A stretch of DNA of 18,382 bases from the NCBI GenBank assembly GCA_918234285.1, contig CAKJXZ020000006.1, forward strand, positions 1 to 18,382, given 5' to 3'. Under the pieces are notes generated by a model, which saw only the letters and a list, made by a program, of their open reading frames with translations, was not told the DNA's origin and searched no databases. Shown here piece after piece: positions 1 through 18,382 of the stretch (within the stretch, counting starts at the first letter, position 1; each line of letters starts with the position of its first letter). The position numbers and the translations under genes are program-made. This DNA comes from Pseudomonadota bacterium (GTDB taxonomy: Bacteria; Pseudomonadota; Alphaproteobacteria; RF32; CAG-239).

Positions 1-54
1 ATGCAGAGGATTGCAAATCCTTCTATATCGGTTCAATTCCGGTACCGGCCTCCA
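1..54 (+). tRNA. tRNA-Cys(GCA), 5' end truncated by the window edge
   Basis: Anticodon arm GAGGA-TTGCAAA-TCCTT with GCA at 13-15; T-loop GGTTCAATTCC; acceptor 3' strand ending CCA at 52-54. Confidence 0.93.
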
Positions 55-60
55 CTTTAT

Positions 61-135
61 TCCGACTTAGCTCAGCGGTAGAGCAATCGGCTGTTAACCG
101 ATTGGTCGTTGGTTCGAATCCGACAGTCGGAGCCA
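61..135 (+). tRNA. tRNA-Asn(GTT)
   Basis: Full cloverleaf: acceptor TCCGACT/AGTCGGA, D-arm GCTCAGCGGTAGAGC, anticodon arm ATCGG-CTGTTAA-CCGAT (GTT at 93-95), T-loop GGTTCGAATCC, encoded CCA. Confidence 0.97.
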
Positions 136-137
136 TA

Positions 138-168
138 AAAAAAGCCACCCCTTGCGGGTGGTTTTTTT
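138..168. terminator. Bidirectional-type intrinsic terminator after the tRNA pair
   Basis: A-tract, GCCACCC-CTTGC-GGGTGGT hairpin, T-tract, directly after tRNA-Asn. Confidence 0.8.
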
Positions 169-333
169 ATTGTCCCGGTCGGATGCGAACCAACGAAGAG
201 TTGGTTCGACGCCAAGCGAAAGCGAGACGAGAGTATCGCGGTCGCCAAAGGCGATGAGCGCGAAGGAAACGCGAAGCGGAACAATCTGACAGAAGTCGCT
301 GAAAGGCGACTTTAATATTATAGCACTGCACAC

Positions 334-363
334 AAAAAAGCCACCCCTTGGGGTGGTTTTTTT
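334..363. terminator. Second copy of the terminator hairpin; could terminate the uvrB transcript on the minus strand
   Basis: AAAAAAGCCACCCC-TT-GGGGTGGTTTTTTT, located 78 bp beyond the uvrB stop. Confidence 0.65.
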
Positions 364-440
364 ATTGTCCCGGTCGGATGCGAACCAACGAGAAGTCCGC
401 GACCGACGTTCGGCTGGTTCTTTTTCGTTATGCCGTAAAG

Positions 441-2426
441 CTACATATTTTTCAGTGCCAGCGCCTCTAATTCTTTGAGCTGGTCACGATATACCATGGC
501 CTGTTCAAATTCGAGATTTTGTGCGGCCTCACGCATAAGTTTGGTCAGCTCTTTAATCTTTTTATCAATATTGCGGATTTTTTCGACGTCTTGCGTATCG
601 GTTTTAACAAAATCGGTTTCGGTCATTTCTTTCAATGTAGCGGAAATGCTCTTTTTGATGGTTTGCGGGGTGATGCCGTTGGCAATATTGTATTGCGATT
701 GTTTTTGGCGGCGACGATTGGTTTCATCGAGCGCAACTTTAATCGAATCCGTAATTTTATCCGCATAGAGAATTACCCGACCTTGAGCATTACGCGCCGC
801 ACGACCGATGGTCTGAATCAGTGAACGGGTGGAGCGTAAAAATCCTTCTTTGTCGGCATCTAAAATTGCCACCAGTGAGCATTCCGGAATATCTAAGCCC
901 TCGCGCAACAGGTTAATGCCGACCAACACGTCAAATTTGCCGAGGCGTAAATCACGGATGATTTCAATACGTTCCAAAGTTTCGATATCCGAATGCATAT
1001 AGCGCACTTTTACCCCGTTTTCGCTCAGGTATTCGGTTAAGTCTTCCGCCATTTTTTTGGTTAAAGTCGTTACCAGAACGCGCTCGCCTTTGGCCGCGGT
1101 TTTGCGACATTCTTCCATTAAATCGTCCACCTGATTTTCAACGGGGCGTACAATACACAGCGGGTCGGTCAAGCCGGTAGGACGAATTACCTGCTCGGAG
1201 AATACCCCTTTGCTTTGCTCCAGTTCCCAATCGCCGGGAGTGGCAGAAACAAAGATGGTTTGCGGTCGCATTCTATCCCATTCTTCAAACTTGAGCGGGC
1301 GGTTATCCAAACACGACGGCAGACGGAAGCCGTATTCCGACAGGGTGGTTTTGCGGTTGCGGTCGCCGCGATACATCGCACCGATTTGCGGCACGGCGAT
1401 ATGGCTCTCGTCAATGAAGAGCAGTGCATTTTTCGGAAAATATTCAAACAGTGTCGGCGGCGGCTCGCCCGGTTTGCGTCCGGTTAAATAGCGTGAATAA
1501 TTTTCGATACCCTTGCAGTGGCCGGTAGTATCAATCATTTCTAAGTCAAAGCGGGTGCGCTGTTCCAAACGCTGGGCTTCGAGCAATTTATTTTCGGCAT
1601 TAAATTCTTTGAGCCGGATTTCCAAATCCTCTTTGATATGTGTCATTGCCTGCGAAAGTGCCGGCCGCGGTGTAACGTAGTGGTTGGCCGGATAAACCGT
1701 GATTTCTTCAAGCTGTCGTGTTTTTTTGCCGGTCAAAACGTCAAACTCATAAATTTCTTCGATTTCGTCGCCAAAGAAGGAAACACGCCAAGCCCTGTCT
1801 TCATAGTGGGCCGGAAAAATATCGAGCGTATCACCGTTAACGCGGAAAGTGGAGCGCACGAAATTGACGGTGCAACGCTCATAAAGCAAATTGGCAAGTT
1901 GGCGGTTGATTTCCTGAATGTCGATTACATCGCCGACTTTGAGTGTAAACACCATCGCCGAATACGATTCCATACTGCCCAAGCCGTAAATGCACGATAC
2001 CGAGGCGACGATAATCACGTCTTTTTCTTCCAAAACGTTACGGGTAGCACCATGACGCATACGATCGATTTGCTCGTTGATGGCAGAATCTTTCTCAATA
2101 TAGGTGTCGGTTTTCGGAATATAGGCTTCCGGCTGATAATAATCGTAATAGGAAACAAAATATTCGACATTATTATGCGGAAAAAATTCCTTCATTTCGG
2201 CATACAGTTGGGCGGCCAGAATTTTGTTAGGTTCCATAATCAGTGCCGGTCGTTGGCATTGTTCGATTATTTTGGCCATGGTAAAAGTTTTGCCGGAACC
2301 GGTAACCCCGAGCAATACCTGATTTTTCTCCCCGCGTTCGATGCCTTCGCACAGCTCTCTGATGGCCTGCGGTTGGTCGCCGGAAGGCTCAAACGGGCTT
2401 TCGATTTTGAACGGATTTTCTTTCAT
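441..2426 (-). CDS. uvrB: Excinuclease ABC subunit B
   Basis: 661 aa; PSGDQPQAI, Walker A GVTGSGKT, beta-hairpin [37 protein letters not shown]-terminal UVR domain ([15 protein letters not shown]). Confidence 0.99.
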
Positions 2427-2758
2427 TCTTTGCCGTTTTCTATAATGTATTCAATCAAACGTTTGCGGTCGGAAAGCATGTCTTCGGGCAATTTTTCCGG
2501 AACGGGTTGTTTCATTTTTTTGGCCTGAAATCTTTTAACCAGATAAATGCGCTGGGCAAAAACGGACAACTCTTCGGTGGACATCATACCGTATACCTGT
2601 TGCATTCTTTCGGAATCCGCCGACGTTTCCATGAGAGAACGTTTCTTTTGCTCGGTCGGTGCAGCAGTCGTTTCATTATCAGCCAAACTCTGGGCCGAAA
2701 CAATGGTTATGCCGGCCGCAAGCAAACAACTTAACAAAAATATGGCACGTGACATCAT
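2423..2758 (-). CDS. Hypothetical exported protein, 111 aa
   Basis: N-terminal hydrophobic signal-peptide-like segment ([26 protein letters not shown]); GGAG RBS upstream; stop overlaps the uvrB start (ATGA). Confidence 0.8.
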
Positions 2759-2770
2759 GATTTTCTCCGC

Positions 2771-3337
2771 CTATTGTTTCAGCATTTTCTGCAATTGATT
2801 AACGGAGTTTTCTGCTTCATTTCCCAGTTTTTTTATATTGCTTTTGGCTTGGTTATAATAGGCATTTGAAGTGCGTTTTGCTTTGTTGTATTGGCGCTCG
2901 ATATCGGCAAGAGCTCGCGTTATTTCGTCGGTACCGGATGAGAAGTTTTTGGTTGGAGACGAGGCAGGTTGTGTTGCACCGGCGGTATTACCGGAAGATT
3001 TGGGCAATATGGCGTCGATGGTTACTTGCGGTATCAGTTCCCGCCAGCTTGGCAGATTCATTTGCTGAGAAGCACTGGAGCGTCGCTCCGTTTCGGGTAG
3101 GGACTCGTTAATGATTTGCATAAGCTGTGTTTGCGAATTATCAAACTGTTCGTTGATTGATTGTGTCAAGCGAGCGGTTTTAGCCGCAGTATTGTCGGCA
3201 GATGCACCGTTGTTTGAAAGCAGTCTGACTTCTTCATTCTCGGAACGAAGCCACGGATTGGCCGGGAGTTGTTGAGCATAAGTCGGCAAGGCGGCCAAGC
3301 AACAAAACCCCAAAGCATAAAAAATAAATGAGCGCAT
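2771..3337 (-). CDS. Hypothetical exported protein, 188 aa, with a coiled-coil-like C-terminus
   Basis: Signal-peptide-like N-terminus (MRSFIFYALGFCCLAALPTYA-QQ); GGAG RBS; 12 bp from the next gene. Confidence 0.82.
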   Translation of the reverse strand: MRSFIFYALGFCCLAALPTYAQQLPANPWLRSENEEVRLLSNNGASADNTAAKTARLTQSINEQFDNSQTQLMQIINESLPETERRSSASQQMNLPSWRELIPQVTIDAILPKSSGNTAGATQPASSPTKNFSSGTDEITRALADIERQYNKAKRTSNAYYNQAKSNIKKLGNEAENSVNQLQKMLKQ

Positions 3338-3363
3338 CGTATATCTCCATAATCAATGCGCCC

Positions 3364-3392
3364 ATTGTAACATAAAAAAATCAGATTGTCAG
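3364..3392 (-). promoter_or_regulatory. Putative sigma70 promoter for the orf188-orf111-uvrB unit
   Basis: Minus strand reads CTGACA-N17-TACAAT with an extended -10 TG. Confidence 0.6.
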
Positions 3393-3405
3393 TATAATCT
3401 TTTAT

Positions 3406-4044
3406 TTATTTAACTTTTTTCCGCTTTGCGGTCGGTTTCGAGCTTTTGGCCTCGTTTTTTTCCGGCTCGATACCGTATGCGCAGAAGTCCTTGGCCGGAG
3501 TGTGAGATTTCTGCACAATATAAGCCGGTGTATTAACTACGGTGGAATCGGCCGGAATGTCGTGAATGACTATGGCATTTGAACCGATTTTGACATTGTT
3601 TCCGAGTGTTATCGGCCCCAAAATCTGTGCGCCCGAGCCGATGGTAACGTTGTTGCCGATGGTCGGATGGCGCTTAACCAGCTTATGTCCGTGTTCGTCG
3701 TATAATTTGCGGCCGCCGAGCGTAACATCGTGATAAAGTGTAACATTGTCGCCGATTTCGGTGGTTTCGCCGATAACAACTCCCATACCGTGATCAATCA
3801 TAAAGCCGGTACCGATTTTGGCACCCGGATGAATCTCAATGCCGGTCAAAAAACGGGCCGTTTGCGACAAGATGCGGGCCAACAGATAAAATTTACGCTG
3901 CCACAACCAATGTGCAACCCGATAAATCCAGATGGCGTGCAATCCCGACGAGCAGATAACAGCCTCAAGTTTGTTGCGGGTTGCCGGATCGCGATCCAGC
4001 ACCGCTTGAATGTCTTGCAAAATTAACTTGTATTTTGGATTCAT
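3406..4044 (-). CDS. cysE: Serine O-acetyltransferase
   Basis: 212 aa; [50 protein letters not shown] hexapeptide-repeat signatures; GGGAG RBS. Confidence 0.95.
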
Positions 4045-4126
4045 TTTGTGTTATACTCCCAAAAGTTATCTTGATACCATACAGATAAAGTAAATAAGTT
4101 AAGATTAATATAATAAAGTGAAAAAT

Positions 4127-4909
4127 ATGGAAGAAGTAATGTTTAACGGCCATGCCGGCCGAATTGAAGGCAGATATTTCAAGAGCCCGCGACCGAATGC
4201 TCCGGTAGCGCTCATATTGCACCCGGATCCGAATTACGGCGGAACCATGAATAACAAAGTCGTATACAGTTTGTTCCGTTGCTTTAAGGATTTGGGTTTT
4301 TCGGTTTTGCGTTTTAATTTTCGCGGAGTGGGACGTTCACAAGGACAGTTTGATAACGGTAACGGTGAGCTCTCCGATGCAACAATAGCCTTGGATTGGC
4401 TGCAGAATATGAATCCTGATGCCAAACAATGCTGGATTGCCGGATATTCTTTCGGGGCATGGGTCGGGTTACAACTTTTGATGCGGCGCCCGGATATCAA
4501 TAATTTTATTGCCGTCAGCCCGCCGGCCAATGAGCAAGACTTTACCTTTTTGGCACCATGTCCGGCTTCGGGCCTGATTATTCAAGGCGGAGCCGACGAT
4601 ATCGTGCCGCCGACCATGGTGGCTTCAATGGCGCGCCATTTAAATCAGCAACGCAATGTCGAAATCGATTTTGCGATGATTGAAGATGCCGATCACCAAT
4701 ACAATAATCGTCTGCCGGATTTGTATAAAGTCAGCGGACAATACGTTATCAGTGCCATGCAACGTCGCGAACCGATTAAAAAGCGTCGCGGTCGCCGTAA
4801 AAAGTCGGATATGGATGATGAGTTGTTGCTCGAAAATGAAAACGATGATGACATTGAAGATAACGACAATGTTGCCGATGATTTTGCCGACAGCAACAAT
4901 GAGGATTAG
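4127..4909 (+). CDS. Alpha/beta hydrolase, conserved alphaproteobacterial family often found beside cysE/isc genes
   Basis: MEEVMFNGHAGRIEGRY N-terminus, HPDPNYGGTMNN, RFNFRGVGRSQG, nucleophile elbow GYSFG, probable triad Asp (GGADDIV) and His (DADH). ATG 4127 preferred over GTG 4118 because it matches the family N-terminus. Confidence 0.9.
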   Translation: MEEVMFNGHAGRIEGRYFKSPRPNAPVALILHPDPNYGGTMNNKVVYSLFRCFKDLGFSVLRFNFRGVGRSQGQFDNGNGELSDATIALDWLQNMNPDAKQCWIAGYSFGAWVGLQLLMRRPDINNFIAVSPPANEQDFTFLAPCPASGLIIQGGADDIVPPTMVASMARHLNQQRNVEIDFAMIEDADHQYNNRLPDLYKVSGQYVISAMQRREPIKKRRGRRKKSDMDDELLLENENDDDIEDNDNVADDFADSNNED

Positions 4910-4911
4910 CC

Positions 4912-5673
4912 GTGACTGATACGCAAAATAAAGAAAACACCGGCGATTTTAAGAAAATGCTGGCGGATAACATAAAGACCATTGTGTTGGCAGTTTTGAT
5001 TGCGGTGATTATTCGCAGCTTTTGGTTGGAACCGTTCCGCATTCCGTCAGGCTCAATGTATCCGACTTTGCGGGTGGGCGATTATTTGTTTGTCAGCAAA
5101 TATTCTTACGGCTACTCACGTTATTCTTTTCCGTTCGGATTGCCGATATTTGAGGGACGTTTGAAATATAAGCAACCGGAGCGCGGCGATGTGGTAGTGT
5201 TTAAATTTCCGCAAAACACGCACACCGACTTTATCAAACGCATTATCGGACTTCCGGGGGATAAGGTACAGGTTAAGGAGGGGCGTTTATACATCAACGG
5301 TGAACTGATTGAACGCGAAAGGACCGGCAGTTATATTATTGACGAATATGTGGCTATGCCGGAATTTTATAAACAATATATCGAAACTTTGCCGAACGGA
5401 GTAACGCACGATATTTTGGAAATCTCGGATAAGGAACGGATTGTCGACAACACCGAGGAGTTTGTTGTGCCGGAAGATATGTTCTTTATGATGGGCGATA
5501 ATCGTGACCGCTCGGACGACAGCCGTATCAGCGTGGGTTTTGTGCCGAAAGAAAACCTGGTCGGCAAGGCCAAATTTATCTTCTTTTCGCATAATGACAA
5601 AAGCTCTTTGTTTAAGCCGTGGACCTGGTTCAGCTCCATTCGTTGGAACAGATTTTTCAAGGGTATTCATTAA
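4912..5673 (+). CDS. lepB: Signal peptidase I
   Basis: TM helix followed by EPFRIPSGSMYPTL (catalytic Ser), FIKRIIGLPGD (Lys), MGDNRDRSDDSR; directly upstream of rnc-era. Confidence 0.97.
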   Translation: MTDTQNKENTGDFKKMLADNIKTIVLAVLIAVIIRSFWLEPFRIPSGSMYPTLRVGDYLFVSKYSYGYSRYSFPFGLPIFEGRLKYKQPERGDVVVFKFPQNTHTDFIKRIIGLPGDKVQVKEGRLYINGELIERERTGSYIIDEYVAMPEFYKQYIETLPNGVTHDILEISDKERIVDNTEEFVVPEDMFFMMGDNRDRSDDSRISVGFVPKENLVGKAKFIFFSHNDKSSLFKPWTWFSSIRWNRFFKGIH

Positions 5674-5675
5674 AG

Positions 5676-6338
5676 ATGGAAAAGTTACAGGAAACGCTGC
5701 AGTATAAATTCAGAAATCCCAAGCTGTTGCAACAGGCACTGACGCACAGCAGTGTTACCGGTAACGAACACCGCAATTATGAGCGCCTTGAATTTTTGGG
5801 GGACCGCGTACTCGGGATGACCATGGCGCATTTGCTCTACAAAATGTTTCCGCACGACCGTGAGGGTGTGTTGGCGCAGCGCCATGTTAAATTGGTGCGG
5901 GCCGAAACGGTGGCAGCGGTAGTTAAAAAATTGCACATAGATAAATATATTATCGCTAAGGATAAGGAAACCATCCAGAGTACAAACGTGTTGTGCGATG
6001 TGGGCGAGGCGATTATCGGCGCGGTATATATCGACTCTAATATTGAGCAGGCTATAGCATTTGTCGAGCGTAATTGGCGCGATATGATAGATATGGCCGA
6101 CAGCGGTTCGGAAAAAGATTACAAAACCCGCCTGCAGGAAAAGTTTCATACACTGAAACTGGGATTTCCGACTTATGAACTTGTTTCCAAAGATGGAAGC
6201 GACCATAACCCCGTGTTTACAATCAGAGTTGCTCTTGATGATAAAACTTTTGCCGTGGGGCAGGGGAAAAATAAAAAATTGGCTGAACAGCAAGCGGCCG
6301 AAAATTTGTTGAAACAGATGGAAAAAGAAAATGGCTGA
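5676..6338 (+). CDS. rnc: Ribonuclease III
   Basis: ALTHSS, signature YERLEFLGDRVLG, EAIIGAVYIDS, C-terminal dsRBD (KDYKTRLQE...KKLAEQQAA). Start placed at ATG 5676, just after the lepB stop. Confidence 0.97.
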   Translation: MEKLQETLQYKFRNPKLLQQALTHSSVTGNEHRNYERLEFLGDRVLGMTMAHLLYKMFPHDREGVLAQRHVKLVRAETVAAVVKKLHIDKYIIAKDKETIQSTNVLCDVGEAIIGAVYIDSNIEQAIAFVERNWRDMIDMADSGSEKDYKTRLQEKFHTLKLGFPTYELVSKDGSDHNPVFTIRVALDDKTFAVGQGKNKKLAEQQAAENLLKQMEKENG

Positions 6339-7227
6339 TACCAGATGCGGATATGTGGCGCTGATTGGAGCGCCGAATGCGGGAAAATCAACGATAACCA
6401 ATAACTTTGTCGGTTCCAAAGTATCGATTGTTTCGCCAAAAGCGCAGACTACGCGCACCACTATTAAGGGTATAGGTATTTATGACAATACCCAGATTAT
6501 CTTTTTGGATACGCCGGGCATATTTCTGCCGAAACGTAGGCTGGACAGGGCGATGGTGGCTTCCGCTTGGAACGGTTTCGGCGATGCCGATATAAACGTT
6601 TTGGTGGTGGATGCCAAACGCGGTATGAATGAGGAAACGTCGGCGATTATCGATGAACTGATTAAGCGCAACGCGCACGCGGTTCTGGCTTTCAATAAAA
6701 TTGATTTGATGACGGAAGAAGAGTTGCAGGCCCTAAAAGAGGAATTTGAAAATGTGTTCGCTTTTGATGCCGTGTTTATGTTTTCGGCGCAATCGGGCGA
6801 TCATATTACCGAGTTTTATCAGTATCTGGCGGATAATTTGCCGGAAAGCCCGTGGTATTATCCGGAAGAACAGATGTCGGATATGCCGCTCAGGTTTTTG
6901 GCAGCGGAAGTGGTGCGGGAAAAGTTGTTTTTGAACTTGCGCCAGGAGTTGCCGTATGCCCTGACGGTGGAGCCGGAATTATGGGAGCATAAAGATGACG
7001 GTTCCATCCGCGCCGAGATGACGATTTATGTGGCGCGCGAGGGGCAAAAGACCATTATTTTGGGCAAAAACGGCAGTATGATTAAGAAAATCGGTCAGAG
7101 CGCACGGCTCGAGTTGGAAGAATTGTTGGAAGAGCGAATACATCTGTTTTTATACGTCAAAGTGCGCGAAAATTGGGAAAACGACCCGGCACGTTACAGC
7201 GATTGGAATTTGAATTTTAAGGCGTAA
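6331..7227 (+). CDS. era: GTPase Era
   Basis: GAPNAGKST, SIVSPKAQTTR, DTPG, NKID, KH domain (QELPY, IILGKNGSMIKKIG); overlaps the rnc stop. Confidence 0.98.
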   Translation: MADTRCGYVALIGAPNAGKSTITNNFVGSKVSIVSPKAQTTRTTIKGIGIYDNTQIIFLDTPGIFLPKRRLDRAMVASAWNGFGDADINVLVVDAKRGMNEETSAIIDELIKRNAHAVLAFNKIDLMTEEELQALKEEFENVFAFDAVFMFSAQSGDHITEFYQYLADNLPESPWYYPEEQMSDMPLRFLAAEVVREKLFLNLRQELPYALTVEPELWEHKDDGSIRAEMTIYVAREGQKTIILGKNGSMIKKIGQSARLELEELLEERIHLFLYVKVRENWENDPARYSDWNLNFKA

Positions 7228-7246
7228 TTGCTTCACTTTAAAATTG

Positions 7247-7284
7247 CCCTTTCTCCCGATATTTTTCGGGAAAAAGCGTTTTTT
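7247..7284 (+). terminator. Possible intrinsic terminator after era
   Basis: Imperfect hairpin TTTCTCCCGA-TATTTT-TCGGGAAAAA followed by GCGTTTTTT. Confidence 0.45.
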
Positions 7285-7364
7285 ATTCATTTTCTCGCGT
7301 TGTTGACAAATTATTAAGGTGTTTGTTGTATATTATACAATTATAAAACGCACGAGGGAATAAT

Positions 7365-8216
7365 ATGAAACGAACAAAAGTTGCTTTTGTATACGATTTT
7401 GATGAAACACTCAGCACTACCTATATGCAGGATTATCTGCTGATTCCGGAACTGGGAATGAAACCGGCCGATTTTTGGCACGATGCCAATGCGTGGTCGG
7501 CAAAAAACGGGGTGGACCAGGTTACCGGCAGTATGTATTACTTCACCAAAATTGCCAAAGAGCGCGGGTTTAATTTGACCAAAGAAAATTTGGCCTATTG
7601 CGGTGCGTTGATTGTGTTTTTCAAAGGCGTGGAAGAATGGTTCGAGCGCATTAACAGATACGGGCGTTTTTTGGATTTGGATATCGAGCATTACATCATT
7701 TCTTCGGGCTATGAGGAAATTATCGAAGGTTGCCATATCCGCCCGTTTTTCCGCGATGTTTACGGTTGCGCTTTTGCTTATGGCGAAAACGGTAAGGCGG
7801 TGTGGCCGGCACGGGTGGTAAATTATTCCGGCAAAGTGCAGTATCTGGCTAAAATTAACAAAGGTTTGGGTAAGTTTGACGATAAGGTCGTGAATGAATA
7901 TATGCCGGATGAACAGCGGCGCATTCCGTATTCGCGCATTATTTATTTCGGTGACGGGATGACCGATATTCCGTCAATGAAAATGGTAAAAAGTCACGGC
8001 GGTACCGCCATCGCGGTTTATAAGCCGCACAGCCGTCACAAGGCCAAAGCGGTTAAGTTGTTGCAGGACGATCGGGTGAATTTTGCGCTGTCGGCGGATT
8101 ATCGCGAAGGCAAAGATATCGATACGGTGGTTAAAACCATACTAAATAAAATTGCCACCGAGCGCGATTTGGAAGTATTAAAGAAAAAAGAAGACATGAA
8201 AAAGAAAAAGGCGTAG
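7365..8216 (+). CDS. HAD-superfamily hydrolase
   Basis: 283 aa; motif I VYDFDETL, motif II YIISSG, motif III Lys (GKVQYL), motif IV YFGDGMTDIP; GAGGG RBS. Confidence 0.92.
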   Translation: MKRTKVAFVYDFDETLSTTYMQDYLLIPELGMKPADFWHDANAWSAKNGVDQVTGSMYYFTKIAKERGFNLTKENLAYCGALIVFFKGVEEWFERINRYGRFLDLDIEHYIISSGYEEIIEGCHIRPFFRDVYGCAFAYGENGKAVWPARVVNYSGKVQYLAKINKGLGKFDDKVVNEYMPDEQRRIPYSRIIYFGDGMTDIPSMKMVKSHGGTAIAVYKPHSRHKAKAVKLLQDDRVNFALSADYREGKDIDTVVKTILNKIATERDLEVLKKKEDMKKKKA

Positions 8217-8229
8217 TTAACGCCTTTTT
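8205..8229. terminator. Bidirectional terminator between the convergent HAD and HdeD-like genes
   Basis: AAAAAGGCGT-AGTTA-ACGCCTTTTT perfect 10-bp stem overlapping the HAD stop codon. Confidence 0.75.
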
Positions 8230-8766
8230 TTATGCTTTATCCTCGGCAAGTTGGCAATAGTGACGGAAATAAAAATATTCCGAAACGCTGATGAGCCCGT
8301 AAATAACGACATAAGTGCCGGCGGTTAACACCAGCGCCCATTCGCCGAATTGCTGCGAAGTCAAAATAAAATAAGCCAACACCACGCCGATAATACCGCT
8401 GGCCATTGACCATCCCCACGGCATGGCGATTTTACGTGCTTCAAAGCTGCCGGAAATCTGCATAACTCCCGATGCCAGAATCCACAACGCGAAAAATATC
8501 GGCAAAGTTTCGGCGCTCAAGCTGAGATTGGTCATAAAAATCAGTCCCATAAATACATCAAAAAGGCCGACAACCATATACCAGCCGGAATATTCGGACA
8601 GCGAAAAAGTGATGTAGCCGCAACCGAGCATAAACAACATCAAGCCCAGATAAAAAGCCATACCTAAAAGCGAAACGGTCGGATGTGCCCAAATCAATAT
8701 ACCGAGAACCACCATAATCAGGCCGGAAATTAAATGCCATATACTGCATCTTTTATCTTGTTTCAT
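8230..8766 (-). CDS. HdeD/DUF308-like multi-pass membrane protein
   Basis: About six hydrophobic helices in repeated units (W..ISGLIMVVLGILIWAHP; W..VVGLFDVFMGLIF; WSMASGIIGVVLAYFI). Start set at ATG 8766 because AAGGAGGA lies at 8778-8771. Confidence 0.85.
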   Translation of the reverse strand: MKQDKRCSIWHLISGLIMVVLGILIWAHPTVSLLGMAFYLGLMLFMLGCGYITFSLSEYSGWYMVVGLFDVFMGLIFMTNLSLSAETLPIFFALWILASGVMQISGSFEARKIAMPWGWSMASGIIGVVLAYFILTSQQFGEWALVLTAGTYVVIYGLISVSEYFYFRHYCQLAEDKA

Positions 8767-8859
8767 AAAATCCTCCTTTGCTAACGGCATAAAAATATTA
8801 TTTGCGCGGATTTTTTCAAGACGACCGATCAATATAAAAAAAATCGTTCTTAATAAAAA

Positions 8860-8892
8860 TGTCATACAAATTTAAGAAAAATGTGATATACT
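8860..8892 (+). promoter_or_regulatory. Putative promoter of array gene A: degenerate direct-repeat box plus extended -10
   Basis: TGTCAT-ACAAA-TTTAAG (8860-8876; 14/17 identical to the gene C box TGTAAC-ACAAA-TTTAAC), 10 nt spacer, then TATACT preceded by TG-n. Confidence 0.45.
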
Positions 8893-8913
8893 GAGACAAA
8901 GGGAATGAAAAAT

Positions 8914-10363
8914 ATGGCATAGTTTACTGTTCCGGATTTCGGAGATATCAATGAATTCAAGGCATGGGTTGCTAAGTTGGACGAGCGAGCCATTCAGTCT
9001 TGGACGGCCGAAAACTGGGTGGAAATGTATCATAAAATCGAGGGATTTCGCGGCTATTTTGGCAACGGCAGCGAAATGGTCAAACATTGTCCGGAGGAGT
9101 TTATCAAGTTATACAGCAACTATCGTATGGAGCCGGAGCAGTTAAAATATATTACCCAGCTGGCTCATCAGGCCGGCGAACAGTTAGCACAAGAAGAACT
9201 TGATGCTTCCAAATTGGCAATCAGAACCAGAAAGTATTATCCCGTATCGGTTCCGGAATTTAACAGTACCGCAGATTTTAAGGCCTGGGTGGGCAGTTTG
9301 GACGAGCGCGCCATTCAACAATGGAATATGGACGATTGGATTGCCGTATATAAGCAAGTCGAGCCTATTCGTCGTCGGCCGGATATGGAGCAGATAAAAA
9401 AATCGACGATAAGATTTTGGCGCAGTTCAGAGAAGAATTGAAAGCCGCACAAGCATTGGACCCGGTTGACGCCGATATATATAGAGATGCTGTTTCGACT
9501 ATTAGTGTAAAGATGAGTTTGAAAAGTTGTATAAAAACAGCACCATCAATCCGCAAAAGATGTATTATATAAGACAATATATGCATCAGTTTGAAGATAT
9601 GGGTGACGGGCTGTTGCGAAGATATGAAACCGGCAGAACTTCATTTATAACGGAGATGACACAAAAAATCGATGATATTACAGCAACCGGTACAAAATAT
9701 GCTCCGGAGCATCGGGTACACTCAACGGTTTATGTCGGAGAAATGCGAGGCGGATGGCACGGTCGGGCTGCGGCATTAACAGATGGTCGTGCCGCATTGG
9801 AGATGAACAGTCGCTCGCTGGTTGATGGCGCCATCGGTACGGCGGCCAGTGTGGCCATAGATGCCGGACTTGCCGGTCGCGATATTTATAAAGAGGTTAA
9901 AAAAGCCGATGACGTTACCAAACAGCAAGTTAAAAAAGATAAGGAAAACGCCAAAAAATACGGCGAGAAAAAACAAAAACAGGTAGCCAGAGCCTCGGCA
10001 AAAGCCAAATCCAAAACGCCGCAAAAACAGGTAACCGCCGCCAAAATGAAAACCAATGCCGTCAACGCCAATAAATATCAAAAACAGATGGAAGACATTA
10101 TTAATAGGCTGAATAAGGCCAACGGCAAGGTCAAGACCATGGATGCGGCCAAAACCGCCGCCACACTGTATCAGAAATACGGCGATAATGCTTATGCGTT
10201 GTTGCAAGAGGCCGTACAAAGTCCGGGCTCGTATCAAAAGCTGGGTGACGGTAAGCTGAAAACTTCACGCGACGTGATTCAACACCTGTGTCAAATGCCG
10301 AATACCAAACAGAATCAGCAAGTTGTACAGAGTATCATTCAGAACCGTGCCAAAAGTAAGTAG
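8914..10363 (+). pseudogene. Array gene A: disrupted gene of about 483 aa with two N-terminal repeats, a Gly/Ala-rich segment and the shared C-terminal domain
   Basis: ATG 8914, in-frame TAG at 8920-8922, then continuous frame into ORF 8977-9441. The internal repeat continues in a different frame at 9506 (CKDEFEKLYKN... versus HCPEEFIKLYSN...). A third frame is open from 9354 across the gap. Length 1450 nt + 2 nt = 484 codons, consistent with two single-base losses. Confidence 0.75.
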
Positions 10364-12076
10364 TTAGCGCGAACGGCGGTTTCTGGTGGTAGCCATGGCA
10401 ACGACATTGCTCTTTTGCTGTTCGTCATCAATTTCGCAAAGTCTTTGAATAATCTGCCGCGAACTGGACAGCAATTTGCCGTTATTATCGCGCAAATCTA
10501 ATTTTTTAGCCATTGTGGTCGGCGCCATCATAACTTTTGCCAATACTTTGGAAGCATTTTCGCCATATTGTGCGCTCAGAGTTTCAATAGTTGCCTCAAC
10601 ATCGAGTTGGCGTGATTTGCCGTTAGCTTTGTTCAGGTTGTTCAGCATAGAGCGCATTCTGGCCTTGTCTTTATCCGACACGTTACCGCTGTTATCGGTT
10701 TGGCGCGGTTTATCCTTAGCCGGAACTGGCGCAGTTTGCTGCGGTGTTTTGGCTTTATTTTCCGACTGCGGCTGCGTCCGTGTTTGCGGATGTTCTTGCG
10801 CCACTCGAGAGTGCGGTTGTTCCGGCGCTGCACGGGATTGTGAGTGTTCACGTCCGGCTTCGGCTTCTCTCACTTTTTGCTCAATATATTGTCCGAGCTC
10901 GGAGTAGAAGCTTCCGGTATAGTGAATACCGTCGCCGCCCTTACTGCCGAATACTTTAGAGTTAGACTGGCTGCGAACATATGATTGGGTATCAACTACC
11001 TTAACGTCATCGGACAGGTATTGCTGCATATAGCGGTTAAAATCATCCACTCCTTTATTGACCTTGGCCGCATCCGAGCGATTGGTACTGACCGGGTTGA
11101 CCGTGGTAAAATAGACCTGTTTGCCTTGTTTTTTCATTTCTGCAGCGAATTCGTTCATCTGTGCGGCATATTCCTTGGCCATTTTTTCAATATTTTTATT
11201 GCTGTGAACCGCACCGTATACGTCATTAAAACCGAGATTTACCACTACACAATCGCAATCTTTGGCATCTTGTTTGATGTCGTTCAGGTGTTGTTTGAAC
11301 CAAGCAAAACCCTTGCCGCTTTGTGCAAACCAACGATCGCCGGACTTATCGGTTTTTCTTTTCAGCTTCATGTCGTTTTCTCCGGCCATGCCGACCGTGC
11401 GGCTGTCACCGACGTTGAGAATCTTGCCGGAACTTTCGCTTGCCCGAGATTGAGAATCTTGATTCTGGGATTTTGCACCGGCATTGGCCTTTCTGGCTTT
11501 ATCTTCTTCTTTTTTCGATTTTTTGGAAGCATTGGCCTTATCCGTTGCCATCACTTTTTTGGTGGTGTTGAATTCAAACTCGCCCGTTGCCATGCAAGCG
11601 GCATTGTCACGGGCGCGTCTGCCCACATCTCTGGCATATTTCGAGCGGAGTATTTCCTTGGCGGCGGTTGTATAATCCTCATTTTCCATTGCCGTCAGCA
11701 TTTTATTGAATTTCTTGGTTCTCGGAATACCCATATTATAGCACATATCAATCAAGACAAATTGCCGTTCGTCATCGAGCTTTTCAAGCAGCGGGCCTAA
11801 TCTCTTATCGGCCTTTACTCCCTCAATGACTTTATTTAAATCGTGCTGCAGTAACTTTTGCGCTTCGGCTTCGGTAATTCCGTTATCAAGACTGCTTTTA
11901 TTGAGAATTTTGCATACTTCTTTTTTGGCACGGGCGATTGCTGCCGGAGAACTACCGTAGCGCTCCAGATTATAGCCGTAACCGATGCTTAAATATCCGG
12001 CCGGGCAACGGCGTTGTGTGCTTAAAAAGCCCTCGCTGCGTTTAATGCGATTTAAATATTCCTGATTATCCAACAT
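10364..12076 (-). CDS. Array gene B: T4-type (GH24) lysozyme + SGNH/GDSL hydrolase + shared C-terminal domain, 570 aa
   Basis: E15-X8-C24-X5-S30-IGYG and LIDMCYNMG...FNKMLTAM...SKYARDVGRRA resemble T4 lysozyme; SGNH blocks GDS225, SGKG, GFN284D, D382GIH385; AAGGAG RBS; no signal peptide. Confidence 0.88.
   Translation of the reverse strand: MLDNQEYLNRIKRSEGFLSTQRRCPAGYLSIGYGYNLERYGSSPAAIARAKKEVCKILNKSSLDNGITEAEAQKLLQHDLNKVIEGVKADKRLGPLLEKLDDERQFVLIDMCYNMGIPRTKKFNKMLTAMENEDYTTAAKEILRSKYARDVGRRARDNAACMATGEFEFNTTKKVMATDKANASKKSKKEEDKARKANAGAKSQNQDSQSRASESSGKILNVGDSRTVGMAGENDMKLKRKTDKSGDRWFAQSGKGFAWFKQHLNDIKQDAKDCDCVVVNLGFNDVYGAVHSNKNIEKMAKEYAAQMNEFAAEMKKQGKQVYFTTVNPVSTNRSDAAKVNKGVDDFNRYMQQYLSDDVKVVDTQSYVRSQSNSKVFGSKGGDGIHYTGSFYSELGQYIEQKVREAEAGREHSQSRAAPEQPHSRVAQEHPQTRTQPQSENKAKTPQQTAPVPAKDKPRQTDNSGNVSDKDKARMRSMLNNLNKANGKSRQLDVEATIETLSAQYGENASKVLAKVMMAPTTMAKKLDLRDNNGKLLSSSRQIIQRLCEIDDEQQKSNVVAMATTRNRRSR
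10769..10849 (-). repeat. Three degenerate 27-nt (9-aa) tandem repeats in the gene B linker
   Basis: EHSQSRAAP / EQPHSRVAQ / EHPQTRTQP, each unit beginning GAA-CA. Confidence 0.55.
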
Positions 12077-12113
12077 CGGTTTTCTCCTTAATAAAAGTTA
12101 CCTTATATATATT

Positions 12114-12169
12114 ATATTACAATGATTTATAACAAAAAACAATTACGAATTTGTTAAATTTATGTTACA
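12114..12169 (-). promoter_or_regulatory. Conserved array promoter module upstream of gene B
   Basis: Minus strand: TG-TAACA-taaatt-TAACA-N9-TTGTTT-N17-TAATAT. Confidence 0.75.
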
Positions 12170-12170
12170 G

Positions 12171-12198
12171 AAATACCGCGGAAATTTCCGCGGTATTT
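12171..12198. terminator. Perfect 28-bp palindrome, probable terminator of gene C
   Basis: AAATACCGCGGAAA-TTTCCGCGGTATTT, 25 bp downstream of the gene C stop. Confidence 0.75.
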
Positions 12199-12223
12199 GA
12201 GATGTTGTATATTAACGTTCGGA

Positions 12224-13288
12224 CTAGTTCATACCTCCGCGACCGCGGCGACGTGCGGCCACCATAGCCAAGGCATTGTCGCGTTCCTGTTCGTTTTCCG
12301 GTTGGCTGAGTCTTTGAATAATTTGACGTGAACTGGCGAGTAATTTGCCGTCTTTGTCACGCAAATTCATCTTCTTAGCCACCGAAGTCGGAGACATCAT
12401 GGCTTTTGTTAAGATTTTGGATGCTTCACTGCCGTATTGTGCAGTCAAGTCATCAATTGTTTTATCTATGTCAATCTTCTTGTTTTTGCCGTTAGCCTTA
12501 TTCATATTGTTCAACATTGAGCGCATTCTGGCCACATCTTTATCGGTGGCATTTCCGGTTTTGGCCGGCGCGGTAGTTTGTTTTGGAGCCGGAGCGGCAG
12601 CACGCGGAGCGGCGGTCTGTTTTTGGACCTTGTCATCTTTGGCTTTGGTTTGTGCCACCTGGCGCGTTTCGGCTTCCTTTTTAGCTCCGTATTCTCTGGC
12701 TTTTTCGGTATCGTCTTTAACCTGCGCTTTGGTAACATCTTGCCCTTTGACTCTGGTCGGGCGCTTATATAAAGATTCATTGAATTTAGGATCATCATCC
12801 GACCATTCACCGGTACGCATTAATTCCGCATTCTTACGAGCTCTTTGTCCGGTCTGTTTGGCATACTTGGAATTCAGCATTTCTTTCGAGGCTGTTTCAT
12901 AATCACCTTCTCTTAAAGCACCAAGCATCTTTTTGAATTGTGCCAAATTATCGGCACCCATGGTGTAACACATATCCACCATAACATATTGGCTGGCCGG
13001 ATCGAGTTCTTTCCACCACGGAAACCGTTCATCCAATGCATCATAAGTGGTTTTTAAATCTGCGCGGCAGATTTTATCAGCGTCGGCGGTGGTCAATTTA
13101 TCGCCTTTATTAATGTCCTTTCCGGTCATTGATTTAACCCACTGCGGACCACGGCCGCTGGTATCTAAGTTATGTCCGTAGCCTACACAATAACCTCTAC
13201 CCGAAGGGTCACGCTTTTTGGTGGCGGTAAAACCCTCACCTTGGGCAACACGTCTTACCCATTCATCTTCCGTAGCCTTATCCACCAT
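12224..13288 (-). CDS. Array gene C: T4-type (GH24) lysozyme + shared C-terminal domain, 354 aa
   Basis: E18-X8-D27 then YCVGYGHNL; LDPASQYVMVDMCYTMG...FKKMLGAL...SKYAKQTGQRARKNAELMRTG resembles the T4 lysozyme C-lobe. Start set at ATG 13288 from AAGGAG at 13301-13296; no signal peptide. Confidence 0.9.
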   Translation of the reverse strand: MVDKATEDEWVRRVAQGEGFTATKKRDPSGRGYCVGYGHNLDTSGRGPQWVKSMTGKDINKGDKLTTADADKICRADLKTTYDALDERFPWWKELDPASQYVMVDMCYTMGADNLAQFKKMLGALREGDYETASKEMLNSKYAKQTGQRARKNAELMRTGEWSDDDPKFNESLYKRPTRVKGQDVTKAQVKDDTEKAREYGAKKEAETRQVAQTKAKDDKVQKQTAAPRAAAPAPKQTTAPAKTGNATDKDVARMRSMLNNMNKANGKNKKIDIDKTIDDLTAQYGSEASKILTKAMMSPTSVAKKMNLRDKDGKLLASSRQIIQRLSQPENEQERDNALAMVAARRRGRGGMN

Positions 13289-13324
13289 CGTTTTTCTCCT
13301 TAAAAACAATAATCCATTTTCTTA

Positions 13325-13380
13325 ATGGTACCATAATCCGCACGCAAAAACAATATCTAAATTGTTAAATTTGTGTTACA
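13325..13380 (-). promoter_or_regulatory. Conserved array promoter module upstream of gene C
   Basis: Minus strand: TG-TAACA-caaatt-TAACA-N9-TTGTTT-N17-TACCAT with an extended -10 TG. Confidence 0.78.
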
Positions 13381-13409
13381 AAAAAAGCCGCGGAATATTA
13401 CCACGGCTT
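13380..13409 (-). terminator. Intrinsic terminator of gene D
   Basis: Minus strand AAGCCGTGG-TAATATT-CCGCGGCTT followed by a T-tract, 24 bp after the gene D stop. Confidence 0.75.
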
Positions 13410-13433
13410 GAAGATATACGACTTTTGCGGTTA

Positions 13434-14957
13434 TTACATACCGCCGCGACTGCGCTTTTTGGACGAGGCAATAGCCAGAATTTGCTTATTTTGCTCCTCG
13501 TTGTCGATTATGCACAGCTGTTCCAGAACCCCACGCGAAGACCTGATTAATCTGCCGTTTTCATCGCGTAAATTCAAACGTTGCGAAAATTGCGACGGAG
13601 ACATCATTATCTTGGTTAAAACTTTAGAGGCATCAGTACCGTAGAGTTCGGTCAAGCGGTCGATGGTTGCTTCGATATCAACCGGATTTTTTCTGCTGAC
13701 TTTGTTCAAATTAGTCAGCATTGACTTCATTCTGGCCCTATCTCTGGCCGAAATTTCGTCATTGCGAACAACCTTTTTCCCGGTTGATACTGCTGTCTGT
13801 TGCTCGGCTTGAACGGCAGAAGATTCGCGCTGCTCGTTGGTAGCCGTCGTAACATGGAATATTGAAAGGCGTCTTTCCTGGCGAGAAGATTCTTCTCCGG
13901 CATTTTCGGCATCAGTTCGCATCACCGCCGGAGTTGCGCTCGGAACGTTGGCGTTTTTAATATAAGAATCGGCATAATTGTCAATCATTTTTCTCAATGA
14001 GGTACTTCCCGTACGCAGACCGAATAAGTGATTTTCCGCCTTTTGCAGATTGTCAATTTCCGTTGTCGCCTTGGCTCTTTGTTGTGCGACTTTGTTTTCA
14101 AGTTCGCTGATTTGCTGAGGTGTCAAATCTTTGGTGGCGGCAGACAATTCGTCGATTTCATGATTCAGTTGATCCCCCATCCATGTATACATGCGGCCGA
14201 CGGTAAAACGACCTTCCGTCTTGACTTTTTTATTTTTTACTGTTCTTGTAACCATCGGCGGATACTGAGTATTGGCATCGATAACTTGGAGTTTTGTTCG
14301 GTTATTGGCCTGGATTACGTAGTTTTTCAGTTTGCCGTTCTCATCATAGTTTACGGCCACGATTACTTCGGCATGTTTACCGGAGTTTGAGCTGTTGCTG
14401 TCGCGGGATATTTGGTCTCCCGGACCCACTTTTCCCTGTTCTATCAGATTCCATAAGGTTTTTTTGCCTTTTCCGGATATTTTGAGATCGTTAGGGAAAG
14501 GGGCCAAATTAGCGGCACTAAGGTTATCCGCATCGCATTTTACCAGACTTTCAACACCCATTCTTTCGCAAATGGCAGCTTCCACCGCACAAGCGGAGAC
14601 GGCGCAGCAATATGATCCACTGTAACGAGAAGCGTTGCCGACGATATCACCTTGGGCAATCTTTCGATAGGCAAGACTGTCGCTCACCATTCCCTTCTTT
14701 TTGTTGAAAATATCTCTGTTCATATTTCCGTTGCATCGCACGGCCGCATCAAAAGCGGTAGTTCCCTCAGAAAGGCAGATGCTTTCATATTGCTGTTGGC
14801 GTAATTGCCGATATTGTGACAATAAGGCATTACGATATTCTTCGGTGGAGGCGAAATCCTCACGTTTCAACGGAGGAAAATTCTCATCCAGTTCTTGTTT
14901 CCTTCTGGTAGCGACGTCATCGGTCAGATCTTTCGCGTCGTTTGCTTTATTTCCCAT
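13434..14957 (-). CDS. Array gene D: probable CHAP/NlpC-P60-like Cys-His hydrolase + shared C-terminal domain, 507 aa
   Basis: YC117C118AVSACAV helix, VGPGDQI, SGKH195AEVIVAV strand and YVIQ216ANN occur in the order typical of CHAP domains; GGAG RBS; no signal peptide. The gene itself is secure; the domain call is moderate. Confidence 0.7.
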   Translation of the reverse strand: MGNKANDAKDLTDDVATRRKQELDENFPPLKREDFASTEEYRNALLSQYRQLRQQQYESICLSEGTTAFDAAVRCNGNMNRDIFNKKKGMVSDSLAYRKIAQGDIVGNASRYSGSYCCAVSACAVEAAICERMGVESLVKCDADNLSAANLAPFPNDLKISGKGKKTLWNLIEQGKVGPGDQISRDSNSSNSGKHAEVIVAVNYDENGKLKNYVIQANNRTKLQVIDANTQYPPMVTRTVKNKKVKTEGRFTVGRMYTWMGDQLNHEIDELSAATKDLTPQQISELENKVAQQRAKATTEIDNLQKAENHLFGLRTGSTSLRKMIDNYADSYIKNANVPSATPAVMRTDAENAGEESSRQERRLSIFHVTTATNEQRESSAVQAEQQTAVSTGKKVVRNDEISARDRARMKSMLTNLNKVSRKNPVDIEATIDRLTELYGTDASKVLTKIMMSPSQFSQRLNLRDENGRLIRSSRGVLEQLCIIDNEEQNKQILAIASSKKRSRGGM

Positions 14958-15005
14958 GTTTTTTCTCCGTATTTTCAGCGATGTATTTTTTATATTCTAC
15001 ATTAC

Positions 15006-15059
15006 ATCCTAACACAAATTGCGCCCAAAAACAACATATAATGTGTTACATTTATGTTA
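15006..15059 (-). promoter_or_regulatory. Conserved array promoter module upstream of gene D
   Basis: Minus strand: TAACA-taaatg-TAACA-N9-TTGTTT-N17-TAGGAT with an extended -10 TG. Confidence 0.75.
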
Positions 15060-15105
15060 TATTTTGCACTGCTCTTATTTTTTTTGAAAAATGTTTAAAA
15101 AAGTG

Positions 15106-15133
15106 TTGACAGACATTATTTTTGTGATAACAT
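15106..15133 (+). promoter_or_regulatory. Putative sigma70 promoter of the str operon
   Basis: TTGACA (15106-15111)-N16-TAACAT with TG-n extension and an AT-rich upstream tract. Confidence 0.7.
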
Positions 15134-15140
15134 CGCGCAC

Positions 15141-15178
15141 ACTGATTGCTGAGCGTTTTTTAATGCTCGGCGGTTAGT
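15141..15178 (+). other. 17-bp stem-loop in the rpsL 5' leader
   Basis: ACTGATTGCTGAGCGTT-TTTT-AATGCTCGGCGGTTAGT pairs fully on the plus strand using five G-U pairs. Confidence 0.6.
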
Positions 15179-15214
15179 TTTGTGTAATTAATTTAATAAC
15201 TTAAGGAAAATGTG

Positions 15215-16068
<854 letters not shown>

Positions 16069-16089
16069 TTATAGCGAAGAGGAAAGAAA

Positions 16090-18165
16090 ATGCCAAGAAC
16101 ACATAAATTGGAATTATACAGAAATATCGGCATCATGGCTCACATTGATGCCGGTAAAACCACAACTACGGAACGTATTTTGTTCTATACCGGTGTGAAC
16201 CACAAAATCGGTGAAGTGCACGATGGTGCCGCCACCATGGACTGGATGGAACAGGAACAGGAACGCGGTATTACAATTACGTCTGCCGCTACCACTTGCT
16301 ATTGGAACGGTTACCGTATTAACATCATTGATACTCCGGGACACGTTGACTTCACTGCTGAAGTTGAACGTTCTTTGCGCGTACTCGATGGTGCAATCAC
16401 GGTGTTTGACTCGGTTGCCGGTGTTGAACCGCAATCCGAAACCGTTTGGAGACAGGCTGATAAATATAATGTTCCGAGAATTTGCTTCTGCAACAAGATG
16501 GATCGTATCGGTGCCAACTTCTATCGTTGTTTGGATATGATCGTGGACCGTCTGGGTGCTCGCCCGATGGCAATGCAGCTTCCGCTCGGTGCCGAAGCCG
16601 AATTTCGCGGCGTTGTGGATTTGCTGAAGATGAAAGCGGTTGTTTACACCGGTGATACGGCTGATTCTCCGATTGAAATTCAAGAAATTCCGGCTGATAT
16701 GAAAGATAAAGCTGAAGAATATCACAATCAGTTGGTAGAAATGGCTGTTGAGCAAGACGAACAAGCTATGGAAGATTACCTTGAAGGTAAAGAAATTTCG
16801 CTTGAAACCTTGAAGAAGTGCATTCGTAAGGGTACTTTGGCGCAAGATTTTGTGCCGGTATTCTGTGGTACAGCCTTCAAAAACAAGGGCGTTCAGTTGC
16901 TTTTGGATGCGGTTGTCGATTATTTGCCGTCGCCTTTGGATATTCCGGCCATTAAAGGTACAAAACCGGATTCCGATGTTGAAGAAATTCGCCATCCGGA
17001 TGATAAAGAGCCGTTGTCGGCTTTGGCCTTCAAAATTATGAACGATCCATTCGTTGGTTCTTTGACCTTTATTCGTATTTATTCGGGTGTAATGAATGCC
17101 GGTTCATACGTTTATAACTCGGTTAAAGACAAGAAAGAACGTATCGGCCGTATGCTGTTGATGCATGCCAATAAGCGTGATGATATTAAAGAAGCATACG
17201 CCGGCGATATTATCGCTTTGGCCGGTCTGAAAGACACCACTACCGGTGATACTTTGTGTGACGAAGCACATCCGATTGTTTTGGAAAACATGGTGTTCCC
17301 TGAACCGGTTATTCAGTTGGCGGTTGAGCCGAAAACTAAAGCCGATGTTGAAAAAATGGGCTTGGCTCTCGGTCGTTTGGCTATGGAAGATCCGTCTTTC
17401 AAAGTTACTTCCGATCCGGACAGCGGTCAAACCATTATTGCCGGTATGGGCGAATTGCACCTCGACATTATTGTTGACCGTTTGAAACGTGAGTTTAAGG
17501 TAGAAGCTAATGTGGGTGATCCGCAAGTGGCTTATCGTGAAACCATCACCAAGCCGTGCGATATCGAATATACCCACAAGAAACAATCCGGTGGTGCCGG
17601 TCAGTTCGCTAAAGTTAAAATTAAGTTTGAACCGACCGAAGATCATACCGGTTTTGAATTCTTGAACACCGTTGTCGGCGGTAACGTACCGAAGGAATAT
17701 ATTCCGGGCGTTGAAAAGGGCTTGAAATCGGCTATGGATACCGGTGTGATTGCCGGATATCCGGTTACCGGTGTGAAGTGCACACTTTATGATGGTGCAT
17801 ACCACGAAGTCGACTCCAACGTTATGTGTTTTGAAATCGCTGCTCGTGCAGCCTTCCGTGAAGGTATGGCTCAAGCCGCACCTAAACTTCTGGAACCGAT
17901 TATGAAGGTTGAAGTTGTTACTCCGGAAGAATATATGGGCGATATCATCGGCGACTTGAACTCTCGTCGCGGTTTGGTAAACGGTATGGATCAACGCGGT
18001 AATGCCCGTGTGGTCGATGCCTTTGTACCGCTCGCACAGATGTTCGGTTATGTGAATACGCTTCGCTCGCTTTCGCAAGGTCGTGCGCAATACACGATGA
18101 TCTTTGATCACTATGCGGAAGTTCCGAGAGAAGTGGCTGAAACCATCAAAGCTAAATCAGCTTAG
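16090..18165 (+). CDS. fusA: Elongation factor G
   Basis: [63 protein letters not shown]. Confidence 0.99.
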
Positions 18166-18182
18166 ATATAATGTTAAAGACA

Positions 18183-18214
18183 CCGGAAAGGCGGTATGCC
18201 AATCGTCTTTCCGG
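18183..18214 (+). other. Intercistronic stem-loop between fusA and tuf
   Basis: CCGGAAAGGCGGT-ATGCCA-ATCGTCTTTCCGG, a 13-bp stem with two G-U pairs and no U-tract directly after it. Confidence 0.55.
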
Positions 18215-18248
18215 ATAAATTAGAATTTATTTTATTGGAGAAATAAAC

Positions 18249-18382
18249 ATGGCAAAAGAAAAATTTGAGCGGACGAAACCGCACTGCAACATTGGAACGA
18301 TTGGTCACGTAGACCACGGTAAGACCACTTTGACAGCCGCCATTACCAAAGTATTGGCAGAAGAAGGCGGCGCCAGCTTCAC
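18249..18382 (+). CDS. tuf: Elongation factor Tu, N-terminal part, runs off the window
   Basis: [38 protein letters not shown]; GGAG RBS; follows fusA. Confidence 0.98.

Follow-up and report, generated by a model that had tools for sequence, protein, structure and literature searches.

The window, by which we mean the whole 18,382-nucleotide stretch of DNA that was analysed, carries a variable locus bordered on the left by a gene for a DUF308 membrane protein and on the right by rpsL. Between these borders lie three genes for leaderless proteins, B, C, and D, and what is left of a fourth gene, A:

8230..8865, minus strand: DUF308 membrane protein, left border of the variable locus in the genus (Pfam)
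8914..9441, plus strand: N-terminal remnant of gene A (sequence reading, stop-to-stop ORF 8923-9441)
9506..10363, plus strand: C-terminal open frame of gene A, 278 amino acids from TTG 9527 (ORF and domain matches)
10028-10360, plus strand: shared domain in A (profile match)
10364..12076, minus strand: gene B, 570 amino acids, leaderless (Pfam, translation, domain matches)
10367-10714, minus strand: shared domain in B (profile match)
10880-11425, minus strand: SGNH/GDSL esterase of B, amino acids 218-399 (Pfam)
11633-12043, minus strand: GH24 lysozyme of B, amino acids 12-148 (Pfam)
12224..13309, minus strand: gene C, 354-361 amino acids, leaderless (Pfam, translation)
12230-12577, minus strand: shared domain in C (profile match)
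12824-13240, minus strand: GH24 lysozyme of C (Pfam)
13434..14957, minus strand: gene D, 507 amino acids, leaderless (translation, domain matches)
13437-13787, minus strand: shared domain in D (profile match)
about 14148-14780, minus strand: putative papain-like hydrolase region of D (conserved Cys/His)
15212..15586, plus strand: rpsL (ribosomal protein S12), right border of the variable locus (Pfam)

An earlier sequence-only reading of this DNA had described B as a lysozyme joined to an SGNH esterase, C as a lysozyme, and the linkers as low-complexity stretches rich in K, A, Q, P, and S. All of this was borne out. In B, a lysozyme (Phage_lysozyme, PF00959, 47.4 bits against a cut-off of 22.3) is followed by a linker, an esterase (Lipase_GDSL, PF00657, 38.6 bits against 23.6; DUF459, 30.0 bits against 27.2), a Q/P/A linker, the shared domain, and a tail ending in ..TTRNRRSR. 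In C, whose database copy is 354 amino acids long, the order is lysozyme (PF00959, 46.8 bits against 22.3), K/A/P linker, shared domain, and a tail ending in ..RRRGRGGMN. The CHAP-like head that the same reading had given to D was not confirmed. Gene D encodes an orphan N-terminal region, coiled helices, the shared domain, and a tail ending in ..KKRSRGGM. The N-terminal region matched nothing in Pfam and gave only noise (E ≥ 0.16) in a PDB sequence search; its language-model neighbours in the ESM Atlas were CHAP/NlpC_P60 clusters at 0.93-0.94 mixed with unrelated ones, and an AF2 model of the N-terminal 389 residues, made from a 4-row alignment, had a pLDDT of 49.8, with the putative catalytic part below 50. 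Residues C117/C118 and H195 are invariant in four of four orthologues, and the D head is a putative papain-like hydrolase.

Gene A is a remnant. Starting from the ATG at 8914, the third codon is already a stop (TAG, 8920-8922), and the frame is broken between 9441 and 9506. The tandem N-terminal repeats reported for A are real, in that tblastn with a congener orthologue located two units of ~100 amino acids each (8923-9228 and 9250-9489), but the gene that carries them is not intact. Residues 637-812 of the 812-residue orthologue align to 9833-10360 with 88.6% identity (tblastn), and residues ~190-637 have no counterpart, leaving ~450 central residues absent from A. The C-terminal frame consists of a K/A/Q linker and the shared domain, with a tail ending in ..NRAKSK, and its stop codon abuts that of B. 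At position 8920, contigs from runs X3-X5 of another study have G, which makes a sense codon, while X2 has T. Since the X3-X5 contigs contain no indel from 8800 to 10040, they share A's frame break.

A single homologous domain of ~105 amino acids forms the C-terminal part of B, C, D, and the tail ORF of A. Compared with the whole genome, C's domain found the copies in B, D, and A with E-values of 1.2e-38, 3.2e-28, and 5.1e-11, respectively; with the copy on contig C14 included, values over all copies in the genome range from 1e-5 to 1e-38. Sixteen columns are invariant in the alignment of the A-D domains, and homology of the four window copies is far beyond chance. The claim of a common C-terminal domain in four neighbouring genes thus stood, with the qualifications that A is broken and that the genome holds five carriers in total. 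The fifth is an 896-amino-acid protein (C14:70907-73597) in which the domain is internal, at residues 369-480. A 55-sequence profile run over the genome returned the same five carriers and no others.

The earlier reading had not recognised the domain as XVIPCD or as a known wall-binding module, and profile searches agree. Searched against Pfam at E ≤ 10, the four window domains gave nothing beyond noise, with no PG_binding_1, LysM, SPOR, or SH3/SH3b among the matches, and PF20410 (XVIPCD) had no match in the whole genome at E ≤ 1. NCBIfam and PHROG held no family matching the domain, a PDB sequence search with the domain profile gave noise only (E ≥ 0.16), and the ESM Atlas offered no usable match. 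In the AF2 model of C's domain (pLDDT 85.6) the fold is predicted to be helical, with helices at residues 13-30, 38-62, 64-71, 84-92, and 97-111 and no sheet. Foldseek recognised no solved fold for this model in the PDB (best E 0.52, generic helical), and VIA-align against 48,161 chains reached a best Z of 4.4, with designed helical proteins; no T4SS protein was among its 50 best matches. We found no description of the domain in the literature, where supplements may list XVIPCD-like families.

Searching the genome and public data with a profile of the C-termini, as had been suggested, yielded the fifth carrier and, among 1.84 billion protein representatives, 59 clusters at E ≤ 1e-3. Within the order, carriers occur in 44 of 283 genomes, all belonging to one family. 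The shared domain is a well-supported new family, given its 59 clusters, its confidently modelled five helices, and the lack of a match to a known fold, and it merits a database entry whatever its mechanism. The architecture of the carriers is modular. The domain ends no more than 7 residues from the C terminus in 30 of 55 aligned relatives and is internal in 25, with 13-445 residues behind it. For the N-terminal parts of relatives, paralogues without the domain exist in this genome, and the A-like proteins of congeners G218 and G232 also lack it. Carriers are mostly orphan proteins: a lysozyme domain was present in 6 of 49 scanned relatives, another gave a weak, sub-threshold ankyrin match, the rest matched nothing, and 43 had neither lysozyme nor SGNH. 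Cell-wall-lytic N-termini, put forward as a mark of the array, therefore fit this locus and not the family, and there is no basis for ascribing an antibacterial role to the family as a whole. Carriers lie dispersed between housekeeping genes, and in the 11 contexts read no carrier adjoins a T4SS gene.

Reading of the N-termini of B, C, and D revealed no signal peptide, in line with the earlier account. Carriers in general are leaderless and soluble: among 58 family representatives, a hydrophobic 12-mer occurs within the first 45 residues of one (at residues 33-45), and one has a TM-like 19-mer. At the other end, A-D have only 4-7 residues beyond the last helix, basic in character, and in each of the four window copies the tail directly adjoins the domain. 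Basic C-terminal tails are an established type of signal in VirB/VirD4 substrates. The mean net charge of the last ten residues is +2.24 in 54 family members versus +0.46 in 1484 ORF-called genome proteins, a charge of at least +2 is found in 41 of the 54 versus 27.5% of the background, and 49 of the 54 are net positive, figures that come from relatives that are not independent and from a background of crude ORF calls.

The locus has stable borders and variable contents. The DUF308 neighbour is also present in congeners G201, G218, G232, and G202, synteny at rpsL extends to G201 (by DNA similarity) and to G218, G232, and G202, and the neighbours in the four congeners are the same housekeeping genes. 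B and C are separated by 147 nt and C and D by 124 nt; these gaps contain no ORF of at least 60 amino acids, and an immunity-type gene is absent both from them and from the flanks of B, C, and D. Between G000 and its congener G201, the domain of C is 84.3% identical versus 49.1% for the rest of the protein, the domain of D is 80.7% identical versus 51.8% for the rest, and the flanking Era and HAD are 99-100% identical. Sequence change in the C and D heads far outpaces that in the shared domain, the pattern to be expected if variable cargo is joined to a conserved delivery module. Contigs of other strains also part from the window within the N-terminal part of D, with loose ends at 13891, 13952, and 14161. 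The locus shows domain-level exchange of cargo on a conserved module between close relatives. A related-locus search with the 4-row alignment identified one locus, in the MAG Alphaproteobacteria bacterium isolate Tb.RUG.243.

The domain had been proposed to be an export or recognition tag. The genome encodes two VirB2, VirB4, two VirB8, VirB9, VirB10, VirB11, and VirD4 (C24:33033-35246); Pfam did not pick out VirB3, B5, B6, or B7 in the unassigned ORFs of the T4SS locus. The all-alpha insert of VirD4 spans residues ~240-480, and upstream of virD4 are genes for four uncharacterised proteins (C24:35265-40534). The VirB/VirD4 T4SS looks complete. The genome gave no match to either of two relaxase families, in keeping with a system that secretes proteins and does not conjugate. 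In this genome, rated 100% complete, the T6SS TssC sheath and the T3SS FHIPEP gate were not found either, and no T1SS adaptor of the HlyD type scored above the cut-off. Flagellar or injectisome export of the carriers was dropped, as the FHIPEP gate was not found. A T9SS-type C-terminal sorting domain was dropped because the model is all-helical and the proteins are leaderless; T9SS sorting domains are beta-sandwiches on signal-peptide proteins.

Within the order, 279 of 283 genomes have VirD4, and the 24 relatives aligned are 73-93% identical in this protein. Co-occurrence of the domain with a T4SS, a check that had been suggested, is uninformative, because VirD4 is too widespread and the domain too restricted (44 of 283); a machine that is nearly universal does not depend on the domain. 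Two control-free predictions of a complex between the domain (55-row alignment) and VirD4 residues 120-737 (25-row alignment) both scored 0.00 and count neither way. By title and abstract, none of the papers that a literature search found on interbacterial T4SS effectors and lysozyme in Alphaproteobacteria dealt with this lineage.

The reading we prefer, with a probability of roughly 0.45, takes the shared domain to be a new module by which T4SS effectors are recognised. B, C, D, and formerly A would be cytoplasmic, leaderless substrates of the chromosomal VirB/VirD4 T4SS. The ~105-amino-acid five-helix domain, together with the short basic tail behind it, would form the delivery module, recognised by the secretion machine or an adaptor in the manner of BID plus basic tail or of XVIPCD. 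The heads would be cargo: B supplies a muramidase and an SGNH esterase, C a muramidase, and D probably a Cys/His hydrolase. Once transferred to a neighbouring bacterium in a contact-dependent way, this cargo may attack its peptidoglycan. The peptidoglycan-hydrolase cargo makes a bacterial target more likely than a eukaryotic one. The interval between DUF308 and rpsL may be a hot spot in which heads are exchanged and the module is kept. In favour of the export tag are the modular architecture on five proteins of the genome, the missing leaders, the basic tails, the T4SS, which looks complete, the absence of the other exporters searched for, the faster divergence of the heads, and the lack of matches to the domain in phage and plasmid collections. 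On the other side, no result connects the domain to VirD4 or to any other part of a T4SS, 25 of 55 relatives have the domain internally, basic tails are found on proteins without the domain, there are no immunity-type neighbours, and D's hydrolase assignment is putative.

If the domain is a T4SS recognition module, it would be a second solution to the task that XVIPCD performs, structurally unrelated to it, in uncultured small-genome Alphaproteobacteria, and its profile would be a handle for listing effectors in an order in which nearly every genome has a T4SS. A wider form of this reading, which we regard as doubtful, is that the VirB/VirD4 system is a family-wide, relaxase-free contact-dependent weapon or predatory organ, for which domain and basic tail would be a bipartite signal that arose separately from BID and XVIPCD. 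In that case the hot spot near rpsL would be an immunity-free arsenal of swappable peptidoglycan-degrading warheads, and bacteria-killing T4SSs would include a second class, unrelated to the first and at home in another class of bacteria. The family to which this wider form applies consists of uncultured Alphaproteobacteria with small genomes (1.1-2.0 Mb) and a giant beta-flower VirB10.

The proteins might also be T4SS substrates in which the extreme basic tail is the only export signal, while the helical domain has a task that follows export or runs alongside it. The domain could target or bind something in the recipient (envelope, membrane, or a conserved protein), or in the producer it could dock a chaperone or an adaptor. 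There is a well-known precedent in Legionella and in MARTX toxins, where effectors with nothing else in common share localisation domains. The relatives with an internal domain still have basic tails (mean +1.62, n = 24), so the tail alone could be the signal and the domain something else. The domain-less A-like proteins of G218 and G232 end in ..SGGRE and ..SKGRE, like many carriers, and here too export may be signalled by the tail and not by the domain; ends of the G-[GNS]-[RM] type occur in 14 of 54 family members versus 33 of 1484 background proteins. We nevertheless consider this explanation unlikely: the domain lies within 7 residues of the C terminus in 30 of 55 relatives and runs directly into the tail in the window copies, and the Pfam, Foldseek, and VIA-align searches found no likeness to a known lipid-, peptidoglycan-, or protein-binding fold.

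Two explanations dispense with a secretion system. B and C may be the cell's own autolysins, or endolysins derived from a phage or GTA, with the domain as a new wall- or envelope-binding module and release by holin or lysis. The lysozyme heads match not only PF00959 but also the PHROG families phrog_7 (endolysin) and phrog_2083 (internal virion lysozyme), as well as, weakly, a model of the Bartonella GTA endolysin (E 2e-6 to 8e-6, well short of the model's cut-off), and some endolysins of Gram-negative phages have a cationic C terminus. We judge this improbable, however, given an 18-kb contig whose genes beside the array are all housekeeping, with no phage, holin, or GTA genes, and a domain with no match in 50,697 phage and 72,556 plasmid records. 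The 43 of 49 relatives without a lysozyme and the lack of PG_binding, LysM, SPOR, or SH3 matches count against it too, and such rapid divergence of the heads would be unusual for housekeeping autolysins. Alternatively, the domain could be an autoinhibitory or oligomerisation module, or a docking site for immunity in trans, that silences hydrolases in the cytoplasm and has no part in export. A compact helical bundle on long flexible linkers would suit such a role, and with no adjacent immunity genes some other form of self-protection would be needed. This is very improbable in our estimate: a cytoplasmic muramidase has no substrate there that needs protection, 43 of 49 relatives have neither lysozyme nor SGNH to silence, and the absent leaders and basic tails would be left unexplained.

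Among the closest known systems are the X-Tfe effectors of the bacteria-killing X-T4SS of Xanthomonadales, in which an enzyme head is joined to a C-terminal XVIPCD. As there, leaderless peptidoglycan hydrolases and lipases are joined through linkers to a common C-terminal domain of ~100-120 amino acids, the genome has a chromosomal VirB/VirD4 system, and there are several paralogues with different heads. Unlike X-Tfes, the carriers have no PF20410 match, belong to a small-genome alphaproteobacterial family, and have the domain internally in many relatives. One study describes the XVIPCD fold as two helices packed on a three-stranded sheet, and places bacteria-killing T4SSs with XVIPCD so far in Xanthomonadales, Burkholderiales, and Neisseriales (PMC8740702); by that description the fold differs from the five helices without a sheet predicted here. 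The tail also differs, being short and basic here (4-7 residues) and long and glutamine-rich (~20 residues or more) in XVIPCD. X-Tfes usually occur in bicistronic effector/immunity pairs, according to a preprint (bioRxiv 10.64898/2026.05.09.723464), in contrast to the carriers here, which have no adjacent immunity gene.

The locus also resembles polymorphic toxin loci (T6SS MIX/FIX, T7SS LXG, CDI), in that a module is kept while enzymatic parts are swapped at a chromosomal hot spot, and in that module and flanks are far better conserved than the cargo. It departs from them in having the conserved module at the C terminus and the variable part at the N terminus, and in having neither immunity genes nor, as far as our search found, a T6SS. 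Modular endolysins share with B and C the order of GH24 muramidase, linker, second domain, and cationic C terminus; unlike them, the carriers have no phage context, their domain is absent from phage records, and it is found mostly on non-lytic orphans.

BID is a ~100-amino-acid helical domain that, with a positively charged tail, forms a bipartite signal for VirB/VirD4, and it occurs internally or terminally behind diverse N-termini. For our domain, the searches found no sequence or fold match to solved structures (Foldseek best E 0.52; VIA-align best Z 4.4), and, unlike Bep and relaxase systems, the present one combines a peptidoglycan-hydrolase cargo with a genome in which neither of two relaxase families was found. 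Like the Bartonella Beps, however, it pairs an alphaproteobacterial VirB/VirD4 with proteins in which a ~100-amino-acid helical domain is followed by a short basic tail, and like BID, the domain is either internal or terminal and is joined to diverse N-terminal parts.

The genome from which the window comes (2.0 Mb in 71 contigs, completeness rating 100%) contains it as one complete contig of 18,382 bp. Core genes lie to the left of the locus (uvrB, lepB, rnc, era, and genes for a HAD hydrolase and a DUF308 membrane protein) and to its right (rpsL, rpsG, and fusA). Between DUF308 and rpsL we found three intact minus-strand genes (B, C, and D) and one degraded plus-strand gene (A).

8230-8865, minus strand: DUF308 membrane protein, left neighbour of the array
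8914-10363, plus strand: gene A, degraded
10364-12076, minus strand: gene B, 570 aa, with Phage_lysozyme (GH24) and GDSL/SGNH esterase domains over the Pfam cut-offs
12224-13309, minus strand: gene C, 354-361 aa, with Phage_lysozyme over the Pfam cut-off
13434-14957, minus strand: gene D, 507 aa, matching no family
15212, start of rpsL, right neighbour of the array

A and B converge with abutting stop codons (10363/10364; window 10361-10366), leaving zero intergenic bases and no space for a terminator.

All four genes end in a homologous stretch of ~105 residues, as the sequence-only reading had proposed. When the last 118 residues of C were searched against the whole genome, we recovered B (E = 1.2e-38), D (3.2e-28), and A (5.1e-11). 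The same query detected a fifth copy (9.7e-6) on contig C14, internal to an 896-aa orphan protein (residues 369-480). Two local profiles, of 5 and 55 sequences, found the same five copies only among ~4,800 ORFs, and the original count of four carriers was thus short by one. B and C score 33% over 238 aa of lysozyme and 44% in the domain, while the part that D and A have in common with B and C is limited to the C-terminal 145-175 residues. The linkers of all four proteins are of low complexity (K/A/Q/P/S). In a 55-row alignment (consensus M..I..MNK.NG..K..D...T...L..KYGD.A..LL.KA...P..(gap)..TSR.AV..LC), N27, G50, A53, P64, S84, and L91 are nearly invariant. On this homology, we regard the shared domain as real. 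Homology between A and C extends ~50 residues further N-terminal than the helical domain (window 9890-10030 and 12590-12760), starting at a short lysine-rich motif (K..V K.D.E.A..YG.KK) that precedes the low-complexity linker; the shared module may therefore comprise ~165 aa instead of 105.

The domain had not been recognised as a known module, and database searches agreed. A Pfam search at E<=10 gave sub-threshold noise only, NCBIfam and PHROG contained no family for it, and neither the PDB sequence search, the Atlas search, nor searches of phage and plasmid collections yielded a match. An AlphaFold2 model based on the 55-row alignment was confident (pLDDT 85.6, pTM 0.73), with predicted helices at residues 13-30, 38-62, 64-71, 84-92, and 97-111 and no sheet. 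With this model, Foldseek against the PDB gave a best E of 0.52, and exhaustive structural alignment against 48,161 chains reached a best Z of 4.4, to designed helical proteins. These results bear neither way on a kinship with the BID domain of Bartonella effectors.

Gene A is a remnant, not an intact gene. A single codon, GCA, separates its ATG at 8914 from a TAG stop; the first open frame ends at 9441, and 9506-10363 forms a second. Compared to the intact 812-aa orthologue of the congener G201, A keeps residues 6-108 plus a tandem duplicate of this unit, has residues ~62-190 in the other frame, keeps residues 637-812, and lacks ~450 central residues. In three runs of another study, the contigs have G at position 8920, giving a sense codon (Glu); a run belonging to the study that is the window's probable source has T, in agreement with the window. 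The contigs with G have no indel in 8800-10040, so the frame break is common to them and the window. This makes the nonsense codon a strain-specific change, younger than the split and deletion. One further contig from other public runs matches only 9848-9898 of the window, and the 30 letters shown ahead of that match resemble the glycine-rich segment preceding the conserved tail of G201's A.

Comparison with G201 also revealed how the locus has changed. The flanks are conserved (Era 99%, HAD 100%, and DUF308 86.7% identical) and B is 87.5% identical throughout. The last 110 residues of C and D are 84.3% and 80.7% identical, compared to 49.1% and 51.8% for the remainders, and DNA similarity is lost exactly across the heads, the parts N-terminal to the domain, of both genes. 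The head of G201's C is closer to the B head of the window's genome (55.4%) than to its C head (46.5%), and contigs of other strains diverge from the window within D's head (13891-14161). Together, these patterns indicate that a C-terminal module was conserved while the heads joined to it were exchanged or diversified. The C-D spacer has a 1-nt deletion at 13380 in one public run.

Beyond this locus, we ran a profile of the five copies over 1.84 billion cluster representatives; its matches number 59 proteins at E<=1e-3, of which 40 reach 1e-10 and 10 reach 1e-30. Among 5.8 billion proteins searched by word index, three close relatives beside the window's own copy were the only matches. Domain matches occur in 44 of 283 genomes of the window's order (35 of the 219 high-quality ones), all within one family: 15/49 in genus g1, 22/36 in g3, 4/29 in g12, 1/56 in g9, and 1/11 in g20. 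An even sample of the class gave 2 of 401 genomes, both of the same family; a relative also occurs in 'MAG: Alphaproteobacteria bacterium isolate Tb.RUG.243'. The usual state is one copy per genome. The carrier is then typically an orphan of 650-780 aa whose N-terminal part contains a conserved '..IDFQVDT..' module; the domain lies near residue 550, with ~90-110 residues after it. Arrays of 3-5 copies were found only in the window's genome (G000) and three congeners (G201, G218, and G232) of genus g1, all at the DUF308-rpsL locus. In a fourth congener, G202 (contig C32, L058:5202-9650), this hot spot contains one 1482-aa carrier and a 202-aa orphan, with no four-gene array.

Our Pfam scan covered 49 of the 59 representatives and left out the 896-aa protein of G000 and nine short or fragmentary ones. 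Phage_lysozyme was found in six, two of which also had GDSL; one had a sub-threshold ankyrin match, one a sub-threshold DAO_C match, and 41 nothing, so that lytic heads extend to further carriers in a minority of cases. Among the 55 aligned rows, the domain ends <=7 residues from the C-terminus in 30 and is followed by 13-445 residues in 25. N-terminal modules of relatives have domain-less paralogues in G000, and carrier architecture is modular. Paralogues of the '..IDFQVDT..' module, otherwise N-terminal on ~700-aa carriers in other genera, lie in G000 at C17:1357-2427, C24:990-2603, C3:144493-146706, and C32:16666-18429, without the shared domain. The sequence-only reading was thus largely correct in what it observed, with three corrections: A, taken as a gene of the array, is broken (TAG after ATG-GCA, frame split, ~450 aa missing); the family of D, called CHAP-like, is unproven, as Pfam, NCBIfam, and PHROG profiles gave no match; and the domain, described as a C-terminal module of lytic proteins, is often internal and its carriers mostly have no recognisable lytic domain.

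Carriers are leaderless and soluble, and tend to end in basic residues. As a tendency among related sequences set against a crude ORF-call background, with no formal test, the mean net charge of the last ten residues was +2.24 in carriers (n=54) and +0.46 in 1484 G000 proteins, charges >=+2 occurred in 41/54 carriers versus 27.5% of the background, and 24 carriers with an internal domain averaged +1.62. Many end in ..GGR, ..GRS, ..RSR, or ..GGM, one such pattern occurring in 14/54 carriers versus 33/1484 background proteins. A-like proteins that lack the domain end similarly in G218 (772 aa, ..SGGRE) and G232 (764 aa, ..SKGRE).

The genome encodes a VirB/VirD4 type IV secretion system (T4SS).

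Contig C17, L010:739-18455 and L059:459-9885: vir locus with two VirB2, VirB4, two VirB8, VirB9, VirB10, and VirB11

The locus is unusual in its duplicated VirB2 and VirB8 and a 1789-aa orphan. VirB9 ends in a SPOR (peptidoglycan-binding) domain. A 1411-aa protein of beta-flower (Bflower_2/Bflower/DUF3659) repeats precedes a 1400-aa VirB10 with the same repeats ahead of its TrbI domain. Directly next to the vir genes, encoded on the other strand, is a cluster for a type IVb pilus (TcpQ, secretin, PilO-like protein, T2SSE ATPase, T2SSF platform; L009:9322-19966). VirD4 (737 aa) is encoded on contig C24 behind four uncharacterised same-strand genes (340, 720, 158, and 500 aa; L012:5265-10534, minus), the last with a weak NERD match; these are candidate coupling-complex or adaptor subunits. 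Searches of G000 found no relaxase of two families, T6SS sheath, or FHIPEP gate, and no HlyD-type T1SS adaptor over its cut-off. The T4SS is the only apparatus found here that exports leaderless proteins. VirD4 occurs in 279/283 genomes of the order, with 73-93% identity among 24 aligned relatives, making the T4SS a core, relaxase-free machine of the lineage. With VirD4 in 279/283 genomes and the domain in 44/283, their co-occurrence is no guide to a link between them. Housekeeping genes surround the carriers of ten other genomes and the copy on C14, with no recurring partner or T4SS gene.

G000 also has a paralogous family of ~40 proteins (200-380 aa) that start 'MA(E/K)LNDKFEF.QDGKTY', have internal repeats, and often lie at contig ends (for example C14:82411-84525, C46:93-2060, C69:188-2761, C36:6991-10819, and C39:951-3569). 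Two on C46 end in ..KKFKPGGRE(D/E), and the family is related to the repeat part of P0060, itself a weak domain match. A second large group of secreted proteins may be represented here.

The best-supported reading, to which we give a probability of about 0.45, is that B, C, and D would be T4SS substrates recognised via a module of domain plus basic tail, with peptidoglycan-degrading cargo at this locus. The SGNH domain of B might plausibly strip away O-acetyl groups by which muramidases are blocked. We infer every step from leaderless proteins with basic tails in a T4SS genome to VirD4 recognition through the domain. The export or recognition tag of the sequence-only reading is thus plausible and only partly supported: a complete T4SS, leaderless proteins, basic tails, and variable heads favour it, and the often internal domain, the same tails on domain-less relatives, and the absence of an immunity gene beside any of B, C, and D count against it. 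Those tails are what one would expect were the tail itself the export signal and the domain a targeting or adaptor module, which we consider a doubtful alternative. The lysozyme domains of B and C would also suit an endolysin or autolysin whose new domain binds the wall, an improbable reading; a regulatory or oligomerisation module is very improbable. Interest would be high if the domain turned out to serve recognition by an independent T4SS that kills bacteria.

Among the close analogues of the T4SS reading are the Xanthomonas effectors (X-Tfes), which have immunity proteins (X-Tfis), whereas no immunity genes adjoin B, C, and D. One report describes X-Tfis as mainly protective against cis-intoxication and kin protection in Xanthomonas as resting on a separate periplasmic factor (bioRxiv 10.64898/2026.05.09.723464), so the difference weakens the analogy without excluding it. 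The shared domain itself, which the sequence-only reading did not recognise as XVIPCD, is indeed not XVIPCD: the PF20410 model at E<=1 had zero matches in the whole genome, and the predicted fold differs. In XVIPCD, as described (PMC8740702), a pair of helices lies on a sheet of three strands and the long tail is rich in glutamine, whereas the domain here has five predicted helices without a sheet. The architectural theme is known and the domain family new.

Follow-up and report, generated by a model that had tools for sequence, protein, structure and literature searches.

Three neighbouring genes (B, C and D) lie on one strand of an 18,382-nucleotide stretch of DNA (the window) from an alphaproteobacterial genome, and each is preceded by what looks like the same promoter module. 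The locus raises the question of what else carries this module, whether it serves to switch genes on or off, and which regulator would read it. The organism belongs to an uncultured gut/rumen lineage of Alphaproteobacteria with small genomes; literature searches aimed at this lineage turned up no account of how its genes are regulated or of what its secretion systems export.

Results

Genes and promoter modules of the window

B, C and D share paralogous C-terminal domains (CTDs; 48-61% identity), and no Pfam family was found at E 0.01 or better over the last ~100 residues of the three proteins. Gene A, which also carries the CTD, is interrupted in this genome by an in-frame TAG at codon 3 and a frame change, and is without the middle part of the 812-aa form found in the related genome G001.

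A preliminary description of the locus reported a module, TAACA-N6-TAACA-N9-TTGTTT-N17-TAnnAT, at three minus-strand positions, and it is present at all three (Table 1), 52-86 nt from the gene starts. Its excess over background is borne out: TAACA-N6-TAACA-N9-TTGTTT with up to two mismatches has 3 matches in the window, against a mean of 0.01 in 200 dinucleotide shuffles, and none of the shuffles (0/200) reached 3. Genome-wide (71 contigs, 2,005,265 bases), neither the full pattern nor the core pattern is found anywhere but at the B, C and D sites. The strong hairpins behind C and D agree with the earlier view that each has its own terminator and that the genes look monocistronic; a consensus terminator scan listed only the hairpin after D, not that after C.

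Box 2 stands 32 nt from the −10 element in both C and D, and in both a TGn directly abuts TAnnnT, the extended −10 arrangement. At B, the TAATAT at 32 nt has TTG in front without the one-base gap, and a second candidate −10 (TGTTATAAA; extended −10 TGT-TATAAA, 12126-12131), with abutting TGn, lies 20 nt past box 2; TAATAT may thus not be the only −10 of this gene. TGn is found in 15/17 module promoters of the genus, as read from the listed sequences.

Table 1. Positions of genes, promoter modules and neighbouring elements in the window.
Feature	Position	Strand	Description
Gene A	8914..10363	+	CTD at 10067-10360
Weak operator before A	8851..8892	+	TAATA-AAAATG-TCATA; PWM 14.8 bits; extended −10 TGA-TATACT at 8887-8892, 20 nt past box 2
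Gene B	10364..12076	−	570 aa; lysozyme PF00959, GDSL lipase/esterase PF00657, CTD
Module of B	12167..12114	−	TAACA-TAAATT-TAACA-AATTCGTAA-TTGTTT-N17-TAATAT
Operator before B	12152..12169	−	TGTAACA-TAAA-TTTAACA; PWM 29.3 bits
Core promoter of B	12114..12142	−	TTGTTT 12137-12142, N17, TAATAT 12114-12119
Terminator-like hairpin after C	12171..12198	−	−18.6 kcal/mol, z −7.3; ends at B operator
Gene C	12224..13288	−	354 aa; phage-type lysozyme PF00959, CTD
Module of C	13378..13325	−	TAACA-CAAATT-TAACA-ATTTAGATA-TTGTTT-N17-TACCAT
Operator before C	13363..13380	−	TGTAACA-CAAA-TTTAACA; PWM 28.4 bits
Core promoter of C	13325..13353	−	TTGTTT 13348-13353, N17, TGG-TACCAT 13325-13330
Terminator hairpin after D	13385..13409	−	−15.0 kcal/mol, z −5.0; T-run leads into C operator
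Gene D	13434..14957	−	507 aa; N-terminal part without Pfam family; CTD at C-terminus
Module of D	15059..15006	−	TAACA-TAAATG-TAACA-CATTATATG-TTGTTT-N17-TAGGAT
Operator before D	15044..15061	−	TATAACA-TAAA-TGTAACA; TAACA boxes 15055-15059, 15044-15048; PWM 25.9 bits
Core promoter of D	15006..15034	−	TTGTTT 15029-15034, 17-nt spacer, TGT-TAGGAT extended −10 (15006-15011)
Divergent rpsL promoter-like site	15106..15133	+	TTGACA-N16-TAACAT with TG; outside the regulon; intergenic region common with D module

A wider operator with quantised spacing

The module turns out to be a particular version of a broader operator, TGTAACA-nAAA-TkT(A/C)A(C/T)A, which spans 18 bp and has two direct repeats of 7 bp at an 11-bp interval. 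The conserved unit (T-G-TAACA-n-A-A-A-T-k-TAACA) exceeds the boxes noted at the outset: among 24 distinct sites, spacer positions are conserved as A (23/24), A (21/24), A (19/24) and T (19/24), the G of TGT is present in 17/24 at box 1 and 9/24 at box 2, and TGTAACA or TTTAACA is the dominant half-site. Of 24 sites scoring at least 14.5 bits with a position weight matrix (PWM), 16 have TGnTAnnn(T/A) within 60 nt, at 20 nt (3 sites), 21 nt (8), 32 nt (4) or 41 nt (1) and at no other distance; the PWM is circular, its sites having been collected by a rule fixing the boxes and the 21/32 distances. The 21-nt and 32-nt classes are one repeat period apart.

Occurrences of TAACA-N6-TAACA are intergenic in 10 of 11 cases, compared with 1/11 for N4, 5/7 for N5, 0/7 for N7, 3/5 for N8 and 3/11 for the reversed pattern. 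The degenerate form TGT(A/C)A(C/T)A-N4-T(G/T)T(A/C)A(C/T)A has 9 matches in this genome, 8 of them intergenic, versus 0 for its reversed control.

The operator precedes type IV secretion genes

Scanning this genome with the same circular PWM gave 16 matches of at least 18 bits, against 1 for the reversed PWM. Operator sites lie before virB2 (C17:20307; C numbers denote contigs), after virB4 (C17:24745) and in front of A, B, C and D; further sites precede genes on C3 (four), C58, C24, C30, C43, C63 and C53. [quoted passage not shown] VirB4 and VirD4 are encoded in this genome, and a virB2-like gene is found in 48/50 genomes of the genus, as is VirD4.

The preliminary description had looked to such a scan for hits before secretion operons and other CTD genes, and hits do fall before T4SS genes and CTD gene A. 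It had also proposed one activator for the arsenal of B, C and D; the regulon reaches much wider than these genes, including as it does the pilin operon and about ten orphans. Because the same operator stands before the pilin operon, gene A and these orphans, B, C and D fall into one T4SS-plus-cargo regulon. This regulon is conserved in the genus, and one regulator probably turns on the whole secretion apparatus and its cargo together, the B, C and D products being putative T4SS substrates. By linking three envelope-degrading enzymes to a secretion machine, the operator makes an antibacterial or host-directed T4SS testable.

Conservation in related genomes

In G001 the B, C and D orthologs have this module in front of them, with diverged N9/N17 spacers and leaders, and in G046 and G054 it stands before B-, C- and D-like CTD genes; the orthologous D sites of G001, G054 and G046 keep both boxes. 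That the boxes are under selection, as had been argued from their invariance beside differing spacers, is supported by this recurrence of the spacing before orthologs in three other species whose spacers and 5′ leaders have diverged; the invariant columns (17/20 vs. 6/34) come from promoters found with a pattern already fixing 13 of those positions. The G001 ortholog of gene A has an operator site scoring 22.5 bits. TAACA-N6-TAACA-N9-TTG has 23 matches in 11/50 genomes of the genus, against 6 for the reversed control, and TAnnnT, which is outside the search pattern, stands exactly 17 nt past the TTG hexamer in 17/23 distinct matches and is lacking in the other 6.

Sister genomes carry 9-17 operator matches each, versus 2-4 for the control, and a short operator of fixed geometry offers a practical listing of the probable T4SS regulon (9-17 promoters per close-relative genome), most of whose genes have no recognisable domain. 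In other genera of the family the operator is present too (118/201 genomes); among 30 loci examined in those genera it never stands before virB2 and precedes unrelated genes instead, so the link between operator and T4SS may be special to this genus.

Since the CTDs of the three genes are paralogs and each module lies directly behind a CTD and its hairpin, a block of CTD, terminator, promoter and 5′ end could have been copied whole, and the three modules might be alike merely through recent tandem duplication, with no regulatory meaning. This reading is hardly credible: spacers and leaders have diverged and boxes have not in four species, the operator also stands before non-homologous genes (virB2 and Pfam-blank orphans on other contigs), and the distances to the −10 are quantised.

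Discussion

Activation or repression

A weak −35 preceded by an 11-bp direct repeat is in keeping with an activator of the OmpR/PhoB family, the family named in the preliminary description. We consider it somewhat better than an even chance that these are activator-dependent promoters of one T4SS-plus-cargo regulon, with an OmpR/PhoB-family dimer on the operator and a PhoB-like protein as the best candidate. Each module would then be an activator-dependent σ70 promoter. At B, C and D, the operator, 32 nt upstream of the extended −10 and on one helix face, would be centred at about −52.5, beside the weak −35 TTGTTT, whereas in the 20/21-nt class it would be centred at about −41.5 and take the place of the −35. 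The operator would be occupied by a winged-helix response regulator of the OmpR/PhoB family, bound as a head-to-tail dimer and recruiting RNA polymerase.

The same protein families could instead use the operator as a repressor site, so that the T4SS and its cargo stay off until a signal dislodges the protein. Sites of the 20/21-nt class cover −49 to −34, and a centre at −41.5 is compatible with repression as well; because an extended −10 promoter needs no −35, occupancy of such a site could block RNA polymerase, and PhoB and VicR are described, in the available portions of the sources, as dual regulators whose outcome is set by site position (PMC10294691, PMC4168254). Repression nevertheless seems quite improbable, given that the site is in a typical activator position at B, C, D, virB2 and the C43 gene (all of it further upstream than the −35 position) and at the C63 gene (41 nt from the −10), that −35 hexamers are weak (TTGTTT) or absent, and that strict helical phasing (21 vs. 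32 nt) is an activator requirement. We infer activation, like the identity of the regulator discussed next, from sequence.

Candidate regulators

The preliminary description suggested that the activator is possibly CtrA-like; this cell-cycle regulator would bind the boxes as a near-consensus site and tie the regulon to a cell-cycle phase. Its reading of B and C as GTAA-N7-TTAAC, one mismatch from TTAA-N7-TTAAC, holds, and the genome encodes a CtrA equivalog (NF045991, 400.4 bits vs. a cut-off of 350) and a CckA-like hybrid kinase. TTAA-N7-TTAAC occurs 24 times in the genome, 15 of them intergenic and one (C17:20052-20067) in the intergenic region between virB2 and a divergent operon, and a family-wide operator is what a universal regulator would predict. 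However, D reads ATAA-N7-GTAAC, with two mismatches; the TTAA core is broken by the box-2 variants TCACA, TCATA and TAATA, which several species keep at virB2 and at other promoters; the canonical CtrA sites of this genome are not marked by the CA that follows each TAA in the operator, nor by its conserved AAAT spacer; and the intergenic enrichment is modest, N6 spacing likewise giving 15 intergenic sites. With the core broken and the CA and spacer conserved, CtrA does not stand as the best candidate and is decidedly unlikely to be the regulator, and a tie of the regulon to a life-cycle phase finds no support.

Another winged-helix protein could bind the operator, either the OmpR-like regulator encoded next to an EnvZ-like kinase (C63:29545-31599) or an atypical, receiver-degenerate OmpR-family protein (C28:65533-66141), the latter a core gene of the genus (47/50). 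Four OmpR-family DNA-binding domains are encoded, any of which would bind 10-11-bp direct repeats, and control of virB by BvrR or VirG in other Alphaproteobacteria would be a parallel, the OmpR-family regulator BvrR binding the Brucella virB1 promoter according to the accessible part of the source (PMC9491525). We regard this as unlikely; no specific sequence argument points to either protein, the recognition-helix comparison having covered the PhoB-like protein, and no operator lies near either gene.

The PhoB-like regulator (C1:48203-48901 of this genome, G000), with a PhoR-like kinase (C71:8632-10050), would be the best candidate, in a lineage where the pair would have no Pst/PhoU system left to serve. 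The best PDB matches of its DNA-binding domain are E. coli PhoB (1GXP, 3T72; E 2e-23), and the RTVDVHIRRLRKAL stretch, the recognition helix, is identical in the two proteins; the whole protein scores 287.7 bits on TIGR02154, slightly below the cut-off of 296.2. PhoU, PstS and PstB were not found in this genome, which is rated 100% complete, and the canonical Pho box TGTCA-N6-TGTCA occurs nowhere in it. No operator was found before the Pit-type transporter gene, nor in front of the genes for the PhoB-like, PhoR-like, OmpR-like, CtrA and atypical regulators; autoregulation is thus not indicated. Of 201 genomes in the order, 197 have the PhoB-like regulator, and 47/50 genomes of the genus have the atypical one, a near-universality that keeps presence and absence from pointing to one regulator.

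A more specific proposal, possible but tentative, is that in this family the PhoR/PhoB pair, its Pst/PhoU system lost, took on a new role as master switch for a chromosomal T4SS and its cargo, including cell-wall and lipid hydrolases with a previously undescribed C-terminal delivery domain of ~100 residues. If so, a PHO-box derivative, TGTAACA-N4-TkTAACA, would act at −41.5, −52.5 or −61.5, in helical register, and the operator would be a sequence tag by which the full set of effectors could be found in a lineage without cultured members. Were the PhoB-like protein the regulator, it would illustrate clearly how a conserved two-component system can retain its DNA-reading head and yet have its regulon replaced.

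Comparison with known systems

The PHO box is a direct repeat of two 11-nt units, and a unit comprises 7 conserved and 4 less conserved bases (PMC4415409, available portion), a layout shared by the 24 distinct operator sites here. As far as the accessible text goes, ChIP-seq of E. coli PhoB lists the site TGTAACAGAAATATCACA and half-sites that include TGTAAC, TGTAAT, TGTCAT, TGTCAC, TTTCAT and ATTCAC, which is the spectrum of the operator here, and PhoB is reported to need strict spacing to core promoter elements (PMC10294691). The core half-site in E. coli is CTGTCAT (PMC4415409, same portion), whereas TGTAACA/TTTAACA dominate here, B, C and D included, and box 2 reads TGTCATA or TGTCACA at the sites of gene A, C53 and C58. 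The PHO regulon serves phosphate uptake, whereas the targets here are T4SS, orphan and cell-wall-hydrolase genes; and a PHO-type site replaces the −35, whereas B, C and D have a distinct weak −35 and the site stands 32 nt from the −10.

The CtrA box of Alphaproteobacteria, 5′-TTAA-N7-TTAA(C)-3′ (PMC6847485), is likewise an 11-bp direct repeat, close to the B and C sites in a genome that encodes CtrA. Its sequence is not kept elsewhere in the regulon, where second halves read TTCAC, TTCAT, GTAAT, GTCAC and GTCAT.

WalR/WalK is known as a system of Gram-positive bacteria, and genes for cell-wall hydrolases are among the members of WalR regulons in general; the B and C proteins here have lysozyme domains. 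The WalR/VicR box of Firmicutes is TGTWAH-N5-TGTWAH, refined to TGTWAHA-N4-TGTWAHA, and VicR binds and positively regulates the autolysin gene atlA (PMC4168254). The box is matched exactly at C3:151128-151145 (TGTAACA-AAAA-TGTAACA) and, as TGTAAC-AAAAA-TGTAAC, at many sites in relatives, with one mismatch at B and C (TTTAAC). The resemblance is one of site, not of membership: the best YycF-model score here is 210.9 bits, below the cut-off of 340, so this is not a WalR ortholog.

In Legionella, PmrAB activates about 40 effector genes, PmrA and CpxR being wHTH regulators, and a winged-helix response regulator directly activates scattered effector and secretion-system genes (PMC6989116, available portion), as is putatively the case here. 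Legionella and Brucella are other bacteria with other motifs and regulators, the Legionella T4SS is of a different type, and the regulon described here has a candidate regulator and putative secretion substrates.

A further point of comparison is the XVIPCD effectors of the Xanthomonadales X-T4SS. The CTD here has no Pfam match at E 0.01 or better, in a library that may not hold an XVIPCD model, no adjacent immunity genes are evident, and binding of the CTD by VirD4 is putative. The likeness, as described in the available portions of the sources, is in lysozyme and lipase envelope attackers that carry a common C-terminal domain in the presence of VirB/VirD4 (PMC8740702, PMC6536674).

Module structure and gene content

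The preliminary description had placed the same promoter/operator module before each of the minus-strand genes B, C and D, with two TAACA boxes at an 11-bp period (box 1 upstream, box 2 nearer the -10) followed at fixed spacing by TTGTTT and TAnnAT, and the minus strand of the window reads as described (see table). The pattern TAACA-N6-TAACA-N9-TTGTTT, with at most two mismatches, has exactly three matches in the window, those of B, C and D, against a mean of 0.01 in 200 dinucleotide shuffles, none of which reaches three; no other match occurs in the whole assembly of G000, the genome of the window (71 contigs, 2.0 Mb, 43% G+C). Strong hairpins lie 3' of C (-18.6 kcal/mol, z -7.3) and of D (-15.0 kcal/mol, z -5.0), each ending at the next module; only the one after D is listed by a consensus scan, and no Rfam family reaches its gathering score within 8700-15300. 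The general interpretation offered at the outset, that these are monocistronic genes probably co-regulated by one activator, is backed by sequence evidence. In the RNA data examined, three metatranscriptome contig sets and one raw-read run, nothing usable mapped to the window. Two variant readings of the module were rejected by eye: the 11 nt downstream of box 2 are unlike the repeat in all three genes, leaving no third half-site, and box 1 fails as an ECF-type -35 for an alternative sigma factor because B, C and D have no conserved -10-like element at 16-17 nt. Divergent from the D module and some 45 nt away from its operator lies a separate rpsL promoter-like site, an arrangement that the relatives G001, G046 and G054 also show.

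B (570 aa) combines a phage-type lysozyme domain with a GDSL lipase/esterase domain; of these two, C (354 aa) carries the lysozyme domain, and a Pfam scan found no family in D (507 aa). All three proteins end in a shared C-terminal domain (CTD), about 100 residues long and basic at its tail, which is found in 16 of 50 genus genomes and also in the convergent gene A. The G000 copy of gene A has interruptions and falls short of the 812 aa that it has in G001; its third codon is an in-frame TAG, an N-terminal segment is duplicated, the frame changes, and residues ~190-637 of the G001 form have no counterpart. Gene decay or a fault in the assembly may account for this. The locus sits in ordinary chromosome, between uvrB, lepB, rnc and era at one end and rpsL, rpsG and fusA at the other.

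Modules, operator matches and other located features (window positions, or contig:position in G000)
Feature	Position	Strand	Sequence	Basis
Gene A	8914-10363	plus
B module	12167 to 12114	minus	TAACA-TAAATT-TAACA-AATTCGTAA-TTGTTT-N17-TAATAT	sequence
Second candidate -10 of B	12126-12131	minus	TGT-TATAAA
C module	13378 to 13325	minus	TAACA-CAAATT-TAACA-ATTTAGATA-TTGTTT-N17-TACCAT	sequence
D module	15059 to 15006	minus	TAACA-TAAATG-TAACA-CATTATATG-TTGTTT-N17-TAGGAT	sequence
rpsL promoter-like site	15106-15133	plus	TTGACA-N16-TAACAT with TG
Operator match before T4SS pilin (virB2-like) gene	gene at C17:20395			weight matrix
Tandem virB2-like pilin paralogs	C17:20395-22023
Operator match immediately 3' of virB4, ahead of next T4SS-cluster gene	C17:24745			weight matrix
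Operator matches before genes of 535-1419 aa	C3 (four), C58, C24, C30, C43, C63, C53			weight matrix
Canonical CtrA-type box	C17:20052-20067		TTAAC-N6-TTAAC
Pit-type transporter gene	C12:80660-81598
Repeat-rich protein gene	C14:70907-73660	minus

Conservation of the module within the genus

All four genes recur in G001 in unchanged order, and the module again precedes B, C and D there. When the six modules of the two genomes are aligned, they agree throughout in the boxes, in TTGTTT(TT) and in TAnnAT; divergence, indels included, is seen in the N9 and N17 spacers and in the leaders of the orthologs of C and D. Of 50 genus genomes, 11 have TAACA-N6-TAACA-N9-TTG, with 23 matches in all, and the reversed pattern has 6; TAnnnT, a hexamer outside the search pattern, lies exactly 17 nt past the TTG hexamer in 17 of the 23 distinct matches, and its absence from the remaining six agrees with the background rate. 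Some of these 17 module promoters belong to B-, C- and D-like genes of G046 and G054, and some to further genes of G006, G013, G045, G046 and G054 whose products have arginine-rich C-termini or signal peptides. In the module of the G046 D-like gene, box 2 is TCACA. Among ten module promoters of four species, 17 of the 20 box positions first described are invariant against 6 of 34 others, a count that is partly circular because the search pattern fixed 13 of the box positions.

A wider operator and its geometry

Operator sites were collected from all the sequences analysed by one rule, which asked for TAACA as box 1, T(A/C)A(C/T)A as box 2 with an offset of eleven bases, and an extended -10 at a distance of 21 or 32 nt; 24 distinct sites resulted. 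Conservation extends to positions left free by the rule: upstream of box 1 to T (23/24) and G (17/24), and within the spacer to A (23), A (21), A (19) and T (19 of 24). The unit can therefore be written TGTAACA-nAAA-TkT(A/C)A(C/T)A. [quoted passage not shown] Of these large genes 11 were scanned for Pfam families, and the C63 protein gave the sole match, which was of low complexity and below threshold. The site of gene A is weak (14.8 bits), that of its G001 ortholog scoring 22.5 bits. In each of five close relatives the degenerate operator matches 9-17 times and its control 2-4 times. On contig C14, a ~900-aa repeat-rich protein has a weak internal CTD copy (E 3e-10), and an operator of 22.8 bits lies about 200 nt upstream of its gene, within the end of the preceding gene, with no extended -10 at the usual distance.

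Specificity for the N6 spacing shows in where the box pairs lie: 10 of 11 TAACA-N6-TAACA matches are intergenic, compared with 1/11 for N4, 5/7 for N5, 0/7 for N7, 3/5 for N8 and 3/11 for the reversed pattern. At 16 of the 24 G000 sites of at least 14.5 bits, TGnTAnnn(T/A) occurs within 60 nt, and its distance from box 2 is always 20 (3 sites), 21 (8), 32 (4) or 41 nt (1), which, with the hexamer set at -12 to -7, puts the centre of the 16-bp core near -41.5, -52.5 or -61.5. The 21- and 32-nt classes lie exactly one repeat period apart; both occur at virB2, whose promoter belongs to the 32-nt class in G000, G001, G054, G007, G009, G046 and G045 and to the 21-nt class in G005, G008 and G062. 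B, C and D are of the 32-nt class, with the gap filled by a weak -35 (TTGTTT), and B has a second candidate -10 within the N17 spacer, 20 nt past box 2, where G001 reads TGC-TATATA.

In distant members of the genus (loci L102 and L104-L122) the operator upstream of virB2 is inverted and lies about 135 nt from the start codon; in some species its box 1 reads TGTCATA or TGTCACA. Most genus genomes, G000 included, carry two to four virB2-like pilin paralogs in tandem.

Distribution beyond the genus

Across the order, TGTAACA-N5-kTAACA occurs in 118 of 201 genomes, for a total of 187 matches (150 listed and 37 unlisted); by our own count the reversed control has about 37. At 30 loci of other genera the operator precedes varied genes, with no virB2-like gene behind it and no fixed distance to an extended -10. 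The regulator is thus probably old and general in the family, and the capture of T4SS and cargo genes by it may be a feature of this genus. Elsewhere in the family, G204 has 19 exact matches, far above any other genome searched, nearly all of them TGTAACAAAA(A/C/G)TTTAACA, and in a genus other than that of G000 three tandem TGTAACA repeats, 11 bp apart, precede an oxidoreductase-like gene (L153 and L154, in G174 and G141).

Candidate regulators

Regulators of the OmpR/PhoB family have a characteristic signature, in which direct repeats recur every 11 bp and are joined by a 4-bp linker rich in A/T. Four G000 proteins have a DNA-binding domain of this type: a CtrA equivalog, a PhoB-like protein, an OmpR-like protein that adjoins an EnvZ-like kinase, and an atypical protein with a degenerate receiver. 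The other response regulators are a CckA-like hybrid kinase and, by eye, two proteins with NarL/FixJ-like N-termini; the other kinases are one PhoR-like protein and one more. The PhoB-like regulator and the atypical regulator are present in 197 of 201 genomes of the order and 47 of 50 genus genomes, respectively, so that co-occurrence offers no contrast between candidates.

The preliminary description had suggested a CtrA-like activator. The CtrA box is 5'-TTAA-N7-TTAA-3' (PMC6847485), from which the B and C operators are one mismatch removed and that of D two, and across the regulon the second half is often TTCAC, TTCAT, GTAAT, GTCAC or GTCAT, with loss of the TTAA core. Canonical CtrA boxes form a separate set in G000 (24 in total, 15 intergenic, before rho, a type IVb pilin gene, ftsA and others) and, unlike the operator, have no conserved CA or spacer. 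The assignment is accordingly not favoured, and CtrA seems a very unlikely regulator of this operator. A canonical CtrA-type box does lie in the intergenic region of the virB2 promoter, 86 nt before a divergent five-gene operon, and therefore CtrA may still touch the T4SS locus through another site.

Two further families of box were compared. The PHO box consists of two 11-nt units, each of seven conserved and four less conserved bases (PMC4415409), and this regulon is the only site family of PHO-box architecture in G000 (a degenerate pattern gives 9 matches, 8 of them intergenic, and its reversed control 0); TGTCA-N6-TGTCA is absent from that genome. The operator also fits the Firmicute WalR/VicR consensus TGTWAH-N5-TGTWAH, which has been likened to that of PhoB (PMC4168254); no WalR ortholog occurs in G000.

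Among solved structures, the best match to the DNA-binding domain of the PhoB-like protein is E. coli PhoB, with RTVDVHIRRLRKAL identical. The E. coli PhoB ChIP-seq sites tabulated in PMC10294691 include TGTAACAGAAATATCACA, TGTAATAAAAGCGTAAAC, TTTCATAAATCTGTCATA and TGTAACCCGTATGTAACA, among others, and PhoB therefore appears, on those sites, to accept half-sites of the operator's type. PhoU, PstS and PstB were not detected in G000, though a PhoB-like and PhoR-like pair is present; phosphate transport there comprises only a Pit-type transporter. Given this likeness in DNA reading, the half-sites, the undetected PhoU, PstS and PstB and the CtrA-box mismatches across the regulon, the PhoB-like protein, on its own, ranks first as the putative regulator, at a likelihood we would put a little short of even. 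The OmpR-like and atypical winged-helix proteins, taken jointly, look unlikely. Against the PhoB-like protein stand a dominant half-site that differs from CTGTCAT, an autoregulatory site that was not found, and the universality of all candidates in the group. No weight-matrix match of at least 6 bits lies upstream of the genes for the PhoB-like, PhoR-like, OmpR-like and atypical regulators, of pit or of the virD4 operon; ctrA has just two matches upstream, both weak (12.2 and 11.8 bits) and with wrongly spaced half-sites.

Type IV secretion and comparison with known systems

We infer that B, C, D and the orphan genes encode T4SS substrates, because their operator is common to virB2, the CTD, with its basic tail, is shared, no N-terminal signal peptide is evident (by eye only) and the VirB/VirD4 system is core to the genus, virB2-like and VirD4 genes each being present in 48 of 50 genomes and VirD4 83-99% identical. 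Complex prediction for VirD4 residues 120-737 (alignment of 12 rows) with the CTD (17 rows) scored 0.00, which is no answer and weighs neither way. No T6SS marker (TssC/VipB) was found. The lysozymes might instead help the secretion machine through the cell wall, by analogy with the role described for a Brucella autolysin (PMC8334348); the lipase domain and the multiple CTD proteins fit cargo better.

Literature searches on this lineage with a T4SS and on the half-site with response regulators turned up no description of the system. In an unstudied lineage, it would be a new case of response-regulator control of a T4SS and its effectors, a kind already known elsewhere. Control of the kind proposed here is exerted on T4SS and effectors by Legionella PmrA and CpxR (PMC6989116) and on a T4SS by Brucella BvrR at virB1 (PMC9491525), and the operator itself is built like the PHO and WalR boxes.
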